Below, one piece after another: positions 1 through 58,955 of a stretch of DNA of 58,955 nt (position 1 is the first letter of the stretch; each line of letters begins with the position of its first letter). Both the position numbers and the translations under genes were made by a program. This DNA is from an uncultured Thiotrichaceae bacterium (GTDB lineage Bacteria > Pseudomonadota > Gammaproteobacteria > SZUA-229): positions 1-58,955 of the forward strand of contig CAZYYW010000003.1 of NCBI GenBank assembly GCA_964651445.1. The letters are read 5' to 3'. Under the pieces are notes generated by a model, which did not search any database, had not been told where the DNA came from, and saw only the letters and a program-made list of their open reading frames with translations.

Positions 1-105
1 AAGACTATTACATAAAAAAACCCCTGCGTTACAAGTATTACCGCTACAGTTGTGGTCGTGACCAGCGATTAAAAGAAATATGGGGTAGCTGAAACAACCC
101 TTAAC

Positions 106-537
106 TTATCGACCCGCTGGCGCAGGCGCAGAATATGGTTGCTGCCAGTGTTTGTTTGAACCCTGTGGCGGGTAAAAGTGACCACTGTGCTGCCGGTTAC
201 CCCTGTTTCTATTCCAGTGATCATTGCGCTTGCCATTCCACTGGTTATTCCAGTTGTTATTCCAGCGTCCATCGCTATTACCATCAAAACGATTATCTCC
301 TCTGCCACGCATTTTCATTTTAAACTTAAAATCAGCGTTAAAACCGAGTGATCCATCGCCAGAAGTATTACCCCTGCTATCATGTTGGTTATTGTGTTGA
401 CCATCGTGTTGACCACCATAATAACCATCGTTGAAGCCGCTAGCTTGATTGTTACTGTTATTGCTCCACCAAGCATTAACCGAAGTGGATGCCATTAACA
501 ACGCGGTCGCCATTACCGTCAATAATTTTTTCATCAT
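106..537 (-). CDS. Secreted Gly/Asn/Trp-rich low-complexity protein, sulfur globule protein (Sgp)-like
   Basis: Signal peptide MKKLLTVMATALLMASTSVNA followed by WW, a GDGSLGFNADFKFKMKMRGRG segment, W/N/G-rich repeats and a Pro/Ala tail (PYSAPAPA). This matches the architecture of sulfur globule envelope proteins. SD AGAGGAA at 541-547. Confidence 0.6.
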   Translation of the reverse strand: MMKKLLTVMATALLMASTSVNAWWSNNSNNQASGFNDGYYGGQHDGQHNNQHDSRGNTSGDGSLGFNADFKFKMKMRGRGDNRFDGNSDGRWNNNWNNQWNGKRNDHWNRNRGNRQHSGHFYPPQGSNKHWQQPYSAPAPAGR

Positions 538-770
538 TACTTCCTCTAATTGCTAAAATAATTGCTGCTATGAGTTGCTGCTAATAATTACGGCTAAGAT
601 CTGCCGCAGTCATGTAATCACTATATAAAAATACGCATTTAAAAACAACACAGCGATACCGAAAAAACTCCCACTTGCAGTAAAAAGGCGACTGCTTTAA
701 TCTAAATCAGCCATTTGACAGGGTTTAATGAAGGTGTATCCTACTACTATTCATAAACCTGCTTCCTTAA

Positions 771-932
771 AGGAGCCTCTGAATAAGTCGTGAATCGGCA
801 TCTTGCAGGTTAGCTTATCCTGCTTCCGCGTTGTGAAACTTCGCAATAGCCAGCTATTACGCGCGTTCCACGCCTTGAACCAGAACAAGCTAATCTGCAA
901 TCTGCTCGACCCAGACTTGTTCAGAGGCTCCT
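771..932. mobile_element. 162-bp MITE-like element with IS5-type terminal inverted repeats
   Basis: AGGAGCCTCTGAATAAGTC (771-789) and GACTTGTTCAGAGGCTCCT (914-932) are 19-bp inverted repeats with 1 mismatch, flanked by TAA on both sides (768-770, 933-935). Internal palindromes GCAGGTTAGCTT/AAGCTAATCTGC and AATAGCCAGCTATT. No ORF of note. Confidence 0.7.
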
Positions 933-948
933 TAATCAAAGGCGAATA

Positions 949-987
949 TGTTCATAAATTTGTCACATGTTGTCATATCTTTGTAAC
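949..987 (+). promoter_or_regulatory. Pho box array upstream of pstC
   Basis: Half-sites TGTTCAT (949), TTGTCAC (960), TTGTCAT (970) and TTGTAAC (981) at 10-11 bp spacing, matching the PhoB CTGTCAT-N4 repeat, 22 bp upstream of the pstC ATG. Confidence 0.8.
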
Positions 988-1009
988 ATTTTGCCTCTAA
1001 ACTTGCCGC

Positions 1010-3226
1010 ATGAAAGATCAACTGACACAAAAAAGGTATAACCAACGCGCATTTAAAGATCGAATTGCACGTTATTGTGTGTCAGCGGGCGGTGTCAGCG
1101 TGATTATGGCGATTCTGCTGATATTCTTTTATTTGCTTTATGTTGTTGTTCCAATGTTCAGTTCGGCCGATATAAAACTGAATACTTCTTATAGCGCACC
1201 AGGCGAAGGAAGAACCTTAGCGCTGGGAGTGGAAGAACAAGGCACGATGGCGGTTCGGCTGACAGATCAGGGTCAAATCGTTTTCTTTAGAACAGAATCA
1301 GGCGAAGTGGTCTCGCAAAAAAACCTTGAGCTGCCCGCTAAAATCAGCAGCGTATCACAAAACTTTGACCGTATTGCACTCGGCCTTGAAAATGGCACGG
1401 CACTGGTTCTGCGCTATAAATTCGAACTCAGTTACCCCAACGATATTCGTACCCTGACACCGGTTATTGAATACCCTTTAGGTGCTGAGCCCGTCATAAT
1501 GGATGATTCCGGCGCTGCTTTAACGCACATCGCTCTGCAAGATTATGGCGATGAAGTTGGCTTGGCAGCCGTCACTGACACTAACTATCTAGTATTCGCT
1601 CACTATTTACGTGAAGAATCGTTTCTTACTGACGAAGTCATTACTGAACTAAATTCGCGCTCAAGAAGAGCGATTGAAGACGCCAACATCGTCGGTATTG
1701 CACTGACACCCAGACTCCACCGCGTGTTTATTGCTACCCAGGGTGACAGCATACAGGGTGGCAGCATAATAAAGCACAAACTTAATAACGATGGTTTTGA
1801 TGGTGCGCCACGTACCTACTTATTTGATCAGGGAATCACCTATATAAAGTTACTGTTAGGCGGCTCCTCGCTAATGATTGCACTGGACAATGGTGAAATC
1901 CAGCAATGGATGTCGGTGCGCAAGGAAGGCGGAAGAGAGCTTACATTTATTCGTAATTTCGATAACGAGCAATATTCTATATCGACTATAGCCACTGAAC
2001 AGCGGCGCAAAAGTTTTGCTGTTGCTGACAGCCAAGGCGATGTCACGATATTTTACTCAACATCGCAAAGAACGCTGGCAAATATTAATACCGCGAATAC
2101 CGCAATAGACAAAATGGCATGGTCAGCACGCGCCAAACATTTGTTAGTTTCTGATCAAAATAATCAGTTACATTTATATGACGTAGACAACGAATACCCG
2201 GAAGTATCCTGGGCAGTACTGTGGGAAAAAGTCTGGTACGAAGGTTATGACGAGCCTGATTACATCTGGCAATCTTCTGCTTCCACCGATGATTTCGAAC
2301 CCAAATTCAGCTTGGTTCCTTTATCTTTTGGTACCATTAAAGCCGCCTTCTACGCCATGCTGTTTGCGATTCCCATCGCTATTTTAGGTGCCATGTTCAC
2401 CGCGCATTTTATGGCACCGAAAATGCGGCAAACGGTAAAGCCTGCCATTGAAATCATGGAAGCACTGCCGACCGTTATTTTAGGCTTCCTCGCTGGCATC
2501 TGGTTAGCACCGTTGATTGAAAGCCACCTCGCTGGGGTCTTCACTATATTAATTGTACTGCCTATTAGCTTCATACTGAGCGCAGCCCTTTGGACGATAC
2601 TACCCAATAGATCCATTTTTGAAGGCTGGGAAGCGGCATTATTAGTCCCGGTTGTCATCTTTGCAATCTGGTTTTCCATGGAACTCAGTGTGCCCATTGA
2701 AAACCTGTTTTTTGGTGGCGATTTACGCAATTACATGAGCACTGAATGGGGCTGGGATTACGATCAACGTAATGCGCTAGTGGTTGGTATTATTATGGGC
2801 TTCGCTGTCATTCCAACCATATTTTCCATTGCAGAAGATGCCTTGTTTGGTGTGCCGCAGCATCTGGTTCGTGGCTCGCTCGCACTGGGTGCAACCCGCT
2901 GGCAAACCATGAGCAGCGTGGTTTTACCCGCTGCCAGCCCCGGTATATTTTCGGCCGTCATGATGGGCTTTGGCCGCGCCGTGGGTGAAACCATGATCGT
3001 CTTAATGGCAACAGGTAATACACCACTAATCGACATGAGTATCTTCCAGGGCATGCGCACACTGGCAGCTAATCTTGCCGTAGAAGTACCCGAAGCCGCC
3101 GTCGATAGCACTCACTATCGAGTTTTATTCCTGGCTGCATTTATCCTGTTCATGTTCACTTTCTTCTTTAATACTATTGCTGAAATTATTCGGCACCGGT
3201 TACGCAAAAGGTATAGCGGCTTATGA
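1010..3226 (+). CDS. pstC: Phosphate ABC transporter permease PstC, long form with periplasmic beta-propeller-like domain
   Basis: C-terminal EAA-loop region (EDALFGVPQHLVRGSLALGATRWQT) and GRAVGETMIVLMATGN; first gene of the pst cluster. Confidence 0.93.
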   Translation: MKDQLTQKRYNQRAFKDRIARYCVSAGGVSVIMAILLIFFYLLYVVVPMFSSADIKLNTSYSAPGEGRTLALGVEEQGTMAVRLTDQGQIVFFRTESGEVVSQKNLELPAKISSVSQNFDRIALGLENGTALVLRYKFELSYPNDIRTLTPVIEYPLGAEPVIMDDSGAALTHIALQDYGDEVGLAAVTDTNYLVFAHYLREESFLTDEVITELNSRSRRAIEDANIVGIALTPRLHRVFIATQGDSIQGGSIIKHKLNNDGFDGAPRTYLFDQGITYIKLLLGGSSLMIALDNGEIQQWMSVRKEGGRELTFIRNFDNEQYSISTIATEQRRKSFAVADSQGDVTIFYSTSQRTLANINTANTAIDKMAWSARAKHLLVSDQNNQLHLYDVDNEYPEVSWAVLWEKVWYEGYDEPDYIWQSSASTDDFEPKFSLVPLSFGTIKAAFYAMLFAIPIAILGAMFTAHFMAPKMRQTVKPAIEIMEALPTVILGFLAGIWLAPLIESHLAGVFTILIVLPISFILSAALWTILPNRSIFEGWEAALLVPVVIFAIWFSMELSVPIENLFFGGDLRNYMSTEWGWDYDQRNALVVGIIMGFAVIPTIFSIAEDALFGVPQHLVRGSLALGATRWQTMSSVVLPAASPGIFSAVMMGFGRAVGETMIVLMATGNTPLIDMSIFQGMRTLAANLAVEVPEAAVDSTHYRVLFLAAFILFMFTFFFNTIAEIIRHRLRKRYSGL

Positions 3227-4899
3227 TTCGCCAATGGTTTAGAAGCGGTACGCCGTGGATATGGATGAATGCAGGTGCCATCGCTATTGCGTTGGTGGCA
3301 GTCTTTGGCTTATTGCTATTGATTATGGTACGCGGCATGAGCCACTTTTGGCCGGCCAATGTTGAAGCTTTTCATTTTGAAAATGAAAATCATTCACTCA
3401 CTGTTATTGCAGAAATCGTGCAAACAGAAATCGCACCTAGAGAGGCGCTGCACAAGTTTGAAGACAACCCACAACATGCGTACTTAAAGAAACAAGACAT
3501 TACTCGCTATCTGGTCAAAACCGGCAACCGGGATATTTTAGGCAATGACTTTCGATGGATATACGATATCGATCTAAAAAAACGTGAGCAGCCCGTCGAT
3601 CTGATGGTACTGGAACGCATGGAGTGGGGTAACTTTTACGGCTATATAACCGCCATTTACGAAAATGACCAACTGATCACCAACACTAAAACATCGTCCA
3701 TAGAGGATGTCTGGTCGGAGTTTGGCAAACGTATAGAGCGCAGCAATGAAATTCGCGAGCAAATAATAGAAATTCAACAAGACGATATTGGCTCTATCAA
3801 CTTCCAGTTAGAGCGATTGCGTTTGAAAGAGCGACGTTTATATCTGGATGAAGAGCTTACCAGCACGGCCGTTGAAAATCTGACCAGGCAACGCAGTAAA
3901 CTCAATGCCGAATACAATATATTGTTGCAACAGACTCGCACGCTGCAACAGAAAATTCAACGCGATTCGATTCGTGCGACGGTAATGGATGGTAGCGAGG
4001 TAACGATTGCACTGCAAGACATCGTTAAAGCATGGCAGCCAAACAAAATGACCGCGCTAGAAAAATCCGCGTTTTATGTCAATGCTCTGTGGCGCTTTGT
4101 TTCGGAAGATCCACGCGAATCGAACACTGAAGGCGGTATTTTTCCCGCAATATTCGGCACCGTATTGATGGTCTTACTGATGGCAGCGTTGGTTACACCG
4201 CTGGGCGTCATTGCCGCAATTTATCTAAGCGAGTACGCCAAACAAGGGTTTTTGACTCGTATAATTCGCATTGCGGTCAATAATTTAGCCGGGGTCCCCT
4301 CCATTGTATACGGTGTTTTCGGCCTCGGGTTCTTTGTCTATTTTCTCGGCGGCAATATAGACGCGCTGTTTTTCCCTGAAGCGCACCCCTCACCTACTTT
4401 TGGTACGCCCGGTTTAATGTGGTCATCTCTCACCTTGGCATTACTCACCTTGCCAGTGGTGATTGTCGCCACAGAAGAAGGCTTATCACGCATTCCTAAA
4501 ACACTGCGAGAAGGTAGTCTGGCATTAGGTGCGACAAAATTAGAAACACTCATAAAAGTAATATTGCCGATGGCGAGCCCAGCCATTATGACGGGTTTGA
4601 TTTTAGCCGTCGCGCGAGCAGCGGGTGAAGTTGCACCGTTAATGTTGGTCGGTGTGGTTAAATTAGCACCCAGTTTGCCGTTGGATGGCAACTTCCCATT
4701 TTTACATCTGGATAGAAAATTCATGCATCTGGGCTTCCATATTTATGATGTTGGCTTCCAAAGCCCAAATGTCGAAGCGGCTAGACCTCTAGTGTATGCC
4801 ACTTCGTTTGTACTCGTTGTTGTTATCATCAGCCTAAACTTGACGGCAATTAGTATAAGAAACAGATTACGCGAAAGATATCGCGCCTTAGAAGGTTAA
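3223..4899 (+). CDS. pstA: Phosphate ABC transporter permease PstA, long form
   Basis: GGIFPAIFGT, NLAGVPSIVYGVFGLG, EGSLALGATK and ARAAGEVAPL motifs; ATGA overlap with pstC. Confidence 0.95.
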   Translation: MIRQWFRSGTPWIWMNAGAIAIALVAVFGLLLLIMVRGMSHFWPANVEAFHFENENHSLTVIAEIVQTEIAPREALHKFEDNPQHAYLKKQDITRYLVKTGNRDILGNDFRWIYDIDLKKREQPVDLMVLERMEWGNFYGYITAIYENDQLITNTKTSSIEDVWSEFGKRIERSNEIREQIIEIQQDDIGSINFQLERLRLKERRLYLDEELTSTAVENLTRQRSKLNAEYNILLQQTRTLQQKIQRDSIRATVMDGSEVTIALQDIVKAWQPNKMTALEKSAFYVNALWRFVSEDPRESNTEGGIFPAIFGTVLMVLLMAALVTPLGVIAAIYLSEYAKQGFLTRIIRIAVNNLAGVPSIVYGVFGLGFFVYFLGGNIDALFFPEAHPSPTFGTPGLMWSSLTLALLTLPVVIVATEEGLSRIPKTLREGSLALGATKLETLIKVILPMASPAIMTGLILAVARAAGEVAPLMLVGVVKLAPSLPLDGNFPFLHLDRKFMHLGFHIYDVGFQSPNVEAARPLVYATSFVLVVVIISLNLTAISIRNRLRERYRALEG

Positions 4900-4925
4900 C
4901 CTGATATCCTAATTTTGGAAATATT

Positions 4926-5750
4926 ATGACTGAATCTATCGCCACAAAAATTGACCCTTCATTAATTGCTGCAACAACAGATGCAAACAGCAGCGAAGAA
5001 ATATGTATGGAGGTCAAAGCACTCAACCTGTATTACGGAGAGTCGCAGGCATTAAAAAATATCAATTTTGAATTGAAAAAAAATCAGGTGACGGCTTTTA
5101 TTGGCCCCAGTGGTTGCGGAAAATCAACCTTACTGCGCTGTTTTAATCGGATGAATGATCTGGTCGATAGTGTTCGTGTTGAAGGTGAAATCATCCTCGA
5201 CGGCAATAACATCTACGCACCGGAAATTGATGTCACTGCCCTACGGCAACGTGTCGGCATGGTATTTCAAAAACCCAATCCATTCCCCATGAGTATTTTT
5301 GAGAATGTTGCCTATGGGCTTCGTTTACAGGGCATTAAAAAACGCCGATTACTGGAAGAAAGAGTGGTATGGGCATTAAAAGGCGCCGCCTTGTGGGACG
5401 AAGTAAAGGATCGCCTTGACGAAAGCGCACTCGGTTTATCCGGTGGCCAACAGCAACGCTTAGTCATTGCCCGTGCCATTGCCGTTGAACCGGAGATACT
5501 ATTACTTGACGAACCGGCGTCCGCACTTGACCCCATTTCCACCTTGAAAATTGAAGAACTAATACATGAATTAAAATCACAGTATACTATTCTTATCGTC
5601 ACCCATAACATGCAACAAGCCGCTCGTGTTTCTGACGAAACCGCATTTATGTATATCGGTGAGATGGTGGAATTTGGTAAAACAGGTGATATCTTTACCA
5701 ACCCAACAAAAAAACAAACCGAAGATTATATTACTGGTCGTTACGGCTAA
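4926..5750 (+). CDS. pstB: Phosphate ABC transporter ATPase PstB
   Basis: Walker [18 protein letters not shown] signature, C-terminal [10 protein letters not shown]. Confidence 0.97.
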
Positions 5751-5784
5751 CACGACAAAGCTCGATCGATAACGAGGTTCAATT

Positions 5785-6501
5785 ATGGATTCAAATAATA
5801 CAAACCAGCATATTTCTCATCAATTTGATGAAGAAATGGAAAACCTGCGCAACATGGTATTAAAAATGGGCGGTCTGGTTGAACAGCAGATTCATGGTGC
5901 CATTGACGCTTTGCATAGCACCAATGCCGTCGGTGCTGAAAAGATCATTAAACGCGATCATAAAGTTAATGCAATGGAAGTACGCATTGATGAAGCTTGC
6001 ACCCAGATACTTGCCCGCCGCCAACCAGCAGCCACAGATCTGAGAATGGTTGTCGCTGTGATTAAAACCATTACTGACCTTGAACGCATTGGTGATGAAG
6101 CAGAAAAAATCGCGAAGATGGCATTAAACCTCGCAGAAGAAGATATTAACTTCCATGCTCGATATGCAGGCATACGTCATCTTGCCGAACAGGTACAGCG
6201 CATGGTTCACGATGTGCTTGATGCCTATGCACGTTTAGATGTCGATGCTGCGCTCAAGGTTGTACGCGATGATGAGCTGGCAGATAAAGAATACCGGGAC
6301 ATGATTCGCTTACTTATCACCTTTATGATGGAAGATCCAAGAACAATCTCTGAAGTCCTGAATGTGATTTGGGCGGCACGAGCATTAGAACGCATCGGTG
6401 ACCACGCCAAAAATATTGGTGAATATGTGATTTATCTAGTAAAAGGTAAGGACATACGACATCTCGATATTGATGAAGTGGAAAAAGATATACTCACCTA
6501 A
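5785..6501 (+). CDS. phoU: Phosphate signalling regulator PhoU
   Basis: ARRQPAATDLR, TDLERIGDEA and RALERIGDHAKNI repeats. Confidence 0.97.
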   Translation: MDSNNTNQHISHQFDEEMENLRNMVLKMGGLVEQQIHGAIDALHSTNAVGAEKIIKRDHKVNAMEVRIDEACTQILARRQPAATDLRMVVAVIKTITDLERIGDEAEKIAKMALNLAEEDINFHARYAGIRHLAEQVQRMVHDVLDAYARLDVDAALKVVRDDELADKEYRDMIRLLITFMMEDPRTISEVLNVIWAARALERIGDHAKNIGEYVIYLVKGKDIRHLDIDEVEKDILT

Positions 6502-6512
6502 CGGTAAAGAGC

Positions 6513-7193
6513 ATGAAACAAGCCAATATTCTGCTAGTTGAAGATGACCAGGCCATACAGGATATGCTGCACCTTTCTTTATCAGCGGAAGGTTATACCT
6601 TGTACCAAGCCTATACCGTAAAACAAGGTTGGGAAATCATCCAGGAAAAAGCCATTGACTTGACCTTGCTTGACTGGATGTTGCCAGACAATAGTGGCAT
6701 CGACCTGTTACACCGTATTCGTAAATACCACTCAAAACTACCCGTTATCATGGTAACGGCTAAATCTGAAGAAGAAGACCGCATACTGGGACTGGATGTC
6801 GGCGCCGATGATTACGTTACCAAACCTTTTTCTGTACGCGAATTAAATTCCAGAATCCAGGCATTATTACGCCGTTCCATGCCCGACGAACAACCGCTGC
6901 GTATTGGCGAACTGTTTTTAGACCCTGTTAGTCACCGTGTAAAAGTAAAAGAAACAACTATAGAACTGTCGCCTACCGAATTTCGTCTGCTACACTATTT
7001 CATGTCTCACACAGATCGGGTTTTTACACGAACGCAGTTACTGGATCAGGTATGGGGTTCTCAAGTATATGTTGAGGAAAGAACCGTAGATGTACACATT
7101 CGGCGCTTAAGAAAACAATTGCAACCCTTTGCCCTCGATACCTTATTACAAACCGTTCACGGTAGCGGTTATCGCTTCTCTAAACAGAAGTGA
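6513..7193 (+). CDS. phoB: Response regulator PhoB
   Basis: Receiver domain LLDWMLP plus winged-helix VEERTVDVHIRRLRK; located between phoU and phoR. Confidence 0.93.
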   Translation: MKQANILLVEDDQAIQDMLHLSLSAEGYTLYQAYTVKQGWEIIQEKAIDLTLLDWMLPDNSGIDLLHRIRKYHSKLPVIMVTAKSEEEDRILGLDVGADDYVTKPFSVRELNSRIQALLRRSMPDEQPLRIGELFLDPVSHRVKVKETTIELSPTEFRLLHYFMSHTDRVFTRTQLLDQVWGSQVYVEERTVDVHIRRLRKQLQPFALDTLLQTVHGSGYRFSKQK

Positions 7194-7203
7194 CTAAACA
7201 GTA

Positions 7204-8538
7204 ATGGCATCACATCGTTTAACACCCAGTCTAAAACGCGAACTCGCAATAATTTCTGCGTGGATGTTTTTCATATTATTGCTCGGCAGTATAATGGGCG
7301 CTATATCCTTGTTTCTGTTTCTTGGCCTACTTATATACACCGTCTGGAATTTATACAACCTTAACCAGTTAAGTAAATGGTTAAATAATCCTTCCAAAAA
7401 AATGCCTGAAGTGGTCGGCATTTGGGACGATGTGTATCATCAAATATACCAGCTATACAAACGCCAACGAAAGTCACGGCGCAAGCTCACTGCAATACTC
7501 AATCGCTATCAAAAATCCACACAAGCCCTGCCCTACGCCACCATCATATTGAACCAATCGAATGAAATCGAATGGTTTAATCCTGCTGCAAAAGGCATGT
7601 TTGATTTACACAATAAAAGTGATGTCGGGCAACGCATTGGTAATTTAATTCGTCAACCAGTATTCATACAATACCTTGCAAAAAAAGAATTTACAAAATC
7701 TCTGAAATTTTCTACCAACCAAATAAACATCATACTCAGCATAACACCCTATGGTGACGGGCAATTTCTTGTAAGCGCCCGCGACATCACTGCCGTCAGC
7801 AAACTTGATAAAATGCGCCGTGATTTCATCTCAAATGCATCACATGAGTTACGAACACCACTGACTGTTATATCAGGCTATGTGGAGTTTTTACAGCATA
7901 ATACCGACGAAAAAATAAAAAAACCACTCGATAATATTCAGACACAAACACTTCGCATGGAAAAAATTATTAGCGAGCTGATAGAGTTGGCAAAACTCGA
8001 ATCATCAATAAGCATCGATTATACAAAAACAGTGGATGTCGAAACCCTGTTAAACGATGTTTATAACGAAGCCTTGGCCTTCGATAACAATAAACATAAT
8101 ATTACGCTGGATATAGAAATTCAAAACTCGACTAGCAAGAACAATTCAAAATTGAACGGAAGTTATGAAGAGATACGAATGGCTTTATCAAATTTAATGA
8201 CCAATGCCATTCGTTATACCAATGAAGGTGGCACTATAAAGCTATTTTCACAAAGCCACGGTAACAACCTTTCAATCGGCGTACAAGATAGTGGTACAGG
8301 CATAAATTATAAACATATCCCAAGGCTCACTGAACGTTTTTACCGCGTAGATAAAGGTCGATCAAGAGAATACGGTGGCACCGGATTGGGTCTGTCAATT
8401 GTCAAACATGTGTTAGACCGGCACAACGCAACATTACAGATACAAAGTGAACAGGGGAAAGGCAGCACATTTCGTTGCGACTTCCCCTCTTTTATCAGTG
8501 CCAATATAAAAAATGATGCATCCTCTCTTCTCTTATGA
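7204..8538 (+). CDS. phoR: Sensor histidine kinase PhoR
   Basis: N-terminal TM, PAS region (EIEWFNPAA), H-box DFISNASHELRTPLT, ERFYRVDKGRSR and GGTGLGLSIVKH. Confidence 0.93.
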   Translation: MASHRLTPSLKRELAIISAWMFFILLLGSIMGAISLFLFLGLLIYTVWNLYNLNQLSKWLNNPSKKMPEVVGIWDDVYHQIYQLYKRQRKSRRKLTAILNRYQKSTQALPYATIILNQSNEIEWFNPAAKGMFDLHNKSDVGQRIGNLIRQPVFIQYLAKKEFTKSLKFSTNQINIILSITPYGDGQFLVSARDITAVSKLDKMRRDFISNASHELRTPLTVISGYVEFLQHNTDEKIKKPLDNIQTQTLRMEKIISELIELAKLESSISIDYTKTVDVETLLNDVYNEALAFDNNKHNITLDIEIQNSTSKNNSKLNGSYEEIRMALSNLMTNAIRYTNEGGTIKLFSQSHGNNLSIGVQDSGTGINYKHIPRLTERFYRVDKGRSREYGGTGLGLSIVKHVLDRHNATLQIQSEQGKGSTFRCDFPSFISANIKNDASSLLL

Positions 8539-8618
8539 CCATTTGCGGAAAACAATACTTTTAACATTTACGTTAGTTGTCAAAATCATTTTTTGAGCTA
8601 TCGTGTAAAAGTCTCGAC

Positions 8619-8658
8619 TTGTAACAAAATTGTCATATTTTTGTTACAAGACCTTCAC
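8619..8658 (+). promoter_or_regulatory. Pho box array upstream of pstS
   Basis: TTGTAAC (8619), TTGTCAT (8630), TTGTTAC (8641) and CCTTCAC (8652) at exact 11-bp periodicity. Confidence 0.85.
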
Positions 8659-8707
8659 ATTTTCAATACAGAATATCCTGCTTACACAATCTAGAGTATA
8701 TTGACCA

Positions 8708-9700
8708 ATGAAGAAAAAACAAACGTTCACTGCTATCAACGCAGTCATAACCAGTACAATTTTTGGCTTAGGTTTGCTTGCCTCAAGTACTGCAATTGCA
8801 ATCACTGCTGACGAAGGCATCCCTGAATATAAAGCCGTTAGTGGTATTTCAGGCAATGTTTCAAGCGTTGGATCAGATACCCTGGCAAACCTGATGACCT
8901 TATGGGCGGAAAAATTCAAGCACTACTATCCGAATGTAAACATTCAGATACAGGGAGCAGGTTCATCAACAGCACCTACCGCCTTAACCGAAGCAACAGC
9001 AAATTTTGGCCCTATGAGCCGAAAAATGAAAGCCAAGGAAATAGCCGCATTTGAAGATCGCCATGGTTATAAACCGCTTGCTATCCCGGTTGCTATCGAT
9101 GCACTTGTTGTTTACGTTAATAAAGACAACCCTCTAAAGGGCATCACGATTCCTCAGATTGATGCGGTATTTTCCTCTACCCGAAAGTGTGGTCTCGAAA
9201 ATGACATCAAAAAATGGGGCGATTTAGGTTTAACCGGTAGCTGGGTAAATCGTGATATACAACTGTTTGGCCGTAATTCAGTTTCTGGCACCTACGGTTA
9301 CTTTAAAAAGAAAGCGCTTTGTAAAGGTGATTTTAAAAACAACGTAAATGAACAGCCTGGCTCTGCTTCGGTCGTACAATCGGTTTCGACTTCATTAAAC
9401 GGTATGGGTTACTCTGGAATTGGTTACCGCACAACCAGCGTTCGTGCATTGCCTTTAGCAAAAAAAGAAGGTGGGGAATTTATCGAACCCACATTGGCAA
9501 ATGCGGCTTCAGGTAAATATTCACTGTCTCGTTTTCTCTACGTCTACATCAACAAACATCCCAATAAACCTTTAGCGCCTATGGAAAGAGAATTTATCAA
9601 ACTAATTCTTTCTAAAACCGGTCAAGAAGTCGTTATTAAGGATGGTTATGTGCCTCTACCTGCATCTGTAGTGAAAAAATATCTGGCAAAAATTAAGTAA
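8708..9700 (+). CDS. pstS: Phosphate-binding periplasmic protein PstS
   Basis: Signal peptide, [21 protein letters not shown] and [13 protein letters not shown] motifs. Confidence 0.95.
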
Positions 9701-9731
9701 ATATTACTTCACTTAGAGACCTTTGTACGAT

Positions 9732-9876
9732 TGTTCTGGTCAAGTCCAACCGGACACTCTCTTTAGAGAGTTTTCATAGTTAATTGGTGATTGATCACCA
9801 TTAGTAGTATGCAGCCTCTCAAGGTTGTCATACGTTTGCTGACATACCAGCCGACAATACGTCGTGAGTATAAATC
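9732..9876 (-). mobile_element. Internally deleted IS3-family remnant (right end)
   Basis: Minus strand encodes DLYSRRIVGWYVSKRMTT (rve core) fused at an ACAAC microhomology to NLERLHTTNGDQSPINYENSLKRVSGWT* (IS3 OrfB C-terminus). It ends in an IS3-type IR (plus strand TGTTCTGGTCAAGTCCAACCGGACAC from 9732). Confidence 0.8.
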
Positions 9877-9893
9877 TGTAGTGGTCTAATAGA

Positions 9894-10270
<377 letters not shown>

Positions 10271-10284
10271 ACAACAAGACGCGA

Positions 10285-10313
10285 ATCATACGGACTTAAT
10301 GATAAAATTGCAA
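10285..10313 (-). promoter_or_regulatory. sigma70 promoter of tRNA-fMet
   Basis: TTGCAA-N17-TATGAT followed by a GC-rich discriminator. Confidence 0.7.
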
Positions 10314-10565
10314 GATAATTAAGGGGAAAGTGAAAGAAAAAAATTTATTGGTGCGTTCAATTGTATTGCCTCAGATTTTATCTGAAAGTTACTAAATAAA
10401 TTTAGATGTAGCGATAGCTGTGGATTTTAATTGTTAAGGGTCTCAGAGTAAGCATCAAAGTATATTGAGGTACTGGTTGTTTTTATGGGGCAATTATTTT
10501 TCCAGAGGTGGCCGTTAATATGCAAGTTGCAGTGCCTAGTCCGAATAATCCACGGAACTCGAGAA

Positions 10566-10787
10566 CTAACCCTTAGGATTCAGCCCACCCAGAATAAATT
10601 TGAGGATGTCACCTGGCTGACATTCCAAAATCTAACAGATTTTCCCCAGTGTGGAGAAACGCACGCACTTAACTTTACCCGTGGGCAGTAGCGATAAGTT
10701 CTGCTCGGTAATGCCAATTTTAGTGGCAAGTTTTTTGCCGCGAATCTTAAGTTTAGCTTGTATGACATCTAGAGATACTCTGATCAA
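10566..10787 (-). pseudogene. Cro/C1-type HTH regulator (YozG-like) pseudogene
   Basis: Not in the ORF track. Translates LIRVSLDVIQAKLKIRGKKLATKIGITEQNLSLLPTGKVKCVRFSTLGKIC*ILECQPGDILKF, with one in-frame TAG at 10632-10634. Confidence 0.75.
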
Positions 10788-10886
10788 ATCCAATTAATTT
10801 GGGTTGACATTAGCCTAAAATAATAATATTCCTATTCGGTGCTGAGGATCGAAGCTCAAGGATGGTGGCAAGGAATCAACAGCCCT

Positions 10887-10916
10887 GTTGGGCTTCGCGC
10901 CAGCGCACCAACCTAC
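10887..10916 (-). repeat. GTAG-type REP-like palindrome
   Basis: Minus strand GTAGGTTGGTGCGCTGGCGCGAAGCCCAAC: GTAG tetranucleotide plus imperfect GTTGG...CCAAC stem. Confidence 0.5.
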
Positions 10917-11004
10917 AGGCGGCACCTTCTTCGTGGCAACGTTATTCACGATAAAATAACTAGAAAAGCCTTAAATAGGAGTCATTGGTGCCGAACAGGC
11001 CTAT

Positions 11005-11045
11005 AAAAAATTAAACCTACGGATGACGGTTCGTAGGTTTAATTT
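11005..11045 (-). terminator. Hairpin/terminator downstream of the large secreted protein gene
   Basis: 14-bp perfect inverted repeat AAATTAAACCTACG/CGTAGGTTTAATTT with a T-run on the minus strand, 19 bp after the stop codon. Confidence 0.6.
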
Positions 11046-11063
11046 GTTTTACCGCCCTACTCA

Positions 11064-14000
11064 TTACCTTCGAAAGCGAGATAGCTGGCGCAGGTGCATT
11101 AGTAATGACAGCAGAATAAGTAACCCCCAACCTAATGCTCCGCCACCTCCACCACCACTTGCGCCATTGCCGTTATTTGTGGTGGGCGTTACCACGCCAA
11201 CTTCGACAACTATCACAAGGGCGATAGCAGTTAAGGTGTTGCCAGCTGAATCCGTCACGCTGTAACTAAAGCTATCTTCACCGATAAAGCCATTGTTGGG
11301 TGTGTAGATAAAACCATTTCCCTGTACTACAACACTGCCATTCGCGGCTTGTGCGATGACGGTAAAGCTGAAACTATCACCGATGTCTGGATCGTTTATT
11401 TCTGGCGTTAGTAATATCGAAGCCTGATTAACGGTAACATTGACCTGTAAACTTGCTGTCAGTGGCGCGCGATTAACAGCATTAACTTGGACATTCGCCA
11501 CGGCAGCAAAGGGCAGGCTAACACCACGAGCATTGGTCACCTGAAACTCAAAGCTGTCAGCGCCAACAAAATTCTGACTGGGCTGATAAAACAGCAAGCC
11601 AGCTAAGCTACTGGCAGTGCCTTGCGCGGGCTGACTGACAATACTAATATTGAAACCGGGATCGCCATCAAAGGTGACTAAAGGTGCTACACCGTCACTT
11701 TTCTGTCCCTGTTGCGTATCGATGAGTGCCAAGGCGGATAATGGCCCGGGAATGGCGCTGAAAACGGCGGTAGCCGTGCGGTTATCGGTAAGCCACAATT
11801 GACTGCCAACCTCGTTACCTTCTGCATCACCTTGCCATTGTGTTAATTCAAAACCATCATCGGCTATGGCTGTCAGGGAAACTTGCTCTTCATTGTTATA
11901 ACGGTAAACCCCCGGCGAAATTTCTATGCCGGGTGGCGACGTACTTACGCTGCCATTGCCTAAAATAGTGATAGTCAAATCTGTTGTTTGTGCTGGGTCA
12001 ATACGGCGGCGCAGTAAATGCAGTGCGTCAGCTCCGTACGGCGGCGCATAACTTTGCTGACTAACCCAGAACGCATAACGGCCATCAGCAGACAAAGCAC
12101 CGGTGCGCACAGCTGCACTGCTCAGCAAGGTATCGCTGATCCAGTTAGGCACAGCCACGCCAACAGGAAAGACATTACTGCTGCGTGCAACAAATAAGTC
12201 TTCTACCGTATTGGTATCATTATTCACAATATTGGTGTGCGATGAAACCCAGGCAACTTTACTCACATTACTTCCTGCTAGGCGATCTTGCCCAACAGAA
12301 ACATCCTGCAATGGAAAAGCTGCGTCCATCGCTGACGCTAAACCCTGAAAGCTACTGCTTGCCAGCGATAAGGAACGCGAAAAGAAACTGCCACCGGCAA
12401 CTTCACCTTGTGACAGGTAAATATCTTGATTAATAAACTCCTGATTGGTATCGACGGGAAGTAGATTTTGAACGCTCAAAAAAGCCACATCATCAGCATA
12501 CGGAGCAATCGCAAACACGCTGCCACCACTGCCAGGGATAGTCACTTCTGAGCGGATAGAAACATCCAGATCACCACCGGCATCACTGCCGGAAAAACGG
12601 ACAAGGCGTAAATCCCCGTCACTTCGGCTGTTATACACCAGATAACGCCCATCGAGGGTGACTTTGGGATACTGGGAAGCAAGTGAAGGCATGGTTGTCG
12701 CATTAATATTACTTACCGGATGGGTAATGTAGTTATCATCAAAATAATTACCGTTGCCATCTGGATCCAGATCAACCATATACACCTGCGTGCCAGGATT
12801 AGGAAAAGCCGCTAGGTAGGTAGCATTACGTTGTGACGAGAAAAACACATAACGTCCACTGAAAGTCGTGGACACACTGAAATTTCCAGACGATGATAAA
12901 TTAGCGGGCGTTCCATCGGGTGCCTGACTAACCACGGCAATGCGTTCGCTGTGCAGGTCTTTTATATACAGATTAAAGTCTTGTGCGCCGCTAACCAGAT
13001 TGCTCGCCTCACTTTCAAATATTAAGTAACGACCCGAACCCGACAGTGCCGGATTTTTACTGTGATCGTCGGCTAGCTCACCCGCTGCATTACGACTGGC
13101 AATGGTCAAAGAGCTACCCTTCCAGATAAACACATCACGGCTACGGTTGTTGTCACTGCGTACAAAGCGGTTGCCGGTGGAAGTAAAGGCTACCACCTCA
13201 CCATTGTAGGCAGTGGCAAATTGATCGATGGCACCGTTGTTACAGGCAACCTCAGTACCACTGATATTAAAGCAGGTGTTATTGTCGATGCGCGTGCTGA
13301 TAATATCGATGTCAGCATCCTGTACCACTGGGTCGATACGTTCGATAGCCAGACTCAATTCACCGGTATTGCCGGCAAGATCCTGCATTGCAATCATCAA
13401 ACGATTTTTCCCCATAGGCAAGGTAATCGTGGCACCGTATTTTGTTGGAAAACCGGTGACACCGCCCAATGTTAGATCCTGCGACATCTGATAGCCTTCC
13501 AGCTCACCCGCAATCAATAGTACCGGCGCGGCACCACTCATGCCACTACCGGCATCGCTTACTTCTAACACTAAATCAACGCTGTCGGTGAATAGCTGAT
13601 AATCATCACTGCCGCCAATTGGCACCACTGGCGTCAGTTGCAATACACTGAGCTCAGGCGCAGCAATATCGTAATACACGGTATAGCTTTCAGTACGCGT
13701 ATTTCCAACCCGGTCTGTACCACTGACACTGAGGACTACGTCACCACCCACAATTGCAGCGGCTTCCATTTGTTGCTTGAGTTCGGTTTGTTGCAAACTA
13801 AAGCTCTCGCCAGCTGGAAATACCCAGTCTGCATTTCCAGCAACCGTGAGCTGTCCATCCGCCGCATTCGAACCATAATCCTCAATACTGAAATATAACG
13901 GCGTATTCGGGCTGACCATTACCCCTAGAGCATGATTTTGCTGTAATTCAAAATTTAGACGAGGCGCGGTATTGTCCACTTGTATGCGAATTTGCTGCAC

Positions 14001-16310
14001 AGTAGTGAACTGTGTTGGCGTGAGCGGATTGGCGGTACGGAAATACAGGGTGTGAACACCCTCATCCAATGTGCCCAGTTCAATCAATTGCCCCGCCACG
14101 TTATTGCGGGTTTGTGGATTTAACAACGCACTATCATTCCACGCATATTGCAGATTACCACTGACATCAAAACCCAGTGTTAGTGCTTTTCCTGCTGGCT
14201 GACTGATAACCCAGTTAGCCTCAGACTGTGCGGTAAGTGAAATCAGTTGCGCAATTTCCGTGCCGTTGAGGATGCGGTCAAATGCCCTGCCACGCACGGC
14301 ATTGCCGCCAATTAATTCACCACGCCCTACTTTTACCACCTGCTGACTATTTGCCGCCAGAATATCTGCCTGCACCAGTTGCGGCGCTGCACCTGCTACT
14401 ACAAAACGCGCGGAGCGAATCAGTTCACGACCGCCGCGCTCATTTACAGAGCGCCACTCCATATAAAACGGCTGATTGTGCAAAGCATTGTCGCTGATTA
14501 AATCATTAAATGACACGGTTTCACCGGGCAAAATACTTGTCCAGTTGCTGATAATGTCAGCGCCGTCATCTGACGTCAGACGGTATTCGTAGTTAACCGC
14601 TGAAATAGAAATATCCACTGTCTGCCCAAAGGGAAGCAAATCAGTAATGGGGAAATCCAATGTTCGTTGAATGCTATCGGATTCAAAATGAAAGCTGGCA
14701 CTGGCATCACGTACCAAATAATTACGATTGGCACTGCTTAACACCGCAACATCGCCGTTAACCTGCATACGTGATGAAGGTGATAGTAAGGTTTCCAACC
14801 ACACCGGCCCCATAACTGGCAAATTACGGTAAAGTAAATCAGGATGCTCATATGGGAACTCACCCAATAGATCCATGCGTGGACCAAAGTTGTCGGTGGT
14901 GGTCAGTAAAAGGGCACTGCCTACGGCAACAGCGCTATCGTCAGTCTGCGCAACGATAACGCTGTTATCTGTTATCAAGTTCGGGTCATTCGCCACCGCT
15001 GCGAGGTCACTGGGAAACAGGTGAAGACCTACACCTTGCGTGCCCAAGGTAACAAACTGCTTAACATCCGGGTTGGTGGTGTAACTGGTGAGATGCACAA
15101 CGCCACCTTCCGGTGTCAAATCATCGTGCCCCGGCTCACCCTTAAGCCCGAGCAAACCTGCAACAAAGGGGCGCGCAAATTGCATGGCTATGGCAATCGC
15201 TTCACCGGTATTGGTACCACTTAGCGCTTGAATATAGGATGGCGTAACCACTTCGTTTATTGGAATCAACAACAGAAAATCAATGGCACTGCGAGCAACA
15301 GGATTAAAGCCGGCTTCGATATCATGAAATCTCACACCCAGTGGGCGAATTAGTAAATCAATAAAGTTAATCAGTAAACCCTTGGCAGTGGTAACCGAAG
15401 TGCCAAGCATGAGCTGTACACGTTCATCCTCAAAAATAGTGCTGTCAATAGCAACCGGTTCGAAATAGATCTTGGACAAGTAAGCCATAGTTGAGCCGGC
15501 AAACGGTGGCGCGTTATAGACGACATTAGCAACAAATTCAGAATCTTGAACGGATGCTGTAAAAGCCTTGTCCAGCATAGCGCGCGTAACCAGACTGCCC
15601 ATGGAGTGAGTAACGATATTGGTTTGGCGGTAGCGCGATAATTTGCCTCCTTCACGGCGTTCACTGCGCAGCATGTCTAACAAGTCCTCAGCACGTGGAT
15701 CAACTCGACCAGCACTCTGATAAGTACTACGAATCCATAGCTGACTAGCAATGCTGGCCTTTACCAGTAGCGAGAATGGCGAGATAGCAATAGGAATCGT
15801 AATCGGTGATAGTCCTAAGCCAATATCAATTTCTGACGATTGCAGAACGTCCAATGCTGAGGGTATCGGCTGGTTCTGTGCCGTCCAAGTTCCCAGTATC
15901 CAGTTAGTCCCCGCCAGCAGTTGCTCAGAATTTTGCAAAAAAGCATAACCTTCATCGGCGGTGGAGTAGGTATTAAAACCATCATCCGCCCACCACTGAA
16001 CCGCCCAGTTTTCAATGCCATTGCGGGTAAAAAAGGCAGAAGGCGAACGATCAGGACCAATAACATAATGCCGTAAATATTTTATCGACATCGGCGCCAA
16101 CTCTTCAACCGCATACAGACTGTCACGCGCCCAGGCGGTACCGTCATCAAGATAACCGTGTACATAAATCACTGGTGCCTGTGCAGGGCCATCCGGTTCA
16201 ATGGTTAAGGCAGAAGATAACGGGCTAAAAACAAGCAGTAGAAAAAATACGAAAAAGGCTACTCCAGTCTTTGTCTTTGTCGTTAGCGATATTGATGTCC
16301 CTGTTTTCAT
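11064..16310 (-). CDS. ~1750-aa secreted multidomain protein: alpha/beta-hydrolase (lipase-like), Ig-like repeats, TolB/PD40-type beta-propeller, InlB-B-like repeat, two cadherin-like/Big_9 domains and GlyGly-CTERM anchor
   Basis: Signal peptide, VHGYLDD oxyanion motif, THSMG nucleophile elbow, DNTAP/DRVGN/DLAGN Ig motifs, SGSGRYLIFESEASNLV propeller motif, YTPNNGFIGEDSFSYSVTD, and C-terminal GGGGGGALGWGLLILLSLLMHLRQLSRFRR. Likely start ATG 16310 (SD AGGGG); the ORF track starts at 16346. Confidence 0.85.
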   Translation of the reverse strand: MKTGTSISLTTKTKTGVAFFVFFLLLVFSPLSSALTIEPDGPAQAPVIYVHGYLDDGTAWARDSLYAVEELAPMSIKYLRHYVIGPDRSPSAFFTRNGIENWAVQWWADDGFNTYSTADEGYAFLQNSEQLLAGTNWILGTWTAQNQPIPSALDVLQSSEIDIGLGLSPITIPIAISPFSLLVKASIASQLWIRSTYQSAGRVDPRAEDLLDMLRSERREGGKLSRYRQTNIVTHSMGSLVTRAMLDKAFTASVQDSEFVANVVYNAPPFAGSTMAYLSKIYFEPVAIDSTIFEDERVQLMLGTSVTTAKGLLINFIDLLIRPLGVRFHDIEAGFNPVARSAIDFLLLIPINEVVTPSYIQALSGTNTGEAIAIAMQFARPFVAGLLGLKGEPGHDDLTPEGGVVHLTSYTTNPDVKQFVTLGTQGVGLHLFPSDLAAVANDPNLITDNSVIVAQTDDSAVAVGSALLLTTTDNFGPRMDLLGEFPYEHPDLLYRNLPVMGPVWLETLLSPSSRMQVNGDVAVLSSANRNYLVRDASASFHFESDSIQRTLDFPITDLLPFGQTVDISISAVNYEYRLTSDDGADIISNWTSILPGETVSFNDLISDNALHNQPFYMEWRSVNERGGRELIRSARFVVAGAAPQLVQADILAANSQQVVKVGRGELIGGNAVRGRAFDRILNGTEIAQLISLTAQSEANWVISQPAGKALTLGFDVSGNLQYAWNDSALLNPQTRNNVAGQLIELGTLDEGVHTLYFRTANPLTPTQFTTVQQIRIQVDNTAPRLNFELQQNHALGVMVSPNTPLYFSIEDYGSNAADGQLTVAGNADWVFPAGESFSLQQTELKQQMEAAAIVGGDVVLSVSGTDRVGNTRTESYTVYYDIAAPELSVLQLTPVVPIGGSDDYQLFTDSVDLVLEVSDAGSGMSGAAPVLLIAGELEGYQMSQDLTLGGVTGFPTKYGATITLPMGKNRLMIAMQDLAGNTGELSLAIERIDPVVQDADIDIISTRIDNNTCFNISGTEVACNNGAIDQFATAYNGEVVAFTSTGNRFVRSDNNRSRDVFIWKGSSLTIASRNAAGELADDHSKNPALSGSGRYLIFESEASNLVSGAQDFNLYIKDLHSERIAVVSQAPDGTPANLSSSGNFSVSTTFSGRYVFFSSQRNATYLAAFPNPGTQVYMVDLDPDGNGNYFDDNYITHPVSNINATTMPSLASQYPKVTLDGRYLVYNSRSDGDLRLVRFSGSDAGGDLDVSIRSEVTIPGSGGSVFAIAPYADDVAFLSVQNLLPVDTNQEFINQDIYLSQGEVAGGSFFSRSLSLASSSFQGLASAMDAAFPLQDVSVGQDRLAGSNVSKVAWVSSHTNIVNNDTNTVEDLFVARSSNVFPVGVAVPNWISDTLLSSAAVRTGALSADGRYAFWVSQQSYAPPYGADALHLLRRRIDPAQTTDLTITILGNGSVSTSPPGIEISPGVYRYNNEEQVSLTAIADDGFELTQWQGDAEGNEVGSQLWLTDNRTATAVFSAIPGPLSALALIDTQQGQKSDGVAPLVTFDGDPGFNISIVSQPAQGTASSLAGLLFYQPSQNFVGADSFEFQVTNARGVSLPFAAVANVQVNAVNRAPLTASLQVNVTVNQASILLTPEINDPDIGDSFSFTVIAQAANGSVVVQGNGFIYTPNNGFIGEDSFSYSVTDSAGNTLTAIALVIVVEVGVVTPTTNNGNGASGGGGGGALGWGLLILLSLLMHLRQLSRFRR

Positions 16311-16459
16311 GTGTTTTCCCCTGTCATAATCGGCTGCTATAATCAAAAGTATGGTCTGCAGAACACCTAACTGAGCGGCTCACACATCTGTATTGAACAA
16401 AGAGTGATGGCTGAGGGCATTCTTAAGCTAATCTAATTATGTCTCGCCGATATTGAAAC

Positions 16460-16485
16460 GGCTATCCCATAAATATGGGATAGCC
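16460..16485. promoter_or_regulatory. Perfect 12-2-12 palindrome, candidate operator of the adjacent NarL/LuxR regulator
   Basis: GGCTATCCCATA-AA-TATGGGATAGCC lies between divergent genes and lacks a downstream U-tract on either strand. Confidence 0.55.
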
Positions 16486-16640
16486 AAAAAACCGCTGACG
16501 AAGTATAAAATATGATAGAGAAACGATAACTACGTTATAGGTTTGCAAGTTTACGATCAAAAAAATCAATTTCGTTTACATCAGTGCTTGGCACAAAACA
16601 GATTCACTGGCTAGAAAAATTAGGCGCAACTTTAAATCAA

Positions 16641-17348
16641 ATGAATAAACCCATACACACTAAAAAAACCGTACTGCTGGTTGAGGATGATGCCCATACC
16701 CGCCATTGGCTAACGCAATCAATCAATAGTCATACTGAACTCGAAGTGATTGCCAGCTGTGCCAATCGAGAAACTGGCTTGCTTGCATTGTCGCTGCACA
16801 AACCTGATGTTCTGGTTACGGATCTTGGTCTTCCCGATGGTTCTGGCATTGACATAATTCATAGCGCAAGAAAGAATAATACAAATATTGAAATTATGGT
16901 TATCACCGTTTTTGGTGATGAGCGTCATGTGCTGGAAGCCATTGAAGCGGGTGCCAGTAGTTATCTGCTAAAAGATGGCGATACCGATTACATCGGAAAA
17001 GCGATATTACAACTACTTGCGGGGGAATCGCCTATCAGTGCTGCCATTGCTCGACAGTTACTCAAACGCTACCATACAAAACTGCCAAATGATTCGAATC
17101 AAGCCGCTGTCGAACCAGAAGACAAATCTGAAGGCAAACCCAAAACCCAGTTAACCAACAGAGAAACAGAAGTGCTGCGCTGTATGGCAAAGGGTTATAC
17201 CTATAACGAAGCCGCTGAAATACTGGGCATGTCCAGTCATACGGTTGCCTCGCACATCAAAAAAATCTACCGCAAACTAGAGGTCAACTCTCGCAGCGAG
17301 GCGGTATATGAAGCCGTGCAACTAGGACTGGTAGACATACAGTCCTAA
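16641..17348 (+). CDS. NarL/LuxR-family response regulator
   Basis: Receiver VLVTDLGLPDGSG and LuxR HTH LTNRETEVLRCMAKGYTYNEAAEILGMSSHTVASHIKKIYRKL. Likely start ATG 16641; the ORF track starts at GTG 16584. Confidence 0.92.
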   Translation: MNKPIHTKKTVLLVEDDAHTRHWLTQSINSHTELEVIASCANRETGLLALSLHKPDVLVTDLGLPDGSGIDIIHSARKNNTNIEIMVITVFGDERHVLEAIEAGASSYLLKDGDTDYIGKAILQLLAGESPISAAIARQLLKRYHTKLPNDSNQAAVEPEDKSEGKPKTQLTNRETEVLRCMAKGYTYNEAAEILGMSSHTVASHIKKIYRKLEVNSRSEAVYEAVQLGLVDIQS

Positions 17349-19255
17349 TGGCAACGCCCATAAATACTGGAACTGTTCACGGTTGGCGTGCTTTTTACCT
17401 CAGTGGCAAAGGTTATACGCTAACTTGGTTAGCGCTTTATCTGTTAACAGCAGCGCTGGCTTCTACTATCTTTTTTTACCAGATACCACTACCACAAGAA
17501 AAGCTAACGCTGAAAAATGTGGAATATGTAGCTTCCAATGCCAAACAACCATCTGAGTTTGTTCAGCAAAACTGGCAGTCCACCACCTTACCGGATGACT
17601 GGCAAAGCAGAAACCTGATGGTACAAAACGTCTGGTATCGCGGCACTATTCATCTCAATAGCCAACAGGAACATCTGTGGGCAGTATTGATTCCAGCATT
17701 GAAAATGAATGCGGCGGTCTATCTAAATAACACTTTGCTAGGCAGTGGGGGTCGCTTTGATGACCCGGTAGCGCGTAACTGGATGACACCACTGTTATTT
17801 ACTATTCCTGCCGGACTATTACAGCAGGGAGACAACACCTTATACGTCAGGGTTAAAAGTGACCCGACAGGCACGGGCAACTTAGCCGCTATACATCTTG
17901 GTCCATATGATGGACTAGCACATGCCTATAACGTGCATTACATGTTTCGTATTAGCAGCATACAATTACTTACCACCATGTTATTCATCATGGGCGCGCT
18001 AATCGCACTGCTCTGGCTTGTCCGCCGCCAGGAAACCTATTACGGTTATTACGCATTGGCTGTCATTGTCTGGGGACTGCATAATTTTAATATCTTCATT
18101 ATTGATATTCCTGTCAGCACCCGTCTCTGGGACTGGTTAATCTATACCAGTCTTGGCTATTACACTTTTCTGGCCTTTCTTTTTATCCACCGGTTTCTGG
18201 GTATACAACATCCGTGGCTAGAGCGTGTAGTAATTGCTAGCGGCATGCTGGCTGCCTTCGCCCTGCTTTTCCCAACGGATGAAAATTTCTACCCACTCAT
18301 ATTTACCCTCTGGTACCCAGCAGTTTATGTTGTGGGCTTTTATCTTGTTGCCCGCACCTGCATTGAGGCGTGGAAACGACGCAGTATAGAGTTGCAGTTT
18401 CTGACTGCCACTGGTGGGGTTACATTGTTATACGCCCTGCATGACTTGATGGTTATTCATGGCTATCAAGACTGGCAAGATGGCTTCTTCATCCAGTATG
18501 CAGCGGCAGCATTAATGACGGTATTCAGTTTTATTCTTATGCGCCGTTTTGCCGGTTCGCTAAACGAAATTGATCATTTAAATCGCAACCTGGAAAAACG
18601 TGTAGCAGACAAAGGTCGATTACTGGAAGCCAACTACAAAAAATTGCAGCAACTGGAAAATGAGCGGGTACTGGCTGCAGAGCGTGAACGCCTAACTCGT
18701 GATATACACGATGGCATGGGAGGCAATCTGGTATCAACGCTGGCAATGATTGAATCCGGTAACACCAGCATGCCAGACGTTGCTGAAGCTTTAAAAACAG
18801 CACTCACCGACCTACGCCTGATGATTGATTCCATGGATATTGAAAGTGACGACCTCAACACTCTACTAGGCATGTTCAGAATGCGTATCGAACCCTGTCT
18901 GAAAAATAGCCGAATCAATATGCATTGGAAGGTAGACGACCTGCCGCCCATCCAAAATTTCGGACCACGCGAGGCATTGCATATTTTACGCATATTGCAG
19001 GAGGCCACGACCAACGTCATTAAACACGCACAATCAGACTATATAAGCCTGAGCACTCACCAGCATCAATCTGAAACCGGTGAACAAGCGGTGATTATAG
19101 AGCTAAGTGATAACGGCACAGGTATTCCCCAGAATCATCTAAATGGTAATGGTCTAAAGAACATGCATCGCCGTGCTGTGGAAGCTGGCGTTCAACTCAA
19201 TATTAAATCAGGCGCAGAAGGCACCAGAGTCTGTATTCTTTTAACTGCAATATAA
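17348..19255 (+). CDS. Sensor histidine kinase with 7TM-DISM-type extracellular jelly-roll, 7TM region and HisKA_3 domain
   Basis: Periplasmic WQSTTLPDDW...VWYRGTIHL...GDNTLYVRV, about 7 hydrophobic helices, ERERLTRDIHDGMGG H-box and ELSDNGTG...GNGLKNM ATPase motifs. Confidence 0.88.
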   Translation: MATPINTGTVHGWRAFYLSGKGYTLTWLALYLLTAALASTIFFYQIPLPQEKLTLKNVEYVASNAKQPSEFVQQNWQSTTLPDDWQSRNLMVQNVWYRGTIHLNSQQEHLWAVLIPALKMNAAVYLNNTLLGSGGRFDDPVARNWMTPLLFTIPAGLLQQGDNTLYVRVKSDPTGTGNLAAIHLGPYDGLAHAYNVHYMFRISSIQLLTTMLFIMGALIALLWLVRRQETYYGYYALAVIVWGLHNFNIFIIDIPVSTRLWDWLIYTSLGYYTFLAFLFIHRFLGIQHPWLERVVIASGMLAAFALLFPTDENFYPLIFTLWYPAVYVVGFYLVARTCIEAWKRRSIELQFLTATGGVTLLYALHDLMVIHGYQDWQDGFFIQYAAAALMTVFSFILMRRFAGSLNEIDHLNRNLEKRVADKGRLLEANYKKLQQLENERVLAAERERLTRDIHDGMGGNLVSTLAMIESGNTSMPDVAEALKTALTDLRLMIDSMDIESDDLNTLLGMFRMRIEPCLKNSRINMHWKVDDLPPIQNFGPREALHILRILQEATTNVIKHAQSDYISLSTHQHQSETGEQAVIIELSDNGTGIPQNHLNGNGLKNMHRRAVEAGVQLNIKSGAEGTRVCILLTAI

Positions 19256-19286
19256 AAGGACTATTGCAACACACGACTACACTAAA

Positions 19287-20738
19287 TCAGGAACTAAAAA
19301 CCGCAACACACAGTGACATCAATGCGGCTGGGTACAAACCCAAGGCAAGAATAGCCAGTCCATTGGTACTCAAGGCGATTTGCATATCACGTCCACACTC
19401 AATAGGACGGGTATCGACGGCATCATCAAAATACATGACTTTGATGATGCGCAAGTAATAGAAAATACCGATGATGGAGAAGAACACTGCGATAAGCGCC
19501 ATCCATACTAGATTCACTTCAACCACTGCGGTTAATACTGCCAGTTTTGCCCAGAAGCCTACCGTTGGTGGTACACCTGCCATCGACAGCATGACAACCA
19601 TCATAATAAAAGCAAACCATGGGCTGCGCTGGTTTAAACCGGTTAAATCGCTGATATTGTCTGCTTCGAAACCCTGACGCGCCATTAGCATAATCACGCC
19701 GAAACCTGCCAAAGACATAATGGCATAGGTAATGGTGTAGAACATGGCGGCAGAATATCCCTCGTTGGTACCCGCTAATATTCCTAGCAAGATAAAACCG
19801 ACATGCGATATGGTTGAATACGCCAACATGCGTTTCAGGTTGGTTTGCGCGATGGCGACTATATTACCTACTGCCAGCGATAAAATTGCCAGCACGATAA
19901 GCATCTGCTGCCAGTCTGCGTGCAGATCACCCAGTCCTTCCACCATCAAGCGCATAATCATGGCAAAGGCTGCCAGCTTTGGTGCGGTGCCAATCATTGC
20001 GGTTACGGCGGTAGGCGAACCTTGGTACACGTCGGGCATCCACATATGAAAAGGCACTGCGCCCAATTTGAATGCCAGCCCCACCACGATAAACACCAGC
20101 GCGAAAATCATACCGATGTTTTGCGCATTATTCTCCTGTGAAGCCAGCGCTACCGCCTCAGCGATTTCAGACAGTTGCAGACTTCCAGACAAGCCATAAA
20201 GAATAGACATGCCATACAGCAGCATACCGGAAGCTATAGCGCCCAGGATGAAGTACTTCATCGCCGCTTCGGAAGCATTGCCATCATCACGATTGAACGC
20301 CACCAGTGCATACAGGCAGAGTGATAATAGCTCCAGTCCTAGATACAACATCAACAAGTTATTGGCAGAGACCATCAACATCATGCCGGTGATGCTGAAC
20401 AAACCTAGTACATAAAACTCACCTTTAAAAAGATTGCGTTGATGCAGATATTCTCTGGAGTAAACAAAAACCCCAAAGCTAATAATAACGATGAACATTT
20501 TAAGGACATCAGCCATTGGGTCTTGTACAAACAGGTCATTAAACGCTAACACGCGAACATCGGTTTGATTTGTCAGCAGCAACACCAGAGCAACAATCAA
20601 AGATAATTGCGTTAATACATAGGTGAAATTTCGTTTACTGTCTGGCAGAAAAGCATCTACTACCAGTATCAAGCAGGCCATCGTCAGTAAAAAGATTTCA
20701 GGCAATGCGATAGCTATATTTAGTGATTCAAGTGTCAT
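19287..20738 (-). CDS. nuoN: NADH-quinone oxidoreductase subunit N
   Basis: EAAMKYFILG and FKLGAVPFHMWMPDVYQGSP motifs; operon position. Confidence 0.96.
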   Translation of the reverse strand: MTLESLNIAIALPEIFLLTMACLILVVDAFLPDSKRNFTYVLTQLSLIVALVLLLTNQTDVRVLAFNDLFVQDPMADVLKMFIVIISFGVFVYSREYLHQRNLFKGEFYVLGLFSITGMMLMVSANNLLMLYLGLELLSLCLYALVAFNRDDGNASEAAMKYFILGAIASGMLLYGMSILYGLSGSLQLSEIAEAVALASQENNAQNIGMIFALVFIVVGLAFKLGAVPFHMWMPDVYQGSPTAVTAMIGTAPKLAAFAMIMRLMVEGLGDLHADWQQMLIVLAILSLAVGNIVAIAQTNLKRMLAYSTISHVGFILLGILAGTNEGYSAAMFYTITYAIMSLAGFGVIMLMARQGFEADNISDLTGLNQRSPWFAFIMMVVMLSMAGVPPTVGFWAKLAVLTAVVEVNLVWMALIAVFFSIIGIFYYLRIIKVMYFDDAVDTRPIECGRDMQIALSTNGLAILALGLYPAALMSLCVAVFSS

Positions 20739-20778
20739 TCTTCTCTATCCAGTTTTATCTACGATGCCGGTACTATAA

Positions 20779-22305
20779 TTAAAGTTTAGAAACGGAAATA
20801 TGTTGCAGGAAGTTTTCAACAGTGGCATGCATTACCTCGACTACCGGTGCCGGCCATAAGCCTAGAACCAGAACCGCCAATGCTAAAATACTCATGATGC
20901 CGAATTCCCGCGAATTCAAATCATTTAATCCACGCACGCCTTCATTGGCAATCTCACCATAGAACACACGTTTCACCATCCACAGGGTATAAGCTGCGCC
21001 TAATATCAGCGTTAATGCCGCCAAGAAGGCATACCAGAAATTCGCCTGGAAGCTGGCAATAATAATCATGAATTCACCAACGAAACCGGAAGTGCCCGGA
21101 ATACCTGCATTCGCCATGGCAAAAAATACAGCGAAACCGGCAAAAACCGGCATGGTATGCACCACTCCGCCATAGGCACTAATTTCACGTGTATGCATGC
21201 GGTCGTACAATACGCCAATCATCAGGAACATTGCGGCTGAAATAAATCCATGCGAAATCATCTGGATCATCGCGCCTTCTATTGCAAGTGCGGCGCTGCC
21301 GCCAGTCACTGCGTTTGCCGGATTGTCCCATATCTGGAATACCACAAATAAACCCAGAGTGACAAAACCCATGTGCGCGATAGAAGAATACGCCACCAAT
21401 TTTTTCATATCGCGCTGTACCAGTGCAACAAAGCCGATGTAAACCACTGCCACCAGCGACATAAAAATAATCAACCAGTCTAGCGAGCGCGAGGCATCCG
21501 GTGTTATTGGCATACTAAAACGAAGGAAGCCGTAGCCACCAATTTTTAGCATGATCGCAGCCAGTATCACCGAGCCACCGGTTGGTGCTTCTACGTGCGC
21601 ATCTGGCAGCCAGGTATGCACCGGCCACATCGGTACCTTGACGGCAAATGCCATTAAGAATGCGAGGAAAATTAATATTTGTTCATTGTGTGTCAGAGGT
21701 AGCGTGTGCAAGAATAAAATATCAAAACTGCCGCCTTTGTAATACATATAGATCAATGCCACCAACATAAACACTGAGCCAATAAAGGTATAAATAAAGA
21801 ACTTGATGGTGGCGTAAACTCGATTCTTGCCACCCCAGACACCAATTATGATGAACATTGGTACCAACATCGCTTCCCAGAACACATAGAAGAAAATGGC
21901 ATCCATTGCGGCAAACACGGCAACCATCAAACCTTCCATAATGAGGAATGCGGCTAGATATTGTGACGGTCTTTTCTTGATGACTTCCCAGCCTGCCAAT
22001 ATCACTAATATCGTGGTGAATGTCGTCAGGATAATGAGCGGCATGGAGAAACCATCGACACCCAAATGATAGTGAATATTAAACGCCGGTATCCAAGAGT
22101 ATTTTTCAACAAACTGCATGTCAGATGTGGAAACATCAAAACCCGCATATAAACCCAGACTTAAAAGGAAGGTGGCAATAGCTATGACCAGAGACAATAC
22201 CCGCACACCATTCGCATCGCCTTTATCACCGGCAAGCAACACAGCAATGCCACCAAAAATTGGCAGCCAGACGAGAAGACTTAATAATGGCAGATCAGCA
22301 AACAT
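20779..22305 (-). CDS. nuoM: NADH-quinone oxidoreductase subunit M
   Basis: LGVDGFSMP and KVPMWPVHTWLPDAHVEAPTGGS motifs. Confidence 0.97.
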   Translation of the reverse strand: MFADLPLLSLLVWLPIFGGIAVLLAGDKGDANGVRVLSLVIAIATFLLSLGLYAGFDVSTSDMQFVEKYSWIPAFNIHYHLGVDGFSMPLIILTTFTTILVILAGWEVIKKRPSQYLAAFLIMEGLMVAVFAAMDAIFFYVFWEAMLVPMFIIIGVWGGKNRVYATIKFFIYTFIGSVFMLVALIYMYYKGGSFDILFLHTLPLTHNEQILIFLAFLMAFAVKVPMWPVHTWLPDAHVEAPTGGSVILAAIMLKIGGYGFLRFSMPITPDASRSLDWLIIFMSLVAVVYIGFVALVQRDMKKLVAYSSIAHMGFVTLGLFVVFQIWDNPANAVTGGSAALAIEGAMIQMISHGFISAAMFLMIGVLYDRMHTREISAYGGVVHTMPVFAGFAVFFAMANAGIPGTSGFVGEFMIIIASFQANFWYAFLAALTLILGAAYTLWMVKRVFYGEIANEGVRGLNDLNSREFGIMSILALAVLVLGLWPAPVVEVMHATVENFLQHISVSKL

Positions 22306-22323
22306 TGGATTCCCTTGAAATCA

Positions 22324-22419
22324 ATGAAAAATGAAAAATGAAAAATGAAAAATAATTCATTGTTTCAATTCCGTTTTTCGCTTTTAGTTTTTGTTTGTTA
22401 TTTTTCATTTTTTACTTTT
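22324..22419. repeat. Inverted pair of heptamer arrays in the nuoL-nuoM spacer
   Basis: (ATGAAAA)x4 at 22324-22351, then degenerate complementary heptads (CGTTTTT, CGCTTTT, AGTTTTT, TATTTTT, CATTTTT, TACTTTT) at 22372-22419. Confidence 0.7.
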
Positions 22420-22447
22420 AAATATTTCAACTTCACGCTTCATGGCT

Positions 22448-24442
22448 TCAACCGATCAGCCCAATGGCAAACAACATCAGTGTGCCGATAATCATGGCAA
22501 AGGCATAATGGTAGAGCATGCCTGTTTGTAATTGGCGAGCAACGCTGGCAAACCATGCGACTAACTTCGCAGAACCATTTACCAACAGACCATCAATTAT
22601 TTTTACATCACCGATCTGCCACAAACGGTCACCAAGATGGCGACTACCACTGCCGAAAACGGCTGAGTAAACATCGTCAAAGTAATATTTACGGTCAAGC
22701 AGGTTGTAGATAAAGCTGAATCGGCGTTTTATATTGGTCGCTATGTCCGGCTTTTTCATATAAATAAACCAAGCAGAGAAAACACCCAGCGCCATCAAAT
22801 AAAGCGCCGGCGTTGCAAAGGCGTGTTCAACAAATCCCCAGGCACCGTGGTAGGTCTTAGCAACTTCTGCCAGTCCAACATGGTGTTCTGCGATATAAAC
22901 CGCAGAGCCAAAATATTCACCAAACAACATGTCACCAATAGTAAAGCCACCGATAAACATTGAGGGAATAGCCAGCAGGATTAATGGCACTGTTACCACC
23001 CAGCCGGGCTCATGCAAGTGTTCTTTGGTGTGTTTATCCATACGCTCCTCGCCGTGGAATACCAAGAAGAACATGCGGAAAGAGTAAAACGCAGTAATAA
23101 AGACACCCAACAGAATTGCAACGTACGCAAATTCGGCACCTGGAATATTGGCATGACGCACCACTTCTATGATGCCGTCTTTGGAGAAGAAACCCGACAT
23201 GCCCGGAAAACCAATCAAGGCGAGCGTACCGATCAACGAGGTCCAATAGGTAATCGGTAAATATTTTTTCAGGCCACCCATCTTGCGCATATCCTGCTCA
23301 TGGTGCATTGCCATAATCACCGCGCCAGCCGCCAAGAACAATAGCGCTTTAAAGAAAGCATGTGTCATCAGGTGGAAAACGGCTGCTGAGTATGCCGAAG
23401 CGCCAAGTGCAACCGTCATATAACCCAATTGCGACAAGGTAGAGTATGCAACAACCCGTTTGATGTCGTTTTGCACGATGCCGATCATTCCCATCAACAA
23501 TGCGGTACAGGCACCGGTAACAATGATAAAGCTCAAAGCAGCGTCAGATAATTCATACATCGGTGACATACGTGACACCATAAAGATGCCGGCGGTAACC
23601 ATCGTCGCGGCATGAATCAAAGCAGAAATCGGTGTTGGGCCTTCCATCGAATCGGGCAGCCATACATGTAACGGCATTTGCGCTGATTTGCCCATGGCAC
23701 CAATAAACAACAAAATACAAATGACGCTGATCACATTCCAGTCAACACCGGGGAAGATAGACATGGTTTGCGCTGCCATATTTTCCGCTTGGGCAAACAC
23801 TTCATAATAATCCAAACTGCCGGTATACATAACAATTGCTGCAATACCGAGAATGAAACCGAAGTCACCAACACGATTAACCAGAAAGGCTTTTAAATTT
23901 GCATACACCGCAGTTGGTCGAACGGTCCAGAAACCAATCAACAAATAAGACACCAGACCCACTGCTTCCCAGCCAAAGAACAACTGCAAGAAGTTGTTTG
24001 CCATTACCAGCATCAACATGGAAAAGGTAAACAAGGAGATGTAACTAAAGAAACGCTGGTAAGCATTGGTGCCAGCAAGACTTTCTTTTGGCCAGTTATT
24101 CAAGTCGTCAGCCATATAGCCAACAGTGTACAAATGCACCATTAATGAAACACCGGTGACCACCGACATCATCATCACGGTTAAATTATCAACCAGAAAA
24201 CCTATTTCAAAACGAATGCCGTCTGAGATCATCCACACATAGACCGATTCGTTATAAGCCGGCGCACCATTAAATACATGATGATTAAGCGCAATCAACG
24301 ACAGTACAAAGGAAGTACCAACGCCTAAAATAGTAACGGTATGTGCACCCTTTCGGCCTATTTGTCTGGCAAAAAAACCAGCAATAACAGCACCAAAAAG
24401 TGAAGCCAGCGGAATGGCAAGGTATAGGTCACTCATAGACAT
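22448..24442 (-). CDS. nuoL: NADH-quinone oxidoreductase subunit L
   Basis: GKSAQMPLHVWLPDSMEGPTPISALIHAATMV motif. Confidence 0.97.
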   Translation of the reverse strand: MSMSDLYLAIPLASLFGAVIAGFFARQIGRKGAHTVTILGVGTSFVLSLIALNHHVFNGAPAYNESVYVWMISDGIRFEIGFLVDNLTVMMMSVVTGVSLMVHLYTVGYMADDLNNWPKESLAGTNAYQRFFSYISLFTFSMLMLVMANNFLQLFFGWEAVGLVSYLLIGFWTVRPTAVYANLKAFLVNRVGDFGFILGIAAIVMYTGSLDYYEVFAQAENMAAQTMSIFPGVDWNVISVICILLFIGAMGKSAQMPLHVWLPDSMEGPTPISALIHAATMVTAGIFMVSRMSPMYELSDAALSFIIVTGACTALLMGMIGIVQNDIKRVVAYSTLSQLGYMTVALGASAYSAAVFHLMTHAFFKALLFLAAGAVIMAMHHEQDMRKMGGLKKYLPITYWTSLIGTLALIGFPGMSGFFSKDGIIEVVRHANIPGAEFAYVAILLGVFITAFYSFRMFFLVFHGEERMDKHTKEHLHEPGWVVTVPLILLAIPSMFIGGFTIGDMLFGEYFGSAVYIAEHHVGLAEVAKTYHGAWGFVEHAFATPALYLMALGVFSAWFIYMKKPDIATNIKRRFSFIYNLLDRKYYFDDVYSAVFGSGSRHLGDRLWQIGDVKIIDGLLVNGSAKLVAWFASVARQLQTGMLYHYAFAMIIGTLMLFAIGLIG

Positions 24443-24447
24443 CAGAC

Positions 24448-24753
24448 TTATCCTTTTAATGCGTCGAGTTCTTCGACATTAATGGTTCGACGACTGCGGA
24501 ACAAGGTAACCATAATGGCTAGGCCGATGGCCGCTTCAGCCGCTGCCACCGTCAGAATAAAGAACACAAACACCTGTCCAGATAAATCGTTCAAATAATA
24601 CGAGAACGCGATAAAGTTAATGTTAGCCGCCAGTAGCATCAACTCTATGCACATCAATAACACCACGATGTTTTTTCGATTAAGAAAAATACCGGCGATA
24701 CTAATGGCAAATAAGATTGCAGCCAGTGTTAAATAACTGGTTAAACCGATCAT
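24448..24753 (-). CDS. nuoK: NADH-quinone oxidoreductase subunit K
   Basis: [15 protein letters not shown] and [11 protein letters not shown] motifs. Confidence 0.97.
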
Positions 24754-25364
24754 TTCAGCTCCTCTGCATCTGACTTAATAATTTTCAGGCGATCATCACG
24801 TTTAACTTTAATCTGCTCGCTTGGCGTCTGATACTTGGTGGTGCCTCGTCTACGCAAGGTTAAAACAATCGCCGCGATTATCGCGACCAGCAAGATGATG
24901 GCAGCAATTTCAAAAGCCAACACATAATCGGTATACAAAATTTTACCCAGTGCTTCGGTATTACTGTAATCAGCACCTCGCACCACAGCATTATCCAGTG
25001 CTGCCGTCCCCATAACATCGGGGCCCACCGGACCCACCACATAAACCATTACTGCCAGCATCAAAAATGCAAACAAGCCACCCATCGGCAGGTAGGAAAC
25101 AAAACCTTCACGCATTTTCGCAACATTGATGTCCAGCATCATCACCACAAACAAAAACAGCACCATGACCGCGCCAACATAAACCAGTATTAAGGTAAGG
25201 GCTAAAAATTCTGCTTCCAGCATTAACCAGATAGCCGCAGCACTAAAAAACGTCAGCACTAGAAATAATGCTGAATGCACTGGGTTTTTAGACGTCACCA
25301 CACCGAGTGCAGAGATAATAGTCACACCAGCGAATGCAAAGAATAGAAAGTCTGTAATTGTCAT
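24750..25364 (-). CDS. nuoJ: NADH-quinone oxidoreductase subunit J
   Basis: [17 protein letters not shown] motif. Confidence 0.96.
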
Positions 25365-25380
25365 TATTATTCCTTATGCC

Positions 25381-25507
25381 TTTCCACGTGGAGCATGGGA
25401 GCGAGAAAATAAATTATTCATACTGCTAAATACCATTATTTGTTTTGCCTTTCATCTTTTAGCTCCATGGACGGAGTGTATGCTGGCATTGTCTGGAACA
25501 ATTCCAG
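25381..25507. repeat. Cluster of short REP-like palindromes in the nuoI-nuoJ spacer
   Basis: TTTCCACGTGGAGCATGGGAGCGAG (25381-25405), CTCC-ATGGAC-GGAG hairpin (25463-25476) and CTGGAA-CAA-TTCCAG (25493-25507). Confidence 0.45.
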
Positions 25508-25526
25508 TGCGGTTTTCATTTGCTTA

Positions 25527-26015
25527 TCACCGGTAAGCAGCGTCTGCCTGTTTATTGGCAGCGATTTCTGTTTCGTATTTATCACCAATTTCAAGCAGTT
25601 TTTCTTTGGTCATAATTTGCATACCGTGTTCTTCAAAGTGGTATTCAAAAATATGTGTTTCCACAATTGAATCAACTGGACAGGCTTCTTCACAAAAGCC
25701 GCAATAGATGCACTTGAACAGATCGATGTCATAACGTGTGGTACGGCGAGTACCATCTTCACGTTCTTCGGAATCAATAGTAATCGCCAGTGCCGGACAC
25801 ACTGCTTCACATAATTTACAGGCAATGCAACGCTCTTCGCCATTGGCGTAACGGCGCAGTGCATGCAAACCACGAAAGCGCGGTGACATCGGCGTTTTTT
25901 CTTCCGGGTATTGCACGGTAATTTTACGGGCAAACAAGTAACGTCCAGTAACAGAAAGCCCCTTGAGTAATTCCCAGAAAAGAAAGCTTTTTAGAAAGTG
26001 TTTTATAGTATTCAT
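25527..26015 (-). CDS. nuoI: NADH-quinone oxidoreductase subunit I
   Basis: Two ferredoxin motifs [12 protein letters not shown] and [12 protein letters not shown]. Confidence 0.98.
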
Positions 26016-26036
26016 ATCGTCATCTCTACCTTTTAC

Positions 26037-27113
26037 CTACACAGACCACGGGCCAACTTGTGCAACCACCATTATTGACGCAACAAATAACCAGACAATG
26101 GTAACAGGGATAAATACTTTCCAACCCAAACGCATAATTTGGTCATAACGATAGCGTGGAAACGTTGCCCGAAACCAAAGGAAAAGGAATGCAAAGAAAC
26201 AGGCCTTAGCAAAGAACCAGAAGAAACTCGAAGCACCCAACCAGTGATCGGCACCGACAAAACCTTCAAACGGTGATAACCAGCCACCCAGAAACAGTAA
26301 TGCAGTTAAGGCGGAAATAAGAATGATGTTGGCATATTCAGCAAGGAAGAATACCGCGAATGCCATGCCGGAATATTCGACATGGAAACCGGCAACAATT
26401 TCTGATTCACCCTCAGCGACATCGAAGGGTGCGCGATTGGTTTCCGCCACGCCGGAGATAAAGTAAACCACAAACAAAGGGAATAACCAGACCACAAACC
26501 AGTTACTCATGCCGCCTGCCTGGCTTTCTACAATGACGCTCAAATTCAAACTGCCGCTTGCCATCAAAACGCCTATCAGGGCAAAACCCATGGCAATTTC
26601 ATACGCCACAATTTGTGCACCAACACGCAGTGAACTGAGAATCGCGTATTTCGAATTGGATGCCCAACCGGCAATAATAATGCCGTACACGCCAATCGAG
26701 GTCAGTGCCAACACATAGAGTAAACCCGCATTGATGTCTGCCAATACCACGCCACGGTCAAACGGTATCACCGCCCACGCTGCAAGTGCTGGCATGATGG
26801 CTAATACCGGTGCGATCAAAAATAAATATTTATCTGACTGCGTAGGAATAATAACTTCTTTGAACATCAGCTTCATCGCATCAGCAATGGGCTGTAACCA
26901 ACCTCGGAAGCCGACACGGTTAGGACCAATGCGTATCTGCATATAACCAATAATTTTACGTTCTGCGTAAGTGATGTACGCCACACAAAGCATCAACGGC
27001 CCAAGAATCAAAACAATCTTGAATATGATCCACATTAGAGCCTGCATATCTGCTGGGAACCATGCCCAGACGGCAGCACTCATCGCAATCAATTCATCAA
27101 ACATTTCCATCAT
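26037..27113 (-). CDS. nuoH: NADH-quinone oxidoreductase subunit H
   Basis: RIGPNRVG and [26 protein letters not shown] motifs. Confidence 0.98.
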
Positions 27114-29653
27114 GCGCCTCTGGCTTCAGCCAATTCGGCTTCAATGGTTATTTCAGCAAAAGCCGATCCAAGTGCATCACTGCCTGCAACGGCTAATGGA
27201 ATCCAAGCGGATGCGTCGGGAATTGTCTCGTCGATCACCAACGATAAGGTACAACTGTTAGCGCCCTGCTTCACAACCACGAAAGTTTCCGCCGATAGTC
27301 CGAGACGACTGGCTTCAGCATTGTTTAAACGCACACAGATAGACTGTGCATCAACCGTTTGCTGTAGCGAAGCGGCGCGCCGCACGATGGCATCGCTGGC
27401 ATACATTGGAACATCCGATGAGCGATAGAGAGTACCGTCTTTCGCCGCTATAGCCGATACTTTAGCGGTAGTATCATTTAATGTGTTTGATAATTCGATA
27501 GTTTCGCACTGCGCGCGTACTTCGGCTTTTACATCATCAGATGACATGTATTCAAAACCATCAACGCCCGTTAAATTGCCTAGCACTCGTAAAATTTTCC
27601 ACGCTGGGCGAGCGCCACCTTTTGGTTCAACCACACCTTTGAAACTCTGCCAAAAACCTTCGGCATTAACATAAGTACCCGAAGTTTCCATAAAGTTTGC
27701 GGCGGGTAACATCACGTCTGCCACCTGCTGAACAGAGGCTGAGTTGTAGGCTGAAATGGATACCACGAAATCGGCTGCATCCAACGTTGCCATTAAGGCA
27801 CTGGCATCTGCCGCGTCGGTATCCGGTTCGATATTGAGTAATAAACAAGCCGCCAAATTTTCTTCGTTCAATTCGGCAATGTTTTTACCGGTAACGATAT
27901 CGTCTGTTACACCAGCCGTACCACGATGCGGCACCGCACCGGCCAACCATGCACCCGCCGCATTACAGCCGTCACTTAAATAACCAAACACACTATTGGT
28001 TTCTTTGGCAATGGCTTCGCCCAGTACACGCAGCACAGAAAATTGCGGATGCATGTGTGCCAAATTACCGAGCAATACCGTTGCCGCATTGGCTTTCTTT
28101 AACTGCTGCGCGATAGACTTTTGTGCTTTATTCGCTTTTGCGCCTGCCAACAGTGTTGACAGATTTTCCGGTATTGCGTTTTTACTTAACTTGTATGCAG
28201 CCGCGGCAATGGCTGATAATTCAGCCACCATGTGTTGCTGAGCGACGGCGATATTATTGCTAACATCATAATTAAAATCATAAAGCCGAGGATTAACAAA
28301 CGAAATTTTTGCGTTGTTATTAACGCTGGCTTTGCGTAAACGCAGGTTAGCGATGGGTTGCTCTTTGCGTACATTAGAACCAATTAATAACGCGGCATCG
28401 AGTTTTTCTAACTGCTCGATGCTTTGTCCTAACCAAGGCATCACCGGCGCGACATCCTGATCGGAAAAGTCAGATTGGCGTAGGCGGTGGTCAATATTAC
28501 CACTGCCCAACACGCGCATTAATTTCTGCGTCAGGTATTGTTCTTCCAGCGTTGCATTCACTGAAACCAATGCCGCTATTTCGGTTTTTACCGGCGCTGC
28601 TTCTGTCTCCGCATCGGTTCCCGTGTCTGTAGATTCGTCAGTAGGTTTGTCTGCTGCTTGCTCTTCCGACTGCTCAGCTTCTGCCGCTTCGGCTTCTGCC
28701 AATTGTATTTTTAGATCAGCCGCGGCTTTAAATTTATCTGCTACCAATTGCAGTGCTTCGTCCCAGTTTGCTGCCTGCCATTTGCCATCACGTTTAATCA
28801 TTGGCGTGGTTAGGCGATCATCACTTTCTACGCCTTCATAACTGAAACGATCACGGTCTGAAATCCAGACTTCGTTAATGGCTTCGTTTTCACATGGCAC
28901 CACACGTACGACTTCACCACGTAAAATATGTACATTTAGATTTGAGCCGATGCAGTCATGAGGTGCGATAGTTTTATGCTGCACCATTTCCCAGGCGCGA
29001 CCTTTAAAGCGTGAAGGTTTGGCAGTTAAGGCACCGACCGGACAAACGTCAATCGCGTTGCCTGACATTTCAGAGTTGACGCACTCATCAACAAAGGTGG
29101 AGATCAATGCATTTTCACCACGGCCGGTCATGCCCAGCTCACGAATACCGGCAATTTCACGACCAAAACGGACACAACGGGTACAGTGAATACAGCGGGT
29201 TAACTCCGTGGTAATCAACGGCCCGATATTTTTATCAAATGCCACTCGCTTGGCTTCCGTGTATTCGGATACTGACTGACCATAAGCCACTGCCACATCC
29301 TGTAGTTCACATTCACCGCCCTGATCACAGATTGGGCAATCCAACGGGTGGTTAATCAGTAAGAATTCCATGACTGACTTTTGCGCGTCTTTTGCGTATT
29401 TTGATTGTGTGTGTACGATCATGCCATCCATCACTGGCGTGGCACAGGCGGGCAATGGCTTCGGCGCTTTTTCTACTTCGACCAGACACATACGGCAGTT
29501 CGCCGCAACGCTAAGTTTTTTGTGGTAACAAAAACGCGGTACTTTTATATTTTGCGCATCGGTGACTTCAATCAGCATGGCACCTTTGGGTGCTTGTACT
29601 TCATTACCGTCAACAGTGATGGTGACAAACTCTGTATTATTTGCTTCTGACAT
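27110..29653 (-). CDS. nuoG: NADH-quinone oxidoreductase subunit G
   Basis: FCYH...[20 protein letters not shown] and CIHCTRC Fe-S motifs. Confidence 0.97.
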
Positions 29654-30996
29654 TACGCTGCCTTCACCTTGCTGTGTTTGTGTTCAACGTAATATTCAAA
29701 TTCCGGACGAAAATGTTTAAGGAAACTACGCACTGGCATTGCGGCGGCATCACCCAGCGCACAAATGGTACGGCCTTCAATTTTGCTGGCAACATCGTCC
29801 AGTTTATCCAGATCTTCCATCCTGCCTTTGCCTTCAACAATGCGCGTTAACATGCGATATAACCAGCCCGTACCTTCTCTGCACGGGGTACACTGACCAC
29901 AAGATTCTGAAAAATAGAATTGGGAAATGCGGCGCAAGGTCAACACCATGTCGGTGGTTTCATCCATCACAATCACCGCGCCGGAACCTAACATCGAACC
30001 GGCTTCAACGATGGAGTCATAATCCATATTGGCTTGCATCATAATCTCACCCGGCACCACTGGCACCGAGGAACCACCTGGAATAACGGCTTTTAACTGA
30101 CGGCCATCTTTAACACCGCCCGCCATTTCCAGTAAATCAGCAAACGATGTGCCCATAGGAATTTCAAAATTACCGGGATTATTCACATGCCCTGAAATAG
30201 AAAATAGTTTTACCCCACCGCTATTGGGAATACCCAGATCCTGAAACCATTCACCGCCGTTGCGCATAATGGCCGGGATAGAAGCCAACGTTTCGGTGTT
30301 ATTGATGGTGGTCGGTTTGCCGTAAAGACCAAAATTTGCGGGAAACGGTGGCTTGAAACGCGGCAGACCACGTTTGCCTTCCAACGAATTTAAAAGAGCC
30401 GTTTCTTCGCCGCAGATATAGGCTCCAGCACCCAATGCTGCATGCAAATCGATACAGACATCAGAGCCTAAAATGTTTTCGCCTAACAGACCTTTTGCAT
30501 AGGCTTCTGCTAAAGCCTGTTTGAAATGAATGGCTGGCTCGTCCATAAATTCGCCGCGCATATAATTGTACCCGTGGGTAGCACCCATGGCATAACAACC
30601 AATCGCCATGCCTTCAACCAATGCATGTGGGTTATAGCGCAAAATTTCACGGTCTTTACAGGTGCCGGGTTCAGACTCGTCCGAGTTACACACCAAGTAT
30701 TTTTGTACGGGCGCGGTACGGGGCATAAAACTCCATTTTAGGCCGGTTGGAAAACCCGCACCACCGCGACCACGCAAACCGGATTTTTTGATTTCTTCAA
30801 CCACATCTTCCGGCGAAATTTTTTCATCTATAATTTTTCGCCACGCTTGATAGCCGCCTGTCTGCAAATAATTTTCATACGACCAAGATTCGCCTTCAAA
30901 CTGCAAGGTAGCGAAACACACTTGCTCGCTTTTGGTATTAACCGCGGGTTTGGTTACCACAGGTTTTACTTTATTATTGTTTTCTGCTGATGACAT
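29653..30996 (-). CDS. nuoF: NADH-quinone oxidoreductase subunit F
   Basis: [30 protein letters not shown] and [12 protein letters not shown] motifs. Confidence 0.98.
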
Positions 30997-31004
30997 AGAA
31001 CCAA

Positions 31005-31529
31005 TTACTCCAAACCATCTAAAATCTCATCCACCATTTCTGTGGTGAGATTTTCATAATAAACGTGGTTGACCTGCATCATTGGGCCACCGGCACAAGC
31101 TGCAAGACATTCTTCTTCTTTTTTAAGATAGATACGACCGTCCTCGGTACTTTCACCTATCTTGATATTTAATTTTGTTTCAACATGATCGACAATGTTT
31201 TGCGAGCCCATCAACATGCAGCAGATGTTGGTGCAAATGGCGACATTATTACGTGCCACTGGCTTTAATTCATACATCGAATAAAAACTGGCAACTTCAT
31301 AAACTTCAATTTTTGCCAGACCTAAATATTCGGCGACTGCGACCATTATTTCATCGGTTAAAAATCCGTTGTTTTCATGCTGCACTACATTTAACGCACC
31401 CAGCAATGCAGATTTTTTTTGGTCCGCAGGGAAATGACTTAACAGTTCATCGATTTCTTCACGTGCATGCGCTGACAGTTCAACGATTTCTTTTTCCACT
31501 TCGCTTTCTTTTATGGAGACAACATTCAT
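31005..31529 (-). CDS. nuoE: NADH-quinone oxidoreductase subunit E
   Basis: ICTNICC and [12 protein letters not shown] 2Fe-2S motifs. Confidence 0.96.
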
Positions 31530-32782
31530 TATCGATCAACCTCGCCGAACACAATATCCTGAGTACCGATAATGGCTACCACATCGGCTAACATGTGCCC
31601 TCTTACCATTTCGTCCAGCGCAGATATATGCACAAAACCCGGCGCACGAATTTTTAAGCGATAAGGTTTATTCGCGCCATCGGAAATAAGGTAACAACCA
31701 AATTCACCTTTGGGATGTTCGACTGCGGCGTAAACCTCACCTTCGGGCAGGCAGAACCCTTCGGTAAATAATTTGAAATGGTGAATCAATGATTCCATGT
31801 CGGCTTTCATGCCTTCACGTTTTGGCGGTGCGATTTTTTGATTTTCAGTAATAATAATGCCGTCATTAACGCGCAACCAATCAATGCATTGTTTGATAAT
31901 ACGATTGGATTCACGCATTTCTTGAATACGCACCAGATAGCGATCATAACAATCACCATTGGTGCCGATAGGAATGTCAAATTCCATACGATCATAAACT
32001 TCATACGGCTGTTTTTTACGCAGATCCCAAGGGATGCCAGAGCCACGTATCATCGGCCCGGTGAAACCCAATGCTATTGCTCGCTCAGGCGTAACAATGC
32101 CGATGTCCACGGTACGCTGTTTCCAGATACGGTTGTCGGTTAGCAGGGTTTCATATTCATCAACATAGGTGGGGAAGCGTTTGGTAAAGTCTTCCAGAAA
32201 ATCCAGCAAAGTGCCTTCACGGTTTTCATTTAATTTATCGACTTCGCGCTGGCTGTGCCATTTAGATTTTTTATAATGCGGCATGCTGTCGGGTAGATCA
32301 CGTGCAACACCACCGGGACGATAGTAAGTGGCATGCAAACGCGCACCGGAAACGGCTTCGTAAACGTCCATTAAATCTTCACGTTCACGGAAGGCGTAGA
32401 GGAACATGGTCATGGCACCGACGTCGAGTGCATGTGCGCCGATCCATAACAGATGATTAAGGATACGAGTAATTTCATCAAACATGACGCGAATATATTG
32501 TGCACGTTCGGGCACTGAAATATTCATCAGGTTTTCTATCGCCATGACATAAGCGTGCTCGTTGCACATCATGGAAACGTAATCCAATCTATCCATATAA
32601 CCGATGCTTTGGTTATAGGGTTTGGACTCCACTAATTTTTCGGTGGCGCGATGCAGCAGTCCAACATGCGGGTCAGCACGTTCGACAACTTCGCCGTCCA
32701 TTTCCAACACTAGACGTAATACGCCGTGTGCAGCAGGATGCTGAGGGCCGAAGTTGAGGGTATAGTTACGAATTTCAGGCAT
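31529..32782 (-). CDS. nuoD: NADH-quinone oxidoreductase subunit D
   Basis: [14 protein letters not shown] motif. Likely start ATG 32782 (MPEIRNY, 417 aa); the ORF track extends to 32875. Confidence 0.97.
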
Positions 32783-33557
32783 CTGTTTTCTCCGCTGGCG
32801 CATTCTGGGCTGCCGCATCTTGGGCTGCGCTATCTTGACCTGCAAAGCCATCGCCTTGGCTATCAAAACGCCCATCGTCGCGAATGACTCGCGGTACTAG
32901 CACGCGCGGTTCGATACTGACAGGCTGATAAACCACACGTTTTTGCTCTTCGTCGTATTTCATTTCCACATGCCCGATAAGCGGGAAGTCTTTTCTGAAC
33001 GGGTGCCCGACAAAACCATAATCGGTAAGGATGCGCCGTAAATCGGGGTGACCTTCATAAATAATGCCATACAAATCAAACGATTCTCGCTCAAACCAGT
33101 TAGCGGCCGGCCAGAGATCAATCACCGACGGTACCACTGGAACGGCATCGTCCTGACAATAGATTCGCACCCGTAAACGGTGGTTATGGGTAACCGACAT
33201 AAAATGATAGACCGAGGCAAAACGTGCGCGACCCGAATCGGTACAATCAATGTCGTCACCGAAACGTAAACGTGCGCCGGTTGCAGGTTCAACGCCGCGA
33301 CTAAAACCGGTGGATGAAGGTGACTCAGTTTCCCACTCGACACTGCCGTATTCAGAATAATCCACGCCACAAATATCGATTAATTGCTCGAATTTAAAAC
33401 TTTCGTCATCGCGTAATTTTTCAAACACAGCGAGTGCGTCGGCCGGCAATATTTCGATGGTCACTTCACCAAACACATCATTTTGCATCACCACGTTGGT
33501 TTGCAACTGTGAGCCGAAGGTGACGTCAAGCGCCTGCGATAGTTTCTGAACATTCAT
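32775..33557 (-). CDS. nuoC: NADH-quinone oxidoreductase subunit C
   Basis: [12 protein letters not shown]...[24 protein letters not shown] motif. Confidence 0.97.
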
Positions 33558-33567
33558 ACCAGCGAGC

Positions 33568-34107
33568 CTATGTAATTGTCACGTCCCGATGTCTTACGGG
33601 CGGCTTGTAATCTGAATCACCTTCGACAGGCTGTCTGGCAATGGTATTGGTGCGGCGAATTTTGTTTTGCAGTTGTATGATGCCGTACAAAAGCGCTTCG
33701 GCAGTCGGCGGGCAACCCGGCACATAAATATCAACCGGCACGATGCGGTCACAACCACGCACCACGGAATAGGAATAGTGATAATAGCCACCACCATTGG
33801 CACAGGAACCCATGGAGATAACCCAACGCGGCTCTGCCATCTGGTCATACACTTTACGCAGTGCCGGTGCCATTTTATTGCACAGCGTACCGGCAACGAT
33901 CATTACGTCTGATTGCCGAGGACTAGGGCGAAACAACATGCCAAAGCGATCCAAGTCATAACGCGAAGCGCCTGCTTGCATCATCTCAACGGCACAACAA
34001 GCCAGACCAAACGTCATTGGCCACATAGAACCGGTACGCGCCCAGTTGATTAAGGAGTCAGCCGAGGTGGTAACAAAGCCTTTATCAAGAACGCCTTCTA
34101 TTCCCAT
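33568..34107 (-). CDS. nuoB: NADH-quinone oxidoreductase subunit B
   Basis: GLACCAVEM and PGCPP motifs. Likely start ATG 34107. Confidence 0.97.
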
Positions 34108-34457
34108 TCCAGCGCTCCTTTTTTCCATTCGTAGATAAAGCCGATAATCAGGATACCAAGAAAGATGCCCATCGCCAGCATGCCGGGCAGACCAATTTCA
34201 TCGAGCGAGACCGCCCACGGAACCAGAAATGCAATTTCTAAGTCAAAGATAATAAATAGGATTGCGACCAGATAATAACGCACGTCGAATTTTAAGCGGG
34301 CATCTTCGAATGCTTCGAAACCACACTCAAAAGGGGAGTTTTTTGCAGGGTTTGGCTTCGAGGGTGCCAGCACAAATCCGCCAACAAACATGGCGCCAAC
34401 ACCAACCAACATGCCGATGATGAGAAATATCAATACTGGCAAATAATTTTCGAGCAT
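34098..34457 (-). CDS. nuoA: NADH-quinone oxidoreductase subunit A
   Basis: FECGFE and [12 protein letters not shown] motifs, C-terminal KKGALEWE. Confidence 0.97.
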
Positions 34458-34598
34458 AGTTTGAACCCTTTGGTTGTAACGTCTGCGATCAAAATTTTCA
34501 AACGTTACACATTCGGCACATCATGCACCTTAATTATAGTTTTTACGTTAGCTTCTTGCTACGTTGATTTTTTGCACATCAATTTTTTATTTCAAATT

Positions 34599-34683
34599 TG
34601 GTGCCGATGGCCGGAGTTGAACCGGCACAGCTTACGCCACTACCCCCTCAAGATAGCGTGTCTACCAATTCCACCACATCGGC
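34599..34683 (-). tRNA. tRNA-Leu (GAG)
   Basis: 85 nt with long variable arm, anticodon arm CTATC-TTGAGGG-GGTAG, CCA end; usual position after secG. Confidence 0.96.
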
Positions 34684-34758
34684 TACGATACCTTATTCGA
34701 CCAAGCTGAGCATTGACCAAACCGACCCTATGAACCAGCTTGCTTGCTAACTAACTTA

Positions 34759-35145
34759 CTAGTTTGCTGGTTCGGGGACGTCACTCGCTGGTACAACGAG
34801 TTGAAATCCATCTGCGGCAGGAACGTCTGCGGCAGGGATTTCCGTACTAATTTCTGTGCTCGGCGCGATTAGCGCATCCAGCACACTGTCTGTATTGATG
34901 TCACGGTTGGCTGCCAGATAAGCCAGTACCAGGCTATTGATAAAGAAACCAATGGCAAAAACAGCGGTTGTCTTGCTGAGGAAGTTAGAAGAGCCAGAGG
35001 CACCAAAAACACTGCCGGCACCACCGCCGCCGCCACCGCCGCCAAAAGCAGCGCCTGCTGTTGCACCCGCGCCTTTTTGTAATAGTACTAGCGTAATAAT
35101 GCCTAGCGATAAAAACACATGTAAAACGAGAAGAATAATGTCCAC
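34759..35145 (-). CDS. secG: Preprotein translocase subunit SecG
   Basis: VLLQKGAGATAGAAFG...FGASGSSNFLSKTTA motif. Confidence 0.95.
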   Translation of the reverse strand: MDIILLVLHVFLSLGIITLVLLQKGAGATAGAAFGGGGGGGGAGSVFGASGSSNFLSKTTAVFAIGFFINSLVLAYLAANRDINTDSVLDALIAPSTEISTEIPAADVPAADGFQLVVPASDVPEPAN

Positions 35146-35271
35146 TAAAAAAACCTGTCTAGATTATATTTTGTAATTATAAGGCTATCGTTTAAAGCGA
35201 TAAAAATTGACTGAGCCAGCAAGCTCTACTGCCCTGCCTTCTATTGATCAGCCGCTACTAACCAGCCAATA

Positions 35272-36021
35272 CTAACCAGCTTGGCAAATCGCCAGAAAAT
35301 CGTCCGCTTTCAATGATGCGCCACCAATTAGACCACCATCAATGTCCGGCTGACCAATTAATTCTTTGGCGTTGCCAGGATTCATGCTGCCACCGTACAA
35401 AATGCGCAAACCTTCGGCGACTTCTGCATTCAAGGCAGCGATTTTACCACGAATAAAGGCATGTACTTCCTGCGCCTGTTCTGGTGTCGCTACTTTGCCA
35501 GTACCAATTGCCCATACAGGCTCATAGGCGATAACGCCGTCAGCCAGTGCTTCCACACCTTCTAAAGCGATAACCGCATCAATCTGACGGGCGCATACAT
35601 CGTTGGTGATGCCGGATTCACGTTCTTCCAGTGTTTCACCAATGCAAAAAATCGGCTTGATGCCATTACGGCGGGCGGCAGCAAAGCGTTTTGCTACCAG
35701 CTCATCGGTTTCACCGTACAGTGCGCGGCGTTCCGAGTGACCGACAATAGCGTATTCACAACCGGTATCTTTAAGCATATCAGCAGAAATTTCACCGGTA
35801 AACGCGCCTTTGTCTTCATCACAGACATTTTGGCCACCCACTTTTATGGCTGAACCATCAGCAGCGCCAGAGACGCTAGCAATGTAGACCGCAGGAGGGC
35901 AAACAACGACTTCGGTGTTGCTTACTGACGCAATGCCTTCCTTGATACCAGTGATTAAATCTTTAACCGATTCGCTGGAACCGTTCATTTTCCAGTTACC
36001 TGCTACCATCACCTGCCGCAT
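35272..36021 (-). CDS. tpiA: Triosephosphate isomerase
   Basis: AGNWKMN and AYEPVWAIGTG motifs. Start ATG 36021 with GGAGAA SD. Confidence 0.98.
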   Translation of the reverse strand: MRQVMVAGNWKMNGSSESVKDLITGIKEGIASVSNTEVVVCPPAVYIASVSGAADGSAIKVGGQNVCDEDKGAFTGEISADMLKDTGCEYAIVGHSERRALYGETDELVAKRFAAARRNGIKPIFCIGETLEERESGITNDVCARQIDAVIALEGVEALADGVIAYEPVWAIGTGKVATPEQAQEVHAFIRGKIAALNAEVAEGLRILYGGSMNPGNAKELIGQPDIDGGLIGGASLKADDFLAICQAG

Positions 36022-36173
36022 TACATTCTCCAACCATGTTTTAAAGGCTGTGAAGGATACCTGTCGGGGGCAAATAAATCAATGACGATAAGGCTTATTT
36101 ATGGCAAGGGGTTATAGATTTTACTTATCAGGCAATAGAATAAACAAAGACAACATGTTTTTAGTGTTGCGTT

Positions 36174-37574
36174 TTACGCCGCCTGAGAGGCTTGCTCAAC
36201 CTGTGCAGCAATGTCGTTTGCCAATTGTGACACCAGTAAATCATCCTCACCCTCGACCATGACACGGATCAGTGGCTCAGTGCCTGAAGGCCGTAACAAG
36301 ACGCGGCCGCGACCGTTGAGTTTTTCCTCAGCGCGGGCAACTGCTTGCAGTACCACGGCAGATTGCATAGGGTCCGCCATGTCTTGATTAACAGCAGCGG
36401 ACAATGGCACGTTAATCATGATTTGCGGAAATTTCTTCATGCCGGACTTGGCTTCATGTAGGGTCAATTTTTCTTTTGCCAGATACGCCAACACCTGCAA
36501 GGCGGAGACAATACCGTCACCCGTGGTGGTTCGATCCAGACAAATAATATGCCCCGAAGACTCGCCACCCACTGTCCAGCCATTTTTGTTCATGGTTTCC
36601 AGCACATAGCGATCACCCACTTTACTCCGCTCAAAGCCAACGCCAAGTTCTTTAACAGCGATTTCCATGCCCAAGTTGGACATCAGGGTACCGACCACAC
36701 CGCCGATTTTTTCGCCATCACTTAAACGCGAACGAGCAATGATATAAAGCAACTCATCACCATCGACCACCTCACCTTTATGATCGACCATCAACACGCG
36801 GTCACCATCACCATCAAAGGCAATACCGAGGTCAGCCGCTTCGACTTTAACACGGGTAATCAAATGCTCAGGCGAGGTTGAGCCGCATTCAAAATTAATA
36901 TTCAGACCATCGGGTTTATTACCAATGGCAATAACCTCTGCACCCAACTCGGTAAAGACCTTGGGCGCGATATCGTAAGTCGCGCCGTTGGAGCAATCCA
37001 GCACCACTTTCAAGCCATTAAAACGTACGCTCATGGGAATACTGGCTTTGCAGGCTTCGATATAACGCCCTTCTGCATCCACCACTCGATGTGCCTTGCC
37101 TAACGTGGCAGAGTCAACGATTTCCATCTCCGTCTCAAACATGGCTTCTATGGCATGCTCAATCTCATCGTCCAGTTTTTCACCCATTGGCGAAAAGAAC
37201 TTGAGGCCATTATCATAATACGGATTATGTGAAGCACTGATAACAATGCCCGCCGAAGCGCGCAAAGTACGTGTTAGGTAGGCAATGCCCGGCGTTGGCA
37301 TCGGGCCTAGCAATTCGATATCGACGCCTGCGGCAGACAGACCAGCCTCTAAGGCGGATTCAAACATGTAACCCGATATTCGGGTATCTTTGCCGATGAC
37401 AACTTTGTTGATTTGATTTGTGTGAGTGGAGCCGGCTCCATGTGGGGCATTTTTTTCATGACACGCTAAAACACGGCCAACCGCCCACCCCAGTTTCATC
37501 ACTTTTTCCGGCGTCATTAAACCGCTGCCAACTCTGCCGCGTATGCCGTCTGTTCCAAAATATTTCTTTGTCAT
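36174..37574 (-). CDS. glmM: Phosphoglucosamine mutase
   Basis: [15 protein letters not shown] and FDGDGDR motifs. Confidence 0.97.
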
Positions 37575-37629
37575 AGTTCCGCCTTACTTTCTAAATTTGA
37601 TTTCGCTCGCCAAACTATCCCACTCGGCG

Positions 37630-38448
37630 TTAGCATTCCACAGCAGCGCATAACTTCAGCGCATCACAGGTTTCAGCCACATCATGCACCCGAAAAAAAC
37701 GGGCACCTTTGTAATAGGTAATAACCGCGGCCGATGTGCTCGCCACCATTCGGTCACTAACGGCTCTGCCCAACAACATACCAAACATGCTTTTTCTGGA
37801 AACACCGACTAACACTGGATAGTCCAGCGCACAAAACTGCTGCATTTCTTTTAGTAAATATAGGTTATTTTCCAGTGTTTTGCCAAAACCAAAGCCCGGA
37901 TCAATAATAATATTGTGTTTTGTGATGCCGTTCTCACAACAGAGTGCGGCTCGCGCCAGTAAATACTGTTTTATATCGCCAACCACATCGCTGTAGTCAG
38001 GATTTTGCTGCATGGTTTGCGGCTCGCCCTGCTTATGCATCAAACACACCGCCACTTGCTGCTCGGCGCAGACGGCAATCGCGCCTTCTTCCTGCAGTGC
38101 ATTTATATCGTTGACCATGGTGGCTCCGGCGGCAACCGCCGCCTGCATTACCGAAGGTTTGCTGGTATCAATCGAAATAAGAACATCAGAATTTTGTCGA
38201 ATTTTTTCGATGACGGGAATAACACGATTTAGCTCTTCATCCAGGCTCACCGGCGTGGCACCTGGGCGAGTCGATTCACCACCAATATCAATGATCGCAG
38301 CACCTTGCTGCTGCATTAACAGCGCTCGCCTGAGTGCGTTATCCAGAGAGTTATACTGACCACCATCCGAAAAGGAGTCAGGCGTGGTGTTGAGGATTCC
38401 CATAACCGCCCAGTGACCGGAGCGAATTTTATTCAGCAGTGCTTGCAT
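37630..38448 (-). CDS. folP: Dihydropteroate synthase
   Basis: GILNTTPDSFSDGG, DIGGESTRPG and DPGFGFGK motifs. Confidence 0.97.
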   Translation of the reverse strand: MQALLNKIRSGHWAVMGILNTTPDSFSDGGQYNSLDNALRRALLMQQQGAAIIDIGGESTRPGATPVSLDEELNRVIPVIEKIRQNSDVLISIDTSKPSVMQAAVAAGATMVNDINALQEEGAIAVCAEQQVAVCLMHKQGEPQTMQQNPDYSDVVGDIKQYLLARAALCCENGITKHNIIIDPGFGFGKTLENNLYLLKEMQQFCALDYPVLVGVSRKSMFGMLLGRAVSDRMVASTSAAVITYYKGARFFRVHDVAETCDALKLCAAVEC

Positions 38449-38581
38449 CAGCGCAGAGAGGTTTTTGGCTTTTTATCATTGCTCAACAACTAAGAGGGGG
38501 TGGAATCAATTTAAAATGACCCCTCCCCCCGCAGATCTGTTCTTGATCAAGGATCAAGAACAAAAAATCAGTAACGTCTTT

Positions 38582-40546
38582 TTAATGCTGCCCTGCCGGC
38601 CCACCAATGGTGCCATCACTGGAATCCTTTTCCTGCTTCTTGTCCTGTTTTTTGTCCTGCTTTTCATCCTGTTTATTTTCAGGCGTAGAACCATTCGTAT
38701 CGTCATCATCCATATCGACCCAGTCTTTTGGCGCAGGCACTTCTTTACCCGCCATCAGCGCATCAATCTGGTGAGCGTCTATGGTCTCATACTTCATTAA
38801 GGCATCGGTCATGGTGTGCAATACAGCCACATTATCTTTCAATAAAGCTTCCGCACGTTTGTAGTTAGCGTCAATCAAGGTACGAATTTCTTCATCAATA
38901 ATACGCGCAGTATCGTCACCCAAATTTTTATGCTGAGTGACGGAACGACCCAGAAATATTTCGCCTTCATCTTCTGAATAAGTCAGCGGTCCCAAGCGAT
39001 CTGACAAGCCCCATTTGGTTACCATATTGCGCGCAATTTCAGTGGCGCGTTCAATATCATTGGAAGCGCCGGTGGTTACGCTGTCTTTGCCATAAATCAG
39101 TTCTTCTGCAATACGACCACCAAATAAACTGGAGATTTGACTCTCCAGAAACTGCTTACTCATGCTGTAACGATCTTCTTCTGGTAAGAACATGGTGACA
39201 CCGAGAGCACGACCACGTGGAATAATACTGACCTTATAGACGGGGTCATGTTCTGGCACTAAACGACCAACAATGGCGTGCCCAGCTTCATGGTAAGCCG
39301 TTAGTTTTTTCTCTTTTTCAGACATCACCATGGAGCGACGCTCAGTGCCCATCATAATTTTGTCTTTAGCACGTTCAAAATGCGACATATTGACGTCTTT
39401 GCAGTTTTCGCGCGCAGCAAACAAGGCGGCTTCGTTAACCAAATTCGCCAGATCAGCACCGGAGAACCCAGGTGTACCACGGGCAATGATCGCCAGTTTG
39501 ACATCAGGACTCTCAGGGACTTTGCGAATATGCACTTTAAGAATTTGCTCACGGCCACGAATATCCGGCAGTGGTACCACAACCTGACGGTCAAAACGAC
39601 CCGGTCTTAGTAATGCGGGGTCTAATACGTCGGGACGGTTGGTGGCGGCAATAACGATAACGCCTTCATTGCCTTCAAAGCCATCCATTTCGACCAACAA
39701 CTGATTCAAGGTTTGCTCACGTTCATCATGACCCCCGCCTACACCAGCACCACGATGGCGACCAACCGCATCAATTTCATCAATAAAGATAATACACGGT
39801 GCGTGTTTTTTAGCAGTTTCAAACATGTCGCGCACCCGTGATGCACCGACACCGACAAACATCTCCACAAAGTCAGAACCTGAAATGGTGAAGAAAGGCA
39901 CTTTGGCTTCGCCAGCAATGGCTCTTGCCAGCAAGGTTTTACCGGTACCCGGTGAGCCGACCATCAACACACCACTGGGAATCTTGCCGCCCAGTTTTTG
40001 GAATTTAGTTGGGTCTTTCAAAAAGTCGACCAGCTCCGCCACTTCTTCTTTGGCTTCTTCTGCACCGGCGACATCTTTGAAGGATACTTTTATTTCATCT
40101 TCGCCCAACATACGCGCTTTGCTTTTACCAAAGGACATGGCACCACGACCACCGCCACCGCCCTGCATTTGGCGCATAAAGAAAATCCAGATACCGATGA
40201 GTAATAAGAACGGGAACCATGAGATAAAGATGGTCATCAACAATGATTGACCTTCAGGTGGCGCGGCCATGATTTCTACATTATTGTCCAGCAGATCACC
40301 AATCATCGCAGTATTGCTGGTTTCAGGACTATAGGTATTAAATGTGCTGCCCGTATTGGTTTTACCCTTAATTTCACGGCCTTCAATTGACACCTGCGCC
40401 ACTTGCTTTGCCTTTATCATTTGCACAAAGGTAGAGTAAGGCAGCGTTTGGGTAGTGCTCGTTTGCTTACTGAAATTACTAAAAACAGACAACAACACAA
40501 TCGCAATAACTGCCCATAAAACCAAATTTTTTGCTAGATCGTTCAA
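38582..40546 (-). CDS. ftsH: ATP-dependent zinc metalloprotease FtsH
   Basis: GSPGTGKT Walker A, SRH motif and HEAGH zinc site. Confidence 0.98.
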
Positions 40547-40700
40547 TTGATCACTCCAGATAACATTCGCTTTAGCGCGAACTAAAAACTATTAGACTCT
40601 TTATAAGCCAAATTTACACCACTTTGAGGTCCGTTACCACTTCTAACAACGGACTTCGGCGTATTTGTTGTGCTCAAAAATCAGCCAAAAATGACTATTT

Positions 40701-41321
40701 TCACTTCTTAAAACCGGTAGCCAAGGCATACATCTCTCGACTTCGCGCCCTCGAAGCCTTCGGCTTTCGCATGACGACCTTTGAAAAACTGGCTTTGAGT
40801 TCTTTGCTGTAAGCATCAAAACCCTCGCCCTGAAATAACTTTACCAGCAAAGCGCCGCCCGGTTTTAACACCTGCCGCGCCAAATCCAGTGCTAGATCAC
40901 ACAAATAATAGGCGCGCGGCATATCAACCGAGTCCATGCCACTTATATTGGGGGCCATATCGGAAATAACAAGGTCTGCCTGTTTTGTTTCCATTACTGA
41001 CATAAGTGATTCAAAAACCGTGTCTTCACGAAAATCACCTTGTATGATGGTGACACCGTCTATTGGTTCCATTGGCAAAATATCCAGCGCCACAATGCGG
41101 CCTTTGTTCCCCAGTTTTTTGACACAGTATTCTGACCATCCACCGGGTGCAGCACCCAGATCAATGATGATCATTCCGGGTTTTAGCAGGCGATCTTTTT
41201 TATCGATCTCGATAAGTTTGTAAATCGCGCGCGAACGATAACCATCCTGCTGTGAGCGACGCACATATTCATCATCGAAATGTTCTTTTAACCAGGACTT
41301 ACTGCTTTTGCTTTTTGCCAT
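40701..41321 (-). CDS. rlmE: 23S rRNA Um2552 methyltransferase RlmE (FtsJ)
   Basis: [10 protein letters not shown] and [10 protein letters not shown] motifs. True start ATG 41321 ([10 protein letters not shown]). Confidence 0.97.
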
Positions 41322-41336
41322 GTTTTTTATTTTTTT

Positions 41337-41416
41337 CCGCAAATGGTCGCTCTTACACATCCATGTGTCCGCGACATTAGTGCTGTCCTTGCACGTCAAC
41401 GCGAATAAACGCAAAT
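41337..41416 (+). repeat. 10-nt periodic arm (CGCAAATGGA/CGCGAATAAA/CGCAAAT) interrupted by a 52-nt GGA-hairpin element (41347-41398)
   Basis: Removing 41347-41398 restores CCGCAAATGGACGCGAATAAACGCAAAT. The insert is homologous to 41968-42017. Confidence 0.75.
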
Positions 41417-41492
41417 AAAAAACGAATTAATTTTTTATTTTATTGGTACAGATATCACCGACATGGCGCAAAAAAGTGTTTATTGCCCTTAG

Positions 41493-41520
41493 CTGCCTAC
41501 TGCAAACTGCCTATTACCGA
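41493..41520 (+). repeat. Heptamer array directly after the yhbY stop codon
   Basis: CTGCCTA CTGCAAA CTGCCTA TTACCGA. Confidence 0.55.
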
Positions 41521-41820
41521 CTATTTCCTCGGTAATTCTATGATAGCTTGGTCGGGATTAACACGATAAACCGACAAGGTTTTGCCTATCGACTGCACTT
41601 CTTGTGACTGACTTTGCTCGCAGATATCAGCAATCATCTGTTTTCGCTGTTCGCGGTCATCGACAGACAGTTTTATTTTCACCAATTCGTGGTGCAGCAG
41701 TGCAATTTCAAGCTCCGCTAACACTTCTTCCGTTAGGCCTTTTTGCCCCAACATGATAACGGCTTTTAAGCTGTGACACTTTGCGCGTAAAAATTTAATT
41801 TGTTTTTTTGACAGGGACAT
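41521..41820 (-). CDS. yhbY: RNA-binding ribosome assembly protein YhbY (CRM domain)
   Basis: LRAKCHSLKAVIMLGQKGLT and HELVKIK motifs. Start ATG 41820. Confidence 0.95.
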   Translation of the reverse strand: MSLSKKQIKFLRAKCHSLKAVIMLGQKGLTEEVLAELEIALLHHELVKIKLSVDDREQRKQMIADICEQSQSQEVQSIGKTLSVYRVNPDQAIIELPRK

Positions 41821-41840
41821 AAGAAAACTCCAAAATATAT

Positions 41841-42030
41841 TTTGCCGCGAAGGACGCAAAAAGCGCAAAAGAAAACAAAGTTATCATTTCAAAAACACTC
41901 ACCTGGGTAACGGCCGCAGCAAATAAAAATTTTAATAATGATCCGTTTATATTTGCGTTTTTTGCACTGACGTGCATGGATGCACTAATGTCGCGGGCGC
42001 ATGGAGCGCAGGAGCGACCTTCGCGGCAAA
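41841..42030. mobile_element. Gene-less cassette bounded by 30-bp periodic inverted repeats; the right arm carries a 50-nt insertion
   Basis: Left arm TTTGCCGCGAAGGACGCAAAAAGCGCAAAA (41841-41870). The right arm (41951-41967 plus 42018-42030) aligns ungapped at 26/30 once 41968-42017 is removed. Confidence 0.7.
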
Positions 42031-42039
42031 AAAATGCTT

Positions 42040-42516
42040 TTAAATATATTTAATATCAACAATTTCCAGCGAGCGCAGCCCACCGGGTGTCTTCACTTCT
42101 GCAACGTCGCCTTCTTCTTTACCAATCAAGGCGCGGGCAATCGGCGAACCGACTGAGATCATGTCGTTTTTAATATCGGCTTCATCTTCACCAACGATTT
42201 GATAGGTCATTTCATCACCGGTTTCCTCATCGGCGACATCGACCGTGGCACCAAAAACCACTTTGCCGTTGGCATTCACCGTGGTGACATCAATGATGGT
42301 GGCATTGCCCAGCTTGCCTTCTATATCTTTAATGCGACCTTCAATAAAACCCTGCTGTTCACGCGCCGCATGGTATTCAGCATTTTCTTTCAGGTCACCG
42401 TGCTCACGCGCGGTAGCAATGTCTTCGATCACTTTTGGGCGATCAGTTGACTTCAGCTGATAAAGTTCATCCTGTAATTTTTTTGCACCGCCTACGGTGA
42501 TTGGTACTTTATTCAC
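42040..42516 (-). CDS. greA: Transcription elongation factor GreA
   Basis: [18 protein letters not shown] motif. Confidence 0.98.
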
Positions 42517-45500
42517 GCTATTGTCTCTTGTGTCTGTTTAATTGTTTTGTGCAAATCTTGTAACTTTGTAATTGAATTCATTTGCAAATAATCCAGCGCT
42601 CGAACGGTGGCATTGGCACCCGCGATGGTGGTAGTGTAACTCACCTTGTGCTGTAGTGCAGAGGAGCGAATGGTGTAGGAGTCACTAATGGCTTTCTTGC
42701 CTTCTGTGGTATTTATGATTAGCGCAATATCACCATTTTTTATCATATCCACGATATGCGGCCGACCTTCATACACTTTATTGGCTACTTTGCATTCAAT
42801 GCCAGCGGCGCTTAAAACACCGGCAGTACCGCTAGTGGCTACCAACTTAAAACCTTTAGCAACCAATTCTTTACCTAGAAAAACCGCCTGCTCGCGGTCA
42901 CGTTCACGTACACTGATAAAAACTCGACCTTTAGTTGGCAACTCTACACCCGCACCAATCTGTGCTTTCGCAAAGGCCATGCCAAAGCTCTCCCCAATCC
43001 CCATGACTTCTCCAGTGGACTTCATTTCCGGCCCTAATAGTGGATCGACGCCGGGGAATTTCACAAAGGGGAATACCGATTCTTTTACCGCATAGGTTTT
43101 AGGCACAACTTCTGCGCCTACGCCTTGCTGCTTTAAAGAAATACCTGCCATACAACGCGCGGCAATTTTTGCCAGTGGTACACCCGTGGCTTTGGAAACA
43201 AACGGCACGGTACGTGATGCACGTGGATTTACTTCCAGTAGATAGATATTGAAATTCGGTTTATCCTTCTCTTGCTGCTCACTTTGTGGCTGTTCGCTAA
43301 ATTGTATCGCAAACTGAATATTCATTAAACCAACAACGCCTAATTTCAAGGCTAACTGACGGGTTTGCACGCGCAATTGATCTTGCACTTCAGCGGATAA
43401 TGAATACGGCGGTAAGGAACAAGCAGAATCACCGGAGTGTACACCGGCTTGTTCTATGTGTTCCATAATGCTGCCGATCAAAACTTGTTCACCATCGCAA
43501 ATGGCATCGACATCAACTTCTACTGCATCGTCAAGAAAACGGTCGAGCAATACGGGCGCATCGTTGGACACGCTAACCGCATTTTTCATGTAATACTTCA
43601 AGTCGGTTTCGTTGTACACGATTTCCATAGCGCGACCACCCAAAACGTAAGAAGGTCTGACCACCAGAGGAAAACCAATTTCAGCAGCCCCTTTTACGGC
43701 TTCTTCTGTGGAACGTGCCAGGCGATTTGGTGGTTGCTTCAATCCCAACTCGTTAACTATTTGCTGAAAGCGTTCACGGTCTTCCGCCAGATCAATACAA
43801 TCGGGCGTGGTGCCAATAACCGGTACGCCAGCGGCTTCGAGATCACGCGCCAGCTTTAACGGCGTTTGCCCACCATACTGAACGATAACCCCTTTGGGTT
43901 TTTCGATGTCCATTACTTCCAGCACATCTTCTAGCGTCAGTGGCTCAAAATAAAGACGGTCGGAGGTATCATAGTCCGTTGATACGGTTTCCGGATTGCA
44001 GTTAATCATGATGGTTTCATAACCGTCATCGCGCATGGCAAAGGCAGCATGTACACAACAGTAATCAAACTCGATACCTTGGCCAATGCGGTTGGGACCG
44101 CCACCTAAGACAACAATTTTTTCTCGGTCAGTGGGCTGCGCTTCGCACTCTTCTTCATAAGTAGAATACAGGTAAGCCGTAGCCGTAGAAAATTCTGCGG
44201 CACAGGTATCGACACGTTTGTACACCGGTCGAATACCCAGTGATTGGCGATATTCACGCATGGCTTTTTCGTCAACTTTTAGCAAGCCAGCAAGGCGGCT
44301 GTCTGAAAAGCCTTTGCGTTTCAGAGCAAATAAATCTTCTTTGGACAGGTTGTTTAGTGCCTCGCCTTGCGCTGCCCTTTTGTCTAGCGCCAACTCTTCT
44401 TTGATGAGGTCTTCTATTTGCACTAAAAACCAGGGGTCGATTTTTGTCAGGTTGAACAGCTTTTCATTCGAGTAACCGCGGCGGTAGGCATCACCGAGGT
44501 ACAACAAACGATCAGCACCGGGAAGACTTAATTCCTGATTCAAGAATGACTCAATTTCATCTTCTGCCATGTCTGGGTCGAGCGCCGGGCTAAGGCCATC
44601 AATATCGATCTCAAGGCCACGCAAGGCTTTTTGCAGCGACTCCTGAAAGGTACGACCAATTGCCATCACTTCGCCGACGGATTTCATCTGCGTGGTCAGG
44701 CGGTTTTCAGCTTGCGGAAATTTCTCGAAGGTGAAACGCGGAATTTTTGTTACCACGTAATCTATCGCTGGCTCAAACGATGCCGGTGTTGCGCCACCGG
44801 TAATTTCGTTCTGCAATTCATCCAATGTGTAACCAATCGCCAGCTTGGCGGCAATTTTGGCAATGGGAAAACCAGTAGCTTTGGATGCCAACGCCGAGGA
44901 GCGAGATACCCGTGGATTCATCTCGATGATGGTCATTCGACCATCCGCTGGATTCACCGAAAACTGCACGTTGGAGCCACCGGTTTCGACGCCAATTTTA
45001 CGCAATACGGCAATCGACGCATCACGCATCTGCTGGTATTCTTTATCGGTTAGGGTTTGCGCGGGCGCGACGGTAATCGAATCGCCAGTATGAATCCCCA
45101 TTGGGTCGAGGTTTTCAATTGAACAGATAATGATGCAGTTGTCGTTCTTGTCACGCACCACTTCCATCTCGTATTCTTTCCAACCGAGAATGGACTCTTC
45201 AACCAGCAACTCATTAACCGGCGACAAGTCCAGACCACGGTGGCAAATTTCTTCAAATTCTTCCTTGTTATAGGCAATGCCACCGCCACTGCCGCCCATG
45301 GTGAAGGAAGGCCGAACGATGGTGGGGTAGCCGACCTGCGCTTGCACCTGAAAGGCTTCTTCCATGCTGTGCGCAATAGCGGCACGCGGCATGTCGAGAC
45401 CAATTTCTTCCATCGCTATCTTAAATTTTTCACGGTCTTCCGCCATGTCGATAGCATCTTTACTGGCACCGATCATCTCGACGCCAAATTTTTCCAGAAT

Positions 45501-45818
45501 GCCTTCGCGATCTAAATCCAGCGCACAATTTAACGCGGTCTGTCCGCCCATAGTGGGCAGCAATACATCGGGCTTTTCTTTTTCGATAATGGCGGCAACA
45601 GACTGCCAGGTGATGGGTTCAATATACGTCGCGTCAGCGGTTTCCGGATCGGTCATTATGGTTGCCGGATTGGAGTTCACCAAAATGACACGAATGCCCT
45701 CTTCTCTCAACGCCTTACACGCCTGCGCGCCAGAGTAGTCAAACTCACAGGCTTGGCCAATAACAATCGGCCCGGCACCGATGATTAATACGCTGTTTAT
45801 GTCTTGTCTTTTAGGCAT
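42513..45818 (-). CDS. carB: Carbamoyl-phosphate synthase large subunit
   Basis: [30 protein letters not shown], duplicated ATP-grasp domains and MGS domain. Confidence 0.99.
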
Positions 45819-45851
45819 AGTAACTATTTTTCCGCAAACAGCAAAAAAGCT

Positions 45852-46348
45852 TTAGTCCGCGAATAACGCAAAAGACGCGAAAAAAGCAAATTAAATATTA
45901 TGTTTATCATCGTAATTCCAGACTATTCTTCGAATACCTAGCCTTGCCACTCCAAAATTTAATAAAAGTCCTACAGTCAATCCTAATGCTTTCAGGTAAT
46001 TCATTACTTGCGCATCATGCTCCTTATTGAAGGCCGACAATGCTTTTAGCTCAATGAGCAACCTATCATCCACAACAATATCAGCGATATAGTGACCAAC
46101 CTCTATGCCTTTATAACTGATAACAAACTGCGGCTGCCGCTGTATAGGAATACCTGCTTGCGTTAGCTCCATACACAATGCGTTCTCATACACTTTTTCC
46201 AAAAAACCGGCACCTAAGCCATGACTAACATTCTGCGCGCATTTCAATACACGTTCACTTAGCCCGCCACCACAAACCATAAAACCTCCCTGTTTTCAAA
46301 AATAAATGTTTCGCTTTTTTCGCGTCTTTAGCGTTATTCGCGGACTAA
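45852..46348. mobile_element. Cassette of the GxxExxY gene bounded by 36-bp inverted repeats, inserted between carA and carB
   Basis: TTAGTCCGCGAATAACGCAAAAGACGCGAAAAAAGC (45852-45887) and its reverse complement at 46313-46348 match at 35/36, with internal 9-nt periodicity. Confidence 0.8.
45891..46280 (-). CDS. GxxExxY protein (PD-(D/E)XK nuclease superfamily)
   Basis: GFLEKVY signature, IADIVVDDRLLIELKA (D...ExK), AQVMNYLKA and GLLLNFG; SD GGAGG. Confidence 0.92.
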   Translation of the reverse strand: MVCGGGLSERVLKCAQNVSHGLGAGFLEKVYENALCMELTQAGIPIQRQPQFVISYKGIEVGHYIADIVVDDRLLIELKALSAFNKEHDAQVMNYLKALGLTVGLLLNFGVARLGIRRIVWNYDDKHNI

Positions 46349-46354
46349 CAGCTT

Positions 46355-47485
46355 TTAAGTCTTTTCCATCAGCGCTATAAAATGATCAAACACCGGTGCT
46401 ATATCGTGCGGCCCGGGACTGGCTTCCGGGTGCCCCTGAAAGCCGAAAGCGGGTTTATCGGTACGCTGTATGCCTTGCAATGAACCATCAAATAGCGAGC
46501 GGTAAGTTGCCTCTAAATTATCCGGAAGACTGTCTTCATCAACCGAAAAACCGTGATTCTGGCTGGTAATCATAACTTTTTTGCTGCTTAAATCTTGCAC
46601 CGGATGATTAGCACCGTGATGGCCAAATTTCATTTTTTGGGTTTTTGCGCCACAGGCCAATGCCAGTAGCTGGTGCCCTAAGCAAATACCAAAGATTGGC
46701 AGCTCGGTTTGTAAAATCTGTCGTATCGCGTCGATGGCATAGTCGCACGGTTCAGGGTCGCCGGGACCGTTGGATAAAAACACACCATCCGGCGACATCG
46801 CCAACACTTCGCTGGCGGGGGTTTTTGCCGGTACCACTGTAACCTTACAACCGCGCGCTACCAACATACGCAAGATATTGCGTTTTACACCGTAGTCGTA
46901 GGCGACGACATGAAATGTTGCCGCTATTGCTTCTGCTGGTTGACTGGTTGCCAGATTCCAGACACTGTCCGTCCAGTGATAGATTTCTGAGGTGGTGACT
47001 TCTTTGGCTAAATCCATGCCTTTTAAACCGGCAAAGGCGCGGGCTTTTTCAGTGGCGGAGGTTGCGACATCAGCCACATCAGTACTGGCTATTATGCAAC
47101 CACTCATAGCGCCCTTATCACGCAGCAAGCGAGTTAAACGCCGGGTATCGATGTCTGCTATAGCCACCGTATTATTATCAACCAGATAGTCCTGCAGGCT
47201 TTTTTCACCGCGCCAGTTACTCATCACCATAGCGCTATCACGAATCACCAAACCGCTGGCATGTATGCCTGCCGCTTCTTCATCCGCTGCGTTAGTGCCA
47301 ACGTTGCCGATATGCGGATAAGTTAAGGTAACGATTTGTTTGCTGTAGGAAGGGTCAGTCAGAATTTCCTGATAACCGGTCATTGCGGTATTAAAAACCA
47401 CTTCGCCGATGGTTTCGCCGTAAACGCCGATGGACTTGCCGTAAAACAAGCTTCCATCTTCAAGCGCTAAAACAGCAGTGGTCAA
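46355..47485 (-). CDS. carA: Carbamoyl-phosphate synthase small subunit
   Basis: [29 protein letters not shown] and [12 protein letters not shown] motifs. Confidence 0.99.
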
Positions 47486-47647
47486 TACATTCTCCAGAAG
47501 GCGGGCTAAAAGCGTAATCGGACTAAAAAACCATAACTGATTTTGATAAAAGTCAGATATGAAAAAGGCCGGTTCGAATCATGCCGATGGCAGTCAAATT
47601 CGTCCAGCCCTTTACTCCGGTAGTTTATACCAGAGTGAAAAAAATAA

Positions 47648-47723
47648 TGGCGTCCCCAAGGGGAGTCGAACCCCTGTTGCCGAGATGAAAACCCGGTGTC
47701 CTAGGCCTCTAGACGATGGGGAC
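47648..47723 (-). tRNA. tRNA-Glu (TTC)
   Basis: 76 nt GTCCCCATCGTCTAGAGGCCTAGGACACCGGGTTTTCATCTCGG...GGGGACGCCA. Confidence 0.97.
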
Positions 47724-47768
47724 GCACGACGTTGCAACCTCATCTAGGCCCTGTTACAACGGGCGGGA

Positions 47769-47797
47769 ATTGTACTGGGGATTACCCCTCAGGTCAA
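47769..47797 (-). promoter_or_regulatory. sigma70 promoter of tRNA-Glu
   Basis: TTGACC-N17-TACAAT followed by GC-rich discriminator TCCCGCCC. Confidence 0.8.
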
Positions 47798-47857
47798 TAG
47801 TTTTGACCGAGAATAACGTGTTTTATTAGCAGGGAGCTTTGCACTATACATTCACAT

Positions 47858-47885
47858 AAAAAAGCCCCAATCAAAATTGGGGCTT
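47858..47885 (-). terminator. Intrinsic terminator of the sRNA
   Basis: AAGCCCCAAT-TTTG-ATTGGGGCTT stem-loop running into a T6 tract on the minus strand. Confidence 0.85.
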
Positions 47886-48045
47886 CCAGGTGCTTTCTTG
47901 GTGATAAGCATTGCGCTACGGCCAGTCCATTTGGGTATTACTAATCCATGTAAACTTCGAGCATCCTTTGTCCTTTTCCATGTTTATTTCCAATGACCAC
48001 GCATGTATCCCTACTGTCCTGAACGGTTACGTCCTGTATCCGTGA
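47858..48045 (-). ncRNA. CsrB/RsmY-like CsrA-sequestering sRNA
   Basis: 11 GGA motifs (ACGGA, CAGGA, AGGGA, ATGGA, AAGGA) in about 160 nt, ending in an intrinsic terminator, with a GacA-type box upstream. The 5' end is approximate. Confidence 0.75.
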
Positions 48046-48100
48046 TTTATATAGTAATCCAAGGCACTGTCTATTTATATCAGACAATGGCGTAAACGAA

Positions 48101-48118
48101 TGTAAGGAAAACCCTACA
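48101..48118. promoter_or_regulatory. GacA/UvrY-type upstream activating sequence
   Basis: TGTAAG-GAAAAC-CCTACA, one mismatch from TGTAAG-N6-CTTACA, centred about 65-70 bp upstream of the sRNA 5' end. Confidence 0.65.
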
Positions 48119-48157
48119 GAAGATTATATTAAGTCTAAAGGACACCCGTTATTCGCC

Positions 48158-48173
48158 AACAACCAATAACCTA
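48158..48173 (+). repeat. 16-bp heptad-based direct repeat, left copy (right copy at 48926-48941)
   Basis: AACAACCAATAACCTA is identical at 48158 and 48926. A related AAWAACC array lies at 49691-49718. Confidence 0.75.
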
Positions 48174-48207
48174 AGACATACAACCTCTTTTAAGCTACGC
48201 TAACAAC

Positions 48208-48720
48208 ATGAAACTAAGTACGCTGGAAACAGTCTTTAGCGCCCTCAATAGTGCCGATATCCGCTACCTCGTTGCAGGCGGCATTGCCGTTAACATCCAT
48301 GGTTATCAACGCATGACGGCTGATTTAGACTTGGTCATTCAGCTTGATGCCAACAATATAAAAAATGCAATGAATAGCCTGACTCACCTTGGCTACCTTC
48401 CCCTTATACCCGTAACCGCGGACGATTTTGCCGACCCAGGCACACGAAAAAACTGGATTGAAACAAAAAACATGCAAGTGCTATCGCTGCAATCAACACA
48501 ACACCCTGAAACCACCATCGATATTTTTGTAACCGAACCTTTTGATTTTGATCTTGAATATAAAACTGCAATTTCTGCCGAACTGACACCCGACATCCAT
48601 TTTAATCTTGTCAATATTCCAACATTAATAAAAATGAAACAGCAGGCTGGTCGGGCGAAAGATATGGATGATATAGAGCATTTAACACTCATTTTGGATA
48701 ACCAACAAAATGAGCAGTAA
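48208..48720 (+). CDS. Minimal nucleotidyltransferase (DNA pol beta-like superfamily), putative TA component
   Basis: GGIAVNIHGYQRMTADLDL (GG...DxD) motif and C-terminal K...GRAKDMDDI. Confidence 0.8.
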   Translation: MKLSTLETVFSALNSADIRYLVAGGIAVNIHGYQRMTADLDLVIQLDANNIKNAMNSLTHLGYLPLIPVTADDFADPGTRKNWIETKNMQVLSLQSTQHPETTIDIFVTEPFDFDLEYKTAISAELTPDIHFNLVNIPTLIKMKQQAGRAKDMDDIEHLTLILDNQQNEQ

Positions 48721-48937
48721 AAACAAACAAAGCTGGGAGAACGCCAGTTGGCTAGGAAGTCGCCGCGCAATGATCAGACAATCATTAAAACTAACCGTCC
48801 GCGAACGCATACAGGCACTTGAAGAGCTATGCAAAACCAGCCAGAAACTGTCCACTATCAAAACTTCAAAAAAAGTTCATTCGTCCTTCGCGGCCAATCA
48901 ATCGCCCAATAAAAAACCAAAAACTAACAACCAATAA
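48710..48937 (+). CDS. Small basic partner protein of the nucleotidyltransferase
   Basis: 75 aa overlapping the upstream stop codon; SWLGSRRAMIRQSLKLTVRERIQALEEL helical motif. Confidence 0.6.
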   Translation: MSSKNKQSWENASWLGSRRAMIRQSLKLTVRERIQALEELCKTSQKLSTIKTSKKVHSSFAANQSPNKKPKTNNQ

Positions 48938-49046
48938 CCTATTTCAAAAACCACATCAGCCCGGACAAGCCCGCAGAGCTTCTATTGGATTGCCCGTTAA
49001 CATCATTCCATAGACAATCAAATACATCTGATATATGCTTAATTTC

Positions 49047-49064
49047 GTATTACTGAGGTATTAC
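49047..49064 (+). promoter_or_regulatory. Candidate RHH antitoxin operator
   Basis: GTATTAC direct repeat at 49047 and 49058 (11-bp period) overlapping the SD and abutting the start codon. Confidence 0.45.
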
Positions 49065-49065
49065 C

Positions 49066-49299
49066 ATGAAAACCATTACATTGAAAGCTGACAGTGATTT
49101 TGATTCACTGCTCAACCAGCTTGCGTCACGCCTGCACAAAACACGCAGCAGCGTTATTCGCGATGCTGTACACAATTACCAGCAACATATAGAGCGTGAA
49201 GAACTAAAACAAAAAATTCAGGCTGCCTCACTCAAGACCCGGAATCAGGCGATTGAAGCAGCAATAGATCTTAGCGATGGAAACGGCGATGGCTTATAA
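49066..49299 (+). CDS. Ribbon-helix-helix (CopG-like) antitoxin
   Basis: MKTITLKAD beta-strand, TRSSVIRDAV helix; overlaps the downstream toxin gene. Confidence 0.85.
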   Translation: MKTITLKADSDFDSLLNQLASRLHKTRSSVIRDAVHNYQQHIEREELKQKIQAASLKTRNQAIEAAIDLSDGNGDGL

Positions 49300-49648
49300 A
49301 CGCGGCGCAATTTACCTGGCGAACTTCAACCCGTCAAAAGGAATAGAAGCGGGGAAAATTCGCCCCTGTCTTATTATGCAAAGCGATTTACTCAATGAGG
49401 TTAACCACCCAAGCACAACGGTACTGCCATTAACAACACAATTAATCGATGATGCCGCCCCTTTAAGATACCGCATTAACGCTCGGGATCAGTTAAAAAT
49501 CGATTCCGATTTAATGCTAGATCAAACACGCACGATTGATAACCGACATATAAATAGCGAACAATTAACCTCACTCAGCCAGACTGAAATGGTCGAAATT
49601 GACAGCATGTGCCAGATCGTACTTGGGTTAGACGACCGACTGGTTTAA
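49289..49648 (+). CDS. PemK/MazF-family endoribonuclease toxin
   Basis: KRGAIYLANFNPSKGIEAGKIRPCLIMQ, VLPLTT and DQTRTIDNR motifs. Likely start ATG 49289. Confidence 0.9.
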   Translation: MAYKRGAIYLANFNPSKGIEAGKIRPCLIMQSDLLNEVNHPSTTVLPLTTQLIDDAAPLRYRINARDQLKIDSDLMLDQTRTIDNRHINSEQLTSLSQTEMVEIDSMCQIVLGLDDRLV

Positions 49649-49728
49649 AAAAGAGGTCATTGGTCTTTCGTCTTATAAAAATTTGTAACGAAAAACCAAT
49701 AACAAATAACCAAAAACTACTGACTTCG

Positions 49729-51153
49729 TCAGTAAGCATTTTTATGCACAAGACCACGAAACACCGTCATAACAATAATCTTGATATCCAGCCACAGTGA
49801 CCAGTTTTCAATGTAATACAAATCATGTTCTATACGTGTGTGCAAACAAGTATTGCCGCGCCAGCCATGTACTTGCGCCCAACCCGTTAAGCCGGCTTTC
49901 ACTAGGTGTTTTCGCATGTAGTGCGGTATTTCGTCTTTATATTTTTCAACAAAATGCGGGCGCTCAGGGCGCGGGCCTATCAACGACATTTTCCCTTGTA
50001 ATACATTTATTAATTGAGGCAGCTCATCGAGGCTGGTCTTGCGTAGAAATGAACCAAATTTAGTGGCGCGATTATCAACCTTACTCGACCATATCGGCCC
50101 CGACTCTTTTTCGGCCTCAACCGGCATGGTGCGGAATTTATACATGGTAAATTCAACGCCGTTCCATCCCACTCGTCGTTGCCGATAAAAAACCGGCCCC
50201 GGAGAACTCATTTTCACACCCGCCGCTAGCAATAACATTAATGGGCTGGCCAAAATCAACAAAACAGAAGTAAGAACAAAATCTTCAACATTTTTTATAA
50301 CTTCGTTCATTCCATCAATAGCAGAATACGAAATTTTCACCACAGGCACGCCGGCGATTTCAGTTAGTGAGTGGTGCATTAACTGGTATTCAAAAATATC
50401 AGGCACATAACGAATTTCAGTATCCGAACCCTCAAGCGCAGCAATAACACGGCGAATAGTTTTTTCCTCGCTATGCGGCAACGAAATCCAGACTTGATCT
50501 ACTTTGCCCGTATCGACATAGCGACGAAGTTCAGCAACATCAGTAATCACGCGCTTACTTGCCAACCAGTCAGGCAAACATTCAGTACGCTCACCAAATA
50601 ACGCAGAAATTTCAAGCCCAAACCAGGTAGAGCGGCGTAAACGGTCAGCAACCACAACAGCCTGTTCACCCGTCCCTATAATAACGATATGACGATGATT
50701 AAAGCCATTGGAGCGAAGCCAACGCAGAGCAATGCGCAATAACACCCTTGAGCCAACCAACGCCACCCAGGTTGAAGCAAACCAAATGCCCATCCATGAA
50801 CGAGAAAAATCCTCGCCTGATTTAGTGACAAACGCTAATCCGGTCAAGACAAAGCCAACCATAAGCCATGCCATGGTCACGTGTTTGATTTCAGTCAGCG
50901 TTGAAGAACCTCGCCAAACTCGGTATATATTGAATAAAGGGAATATAACAAGCGTCGTAAAACTCGCCAGAAGAATAACGTTTAGATAATGTTCTGGTAA
51001 CCCATGCACACCCATAGCGGTGAATGTTTCATAAGCATTTGAATAGAAATAAGAAACCAACCCAACAAGCATCACAGCAACTATGTCAACAAGGCGTAAG
51101 CCAAAGTTGAGCATATGTGAATTCCCTTTTAGAAAACCTTTTTTTATCATCAC
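49729..51153 (-). CDS. wcaJ: Undecaprenyl-phosphate glucose phosphotransferase (WcaJ-type initiating enzyme)
   Basis: FTMYKFRTM, RKTSLDELPQLINVLQGKMSLIGPRPERP and DLYYIENWSLWLD motifs. Confidence 0.88.
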   Translation of the reverse strand: MMIKKGFLKGNSHMLNFGLRLVDIVAVMLVGLVSYFYSNAYETFTAMGVHGLPEHYLNVILLASFTTLVIFPLFNIYRVWRGSSTLTEIKHVTMAWLMVGFVLTGLAFVTKSGEDFSRSWMGIWFASTWVALVGSRVLLRIALRWLRSNGFNHRHIVIIGTGEQAVVVADRLRRSTWFGLEISALFGERTECLPDWLASKRVITDVAELRRYVDTGKVDQVWISLPHSEEKTIRRVIAALEGSDTEIRYVPDIFEYQLMHHSLTEIAGVPVVKISYSAIDGMNEVIKNVEDFVLTSVLLILASPLMLLLAAGVKMSSPGPVFYRQRRVGWNGVEFTMYKFRTMPVEAEKESGPIWSSKVDNRATKFGSFLRKTSLDELPQLINVLQGKMSLIGPRPERPHFVEKYKDEIPHYMRKHLVKAGLTGWAQVHGWRGNTCLHTRIEHDLYYIENWSLWLDIKIIVMTVFRGLVHKNAY

Positions 51154-51239
51154 TCAGCGTCAAAAACCATATCAAAAATTAATTTCTCGTAATTCTAGCA
51201 AGAAATAAACTTCTTTATGTGATACTCAACACAATTATT

Positions 51240-52154
51240 TCAATTGGAATTAAAAAACCCTTTATTCATTGCCAGTCTCCTTTTTAGCCATTGCGGTAAA
51301 CGCTTCTCAATTAGACCCAAGCGAAACCCTGTGTAACGAAATAAGGCTCTTAACATACCTTCAGGGATCAGCCAAAATGCATGCTTGAACAAATACTTAA
51401 ACTCAGAGATAACAAACTTAACCCCCTCTCCTTCTGCCCCGCCAAGCTCTTCCCGAATCCACGGTTCTCGTGCATGAAACACCCCCATATCAAAATACCG
51501 TTGCATTTCTTGCCACAACGAATAACCATGGGAGTGATAAACACATGCTTCTGCCGAATAGGCAATTCTGTAACCAGCTTTCAAGAGTTTTGTAGCAACA
51601 TACATGTCTTCACCAAAAATAACATCTTTTGGAAAACCATCAATTTCATTTAAAGTTGAAACACGATACGCGGCAAAAGAATTTGAGATGAAAGCAGTTT
51701 TCAACCCAAATGTTTTCACTTCTTTTAGTGATCGAGTAAAAGATTTTGATGGGTAATTATAAAATCTCGCATGCCTTTCTATGAACCCGGCATTATTCCT
51801 ATGTAGCTGCCGACCACACACTGCCGCAACCTTATCATCTGCAAATGGGAGCAGTATATCCTTAATCGAATCATACTTACACAAGACTGCATCTTGCGTA
51901 AGAAACACAACGAAATCATAACCCTCAAGAGTAGCAACAGCCGAGCGCCTTGTGCCACCGTGATTGAATGTACAGGCATCTATATGCTTTACATTAAAGC
52001 CGGCAGCATTAGCCTGTATAACCGTTTTATCTTCTGAACAGGAATCAATGATATAAATATCACTTGCATTTACCCCAGAAACCAGTAAAGCATTGATCCA
52101 ATGCTCCCACAATGAACCTGCATTTAATGTTGGCACTAATATAGCTGCATTCAT
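51240..52154 (-). CDS. GT2 glycosyltransferase, rhamnosyltransferase (RfbN-like)
   Basis: FNHGGTR, VFLTQDA, FISNSFAAYR, IFGEDM and VYHSH motifs. Likely start ATG 52154. Confidence 0.85.
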   Translation of the reverse strand: MNAAILVPTLNAGSLWEHWINALLVSGVNASDIYIIDSCSEDKTVIQANAAGFNVKHIDACTFNHGGTRRSAVATLEGYDFVVFLTQDAVLCKYDSIKDILLPFADDKVAAVCGRQLHRNNAGFIERHARFYNYPSKSFTRSLKEVKTFGLKTAFISNSFAAYRVSTLNEIDGFPKDVIFGEDMYVATKLLKAGYRIAYSAEACVYHSHGYSLWQEMQRYFDMGVFHAREPWIREELGGAEGEGVKFVISEFKYLFKHAFWLIPEGMLRALFRYTGFRLGLIEKRLPQWLKRRLAMNKGFFNSN

Positions 52155-52255
52155 GTTTTTATGCGAGATAGAATATACCCACAACTATGAGAGTAAGGAT
52201 GCTCACTAACGCAAGCAATAAGAAAACTCATGGATATTCACCAGTCATAAGTTAA

Positions 52256-53320
52256 TTAGTCGAGTCTGAAATAAACATTTGAGCCATTCAAATTGCTACC
52301 CTATCGCATCTGAGATGGGTCGCGCTTTCACCATGATTCCTAGTTGCTTTAATTTTTTGAGCAAAAAAACAGCCTCCCTCATCCACTTTTTAAAGCTAAA
52401 AGCTGCTGCTGCCATGACCAGGTTGATTTGATCGCCAACAAAGCCTTTTAGAAAGTTTCTTTTGAGTCGGTGATCACTTTTTAAGTGACCGATCACCGGC
52501 TCGATTTCGGCTCGCCGTCTAAAGCGTTTTCTGGCCAGTTCCACGGCTTCCTTTGAGGCATTTTTTCTTGCAGGTTTTGGTGTCACTATCTGAGTATCAT
52601 TTACTTTTGATTTTCCTCGGCAACCTCTATCACCAATACCAATCGATGGAACACGACCTGTTAAATGTTCAATTTGTGCCAGAACAGCAGGCGCGGTATG
52701 TCCATCAAAATATTTTTATCAGCCTGTGCACAAATAATAATACCGGAGTCTCGCGTCGTTGTAACCGATGCCTTCGTACCAAACTCAAAACGCTTATGCG
52801 TTTTACCTTTTCTCATGTAATAAACAGGGGACTCATGAAGACTATATAACTTGTTTTTGCCACCTCGTTTTTGTAACAACATGCGTAGGTACAGGGCAAA
52901 CCTCTCACTATAAACATGTAGTTGCTCCAATATCATTTTACACTGTATTTCTCGAAGCAATCGACCACTAATGATTTTTAATCGCTTCACCGCAGCACGT
53001 ACACGCTTGCGATTCTTTGGATGACCTGCAAAACGGGTGCAAAGCTTAAGCCGCTTCACCTCTTTTTCATAGGTGCGTGTCAACACAATATGCTCTGCTC
53101 GTGTCATTTTTAAAAGATGATGGTGTGTTTTTATGTACTGCTTCGCACAGTGGGAAAGATGACGTTTTCTCTTCGGCTTAGGCTTCCTGCGCCACTCTAG
53201 CTCCGGCTTCCATGCACCGTCGTATCAATATACATTTCATCTCCAAGCATCTGTTCTGTGTGCATGGCTATAGAAAGAGACAGAATCTCTTCAAGATTCC
53301 CTCATATTTCTTTCTTTCTT
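52256..53320 (-). mobile_element. Degraded IS5-family element (transposase pseudogene)
   Basis: Frameshifted fragments YIDTTV...ENVIFPT, KLYSLHE...KGKTHKRFEFGTKAS and RRRAEIEPVIGHLKSDHRLKRNFLKG. Probable right end near TTCAGACTCGACTAAT (52256-52270); left end not found. Confidence 0.85.
53173..53212 (-). repeat. ~40-nt GGA-loop mini-element inserted in the IS5 pseudogene
   Basis: TGGAAGCCGGAGCTAGAGTGGCGCAGGAAGCCTAAGCCGA splits the DTTV(Q)/EKN motif and contains a GGC-GCAGGAA-GCC hairpin. Confidence 0.55.
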
Positions 53321-53399
53321 CCATCCAATATGAAGACCAAGTTATTCCATCACTTAGCCTCATACTGTAACAACAGTATCACCCTGATAAAGAGCTACA

Positions 53400-54608
53400 C
53401 TATACCTTCTCCACTCCTAATTTTTGGGCATCACTATTATCATATCGAGCATCAGGTTCACCCTCAGAGCATTCTTTAAGAACTGCCTCTATTGCTTCTA
53501 GATATTTATAACCATGTTTTACATCAGGTTCCAAATAGGTACTCTCAGACCACTCATTCCATGCATTAAAAAATATGTATTGTTCACTTTCAGGTCGTTG
53601 CGCCACCAAATACACTAGCTTTTTAAACCAATAATGAAATGCTTTTGGGCTTGCGCCTTTAAAAATGGTCGCTCTCTTGCCATAACGCGCCGTATTATCC
53701 CAGTCAACAAACGCACCAGGATAAGTTTTCAGACCTGCGTTTTCTCGGAAAGTCAGCACCTCTTGCCAAACAGTATCATAATCATAAAAAGTCACACTGT
53801 TTAAACTTGATGACCACAATGAGTAAAGAAAATTCTGAACAAATTGTGGCAACTTGTCTACAATTTTCTTCAAGCTTGCTTTTGTATTAACCTTCCCCTT
53901 TGGCTGTTCCGCATAGATTGCCTCAAAAGGTTGAAACTGAAATATCGCATCGAAAGACTTTAAACATTTCTTATCTGGGTGTTCATATTGCTTTTGAAAA
54001 ATAAAATAAAGCCCATTAAGCCCCCTATCTCTTGCTTTTTTCTGCCAATAAGCCAGCATTTTATCAATATCATCAATCCTGTGGGGTCTGTAGATAATAA
54101 ACACTGGTTTACCATCTATTTTTATTGCTCTTTCATCCGTCCATGCTCGGATGAGATAATCGAAGTGCTTTGACCAACTATCTTCCGTTGGAGGATGTGT
54201 TTGTTTAATCAATATATGATGGTCACGACCATCCCACCGTTTCGACCAAGTTTCATTTGCCCAAGACAAACAAAAGGGCATGTCGATATCCTTGTTATCC
54301 AGCATAAGATTTGTGGGCGTTTCAAGCAACTGCTTCCCATCAAACCAGTAGTGATAATGACAAAAACCATGTATGCCGTGTTTCTTTGCCAGCTCCACTT
54401 GCCAACGTAAAGTATCTAAACTTGACTGATCGTAGTAATTTTCATTAAGTGGCATCCTTGGTTGATAGTGCCCATCAAAAAGTGGGGCTGATTTTTTAAC
54501 ATTAACCCAGTCAGTAAACCCCTTGCCCCACCAGTGATCATTTTCTGGAATTGCATGGAGTTGTGGAAAATACATCGCAACAACTTTTACAGATGATTTT
54601 ACAGCCAT
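53400..54608 (-). CDS. WbsX-like / GH99-like domain protein of a polysaccharide cluster
   Basis: YFPQLHAIPENDHWWGKGFTDWVNV, FCLSWANETWSKRWDG and FNAWNEWSE motifs. Likely start ATG 54608. Confidence 0.85.
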   Translation of the reverse strand: MAVKSSVKVVAMYFPQLHAIPENDHWWGKGFTDWVNVKKSAPLFDGHYQPRMPLNENYYDQSSLDTLRWQVELAKKHGIHGFCHYHYWFDGKQLLETPTNLMLDNKDIDMPFCLSWANETWSKRWDGRDHHILIKQTHPPTEDSWSKHFDYLIRAWTDERAIKIDGKPVFIIYRPHRIDDIDKMLAYWQKKARDRGLNGLYFIFQKQYEHPDKKCLKSFDAIFQFQPFEAIYAEQPKGKVNTKASLKKIVDKLPQFVQNFLYSLWSSSLNSVTFYDYDTVWQEVLTFRENAGLKTYPGAFVDWDNTARYGKRATIFKGASPKAFHYWFKKLVYLVAQRPESEQYIFFNAWNEWSESTYLEPDVKHGYKYLEAIEAVLKECSEGEPDARYDNSDAQKLGVEKV

Positions 54609-54615
54609 AGTTTCG

Positions 54616-55461
54616 TTATCCAGTGATACCCATTTTGTATACCACGCCTCGAAGTTTTTTGCGAATGGTTTCAGGAATAAGTTTTCTAGCAATCTTTTTT
54701 CCTATACCGATATCAACGGAGTTCTTAACATTTACAGGTAACGACATCAAGTCGACATTATCAGATGCTACATCTGGGAAAGTCACTTTTGTTACGACCT
54801 GATAGATGTTTCCGTGCCTGAATGACGAAACCACTGCCTTGACGTTCGCTGGCAAATTATTCCAACGACTGGAAAACTCACTGGTCTCAGGCGTCACGAT
54901 AACGAACTGTGCCTCCTCTATAGATAAATCAGCATCATTAAACAATTTCTGAATATTTTTCAATCCAAAGAAACGAATGTGAGTACGATCCAGTAACCCC
55001 CAGTCACGATAATCAAAGTCTTCGTCAAGTAAACAAGCGACTACAGCACTGTGGCCCACATGAGGTAACGAAACAACCAAGTAACCATCATCTTTCAACA
55101 GACCTTTCATTGCCGCCAATGTAGCCCATGGATCATAGACATGTTCAAGCACATCAGCAGCAACAATAACGTCAAATTTCCCATCATCATCAAGAAGACT
55201 CGGCCAATTTTTATCGTTCAGGTCTGCTCTGTAAACTTTTTCACAGAAAGGTGACAATTTCACTATCGCATCTTCATCGATTTCAAGCGCAATCACATTA
55301 CAGGTACATTTCTCTTTCAAATGCTTTGTTATTGAACCAGGACCGGCCCCTATCTCCAATACATATTTATTGTTACCAACCATGCGAATAACTCGTGCTG
55401 GCGCACTATCGTCACTTAAATCTACTTCATATTCATAGTTGTGGCGTTTTTCTTTTTTCAT
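54616..55461 (-). CDS. Class I SAM-dependent methyltransferase
   Basis: VLEIGAGPG, FDVIVAADVLEHVYDP and GLLDRTHIRFF motifs. Confidence 0.9.
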   Translation of the reverse strand: MKKEKRHNYEYEVDLSDDSAPARVIRMVGNNKYVLEIGAGPGSITKHLKEKCTCNVIALEIDEDAIVKLSPFCEKVYRADLNDKNWPSLLDDDGKFDVIVAADVLEHVYDPWATLAAMKGLLKDDGYLVVSLPHVGHSAVVACLLDEDFDYRDWGLLDRTHIRFFGLKNIQKLFNDADLSIEEAQFVIVTPETSEFSSRWNNLPANVKAVVSSFRHGNIYQVVTKVTFPDVASDNVDLMSLPVNVKNSVDIGIGKKIARKLIPETIRKKLRGVVYKMGITG

Positions 55462-55555
55462 ATATTTACATCAGTCAAGTTATTTATTTTTAATATTCAG
55501 TGAACGTTGCATGCAGTACCGTTAATGCTAAATACCCCTAGTTTTATTCACGAAT

Positions 55556-56347
55556 TCATGCATCTTTTCGCCAATAAACCCCAACTCCATCAATCTCTGT
55601 CAATTCAGGCTTAATTTCAGCCGTTGATAAAAAGTCGTGCACTGCAGCCTTACAACCCTTAACCACATGGTAATCATCAACAATTATGTAACCACCTACT
55701 GATACTTTTTCATACAATGCTTCCAATGGTTGTATTGTAGATTCATATAAATCACCATCAAGTCTGAGTAACGCAATTTCATTAATAGGTGCCGTAGGTA
55801 GAGTGTCCTTAAACCAGCCCTCAAGAAAAATCAATTCATCATCTAGAAGACCATATTTCTTGAAATTTTCTTTAACACTCTCAGCAGATACTGCTAATTC
55901 TTCAAACGTATGAAAAACTTCCCCTTCATCTTCAGGGAAGTTTTTCACATCAGGAACTGGCAAACCTTTAAATGAATCAGCCAACCAGATTTTTCTATCC
56001 CTAACTGCATATGTTTCAAGTACAGCTTTCATCATAATGCATGCGCCGCCTCGCCACACTCCAGTTTCAACAAAATCACCTGGTACGTCATTACCAATTA
56101 CGCTTTCAGTAAGCAAGCGAACATTTGATAAGCGTTTACTACCAATCATAGTATGGGCAACAGAAGGCCAATCCCAACCATACTCTCTAACTTCAGAGTC
56201 AAATTGAGTCAATCCTAGGCTTTGTATTGGCACGTCTTCATAGATAGTTCCAGTCAAACACTTTTCCATCAAATCTAAATACCTGGATCGTGATTGCCTC
56301 AGTTCTTCAGAGACGTATTCATAACGTTTGCCAATGATTTCCATCAC
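55556..56347 (-). CDS. TylF/MycF-family sugar O-methyltransferase
   Basis: GDFVETGVWRGG, WLADSFKGLP and LLRLDGDLYEST motifs. Confidence 0.92.
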   Translation of the reverse strand: MMEIIGKRYEYVSEELRQSRSRYLDLMEKCLTGTIYEDVPIQSLGLTQFDSEVREYGWDWPSVAHTMIGSKRLSNVRLLTESVIGNDVPGDFVETGVWRGGACIMMKAVLETYAVRDRKIWLADSFKGLPVPDVKNFPEDEGEVFHTFEELAVSAESVKENFKKYGLLDDELIFLEGWFKDTLPTAPINEIALLRLDGDLYESTIQPLEALYEKVSVGGYIIVDDYHVVKGCKAAVHDFLSTAEIKPELTEIDGVGVYWRKDA

Positions 56348-57693
56348 TCCACTCCCTCATATTTGAAATTACCCACGCATAATTCAATCTTCACCATAGG
56401 TACCCCTATTAGCCCTGTTGAAACACTACTACATTGCGATTCCAAAACGAACGCATCGTGTATCCACTCCAGTTGCTCATGTTCACCTACAACACCATCC
56501 GCGATTGCAATATCAGCAGTATAATTACCCTGTGGCAAAATTGGCATGTTGAACGAGAATATAGCAGACGCCTGCTCGTAAGGTTTCAGTGAAACAGGAC
56601 TTAAAGAGTAATCCAAGTACGTGTTATCTCCAAAAAGAACCTGCCCCAATCTATCCTTAATGAAGAACCCAATAATTACTTTGTGTATCGACTTTATAGC
56701 TTGAACTTCGACTACGACGCGAACCAGCTCTCCACCAACAATCCAAGATAGTGGGTTATTTTCAATATCTGTCAGCCTAGCATCGATAATTTTTGCATTG
56801 CGATTGCCAAAACTTTTTCCTGTATCAGAAAAGCGAAACACTTTTATATCATTTCGAAGATTTGTACTATTTATAAAACTCATACGCATGTCTTTAAATT
56901 TATTAATTTCAGCTACCGTATTTATATCTACATGAGCAGACGCACTAGCAGCTTCAGTAGATAAATAATGGCTTGCAGTGTAGCTCTCGCACACATCTTT
57001 AGCCTTCCCTATCTGTTGCATTACCCCGCAATAAAGCCATACCACTTTATCGCAAAGGTTAACAACAGCCCCAGTATCATGACTAACAAAGACAACTGTA
57101 CCTTCTTTTTGAAACTCCCTCAAAAACCTCATGCATTTCTGCATAAAAAAGACATCACCAACAGCCAGAGCCTCATCGATCACTAATATATCTGCATCAA
57201 CATGTGCGACAACAGCAAATGCCAAGCGGACATACATGCCACTAGAATATGTTTTGACAGGTTGCCCAATATGTTCCCCTATATCAGCGAAGGCCACAAT
57301 ATCATCATACTTTGCATCTATTTCCTTCCTACTTAGCCCAAGTATAGCGGCGTTCATGTATATATTTTCACGGCCTGTGAACTCAGGATTAAACCCTGCA
57401 CCTAATTCTAGCAATGCCGCCACACGTCCGTTAAACGTAATTTCACCACTCGTTGGTGTTAATGTGCCACAAATCATTTGCAACAAGGTTGATTTTCCCG
57501 AACCATTTCTACCAATAATACCTACCGTTTCTCCTTTTTTCACTTCAAACGAGACATTATCCAATGCTTTAAATTCTGTGTAGTATTGACGTTTTCCTCG
57601 AAACAAACTTTGCTTTAGTCTTTCTATCGGCTTGTCATAAATTTGGTAATATTTACTTACATTACTTACCTGTATCGCGATATCAGAGGACAT
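56344..57693 (-). CDS. wzt: Polysaccharide ABC transporter ATPase with C-terminal Wzt carbohydrate-binding domain
   Basis: GRNGSGKSTL, YSSGMYVRLAF and a C-terminal FGDNT...LPQGNYTADIAI domain. Likely start ATG 57693. Confidence 0.92.
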   Translation of the reverse strand: MSSDIAIQVSNVSKYYQIYDKPIERLKQSLFRGKRQYYTEFKALDNVSFEVKKGETVGIIGRNGSGKSTLLQMICGTLTPTSGEITFNGRVAALLELGAGFNPEFTGRENIYMNAAILGLSRKEIDAKYDDIVAFADIGEHIGQPVKTYSSGMYVRLAFAVVAHVDADILVIDEALAVGDVFFMQKCMRFLREFQKEGTVVFVSHDTGAVVNLCDKVVWLYCGVMQQIGKAKDVCESYTASHYLSTEAASASAHVDINTVAEINKFKDMRMSFINSTNLRNDIKVFRFSDTGKSFGNRNAKIIDARLTDIENNPLSWIVGGELVRVVVEVQAIKSIHKVIIGFFIKDRLGQVLFGDNTYLDYSLSPVSLKPYEQASAIFSFNMPILPQGNYTADIAIADGVVGEHEQLEWIHDAFVLESQCSSVSTGLIGVPMVKIELCVGNFKYEGVE

Positions 57694-58510
57694 CTGCGAA
57701 CCCCTGGCGTGTTTTCTGAAACCATGCAAAACCTAGCCAAGCAACTAATAAACTCACGATGTATGCCACACCAACACCCAACCAGTCAGGCGTGTTACCC
57801 CACATCAATACATCTCTTGCCTGCTCAATTATAAAAGTCAGAGGATTCAGGTAAATAAACGTACGGTATGGTTCTGGCAGCATAGAAGCAGGGTAAAATA
57901 TTGGCGACATAAATAAGAGTATCGTTGTTAATACACCTGTCATTTGTCCAATGTCTCTAATATAAACGCCTAAAGAAGCAAACATCCAGGAGACACCAAG
58001 TGAAAATAAAATTAAAGGGACAAAGACTATCGGTAAAAAAATTACCGTCCATTGAAAAGAGTGACTAACAATAACGTAAAACAGTGACCAAACTACAACA
58101 CTGATTAGCGCATGAAATAATGTTGTCCCCATCACTACCCAGGGAAGAATCTCCAATGGAAACACCACTTTTTTTACATAGCTGATATTCCTAAACATAA
58201 GCGGCGGTGAGTTATTCATACTTTCGGCCAGCACACCATGAACGATCATGCCAATAAATAGAACCAGAGCAAACTCTGTTTTGCTGTCCGACCCAACAGT
58301 CCATCTAGCCTGAAACACCGTACTAAACACCAACGTATATACAGCCAGCATAATTAGGGGGTTAAAAAATGACCAGGCGATACCTAACACAGATCCACGG
58401 TAACGACCGATGACTTCACGTTTTGTCATTTGAAAAATCAAGCTACGATTCCGGTGAAAACTGCTAAACATCTCGAGTAACGAGACATTGTGTTGTGCGT
58501 TGGGATTCAT
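57683..58510 (-). CDS. wzm: Polysaccharide ABC transporter permease
   Basis: REVIGRYRGSVLGIAWS, NISYVKKVVFP and LNPLTFIIEQAR motifs. Confidence 0.93.
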   Translation of the reverse strand: MNPNAQHNVSLLEMFSSFHRNRSLIFQMTKREVIGRYRGSVLGIAWSFFNPLIMLAVYTLVFSTVFQARWTVGSDSKTEFALVLFIGMIVHGVLAESMNNSPPLMFRNISYVKKVVFPLEILPWVVMGTTLFHALISVVVWSLFYVIVSHSFQWTVIFLPIVFVPLILFSLGVSWMFASLGVYIRDIGQMTGVLTTILLFMSPIFYPASMLPEPYRTFIYLNPLTFIIEQARDVLMWGNTPDWLGVGVAYIVSLLVAWLGFAWFQKTRQGFADVL

Positions 58511-58522
58511 TATAAAAGATAG

Positions 58523-58557
58523 CTGGCAGTCATTAGTTTGCAGGTGGCAGTCAAAAG
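58523..58557 (+). repeat. Heptamer array upstream of wzm
   Basis: CTGGCAG TCATTAG TTTGCAG GTGGCAG TCAAAAG, the same family as 41493-41520 read on its minus strand. Confidence 0.5.
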
Positions 58558-58955
58558 ATTAAATAGCTGTTTTTTCAGTCGCTTAACTAAAACATGTGGA
58601 GTAATAATTAGCACGTCATTATACTGTAAAAATAGTTGCTAGTCATTAGGTACCAATAGTAAAAAATAGCTGGAAAAGCCTTGGCTATACAGGGTTCAGG
58701 GTTTGTGGAATTAGACTCGTTTCTACAAAGCTACAGTCATTGCGTTTTTTGCTACTGTAGTTCGGTGATGCAGGTAGATAGTGATTCTTTCCAGTCAGAC
58801 ATTTCAGGAAAATAGCACTTTTAGCTTGTCAGCTCCATATTGAATGAATTTTGCGGTTTCAGGGTACGAATTTAATTCAGACCTGAAAATTTATTTGAGA
58901 AATTTCGAAATCACTTTTGCAAACGCCTTGAAATCACTTATCTTCCTAGTGGCGA

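Follow-up and report, generated by a model that had tools for sequence, protein, structure and literature searches.

Two copies of a widespread hairpin mini-repeat with GGA loops flank yhbY in an uncultured Thiotrichaceae bacterium

Introduction

The closest known relative of the mini-element described here is the TwoAYGGAY RNA motif (RF01731), which consists of two hairpins with AYGGAY terminal loops (Weinberg et al. 2010, PMC2864571). In its account of the motif, that paper reports many copies in the gammaproteobacterium Psychromonas ingrahamii, describes the motif as not cis-regulatory from where it is located, and proposes that it binds CsrA. A September 2026 preprint (10.64898/2026.09.22.753630), in which the terms 'TwoAYGGAY' and 'repetitive' occur 52 times each, appears to treat the motif as repetitive. 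For CsrA/RsmA, the consensus reported from SELEX is CANGGAYG presented in a hexaloop, and CLIP gave ANGGA in apical loops as the motif.

Small dispersed repeats of other kinds also form part of the background. REP sequences tend to be specific to one species. The palindromic elements of Rickettsia (RPE) and the MITEs of Coxiella are small palindromic repeats found in-frame within genes, including housekeeping genes, where they add a short peptide to the product and leave the reading frame open.

We analysed a contig stretch of 58,955 nt from an uncultured Thiotrichaceae bacterium, hereafter the window. A preliminary description of it had pointed out two hairpin-forming insertions of about 50 nt, copies A and B, near rlmE, yhbY and greA. 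We report here the family to which these copies belong, its relation to the arms of a MITE-like element in which they sit, and the possible explanations for its spread.

Results and discussion

Two copies in the window

Both copies lie where they had been placed, to within one base, and they are homologous and in opposite orientation (Table 1). The G that precedes TCGC pairs with the C of GCGAC and is therefore assigned to the element. The covariance model that scores A and B was built from the copies of other genomes. In a search with filters off over all 58,955 bases, the runner-up reaches 11.5 bits (E 0.22), against 72.0 and 69.4 bits for A and B, so that chance is excluded for these two, and the window holds exactly two copies. 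A relic candidate at 1630-1674 (E 0.39) was taken as chance.

Table 1 Features of the window.
Feature	Position	Strand	Length	Remarks
Copy A	41968-42018	minus (TCC-loop strand)	51 nt	covariance model 72.0 bits, with fold
Copy B	41346-41398	plus (TCC-loop strand)	53 nt	covariance model 69.4 bits, with fold
Arm hosting A	41945-42027	minus		first unit GCCGCGAAG 42019-42027; inner part GTGCAAAAAACGCAAATATAAAC 41945-41967
Arm hosting B	41337-41421	plus		first unit CCGCAAATG 41337-41345, then AACGCGAATAAACGCAAATAAAAAAC from 41399
Uninterrupted (empty) arm	41844-41876	plus		GCCGCGAAGGACGCAAAAAGCGCAAAAGAAAAC; complementarity 94% (I6), 81% (I8)
Another empty arm of the same family	45855-45895	plus		GTCCGCGAATAACGCAAAAGACGCGAAAAAAGC, just past carB
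rlmE (FtsJ-type methyltransferase)	40701-41321	minus		leader holds copy B; Pfam FtsJ on identical contig L001
yhbY (CRS1_YhbY domain protein)	41521-41820	minus		flanked on both sides, by copies A and B
greA	42040-42516	minus		

By manual count from the sequence, A and B are about 83% identical and differ by seven substitutions and two one-base indels in the loops. Four of the seven substitutions make up two compensated changes from a G-C to an A-T pair in the inner stem. This bears out the earlier observation that one stem covaries between the copies (GCGC/GCGC in A, ACAC/GTGT in B), the two pairs being fully compensated.

Each copy folds into an outer stem around an inner hairpin and then forms a second hairpin, with z-scores of -2.2 to -3.5. 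In copy B, the outer stem GTCGC/GCGAC encloses the inner stem ACAC(A)/(T)GTGT with the loop TCC, and the linker ATTA leads to the second hairpin GTGC-TGTCCTT-GCAC and the tail GTCA. Copy A, which splits the right-hand arm of an inverted repeat (pairs I6 and I8), has the inner stem GCGC/GCGC and the second hairpin GTGC-ATCCAT-GCAC. When read on the GGA strand, the loops are AUGGAU/AUGGA in A and AAGGAC/AUGGAU in B, which agrees with the AUGGA or AAGGA given before, and CACAUGGAUGUG is indeed present in B.

Copy A is located between the stop of greA and the start of yhbY. As previously noted, its GGA strand is antisense to greA-yhbY, and the sense RNA of these genes has UCC loops. The GGA strand of B had likewise been correctly assigned to the rlmE sense; it lies 25-77 nt upstream of the ATG (41321), a start codon that is conserved in relatives. 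A simple terminator was rejected as an identity for A and B, as the region is without a terminator-like or minus-strand promoter-like site and the covariance model gives them 72 and 69 bits, compared with 11.5 for the next match.

A covarying family in Gammaproteobacteria

One pattern scan placed the element at 117 or more loci across many orders of Gammaproteobacteria. Because an exact 20-nt core served as its seed, this sample is biased to young or horizontally moved copies and is barely informative on how well the core is conserved. The covariance model gave 129 matches in 0.73 Mb. The covariation suspected from two copies is upheld in the alignment of all 129, where the three helices covary and 14 of the 15 pairs show a compensatory change. 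Pairing is retained in 94.2% of the cells; none of 500 shuffles attains the observed values, and slid controls collapse. For the outer stem and the second hairpin, covariation is also seen in the copies that are free of the constraint of the seed pattern. The consensus loop is AUGGAU in both hairpins, with the GGA conserved at 89-96% per position. The balance of G-U against A-C wobbles, 24 versus 16 with the loop-closing positions set aside, does not discriminate between the two strands.

Most copies begin with GTCGCTC at the 5' end. The ends of the element, GTCGCTC and GCACGTCA, form no terminal inverted repeats, and no target duplication is evident between filled and empty sites, which differ by an ambiguity of at most 1 nt. 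The arms, unlike the mini-element, do have terminal inverted repeats and a target-site duplication. Apart from a G at position -1 the flanks hold weak information, with no position of the left flank above 0.4 bit outside arms. We conclude that A and B are real copies of a widespread non-coding hairpin mini-repeat of about 51 nt found in environmental Gammaproteobacteria. One match is on a plasmid, in a Lonsdalea primase gene, and five IMG/VR contigs carry the element; it was not found in phages or in the 5,426 E. coli genomes searched. Gilvimarinus polysaccharolyticus YN3, Microbulbifer okhotskensis OS29, Natronospirillum operosum G-116 and Psychrobium sp. nBUS_13 are among the carriers. The core is not printed in the literature that was searched by sequence, and the literature on MITEs in Beggiatoaceae and on CsrA together with repeats contains no description of the element.

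Evidence for mobility

A copy is present in only 4 of 54 close yhbY relatives, and most of these relatives have empty sites. Elsewhere, copies are nested in the hairpin loops of other copies (L030, L011) or abut directly in tandem (L011, L054, L094, L114), and many lie at contig ends. One stem variant is represented by near-identical copies at several loci of a single genome, and in the copy of L154 an internal stretch between the two hairpins is deleted. As far as sequence comparison reaches, these sites show that the element is gained or lost as a precise unit and that it multiplies within genomes as lineage-specific subfamilies with compensated stems.

The element also occurs inside genes. 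There are at least 11 in-ORF sites in Pfam-verified genes, with about 17 codons added in-frame. The Pfam domains of GcvT, UvrA, HemW (two inserts), CobQ, HsdM, HsdR and Rhs proteins run across the inserts, and alignments to the solved structures of E. coli GcvT (3a8i) and of the UvrA of entry 2r6f open gaps of about 16-18 residues where the inserts are. The reading frame continues through the inserts, and the rest of the host protein is intact. In this respect, and in the inclusion of housekeeping genes, the mini-element is similar to RPE and the Coxiella MITEs. It differs from them in its hosts, which are free-living environmental Gammaproteobacteria, in its much shorter length (17 codons) and in its two-hairpin fold with GGA loops, and it has no sequence similarity to them.

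Short, GC-rich, hairpin-forming and present in many copies, the element favours gene 3' ends and sites beside terminator-like hairpins. It is sometimes clustered, with several copies in one intergenic region (L005, L011, L035), and is free of terminal inverted repeats and target-site duplications. All these traits are shared with REP sequences and BIMEs. They would suit a reading in which the copies are REPs, the clusters are BIME-like arrays and a RAYT, one of the domesticated Y1 HUH transposases, mobilises them. However, the mini-element has no GTAG or GTGG head, its unit consists of two unlike hairpins instead of a single palindrome or an inverted REP doublet, many copies are located in ORFs and hence are not extragenic, and its core is common to several orders. 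Moreover, among the sampled flanks no RAYT is flanked by copies. We regard the REP/RAYT explanation as very improbable.

The preliminary description had proposed a link to RAYT or IS200-like genes, and this was not borne out: tblastn searches that covered the window and every locus gave no such gene beside any copy. The sole Y1_Tnp gene in about 0.9 Mb of flanks lies 3.9 kb from a copy (L003) and has its own, unrelated 21-nt inverted repeats, and no Y1_Tnp was found in the window. Among the neighbour genes only those of type I restriction-modification recur across loci; no transposase does.

The mini-element can also be compared with the miniature elements derived from IS200/IS605 (PATEs). Both are free of terminal inverted repeats and target-site duplications and have two subterminal hairpins that resemble each other and point in the same direction, as though a left-end and a right-end hairpin had been joined, and both insert in or near hairpins that are prone to be single-stranded. 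In contrast to PATEs, the mini-element does not show a conserved left target of 4-5 nt and is far smaller than the known minimal ends of the IS608 type, with no TnpA nearby and no parent element in the flanks. A classical MITE mobilised by a DDE enzyme was rejected for the mini-element, which has neither terminal inverted repeats nor a target-site duplication.

We believe it fairly probable that A and B are copies of a mobile, fold-conserved element of about 51 nt that was moved as DNA in trans, with any regulatory effect a by-product. The conserved fold comprises a 5-bp outer stem around the inner hairpin, a 4-nt linker and the second hairpin, with loops that read TCC or GGA depending on the strand. 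An enzyme supplied in trans would move the DNA of the element by reading the two similar hairpins in single-stranded DNA, for which an HUH-type or similar structure-specific enzyme seems most plausible. Recognition of structure would explain why the structure and the loops are conserved and the stem sequence is not. Its landing sites are other repeats, positions in or near hairpins, intergenic regions (mostly 3' ends) and in-frame positions within genes. No mobilising gene was identified in the sampled flanks or the window, and about 1 Mb of flanks yielded no split parent element in which a gene would be bordered by one hairpin on either side. The left flank without a conserved IS200/IS605-type target of 4-5 nt argues against a mobile element, and the near-identical core across orders, together with GGA in both loops, could instead reflect a host function.

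Position within the arms

The arms belong to a MITE-like element, separate from the mini-element, of which they form the inverted ends. One such element, of about 190 bp, has the empty arm next to yhbY as its left inverted end, and its right end hosts A. The arm that hosts B is a solo arm immediately upstream of rlmE, and relatives have the same arm without the insert. In an alignment with five orthologous rlmE leaders that contain this arm, the B site is a clean 52-nt insertion. As had been noticed, both copies directly follow the first arm unit of about 10 nt, CCGCGAAG^ for A and CCGCAAATG^ for B.

The insertion recurs at the same unit junction in arm-bearing genomes, where nearly all sampled copies are inside an arm. 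The earlier view of the element as a site-targeted parasite of the arms finds support in this recurrence. It does not extend to the family, as about four-fifths of the sampled copies are outside arms, including inside genes; when target sites were scored, sequence specificity outside arms turned out to be weak.

A second explanation concerns the arms themselves. A single old insertion, or a few, might have made composite arms, which the MITE-like element then spread together with their passenger, the mini-element being no longer able to move by itself in this lineage. A and B would then represent two lineages of composite arms rather than targeted insertions. The concentration of copies in arms favours such a history. 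So do the facts that one and the same element subtype (loop GCGC-TCCAT-GCGC) occupies the CCGCGAAG-type arm in six or more genomes, copy A of the window among them, and that in arms of the CAAATG and CAGATG types the passenger is mostly of the ACGC/ACAC subtype, like B. In L006 both arms of one MITE-like element carry the mini-element, and only about 4% of the arms in an unbiased arm sample are filled. The insertions after the second unit (L029, L073, L079, L084) and the A-like subtype within CAGATG or CAAATG arms (L071, L152, L168), however, do not fit this history. Nor does the orthologous rlmE-leader site, where the window and L154 have different element subtypes, and in other genomes the element is clearly independent of arms. 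We find such a history possible but rather doubtful.

Because the element subtype partly tracks the arm subtype and the element can be in both arms, the equivalent position of A and B may partly result from the joint spread of arm and element. For the same reason A and B need not be independent insertions into arms. With a mobile element, the copies of the window would have reached the unit junction RAWG^AACGC of the MITE-like arms either through repeated insertion at this junction or by spreading jointly with the arm.

CsrA/RsmA-like loops

The element had also been read as a carrier of ready-made CsrA sites into leaders. The loops do match the consensus: 101 of the 122 distinct copies (83%) show an exact CANGGAYG one or more times on their GGA strand, compared with one on the other strand, and two or more A(N)GGA are found in 108 of the 122. 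The statistics of orientation and location, by contrast, are unlike those of a family that regulates leaders.

An RNA-level function would mean that a double CsrA/RsmA site tunes or represses translation from leaders, or that it titrates CsrA in the manner of CsrB/RsmZ, the loops being kept for that function. The putative double site consists of two CANGGAYG hexaloop hairpins about 22 nt apart, and the strand-specific loop matches counted above are in line with it. Additional support comes from the independent proposal that the closest known motif, TwoAYGGAY, binds CsrA, from the location of B in the rlmE leader, where a third GGA (GCGGAA) lies nearer the start, and from the copy of L077, which a csrA gene precedes by about 600 nt.

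On the other hand, the GGA strand is not in excess in transcripts. At co-directional intergenic sites the counts for the two strands are 16 versus 16, and for in-ORF copies they are 16 versus 13. Intergenic copies are few in divergent, promoter-side regions (6) and many in convergent ones (26), and copies within ORFs are many and in both orientations. The rlmE-leader copy is missing from most close relatives, copy A has the wrong orientation, and neither hairpin of B overlaps the ribosome-binding position. In addition, csrA was not found in the window, though 59 kb says little about the whole genome. We consider it unlikely that such a function accounts for the element.

The hairpins are predicted to resemble those of the CsrB/RsmZ type in the loop and its closing pairs, which correspond to the high-affinity consensus CANGGAYG, and in the presence of two sites spaced for bridging by a CsrA dimer. 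Unlike CsrB/RsmZ, the mini-element has no dedicated sRNA gene and is dispersed in both orientations and in ORFs. In the orientation of B, the rlmE leader gains two hairpins with loops of the CsrA/RsmA consensus, and co-option for regulation would be possible. With a mobile element, any effect on rlmE or yhbY would be a by-product, and regulation would not be what maintains the family.

Relation to TwoAYGGAY

We compared the topology of the Psychromonas sequences in the 2010 Stockholm file with the model structure of the mini-element. Read on the GGA strand, both have the same order, namely a simple hairpin, a CUAA/UAAU linker and a second hairpin in a short outer stem with internal loops, and both have two AYGGAY-type terminal loops. 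In a joint MAFFT alignment, hairpin falls on hairpin and the CUAA linkers coincide, although the two hairpins are all that RNAalifold retrieved.

The two differ in the sequence and length of the stems and of the outer helix. TwoAYGGAY normally has a closing P1 stem of up to 24 bp, whereas the 51-nt mini-element has no closing stem. Tandem copies of the mini-element abut, and the copies of the window are inside one inverted-repeat arm, not between arms. In-frame ORF copies do not feature in the account of TwoAYGGAY in PMC2864571. The RF01731 model gave no match at the gathering score, none at E<=10 on 851 nt, none at E<=1 on 24 kb of copy loci and none at E<=10 in the 86 nt around the best copy.

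A broader proposal would unite the mini-element and TwoAYGGAY in one superfamily of hairpin mini-transposons, which have no inverted ends or target duplication and are moved by a structure-specific enzyme. Where its members inserted in a suitable orientation, such a superfamily would install double high-affinity CsrA/RsmA sites and so rewire or buffer the CsrA regulon, and it could add 17-residue peptides to essential proteins. We put it forward as a long shot. TwoAYGGAY, an orphan motif for 16 years, would gain a plausible identity as a mobile repeat. If mobility holds, a compact, structure-defined mobile element is present across many orders of Gammaproteobacteria and has been missed by the annotation of RNA families and repeats. 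How an enzyme could move a 51-nt unit without terminal inverted repeats and target-site duplications would be of mechanistic interest. In practical terms, the element would break assemblies, add 17 residues to housekeeping and restriction-modification proteins, supply stop codons, and place in transcripts what appear, from their sequence, to be the same ligands that CsrA/RsmA binds best.

No Rfam family overlaps a copy at permissive thresholds. As a minor observation, the element shares 17 identical nucleotides with an Enterococcus sRNA model, in the 3' hairpin of the latter, a faint similarity of 9.3 bits (E about 1).

Two structured copies around yhbY

The element is a mini-repeat of about 51 nt that folds into two hairpins, with TCC loops on one strand and GGA loops on the other. 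All genes of the region holding copies A and B are on the minus strand, and the two copies lie in opposite orientations. On the TCC strand, copy A reads GTCGC TCCT GCGC-TCCAT-GCGC CC GCGAC ATTA GTGC-ATCCAT-GCAC GTCA and copy B reads GTCGC TCTT ACAC-ATCCAT-GTGT CC GCGAC ATTA GTGC-TGTCCTT-GCAC GTCA. Counted by hand from the sequence, seven substitutions and two one-base loop indels separate them; four of the seven are accounted for by two inner-stem pairs, each changed from G-C to A-T on both sides. Folding predicted one and the same set of three helices for both strands of both copies. The 14-nt core CGCGACATTAGTGC has exact matches in the window in copies A and B only. A covariance model built from 23 copies, all from genomes other than that of the window, gave exactly two window matches with filters off (72.0 and 69.4 bits; next best 11.5 bits), confirming the preliminary description of two homologous structured copies. 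A weak match (10.6 bits, E 0.39) that retains TCGCTCTT, CGCGAATTTAGT and CGTCA may be a decayed relic within an ORF or chance.

Features of the window and of the loci compared
Feature	Sequence	Position	Strand	Remark
Weak model match	window	1630-1674	minus	within 738-aa ORF 1010-3226
rlmE	window	40701-41321	minus	
Copy B arm	window	41337-41421		solo arm directly upstream of rlmE; same arm in many relatives
Copy B	window	41346-41398	TCC loops plus	yhbY-rlmE spacer
Short direct repeats	window	41480-41520	minus	after yhbY stop codon; GGCAGT/TTGCAGT
yhbY	window	41521-41820	minus	
MITE-like element, two ends	window	41844-41876, 41945-42027		copy A interrupts right end
Copy A	window	41968-42018	TCC loops minus	greA-yhbY spacer
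greA	window	42040-42516	minus	
carB-sized ORF	window	42513-45818	minus	named from gene order alone
Empty arm	window	45855-45895		
Copy adjoining greA	L154	673-723		
Copy adjoining greA	L156	595-645		
Nested copy	L030	3284-3385		
Nested copy	L011	1266-1316		
Long variant	L065	6714-6814		
Long variant	L070	7730-7830		
Long variant	L105	left of 7417		
Multi-hairpin variant	L020	1100-1176		
Multi-hairpin variant	L037	2985-3060		
Multi-hairpin variant	L007	142-197		
Copy in Y2_Tnp relic	L016	6251-6634		
Copy in Y2_Tnp relic	L104	4275-4326		
Copies in Y2_Tnp relics	L081, L037, L044, L078			
Group II intron domain V/VI match	L022	2586-2659		49.6 bits; about 240 nt from two copies
Copy in DNA primase gene	L173	1502-1553		Lonsdalea populi plasmid NZ_CP072857.1

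A widespread family that conserves structure

When one genome was scanned for each species, the pattern CGCGACATTAGTGC-N4-9-GCACGT matched at least 117 stretches in many gammaproteobacterial groups, namely Thiotrichaceae, Acidiferrobacterales, Thiohalomonadales, Lysobacterales, Cellvibrionales and Oceanospirillales, together with Natronospirillum, Marinomonas, Catenovulum, Psychrobium and a few otherwise labelled bins. Their flanks complete the unit of about 51 nt with a highly variable inner stem (GCGC/GCGC, GTGC/GCAC, ACGC/GCGT, TGAT/ATCA, GGCA/TGCC, GACA/TGTC, GCCA/TGGC). Applied to 100 sources totalling 0.73 Mb, the model identified 129 copies with E<=1e-4. In their alignment, which was fitted to the model and so favours structure, 94.2% of cells pair and both sides change at 14 of 15 pairs; the stem variety is nonetheless obvious in the raw sequences. 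These pairing values were matched by none of 500 shuffles, and the signal was lost in a control with slid partners. Copies were sampled via the exact core of the seed pattern; in copies that this pattern did not constrain, compensated changes are also found in the outer stem (GCCGC/GCGGC, GTAGC/GCTAC, GTCAC/GTGAC, GTTGC/GCAAC) and the second hairpin (GTAC/GTAC, GAGC/GCTC, GTCC/GGAC, GGAC/GTCC).

Three long variants of about 100 nt carry an extra 50 nt or so in the inner-hairpin loop, including an inverted copy of the element's 5' end (GCAGGAGC). Three other loci have three or four successive TCC-loop hairpins before the CGCGACATTAGTGC...GTCA module, which suggests a wider superfamily.

Gain, loss and multiplication

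A metagenome scan with YhbY yielded 54 related loci (48-91% identity), of which only four, L152, L154, L156 and L168, have the element. Five orthologous rlmE leaders share the arm of copy B with an empty site (...TTCGCGT-TCATTTGCGGA...ATG), and the window has 52 additional bases at exactly that point. In L154 the orthologous rlmE-leader site is occupied by a copy of a different subtype with an internal deletion between its two hairpins. Where copies of L154 and L156 adjoin greA, the TGA at the element end is the greA stop codon. Copies nest within hairpin loops of other copies in L030 and L011, and stand head to tail in L011, L054, L094 and L114. Many pattern matches are only a few bases from the end of a contig, which fits a repeat that breaks assemblies, and a private stem variant can be common to several loci of one genome (TGATA/TATCA in bin B10T3L8, for example). 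These observations are evidence for a mobile element that appears, disappears and multiplies as one unit.

Short direct repeats just downstream of yhbY also occur in seven of the relatives (L119, L121, L125, L126, L137, L139, L150), and are of the ACTTACAACTT type in some relatives; they recall the intergenic heptamer repeats reported for marine Beggiatoaceae (PMC4679880).

Landing sites

The periodic arms belong to another, MITE-like element, of which they form the inverted ends; each consists of two or three units of about 10 nt (CGCRAANNNN; types GTCCGCGAAGAACGCAAAAGACGCGAAAAA, TCCGCAAATGAACGCGAATAAACGCAAATAA and GTCCACAGATGAACGCAGATGAACACAGATAA), and two arms enclose 30-170 nt. Among relatives (L119-L172) the places near yhbY where this second element is found vary, and its outer end often precedes the start codon of yhbY or rlmE by about 20 nt. 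Filled arms always hold the mini-repeat in one orientation at the unit junction RAWG^AACGC, mostly the junction that follows unit 1 and in some cases the one that follows unit 2, so the proposed recurrence at the arm junction holds. A three-unit regex applied to a sample without element seeding gave 55 empty versus 2 filled arms. Arm subtype and element subtype correspond in part, and both arms are filled in locus L006, as if arm and element spread together; the presence of the A-like subtype in CAAATG and CAGATG arms as well, and the difference in subtype between the window and L154 at one orthologous site, point to repeated insertion. Copies A and B may have arisen in either way.

Outside arms the flanks hold almost no information, 58% of copies having G at -1; nearly all copies end in GTCA. 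By crude gene calls on the loci of the 129-copy search, intergenic copies lie in 32 co-directional, 26 convergent and 6 divergent spacers, with GGA on the sense strand in 16 and TCC in 16. By eye, many copies adjoin or lie within other hairpins.

Genes are also entered: for 29 copies out of the 129, an open frame runs through the insert and extends for 60 codons or more to either side (16 GGA-sense, 13 TCC-sense). In nine of ten host proteins run against Pfam a domain match crosses the insert, which lies within GCV_T of GcvT, UvrA_inter and UvrA_DNA-bind of UvrA, GATase_3 of CobQ, ResIII of HsdR and RHS_repeat of an Rhs protein; one HemW-like gene (Radical_SAM, HemN_C) has two inserts, and HsdM (N6_Mtase) has three verified insertion sites, a fourth HsdM-like site in L060 being read from sequence alone. 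Aligned to solved structures, the GcvT insert falls opposite an 18-residue gap in the E. coli protein and the UvrA insert opposite a 16-residue gap in entry 2r6f. The 51-nt unit equals 17 codons, and by our reading four of the six frames of the consensus are open. The sole match among 72,556 plasmid records is an in-frame copy within an annotated DNA primase gene of Lonsdalea populi, a cultured enterobacterium, with a covarying second hairpin (GGAC/GTCC).

Clustering of all ORFs of the loci showed type I R-M genes as the only recurrent neighbour family, with HsdM in 10 and HsdS in 7 of 117 loci (L002/L083, L018/L067, L028/L105/L117, L060, L110, L004, L038, L115); four sites in HsdM and one in HsdR carry the element in frame. 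Such operons are strongly over-represented beside or around copies; horizontal transfer of R-M islands combined with exact-core sampling may account for this, or something more specific may. The pattern of flanks, spacers and strands is that of a tolerated selfish repeat and not that of a leader element; the element is a generalist rather than the specialist arm parasite first proposed.

A proposed mobilising enzyme

A tblastn search of every locus and of the window, with approximate query sequences for IS200 TnpA and an E. coli RAYT, detected only one Y1_Tnp gene; it belongs to L003, lies 3.9 kb from the copy and has its own 21-nt inverted repeat unrelated to the element. No split parent element was found in the flanks of the loci. 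Six bins have a relic IS91-type Y2_Tnp gene that the element interrupts in the codons for its H-x-H motif (NHFH), and in L016 the copy lies where the two sides of an internal deletion in this gene meet; we read these copies as further insertions with no link to a mobilising enzyme. The lack of TIRs and TSDs, the two similar hairpins, the conserved loops on free stems and the insertion at hairpins suggest that an enzyme acting in trans would recognise the folded single-stranded DNA of the element.

CsrA-like loops and leader regulation

The RsmA/RsmN SELEX consensus is CANGGAYG in a hexaloop, and the in vivo CLIP motif is ANGGA in apical loops. The consensus hairpins take the form G-CAUGGAUG-C on the GGA strand. 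An exact CANGGAYG occurs there at least once in 101 of 122 distinct copies and twice in 29, compared with 1 of 122 for the opposite strand, so the resemblance of the loops to CsrA sites is genuine and extends across the family. Copy B adds these hairpins to the rlmE sense strand, 25-77 nt before the ATG; copy A places UCC loops on the greA-yhbY sense strand. The even split of sense strands, the distribution over spacer types and the patchiness among relatives speak against maintenance of the family for CsrA-type leader regulation. In a single case, L077, a csrA gene (1-162), at 87% identity to E. coli CsrA, precedes a copy (767-818) by about 600 nt.

The preliminary description had interpreted the element as an arm-targeted parasite, possibly HUH/RAYT-mobilised, that can deposit CsrA sites into leaders. 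Its mobility, conserved structure, recurrence at arm junctions and CsrA-like loops stand; the element is, however, a generalist, with no RAYT link found at the loci searched and no sign of selection for leader regulation.

Relation to TwoAYGGAY

No Rfam family matches the element, even at permissive thresholds. We regard TwoAYGGAY (RF01731) as its closest known relative. According to the 2010 description, this motif from human gut, Clostridia and gamma-proteobacteria has two AYGGAY-loop hairpins closed by a P1 stem, the stem being 'often very large'; CsrA binding was proposed for it in a 2014 paper. Its Stockholm file includes several Psychromonas ingrahamii copies, as GCAAG[UGGAAAC-AUGGAU-GUUUCCA]CUAA[GUUCGG-CUCU-[GCAC-AUGGAU-GUGC]-UGU-CCGGAC]UGGUGC, compared with UGAC[GUGC-AUGGAU-GCAC]UAAU[GUCGC-GG-[GCGC-AUGGAU-GCGC]-AGGA-GCGAC] for the GGA strand of the element. 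Order, nesting, loops and a UAA-containing linker are shared and MAFFT aligns both in register; we therefore regard the element as a variant built like TwoAYGGAY, although the element fails the RF01731 model and has no closing stem. By term counts, a September 2026 preprint (10.64898/2026.09.22.753630) has 'TwoAYGGAY' and 'repetitive' 52 times each, both words being counted in its abstract too, 'transposase' once, and 'CsrA', 'IS200', 'HUH', 'RNA-binding' and 'DNA-binding' zero times; it may already cover part of the present findings.

In L115 (835-909, GGA strand), the second hairpin and linker (CGUGCAUGGAUGCACUA) share a 17-nt identity with the 3' region of the consensus of RF02637, an Enterococcus sRNA model, at 9.3 bits and E about 1.

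Follow-up and report, generated by a model that had tools for sequence, protein, structure and literature searches.

The question raised by this locus is why the spacer between greA and yhbY carries periodic inverted arms with no gene between them. The window, that is, the whole stretch of 58,955 nucleotides analysed here, holds carA, a GxxExxY gene, carB, greA, yhbY, rlmE and ftsH, all on the minus strand, and the greA-yhbY spacer is 219 nt long (Table 1). The GxxExxY gene, located between carA and carB, has on either side a 48-nt arm; the two arms are 88% complementary and are likewise built of CGCRAA 9-nt units. This cassette (45852-46348), about 4 kb from the greA-yhbY element, is the consensus-identical and best-kept copy of the arms.

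The window sequence was matched in hydrothermal-vent metagenomes only. Among the GTDB species representatives, unclassified Gammaproteobacteria come closest, at a GreA identity of 78-82%. Five closer relatives (L083, L084, L085, L211 and L212; GreA 87-96%; one labelled Thiotrichaceae) were found through the GxxExxY protein.

Table 1. Positions of the genes, arms and repeated modules in the window and, where a locus is named, in other contigs
Feature	Position	Strand	Remarks
carA	46355-47485	minus	
carA-side arm of GxxExxY cassette	46301..46348		1 mismatch to consensus
GxxExxY gene	45891-46280	minus	129 aa; TIGR04256, E = 3e-39
carB-side arm of GxxExxY cassette	45852..45899		0 mismatches to family consensus TCCGCGAATAACGCAAAAGACGCGAAAAAA
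Period-10 arm fragments	window 45826-45850; L085 4360-4386; L211 2300-2322		
carB	42513-45818	minus	
greA	42040-42516	minus	stop codon 8 nt from the outer arm of the element
Interrupted arm, outer part	42014..42031		GCGACCTTCGCGGCAAAA; pairs with 41840-41857 (94%)
Repeated module, 51 nt	41963..42013	minus	TCCTGCGCTCCATGCGCCCGCGACATTAGTGCATCCATGCACGTCAGTGCA; originally described as a 50-nt insert
Interrupted arm, inner part	41935..41965		GTTTATATTTGCGTTTTTTGC; pairs with 41856-41876 (81%)
AT-rich filler (loop)	41881..41934		no gene; unlike the fillers of orthologous elements
Plain arm without module	41840..41880		TTTTGCCGCGAAGGACGCAAAAAGCGCAAAAGAAAAC; three CGCRAAnnn units, GCCGCG subtype; profile E = 8.7e-7
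yhbY	41521-41820	minus	TIGR00253, 85 bits
X', inverted copy of arm plus module, 97 nt	41334..41430		directly 5' of the start codon of rlmE
rlmE	start codon at 41322	minus	ftsH next in the minus-strand gene set
Module copies	L130 1311-1352; L189 4332-4370; window 41350-41398		hairpin loop in L130; inverted in the window
Module copies in L204	14074-14101 and 14280-14307		inverted pair around a compact hairpin
PF05635 cassette	L211 6121-6539; L212 4681-5028		24-nt inverted arms of heptamer units (AAGTAGTAAGTAGTAAGTTATAAG)

Structure of the greA-yhbY element

The element (41840-42031) is a 192-nt imperfect inverted repeat of 9-nt CGCRAAnnn units, interrupted by about 50 nt. Its left arm reads CGCGAAGGA CGCAAAAAG CGCAAAAGA and, as originally predicted, consists of three CGCRA units with a period of exactly 9. 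This plain arm is the 3' arm in the direction of transcription from greA to yhbY. The outer arm pair (41840-41857 and 42014-42031) is 18 nt long and 94% complementary, and the inner pair (41856-41876 and 41945-41965) is 21 nt long and 81% complementary with 68 nt between its halves. When 50 nt, starting at 41964-41966, were removed from the right arm, it matched the left arm without a gap at 25 of 30 positions. Thus, the predicted ungapped alignment holds, but with 25 and not 26 matches. The predicted interruption is also present, but, far from being anonymous DNA, it consists of a repeated module, an inverted copy of which lies elsewhere in the window (Table 1). The element is a composite of a plain arm, an unrelated filler, and an arm carrying this second repeated module of 51 nt.

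We next give the distribution of the arms in the window. The pattern CGCRAANNNCGCRAA, with at most one mismatch, occurs 14 times, versus 2.0 ± 1.4 in shuffled sequences (7-fold), and none of 100 shuffles reached 14. Nine of the 14 occurrences lie at the greA-yhbY element or around the GxxExxY gene. A profile built from 141 arms matched the 59-kb window at 45851-45887 (E = 9e-12), 46313-46348 (2e-10) and 41838-41873 (9e-7), and at no further significant place. The arm profile therefore matches both sites, and the unit consensus is common to them, as had been proposed. A weak profile match at 29379-29397 (E = 0.085) lies inside a coding sequence and was taken to be a chance match.

A single ORF of 30 aa or more covers the filler (41795-41977, minus strand, 60 aa); it overlaps the start of yhbY and had no NCBIfam match. 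The prediction of periodic inverted arms without a gene between greA and yhbY was thus confirmed, with no credible ORF. The copy differs from the arm consensus at 7 of 30 positions. It is probably a decaying passenger in situ, and nothing indicates a required function. The direct repeat AAATATATTT is present at 41833-41842 and 42042-42051, around the element; the microhomology of a deletion is an equally possible origin.

The transcribed strand of the element folds at -72.1 kcal/mol (z = -5.1 versus dinucleotide shuffles). The AT-rich, interrupted stem of about 40 bp does not have the form of an intrinsic terminator, namely a short G+C-rich stem with a U tract. In a promoter and terminator scan, no terminator-like site was detected in 41250-42100, and no sigma-70-like site was detected on the transcribed strand. 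No Rfam match at E ≤ 1, rRNA included, was obtained for window 41000-47000. These observations bear on the possibility that the element is a functional feature of the operon (a terminator or attenuator of greA, a processing or stabilising hairpin of the mRNA, or a protein-binding array regulating carAB-greA-yhbY-rlmE), with the family resemblance being secondary. The strongly stable RNA fold would suit such a role, but the result of the scan would not.

Dispersed copies and the arms of GxxExxY genes

Metagenome contigs were scanned for the exact pattern CGCGAANAACGCNAARGACGC, and at least 120 loci were obtained. Among the matches listed, only three carry GxxExxY or carAB, and most hold no gene. 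The three GxxExxY genes are located between carA and carB (two loci) and in a GC-rich, planctomycete-like contig (one locus). At the other loci listed, an inverted partner is usually present 10-90 nt from the arm. Among these matches there are 57-61 inverted arm pairs, and the hairpins are mostly 68-150 nt long. In the same matches, 53 of 61 pairs are between ORFs (11 convergent, 12 tandem and 4 divergent); for 26 of 61, either no ORF or an ORF on one side only was called, and many of these pairs are near contig ends. The latter is as expected for repeats that break assemblies. Such hairpins break metagenome assemblies and also create spurious ORF extensions in annotation.

The arms of the family are built of units of 9 nt, sometimes 10 nt, whose CGCnAA core is invariant, and they start with (T/G)CCGCGAA. 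The arm subtypes are TCCGCG, GCCGCG and CACCGCG. The palindrome extends to TTAG-(T/G)CCGCG...CGCGG(A/C)-CTAA, with an A-rich 5' flank and a T-rich 3' flank. The logo of 62 hairpin flanks contained this extension of the palindrome only and no non-palindromic target duplication. Since the flanks are palindromic (TTAG...CTAA), a TA duplication is not separable from the palindrome. The data are consistent with the original prediction that the arms are the mobile cis-unit, but the evidence consists of presence/absence polymorphisms; neither a transposition event nor an unambiguous target-site duplication was seen.

To describe the pairing of the arms, covariation was analysed in 60 hairpins. In total, 84.3% of the cells were paired, versus 35-48% in slid controls, and double-change cells numbered 132, versus 82 ± 9 in shuffles. 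Columns 6/63 were U-A in 35 hairpins and G-C in 18, and columns 14/55 were A-U in 14, G-C in 14 and U-A in 13. The CGC and AA positions were invariant across the 60 hairpins. Hairpin pairing is maintained in the family.

The contig depth was in the same direction as the contig scan. In run X1, the depth was about 100 on the plain arm (41840..41880) versus 27.5 in the flanks, with rises at 41839-41869 and 41963-42024. On the module, it was 123-133 in X1 versus 27.5 in the flanks, and 1279 in X7 versus 2.8. For the carB-side arm, contig depths in the source metagenome summed to 653, versus 25 on the flanking single-copy DNA (about 25-fold). Copies of the arm and the module are also present on other X1 contigs whose coverage (27.7-31) is that of the window contig. 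Judged from metagenome contigs, the arm family is multi-copy and dispersed.

The 51-nt module contains two small internal hairpins and had no match in Rfam. It is a high-copy repeat and sits in the loops of hairpin elements or forms their outer layer. In L204, GTCCACAGATGGT, the module and CGCAAATGCACGCAAATAAAAAC together make up the arms, about 100 nt each, of a long-arm element.

Inverted repeats with CGCNAR units flank every one of the 20 GxxExxY genes examined, which range from Gammaproteobacteria to Planctomycetota. The Planctomycetota loci (L206-L210) were retrieved by the protein and not by the arm. One of the 20 genes (L162) encodes a protein 28-33% identical to that of the window. L008 and L033 have a 60%-identical GxxExxY gene in the carA-carB interval, and their arms, which are period-10 variants, are confined to the surroundings of this gene. 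The window, L083, L084 and L216 have an identical 38-nt 3' arm, with coding sequences 79-83% and third codon positions 58-65% identical. Gene-flanking arms are 97-100% identical where third codon positions are about 60% identical. In the 30-nt core, gene-flanking copies have 0-1 mismatch (one exception is 3 off), and gene-less copies are 1-7 off. Judging from these identities, the gene-flanking arms are under strong constraint, a point that would also suit a role in the operon.

Within the 59-kb window and the 20-kb loci L083, L084, L206 and L210, arms were found only within about 5 kb of GxxExxY. This clustering would also fit local duplication or an operon-specific role. In L083 and L084, arms occupy every spacer of the cluster and are absent elsewhere in the 20 kb, and the window likewise has copies in the carA-rlmE cluster only, which is again a point in favour of an operon feature.

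An Isosphaeraceae contig (L206) contains a tandem array of at least nine units of 147-148 nt around its GxxExxY gene (9815-11515). The 148-nt unit consists of an arm, ATGAACAAGACG-GCGG-ATGGTCAATAGGTTATGA, and arm'. Since the units keep the first 12 and the last 18 nt of the gene, they are internal-deletion derivatives of the gene cassette. With these units, and with a family that is dispersed, multi-copy and mostly gene-less, the non-autonomous, MITE-like reading in the original prediction was largely supported. The members have a MITE-type architecture in that they are non-coding, intergenic and bounded by inverted repeats. Their termini are common to the GxxExxY cassette, and GxxExxY is not a known transposase.

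A gene-less carA-carB spacer of 312 nt was observed in Candidatus Thiodiazotropha (L019, 3460-3743), with an arm-like remnant, TTTGCGGTGATTTTCGTTTATTTGCGGCT. The related L033 has its GxxExxY gene at this site, and L019 is a candidate for a true scar.

The GxxExxY protein of the window (129 aa) belongs to TIGR04256/PF13366, a family with many thousands of uncharacterised members. It is of the PD-(D/E)XK type, and E28, D67, E77 and K79 are invariant. The structure model, which is confident (pLDDT 86.5), weakly resembles the nuclease domains of Cas4, lambda-exonuclease-like proteins and AddAB. A sequence search of the PDB gave no match, and relatives of GxxExxY were not found in viral contigs. 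GxxExxY diverges in step with carB and GreA, in a constant ratio to them; therefore, vertical descent fits better than recurrent homing.

The intact L083 hairpins showed in Rfam only a sub-threshold resemblance to a plant miRNA precursor (28 bits versus 80). In the literature on GxxExxY, on PF13366 and on the arm sequences, no description of the repeats was found. Both the repeat family and its predicted nuclease partner appear to be undescribed. Based on the results for the arms, we consider it quite probable that the greA-yhbY element, gene-less and partly decayed, belongs to a dispersed family of intergenic repeats that are palindromic and form hairpins.

The greA-yhbY spacer and the orientation of yhbY in relatives

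The original prediction had considered a GxxExxY gene in the greA-yhbY spacer of relatives. In the relatives described below, the spacer holds a compact hairpin, arms with filler, a PF05635 cassette, another palindrome, or nothing.

Relatives with GreA 91-96% to the window: In L083 (96%), the spacer holds a compact 73-nt hairpin. In L084 (91%), consensus-like arms surround about 120 nt of unrelated filler. In L211 and L212 (92%), the spacer contains a gene for a 115-aa PF05635 "23S rRNA intervening sequence protein" without CGCRAA arms.

More distant relatives: In L085 (a Thiotrichaceae contig; GreA 87%), an unrelated 150-nt palindrome (GAGACCTTTGCACGATA...TATCGTGCAAAGGTCTC) lies 3' of greA at 8150-8300, and yhbY is not adjacent. 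In an X7 contig (a more distant, weak match; 86% identity), greA is joined to yhbY without an element. In 78 GTDB relatives without GxxExxY, no periodic CGCNAR arms were detected within 7 kb of greA.

Since the content of the spacer changes rapidly within the clade and the 78 relatives are arm-less, a conserved greA terminator or regulatory hairpin does not fit. The arm pair is thus neither unique to this spacer, given at least 120 loci, nor conserved in relatives lacking GxxExxY. An operon feature is further opposed by the same hairpins at more than 100 unrelated loci, by the different contents of the spacer in relatives with GreA 87-96%, and by the 7 of 30 positions at which the window copy is off the consensus. 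On balance, we regard this explanation as unlikely.

The original prediction had also offered the scar of a lost gene. In the fillers of the window, L083 and L084, no remnant of GxxExxY or of the IVS protein was detected (all E > 0.4, tiny database), and the fillers are unrelated between orthologous sites. Thus, a gene-loss scar is not supported here, although an old decay is possible. The PF05635 gene in the same spacer of L211/L212, the L206 units, which are exact internal deletions of the gene cassette, and the arm-like remnant in the gene-less carA-carB spacer of L019 would each agree with a cargo gene (GxxExxY or the 23S-rRNA-IVS four-helix protein) having been lost between greA and yhbY. 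However, the fillers gave no better than E 0.4 for either protein, the arms of the L211 cassette are heptamer units and not CGCRAA, and most members of the family are compact hairpins with loops of 10-40 nt, too small ever to hold a gene. A scar at this site is therefore very unlikely in our judgement, and we retain the reading as a gene-less member of the repeat family.

The X' copy is bounded by an 11-nt direct repeat, TTTTTTATTTT (41323-41333 and 41431-41441). A 98%-identical X3 contig from another sample is without exactly 41323-41430 (108 nt), and the 11 letters fit both sides. Either an insertion with duplication or a deletion via microhomology would explain the polymorphism. Two inverted copies of arm plus module, about 100 nt each (41329-41432 and 41935-42035) and about 80% alike, bracket yhbY.

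In 49 of the 50 GTDB relatives with an adjacent yhbY, this gene is on the strand opposite to greA. In the window, in L083 and L084, and in L211/L212, it is co-directional with greA and rlmE, and each of these has hairpin elements on both sides of yhbY. We infer that recombination between inverted arm copies flanking yhbY produced this clade-specific inversion. If so, a concrete cause is offered for local rearrangements of this kind.

The same two facts, the inverted copies on either side of yhbY and the strand distribution of yhbY, would also be expected if the arms were by-products of the inversion, that is, inverted duplications at its breakpoints and not repeat insertions. However, the arm and the module are both repeated elsewhere in other contexts, L204 has the same pair of arm and module around an unrelated hairpin, and the copy on the rlmE side is absent in the 98%-identical strain, which keeps the orientation of yhbY. 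These results suggest that the repeats are more likely the substrate of the inversion than its product, and we hold an origin as by-products to be highly improbable.

The only GTDB relative with yhbY on the same strand is L020. Its 1.9-kb carA-carB insert is an unrelated S9-type peptidase without arms. Since the insert is unrelated and arm-less, the orientation of yhbY in L020 arose independently.

Relation to known systems and possible mechanism

To our knowledge, an enzyme behind palindromic intergenic repeats is known only for REP/RAYT and for IS-derived MITEs. As in REPIN/RAYT systems, many short, hairpin-forming extragenic repeats accompany one gene flanked by inverted copies (20 of 20 for GxxExxY), the gene and its synteny are inherited vertically within the clade, and the gene-flanking copies are the best conserved. 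In contrast, GxxExxY is a PD-(D/E)XK protein (Cas4/RecB-like) and not an HUH Y1 (IS200/IS605-like) transposase. The arms here are 35-48-nt arrays of 9-nt units, whereas REPs are 20-25 nt, and the copies here cluster near the gene and can form tandem arrays.

Correia/NEMIS in Neisseria, ERIC/IRU in enterobacteria, RUP and BOX are co-transcribed bacterial MITEs or palindromic intergenic repeats. The present family resembles them in its length of 70-200 nt, its terminal inverted repeats, its intergenic location in transcription units, its size variants by internal insertion, and its long RNA hairpins. It differs from them in that no IS-type transposase with the same termini and no clear target-site duplication was found, and in the 9-nt periodicity of the arms with an invariant CGCnAA core.

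The IVS of Coxiella burnetii is 428 nt long, with a 28-bp stem of terminal inverted repeats around the S23p ORF, and is excised by RNase III (PMC4990558). As in the present family, ORF-less versions of the 23S rRNA IVS exist, and the distribution is sporadic (PMC4990558). The gene cassette is structurally very similar in having an inverted-repeat stem around an optional small ORF, and a gene of the S23p family (PF05635) occurs in the L211/L212 spacer. The present elements differ in being located in the mRNA spacers of housekeeping operons, not in an rRNA helix (9, 25 or 45), and in that the cargo is a predicted PD-(D/E)XK nuclease.

A PF05635-like gene flanked by 43-nt inverted arms was also observed in a GC-rich contig (L147, 2941-3519). 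A gene-less compact hairpin with the same arms follows directly, and the layout is that of a GxxExxY cassette plus an empty hairpin.

Homing endonucleases of the PD-(D/E)XK type, both free-standing and intron-borne, include I-Ssp6803I and I-Bth0305I. GxxExxY had a weak fold match to a homing endonuclease at rank 39. The likeness consists of a small nuclease gene between conserved genes, at the same site (carA-carB), in patchily distributed lineages. The difference is that the divergence of GxxExxY tracks that of carB and GreA and that no cleavage site is known. We also know of no homing genes accompanied by dispersed gene-less hairpins.

We class the element as a MITE/REPIN-like, IVS-like hairpin repeat and infer its mobilisation by the predicted GxxExxY nuclease. 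In this mechanism, the recognition site of the predicted nuclease would be the periodic CGCnAA arms, probably when extruded as a hairpin or cruciform. The nuclease would then cut at the arms, thereby creating or maintaining gene-less copies in trans. The hairpins would be non-autonomous elements that are propagated or maintained in trans, as in RAYT/REPIN or IS/MITE pairs, but with an enzyme of the PD-(D/E)XK type and not of the HUH or DDE type. Recognition and cutting of the arms by GxxExxY is the mechanism that we consider most likely, and it is put forward tentatively.

The element would be transcribed within the co-directional greA-yhbY-rlmE-ftsH genes, giving a long, imperfect double-stranded RNA stem. 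This stem could be cut by RNase III in the manner of 23S rRNA IVS stems and would not act as a terminator.

The main interest of the locus lies in its implications for the GxxExxY family. A periodic-arm repeat family is tied to a small, uncharacterised predicted nuclease, and the role of PF13366/TIGR04256 becomes testable by means of arm hairpins. This tie rests on the arms at every GxxExxY gene examined, their occurrence across phyla, their conservation above that of synonymous sites, and the deletion derivatives in L206. If the proposal is true, a PD-(D/E)XK enzyme would be the basis of a partnership like that of RAYT and REPIN, with populations of dispersed and tandem gene-less hairpins.

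There is, in addition, a structural link between the GxxExxY family and the 23S rRNA intervening sequences, the origin of which has been a question since about 1990. GxxExxY proteins may be the dedicated nucleases of pan-bacterial, IVS-like hairpin cassettes, and the 23S-rRNA-IVS four-helix proteins may be the cargo of sister cassettes with periodic arms of their own. This wider idea is speculative, and we lean against it somewhat; if true, it would account for the two protein families and for the origin of rRNA intervening sequences, which has long lacked an explanation.

Further periodic repeats were observed beside the arms described above. In L096 (2270-2490), and also in L202 and L205, nested palindromes of further families lie beside a consensus arm; in one of them, a hairpin of GTCATCCTGAGCGAAGCCGAAGGA is enclosed by CGCAGAGGCGCAAAGACGCAGAG arms. 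These genomes seem to contain several repeat families with periodic arms. Fragments of period-10 arms (TCCGCAAACAGCAAAAAAGC; CGCAAATGAACGCGAATGAACGCGAAT) directly border the arms of GxxExxY cassettes on their outer side (Table 1), which suggests nested or adjacent insertions of a second arm type.

Follow-up and report, generated by a model that had tools for sequence, protein, structure and literature searches.

A GxxExxY nuclease gene between periodic hairpin arms in the carA-carB spacer of a Thiotrichaceae bacterium: a candidate two-part selfish system

The window, a 58,955-nt stretch of DNA from an uncultured Thiotrichaceae bacterium, carries the two carbamoyl-phosphate synthase genes carA and carB, which are separated by a small reading frame enclosed between inverted arms (Table 1). 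The sequence-only reading had described this frame as a 129-aa GxxExxY gene of the PD-(D/E)XK superfamily with a D...ExK motif. It had reported 36-bp inverted repeats (35/36 identical, built from 9-nt units), the right one lying at the carA stop codon with an outer extension overlapping it, had seen no target-site duplication or transposase, and had stated that carA and carB are often adjacent; all of these points were borne out.

Table 1. Features of the carA-carB region and of two further spacers of the window
Feature	Position	Strand	Basis or remark
GxxExxY / PDDEXK_3 nuclease gene, 129 aa	45891..46280	-	profile matches, catalytic motifs, dN/dS, GC
carA, carbamoyl-phosphate synthase small subunit	46355..47485	-	Pfam CPSase_sm_chain/GATase in relatives
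carB, carbamoyl-phosphate synthase large subunit, downstream operon partner	42513..45818	-	
Shine-Dalgarno GGGAGG of the GxxExxY gene	46285..46290	-	4 nt upstream of ATG
carA-proximal arm (5' arm on the sense strand)	46301..46356	-	arm profile E = 1e-13
carB-proximal arm (3' arm on the sense strand)	45845..45899	-	complementary to 46301-46356; arm profile E = 1e-14
TTTGCGGAAAAA (sense), positionally conserved remnant, last unit of a type-2 arm (CGCRAATGAA)	45827..45838	-	immediately ahead of the carB start
Degenerate member of the arms' hairpin family, without a gene, greA-yhbY spacer (GCCGCGAAGGTCGC... / ...GCGCTTTTTGCGTCCTTCGCGGC)	41843..42031	-	E = 0.05
Lone remnant of a type-2-like arm (AACGCGAATAAACGCAAATAAAAAACG), yhbY-rlmE spacer	41400..41436	+	

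The 129-aa frame passed the cutoffs of both the TIGR04256 GxxExxY profile (3e-39, 134 bits against a cutoff of 35) and the PF13366 PDDEXK_3 profile (9e-38, 129.7 bits against 22). PDDEXK_3/GxxExxY is its only Pfam/NCBIfam match, and hence it contains no HUH/Y1 transposase domain. The motif residues are G25-F-L-E28-K-V-Y31, D67 and E77-L-K79; in a family alignment of 56 sequences E28, Y31 and K79 do not vary, and conservation at D67 and E77 is 90% or higher. The AF2 model (pLDDT 91, pTM 0.84) adopts the PD-(D/E)XK alpha/beta fold, for which a Foldseek search recovered as nearest folds Cas4 SSO0001, lambda-exonuclease-like enzymes, the AddB nuclease domain, the splicing endonuclease EndA and Hjc; a sequence search of the PDB recovered no relative. 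Judged by its intact PD-(D/E)XK motifs and this confident model, the gene appears to be functional. Comparisons with orthologues gave dN/dS values of 0.07-0.12, i.e. purifying selection, which implies that the protein is maintained. The gene has a GC content of 37-43% versus 48-53% in the flanks, which puts the cassette about 10 points lower. No sigma70-like promoter was found in positions 45700-46500, and the Shine-Dalgarno sequence of the gene is kept in all relatives as AGGGAGG or AAGGAGG, as read from sequence. The outer end of the hairpin overlaps the last codons and the stop of carA, and the carA product of the window is 2 aa shorter than those of relatives with an empty site. The family comprises 14,206 clusters at 50% identity and includes numerous two-domain fusions, which are compatible with a dimeric enzyme. 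Among the 8 million searchable texts no paper was found on the function of GxxExxY, PDDEXK_3, PF13366 or TIGR04256.

Each arm consists of three 9-nt units, CGCGAATAA, CGC(A/T)AAAGA and CGCGAAAAA. The carA-proximal arm has the layout GTC-CGCGAATAA-CGCTAAAGA-CGCGAAAAA-AGC followed by the outer extension to the carA TAA stop, and the carB-proximal arm runs at its inner end into the nuclease stop codon. The inverted segments 45852-45899 and 46301-46348 are 48 nt each and 88% complementary, with a single mismatch in the 36-nt core. The 30-mer CGCGAATAACGCAAAAGACGCGAAAAAAGC occurs at two places only in the window, which are the arms, and in none of 100 shuffles. Folded as RNA, the sense strand forms a stem of about 47 bp (z = -5.0), whose first pair lies inside the carA stop codon and whose far end lies about 30 nt ahead of carB. 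The inverted-repeat score of the cassette is 33, against a median of 8 and a maximum of 20 for control ORFs. Among orthologues the arms are identical at 27-32 of 32 positions (84-100%) with carB pS at 0.64-0.78; this retention of identity despite saturated synonymous sites implies a constraint on the sequence beyond pairing. Pairing itself is also kept: across 7 orthologous loci five stem pairs have changed on both sides and 95.6% of cells are paired, a level reached by none of 500 shuffles. G.U wobbles, which were counted as an indicator of RNA- as opposed to DNA-level constraint, showed no sense-strand bias (56 sense versus 46 antisense), a split that does not discriminate between the two. 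No Rfam family reached threshold in the window, eight hairpin-bearing loci of other genomes gave only a sub-threshold generic likeness to miRNA-precursor hairpins, the window contains no rRNA, and a literature search with the arm sequences recovered nothing on the repeat. No direct target duplication is visible at the cassette flanks and no transposase in or at the cassette.

Every sampled homologue at 57-88% identity lies in the single carA-carB spacer, and this site is common to all 9 type-1 loci, whose units are CGCGAAKAA, and to the loci of a second cassette type, whose protein is 59% identical and whose arms are built from 10-nt units (CGCRAATGAA). The site is occupied wherever the carA identity is at least 76% (9/9 loci tested) and empty in 76 loci at 64-74% identity, with locus L217 as the single exception; the nearest relative of L217, L130, is empty. 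In 70 of 76 other loci the spacer measures 1-153 nt. The type-2 cassette occupies the same site in L215 and L129, whose hosts are nested in or closest to the clade of the window, and the type-2 arm of which the window retains a remnant beside carB is present in full in L004, while in L215 and L217 it looks functional. In the pair L002-L004 the pS of the cassette is 0.19 versus 0.69 in carB. Decayed nuclease copies are seen in L121, with an in-frame TGA, and L007, with an altered C-terminus. The samples behind these and the other comparisons are small (7-11 loci) and come from MAG or metagenome contigs, with synonymous sites near saturation. No exact junction against an empty allele could be defined, the L130 spacer being too short and diverged. 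Purely vertical inheritance was rejected in view of the type-2 replacement, the L217/L130 contrast and the pS discordance of L002-L004.

The cassette is old at its site, where purifying selection acts on it, and gains, losses or replacements of it have occurred between lineages. Vertical divergence alone with no empty-site alleles, the pattern that the sequence-only reading had named as speaking against its proposal, is not what the L217/L130, L215/L129 and L002/L004 comparisons show. Its claim of insertion into spacers of conserved operons without breaking them stands for carA and carB, both of which are intact, but not as a generality, all homologues at 57-88% identity being in carA-carB. 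The gene itself is old there and strongly constrained by purifying selection, and any part of its protein in moving the element is putative. Ordinary homologous recombination in the carAB region could also have produced the replacement and low-pS signals.

The cassette arms belong to a repeat family that is dispersed through the intergenic spacers of this Thiotrichaceae-like clade and whose members nearly all lack a gene, so that the cassette had been wrongly taken for a self-contained unit. About 100 arm loci are without the nuclease gene. In relatives, gene-less hairpins with the same arm occur in spacers nearby; they are also found on many contigs per Thiotrichaceae-like MAG and in other phyla. 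The greA-yhbY spacer, which holds a degenerate copy in the window, has intact copies in L001, L002 and L007. The MAG NORP24 carries at least 7 copies of a composite hairpin element of about 190 nt, pointing to amplification at the DNA level; no direct target duplication or defined junction was found at 7 NORP24 copies. The genes neighbouring the hairpins are co-directional in 35 cases, convergent in 18 and divergent in 3, which places the hairpins in transcribed 3' regions. In L113 one hairpin is nested within another, and in viral contigs the arm motif had a single match, L128.

The window genome has an intact nuclease gene, yet almost no further hairpins in its 59 kb, and a MAG whose nuclease gene has a stop codon nonetheless has many clean hairpins, so that no simple correlation between gene presence and hairpin abundance was seen among the matches listed. 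Two successive HMM searches, the first narrow and the second broad, across about 750 kb around arm copies found no GxxExxY gene except the carA-carB one, and a spread of the nuclease gene into cognate hairpins in this clade was dropped on that ground. No type-1 arms were found in 79 carA-anchored loci of cassette-free lineages. Two other schemes were rejected: that each genome's repeats have the cassette arms as their master copy, given the private variants in the cassette arms of CAYQXD01, and that a cassette type pairs exclusively with the hairpin type of its genome, given type-2 hairpins in a genome with a type-1 cassette.

GxxExxY family members of other bacteria are found in unrelated gene contexts. 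Enrichment of periodic inverted arms around such genes, which had been proposed as a check, was indeed observed: 8 of 11 independent distant GxxExxY genes have lineage-specific periodic inverted arms scoring above the 99th percentile of control ORFs, where 1% is expected, and each Bacteroidetes-like locus has its own arm units. GxxExxY genes of unrelated bacteria usually lie within hairpins of the same design but of lineage-specific sequence.

These contextual observations lead us to favor, tentatively and with slightly less than even confidence, a two-part selfish system composed of the GxxExxY nuclease and its cognate hairpin. The nuclease, probably a dimer, would recognize the periodic arm units cognate to it and cut the DNA in or close to the extruded hairpin or cruciform. 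Repair by recombination via the arms and the conserved carA and carB flanks could then allow the gene-bearing copy to re-invade or displace alleles in a homing-like manner. The same activity may mobilize gene-less hairpins in trans, by analogy with RAYTs, which are thought to mobilize REPINs in this way. The gene itself would ride as a passenger on the carAB mRNA, with its own Shine-Dalgarno sequence for translation. The long stem probably doubles as an RNase III site for excision of the passenger, by analogy with ORF-bearing intervening sequences (IVSs) of 23S rRNA, and such excision would explain how the host operon tolerates the cassette. We count in favor of this reading the intact motifs, low dN/dS, constraint on the arms, gene-less copies and NORP24 amplification; the association of protein lineage with arm sequence; the turnover at the site, decayed copies, fusions and the type-2 remnant beside type-1 cassettes; and the lack of a sigma70-like promoter, the conserved Shine-Dalgarno sequence and the hairpins in transcribed 3' regions. 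We count against it the approximately 750 kb free of a further gene, the hairpin-poor window, the stop-codon MAG with many hairpins, the type-2 hairpins in a type-1 genome, the failure to find a target duplication or junction, possible ordinary recombination, and the small number of loci.

Several alternatives have to be weighed against it. That the arms are a chance or low-complexity inverted repeat might be suggested by their A/T-richness and simple periodic units, but is refuted by the absence of matches in 100 shuffles, the fold z-score of -5, the compensated changes in 7 orthologous loci and an inverted-repeat score of 33 versus the control maximum of 20. It is also very improbable that the gene and the arms are together by coincidence, i.e. 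that hairpins colonize many spacers and a small gene landed by chance in one loop with no link between protein and arm. Neighboring spacers with the same hairpins but no genes, the roughly 100 gene-less arm loci and the nested hairpins of L113, which imply that loops are common insertion points, would all fit such an origin. However, it does not account for own periodic arms at 8 of 11 distant GxxExxY genes versus the expected 1%, or for each cassette type bringing its own arm type to the same spacer. A domesticated, essentially vertical gene of benefit to the host, acting for instance on the carA:carB expression ratio or as a housekeeping nuclease, with the hairpin as a host regulatory structure, would agree with the one site shared by all 9 type-1 and the type-2 loci, with a dN/dS of about 0.1 and conserved arms, and with a clade boundary that tracks carA identity (occupied at 76% and above, empty at 64-74% save L217). 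It is nevertheless improbable in light of the empty sister lineage L130 and the 76 other lineages that lack the gene, the two cassette types replacing one another in close hosts, the broken copies in L121 and L007, the GC content 10 points under that of the flanks, and the unrelated contexts of family members elsewhere.

The strongest of the alternatives, though we still regard it as unlikely, is an insulated passenger resembling an IVS, in which the arms serve only as an RNA stem cut by RNase III and the nuclease has an unrelated job, such as defence, toxicity or repair, and never touches them. It agrees with the stem of about 47 bp from the carA stop codon to some 30 nt ahead of carB, the absence of an internal promoter alongside an own Shine-Dalgarno sequence, the complementarity kept through compensated changes, the placement of hairpins in transcribed 3' or intercistronic positions, and the matching architecture of the Coxiella 23S IVS (PMC4990558). 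Against this explanation, the arms are conserved in sequence and not only in pairing even though synonymous sites are saturated, and the G.U wobbles are without sense bias (56 versus 46). It also leaves unexplained the 9-10-nt periodic design and the protein-specific arms, and the identical multi-copy hairpin elements require copying at the DNA level.

Extending the selfish nuclease-hairpin system beyond this locus, GxxExxY proteins in general might be the dedicated nucleases of a widespread, hitherto unrecognized class of hairpin-borne selfish elements. Each lineage would have its own arms of 3 x 9-10-nt units, would re-invade a fixed spacer or hairpin loops in a homing-like manner and would generate MITE-like gene-less hairpins across phyla, with ORF-bearing rRNA IVSs as a special case; taken as a whole, this generalization is somewhat doubtful. 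Some curated family notes reportedly mention GxxExxY genes within IVSs. Whatever its mechanism, the locus gives a large family of small proteins, to which no function has been assigned, a concrete and testable partner in the periodic hairpin, and two cassette types along with empty alleles in one spacer between universally conserved genes provide a natural experiment. If the nuclease does act on the arms, it would represent a new class of enzymes that give rise to hairpin repeats between genes, would explain the origin of long ORF-bearing stems in operons and rRNA, and would offer small nucleases with a programmable-looking, repeat-defined specificity. Even without any action of the nuclease, the hairpin family, with its cross-phylum distribution, 9-nt units and position mostly downstream of genes, is undescribed as far as could be searched. 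In the searchable literature no description of a selfish element of the hairpin-plus-nuclease kind was found either.

The locus combines features of several known systems. ORF-bearing 23S rRNA IVSs, which occur in Coxiella, Leptospira and others, interrupt a host transcript with a long stem that carries a small ORF in its loop and is excised by RNase III; the Coxiella IVS has three tandem short repeats (heptamers) at its 5' stem; and IVSs are sporadically distributed, being gained horizontally and then maintained vertically, with occasional decay of the ORF (PMC4990558). The window element resembles them in its ORF-in-loop organization, its long stem (about 47 bp) and a stem base of about three short tandem repeats, but lies in the carA-carB mRNA spacer rather than in helix 25 or 45 of 23S rRNA. 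It encodes a PD-(D/E)XK nuclease under purifying selection in place of the S23p four-helix bundle, and its arms are also dispersed as gene-less repeats, RNase III excision being putative here.

The REPIN-RAYT systems, reportedly treated by Nunvar in 2010, Bertels and Rainey in 2011 and Ton-Hoang in 2012, are similar in having a single-copy, vertically persisting gene at a conserved extragenic position, between inverted copies of a repeat whose sequence is specific to the lineage of the enzyme and which is dispersed gene-less in intergenic 3' regions. However, the RAYT is an IS200/IS605-like HUH/Y1 transposase and not a PD-(D/E)XK nuclease, and REPs are self-palindromic with a GTAG, whereas the window arms consist of directly repeated units (3 x 9-10 nt), each arm pairing with the opposite one only. 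A further comparison is with free-standing homing endonuclease genes ("intronless homing") such as T4 seg/mob; I-Ssp6803I is a PD-(D/E)XK homing enzyme. Such genes share with the cassette a nuclease gene at one intergenic site, presence and absence between sisters, a genealogy discordant with that of the host and degenerate copies. Known homing genes have no counterpart to the periodic flanking hairpin and the gene-less copies; the GxxExxY family additionally has large paralogous sets elsewhere, and cleavage of the empty allele is putative here.

MITE-like, RNA-processed repeats such as the Neisseria Correia elements and ERIC/IRU are likewise short, intergenic, co-transcribed and multi-copy, with terminal inverted repeats and RNase III-type stems, but are not known to have a coding partner or 9-nt periodic units. 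Correia elements produce a TA target duplication. Inverted repeats are shared with MITEs and DDE transposons in general, but a direct target duplication was found neither at the cassette nor at the 7 NORP24 copies. The window element also differs from IS200/IS605 and IS1397 in that it lacks a Y1 or DDE transposase, and a search for a defined cleavage tetranucleotide found none. It nevertheless resembles IS200/IS605 in the putative use of hairpin DNA as a recognition structure, and the insertion of IS1397 into the loops of palindromic (REP) repeats parallels the nested hairpins seen here.

The 129-aa ORF between carA and carB belongs to the GxxExxY/PDDEXK_3 family, every defining feature tested having been found in it. 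It matches TIGR04256 'GxxExxY' (3e-39) and Pfam PDDEXK_3 (9e-38) and retains G25xxE28xxY31, D67 and E77xK79; in a 56-sequence family alignment, conservation is complete at E28 and K79 and at least 90% at D67 and E77. A confident AF2 model (pLDDT 91) has as its Foldseek neighbours minimal RecB/Cas4/lambda-exonuclease-type PD-(D/E)XK nucleases, with the splicing endonuclease and Hjc lower in the list; no solved structure related by sequence was found. The minus-strand gene order is carA, the ORF, carB, greA, yhbY, rlmE/ftsJ and ftsH. Given a conserved GGGAGG 4 nt 5' of its ATG and no sigma70-like promoter found in 45700-46500, the gene is most simply viewed as a passenger of the carAB transcript that is itself translated. 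The cassette, i.e. the gene with its two inverted arms, has a GC content of 37-43% against 48-53% in the flanks. The sequence-only reading had described the gene between carA and carB, the inverted arms and their periodic 9-nt units, and all of these are present.

Coordinates of the cassette, its neighbours and other features in the window
Feature	Position	Strand	Remark
1760-aa ORF	11064-16346	minus	cadherin-like/Big_9 and InlB B-repeat domains at C-terminal end
Remnant arm	near 41400		
Degenerate arm pair	~41843-42031		greA|yhbY spacer
carB	42513-45818	minus	
Last unit of type-2 arm, TTTGCGGAAAAA	45827-45838		position as in L004
Inverted arms of cassette	45852-45899 and 46301-46348		
GxxExxY/PDDEXK_3 ORF, 129 aa	45891-46280	minus	TIGR04256 and Pfam match
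carA	46355-47485	minus	
tRNA-Glu	47648-47723		
170-aa ORF	48208-48720		no Pfam match
Ribbon-helix-helix antitoxin (77 aa) overlapping PemK/MazF-type toxin (123 aa)	49066-49648	plus	

Each arm consists of three 9-nt units, CGCGAATAA / CGC(A/T)AAAGA / CGCGAAAAA, and a single mismatch separates the two 36-nt cores. Read as RNA, the sense strand is predicted to fold into a stem of about 47 bp (z = -5.0), its first pair lying within the carA stop codon and its end about 30 nt ahead of the carB start. Across seven orthologous cassettes 95.6% of the stem cells are paired and five stem pairs are changed on both sides (e.g. T:A, G:C and A:U at one position); none of 500 shuffles equalled the real cassettes in pairing or covariation score, in a sample that is small (n=7) and made up of cassettes related to each other. 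The cassette is long persistent and under purifying selection (dN/dS of the nuclease gene 0.07-0.12 against orthologues), with its arm sequence conserved and its pairing compensated. Between genomes the 32-nt arm cores agree at 27-32/32 positions although carB synonymous sites are saturated between them (synonymous difference, pS, 0.64-0.78, i.e. near saturation, all relatives being MAG or metagenome contigs), which implies that arm sequence is constrained or repeatedly homogenised.

Arms of this kind also occur outside the cassette, and the nuclease gene occupies the loop of one member of a dispersed family of periodic hairpins. In three loci of relatives (L001, L002, L007) this arm pair recurs in the greA|yhbY and yhbY|rlmE spacers, where it encloses 4-190 nt of non-coding sequence. 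When one genome per species was scanned with an arm pattern of 22 fixed bases, at least 117 matching stretches were recovered. Among the matches listed, the pattern lies on many contigs per Thiotrichaceae or 'Gammaproteobacteria' MAG, and also occurs in Pyrinomonadaceae, Planctomycetes, Verrucomicrobia, Sumerlaeota, Chthonomonas, Saprospiraceae, Rhodanobacter, Accumulibacter and others, where it again forms intergenic hairpins. In 75 pairs recovered with an arm profile the spacing is mostly 0-140 nt, and the carA|carB pairs alone have a GxxExxY gene between them; arm pairs lie between co-directional genes in 35 cases, convergent genes in 18 and divergent genes in 3. At least seven loci of the MAG NORP24 have in common a composite element of about 190 nt containing the hairpin, indicating that this repeat is copied at the DNA level. 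No Rfam family matches the hairpin, and a literature search found no paper containing the arm sequences.

A near-identical periodic hairpin (aaCCGCGAAAAACGCGAAAGACGCGAAAA - loop - complement) was observed in intergenic positions of L019, L027, L030, L034, L041, L099, L103, L115, L128 and other loci, from Acidobacteria, Planctomycetes, Verrucomicrobia, Sumerlaeota, Armatimonadetes, Bacteroidetes and one viral contig, with several copies in some MAGs; no GxxExxY gene was found near it within the 8-kb loci, and no description of this cross-phylum repeat in the literature. In the Thiotrichales bin102 chromosome (L113:1700-1800) a hairpin with the window's type of arm is nested in the loop of a periodic hairpin of CACAGATGAA/CGCAGATAAA units, so that hairpin loops apparently serve as sites where other hairpins insert.

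Close homologues of the nuclease (62-88% identity, all about 129 aa) are many in metagenomes, and all seven placed on contigs lie between carA and carB and have the same arms as the window, in the common order sugar transferase, carA, GxxExxY, carB, greA, yhbY, rlmE. A carA-anchored scan of metagenome contigs yielded 76 loci (carA 64-74% identical to the window's) in which carA adjoins carB with neither gene nor arms, the spacer being 1-153 nt in 70 of them. An early reading, of a single old insertion inherited vertically, was overturned by a second type of cassette, an empty relative and pS discordance. A profile search recovered in L215 and L217 members 57-61% identical to the window protein, likewise between carA and carB, whose arms differ from the window's in being built of 10-nt units, CCGCAAATGAACGCGAATGAACGC (type 2; type 1 being the window-like protein with 9-nt-unit arms). 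The L215 host falls within the window's clade: over its first 500 aa, its carB is 94-96% identical to that of the window, L001, L004, L007 and L008, and the type-1 proteins of these hosts show 68-88% mutual identity, against only 57-61% to the L215 protein. L129, the window's closest carA relative (88.6%), has a type-2 arm immediately after the carA stop; L217 is occupied, and in its nearest relative, L130 (carA 86%, carB 92%), carA and carB essentially abut. For L002-L004 the cassette pS is 0.19, versus 0.69 in the adjacent carB, and in L004 a type-2 right arm survives in full, placed between the type-1 right arm and carB. Two of the type-1 copies appear damaged, with an in-frame TGA (KAS*LTVG) between intact arms in L121 (MAG CAYQXD01, 1205-1215) and an altered, shortened C-terminus in L007 (3500-3541), which could represent pseudogenisation or assembly errors. 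Together with the arm remnants and the low GC, these observations indicate that cassettes are gained, lost and replaced at one fixed spacer.

Several further peculiarities were seen at this site. In L215 (1312-2437) carA is split into two called ORFs by a frameshift near codon 262, which may reflect either misassembly or a pseudogene. L006 has four complete gene-less hairpins, two upstream and two downstream of the GxxExxY gene (1410-1600, 2040-2245), instead of one arm per side, and L008 (4920-4975), like L009 and L010, has a 9-nt tandem repeat, GGCGATAAA x5, directly inside the left arm, which looks like a slippage expansion of the arm unit. In a distant lineage (carA 68% identical; L169:1801-2163) the same spacer holds gene-less hairpins of CACGAATTA 9-nt units, identical in design to the cassette's and different in sequence. 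The spacer recurrently receives unrelated genes: by Pfam, a LysE translocator in L144, L170 and L173, an Mrr restriction enzyme with a UPF0175/DUF3368 pair in L139, and an unassigned 152-aa gene in L204.

The same design surrounds distant members of the family, which comprises 14,206 clusters at 50% identity (E <= 0.001). Many members have predicted N- and C-terminal extensions that resemble translated periodic repeats, mutually reverse-complementary (e.g. MNTDEHG... and ...IRVHPW; DRITGFSG and NPVILSK); this was taken as a lead, and the flanks were then examined at the nucleotide level. Inverted arms of about three 9-10-nt units, with a sequence own to each (e.g. CGGAATAAA, CCAGATGAA, CACGAAAGA, CGCAGAAAA, CACGGATGA), proved to flank genes of 42-51% identity to the query in five distinct viral-contig loci (L209-L214, L211 and L212 being duplicates) and four further loci (L219, the two tandem genes of L222, and L223); extra gene-less hairpins adjoin some of them. 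Control ORFs (n=365) gave ungapped inverted-repeat scores with a median of 8, a 99th percentile of 12 and a maximum of 20, and the window scores 33. Scores above 12 were obtained for 6 of 11 independent non-type-1 genes with 160-nt flanks, and for two more with 260-nt flanks; the enrichment of inverted arms around GxxExxY genes proposed from the sequence alone is thus borne out on a small sample (n=11). Many members have two fused domains, and such tandem fusions (250-290 aa; P0121, P0122, P0125, P0129 and others) suggest that the single-domain protein works as a dimer.

The multi-copy state of the family is exemplified by L222 (1716-2914), where a hairpin of ACAGGATGC-type units comes after each of two tandem GxxExxY genes adjacent to a prepilin-type (N_methyl) gene. 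The viral contigs L210, L211, L213 and L214 have a downstream lipoprotein-like gene in common and differ in the arm units around the GxxExxY gene, which suggests that, at one site in Bacteroidetes-like genomes, either the arms turn over or the cassettes are independent of each other.

These observations can be combined, with somewhat less than an even chance of being right, in a reading where the nuclease acts on its cognate hairpin arms. As arm type travels with protein type, it would recognize the periodic units of these arms, and, to judge from the forms with two fused domains, it may act as a dimer on a symmetric substrate. It might cut hairpin or cruciform DNA, and repair from a gene-bearing copy would then let the cassette re-invade the spacer, or replace what is there, in a homing-like way. 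Copying of the gene-less hairpins may be due to this activity too, by analogy with RAYTs, which are thought to copy REPINs, and the RNA stem would probably serve as an RNase III site, as does that of the Coxiella 23S IVS. Against this combined reading, no second GxxExxY copy was found among about 100 cognate hairpins, no clear correlation was seen between intact gene and hairpin abundance, and ordinary recombination of the carAB region could yield the discordance signals.

An RNA-only explanation, under which the cassette is an insulated passenger of the transcript, could draw on the predicted stem between the carA stop and the carB start; however, G.U wobbles (56 sense, 46 antisense) show no sense-strand bias, so that a constraint on mRNA only receives no support, and we regard this explanation as unlikely. 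Domestication for a host function, which seems less probable still, has to be set beside both the low dN/dS and the turnover at the spacer. Mere coincidence within a hairpin-rich region, with arm pairs in the neighbouring spacers on one side and arms around distant family members on the other, is improbable, and a chance inverted repeat has a negligible likelihood, the 30-mer arm core occurring nowhere else in the window and giving no chance match in 100 shuffles.

The cassette resembles several known kinds of element and is a full member of none, and the curator notes of TIGR04256 might mention repeats or IVSs. Closest in architecture are ORF-bearing 23S IVSs, such as that of Coxiella, with an ORF in the loop and three tandem heptamers making the 5' stem (PMC4990558), from which the cassette differs in lying outside rRNA and in having an ORF that is not S23p. 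Closest in population behaviour are RAYT-REPIN systems and the free-standing homing gene; unlike the former the cassette has neither a Y1 transposase nor a REP palindrome, and the cleavage of an empty site typical of the latter is only putative for it. DDE elements differ in their target duplication and DDE enzyme.

Elsewhere in the window, the toxin-antitoxin pair and the 170-aa ORF just upstream of it form a small accessory island by the carAB operon, between tRNA-Glu and the sugar-transferase gene, and the 1760-aa ORF is probably a large surface protein.
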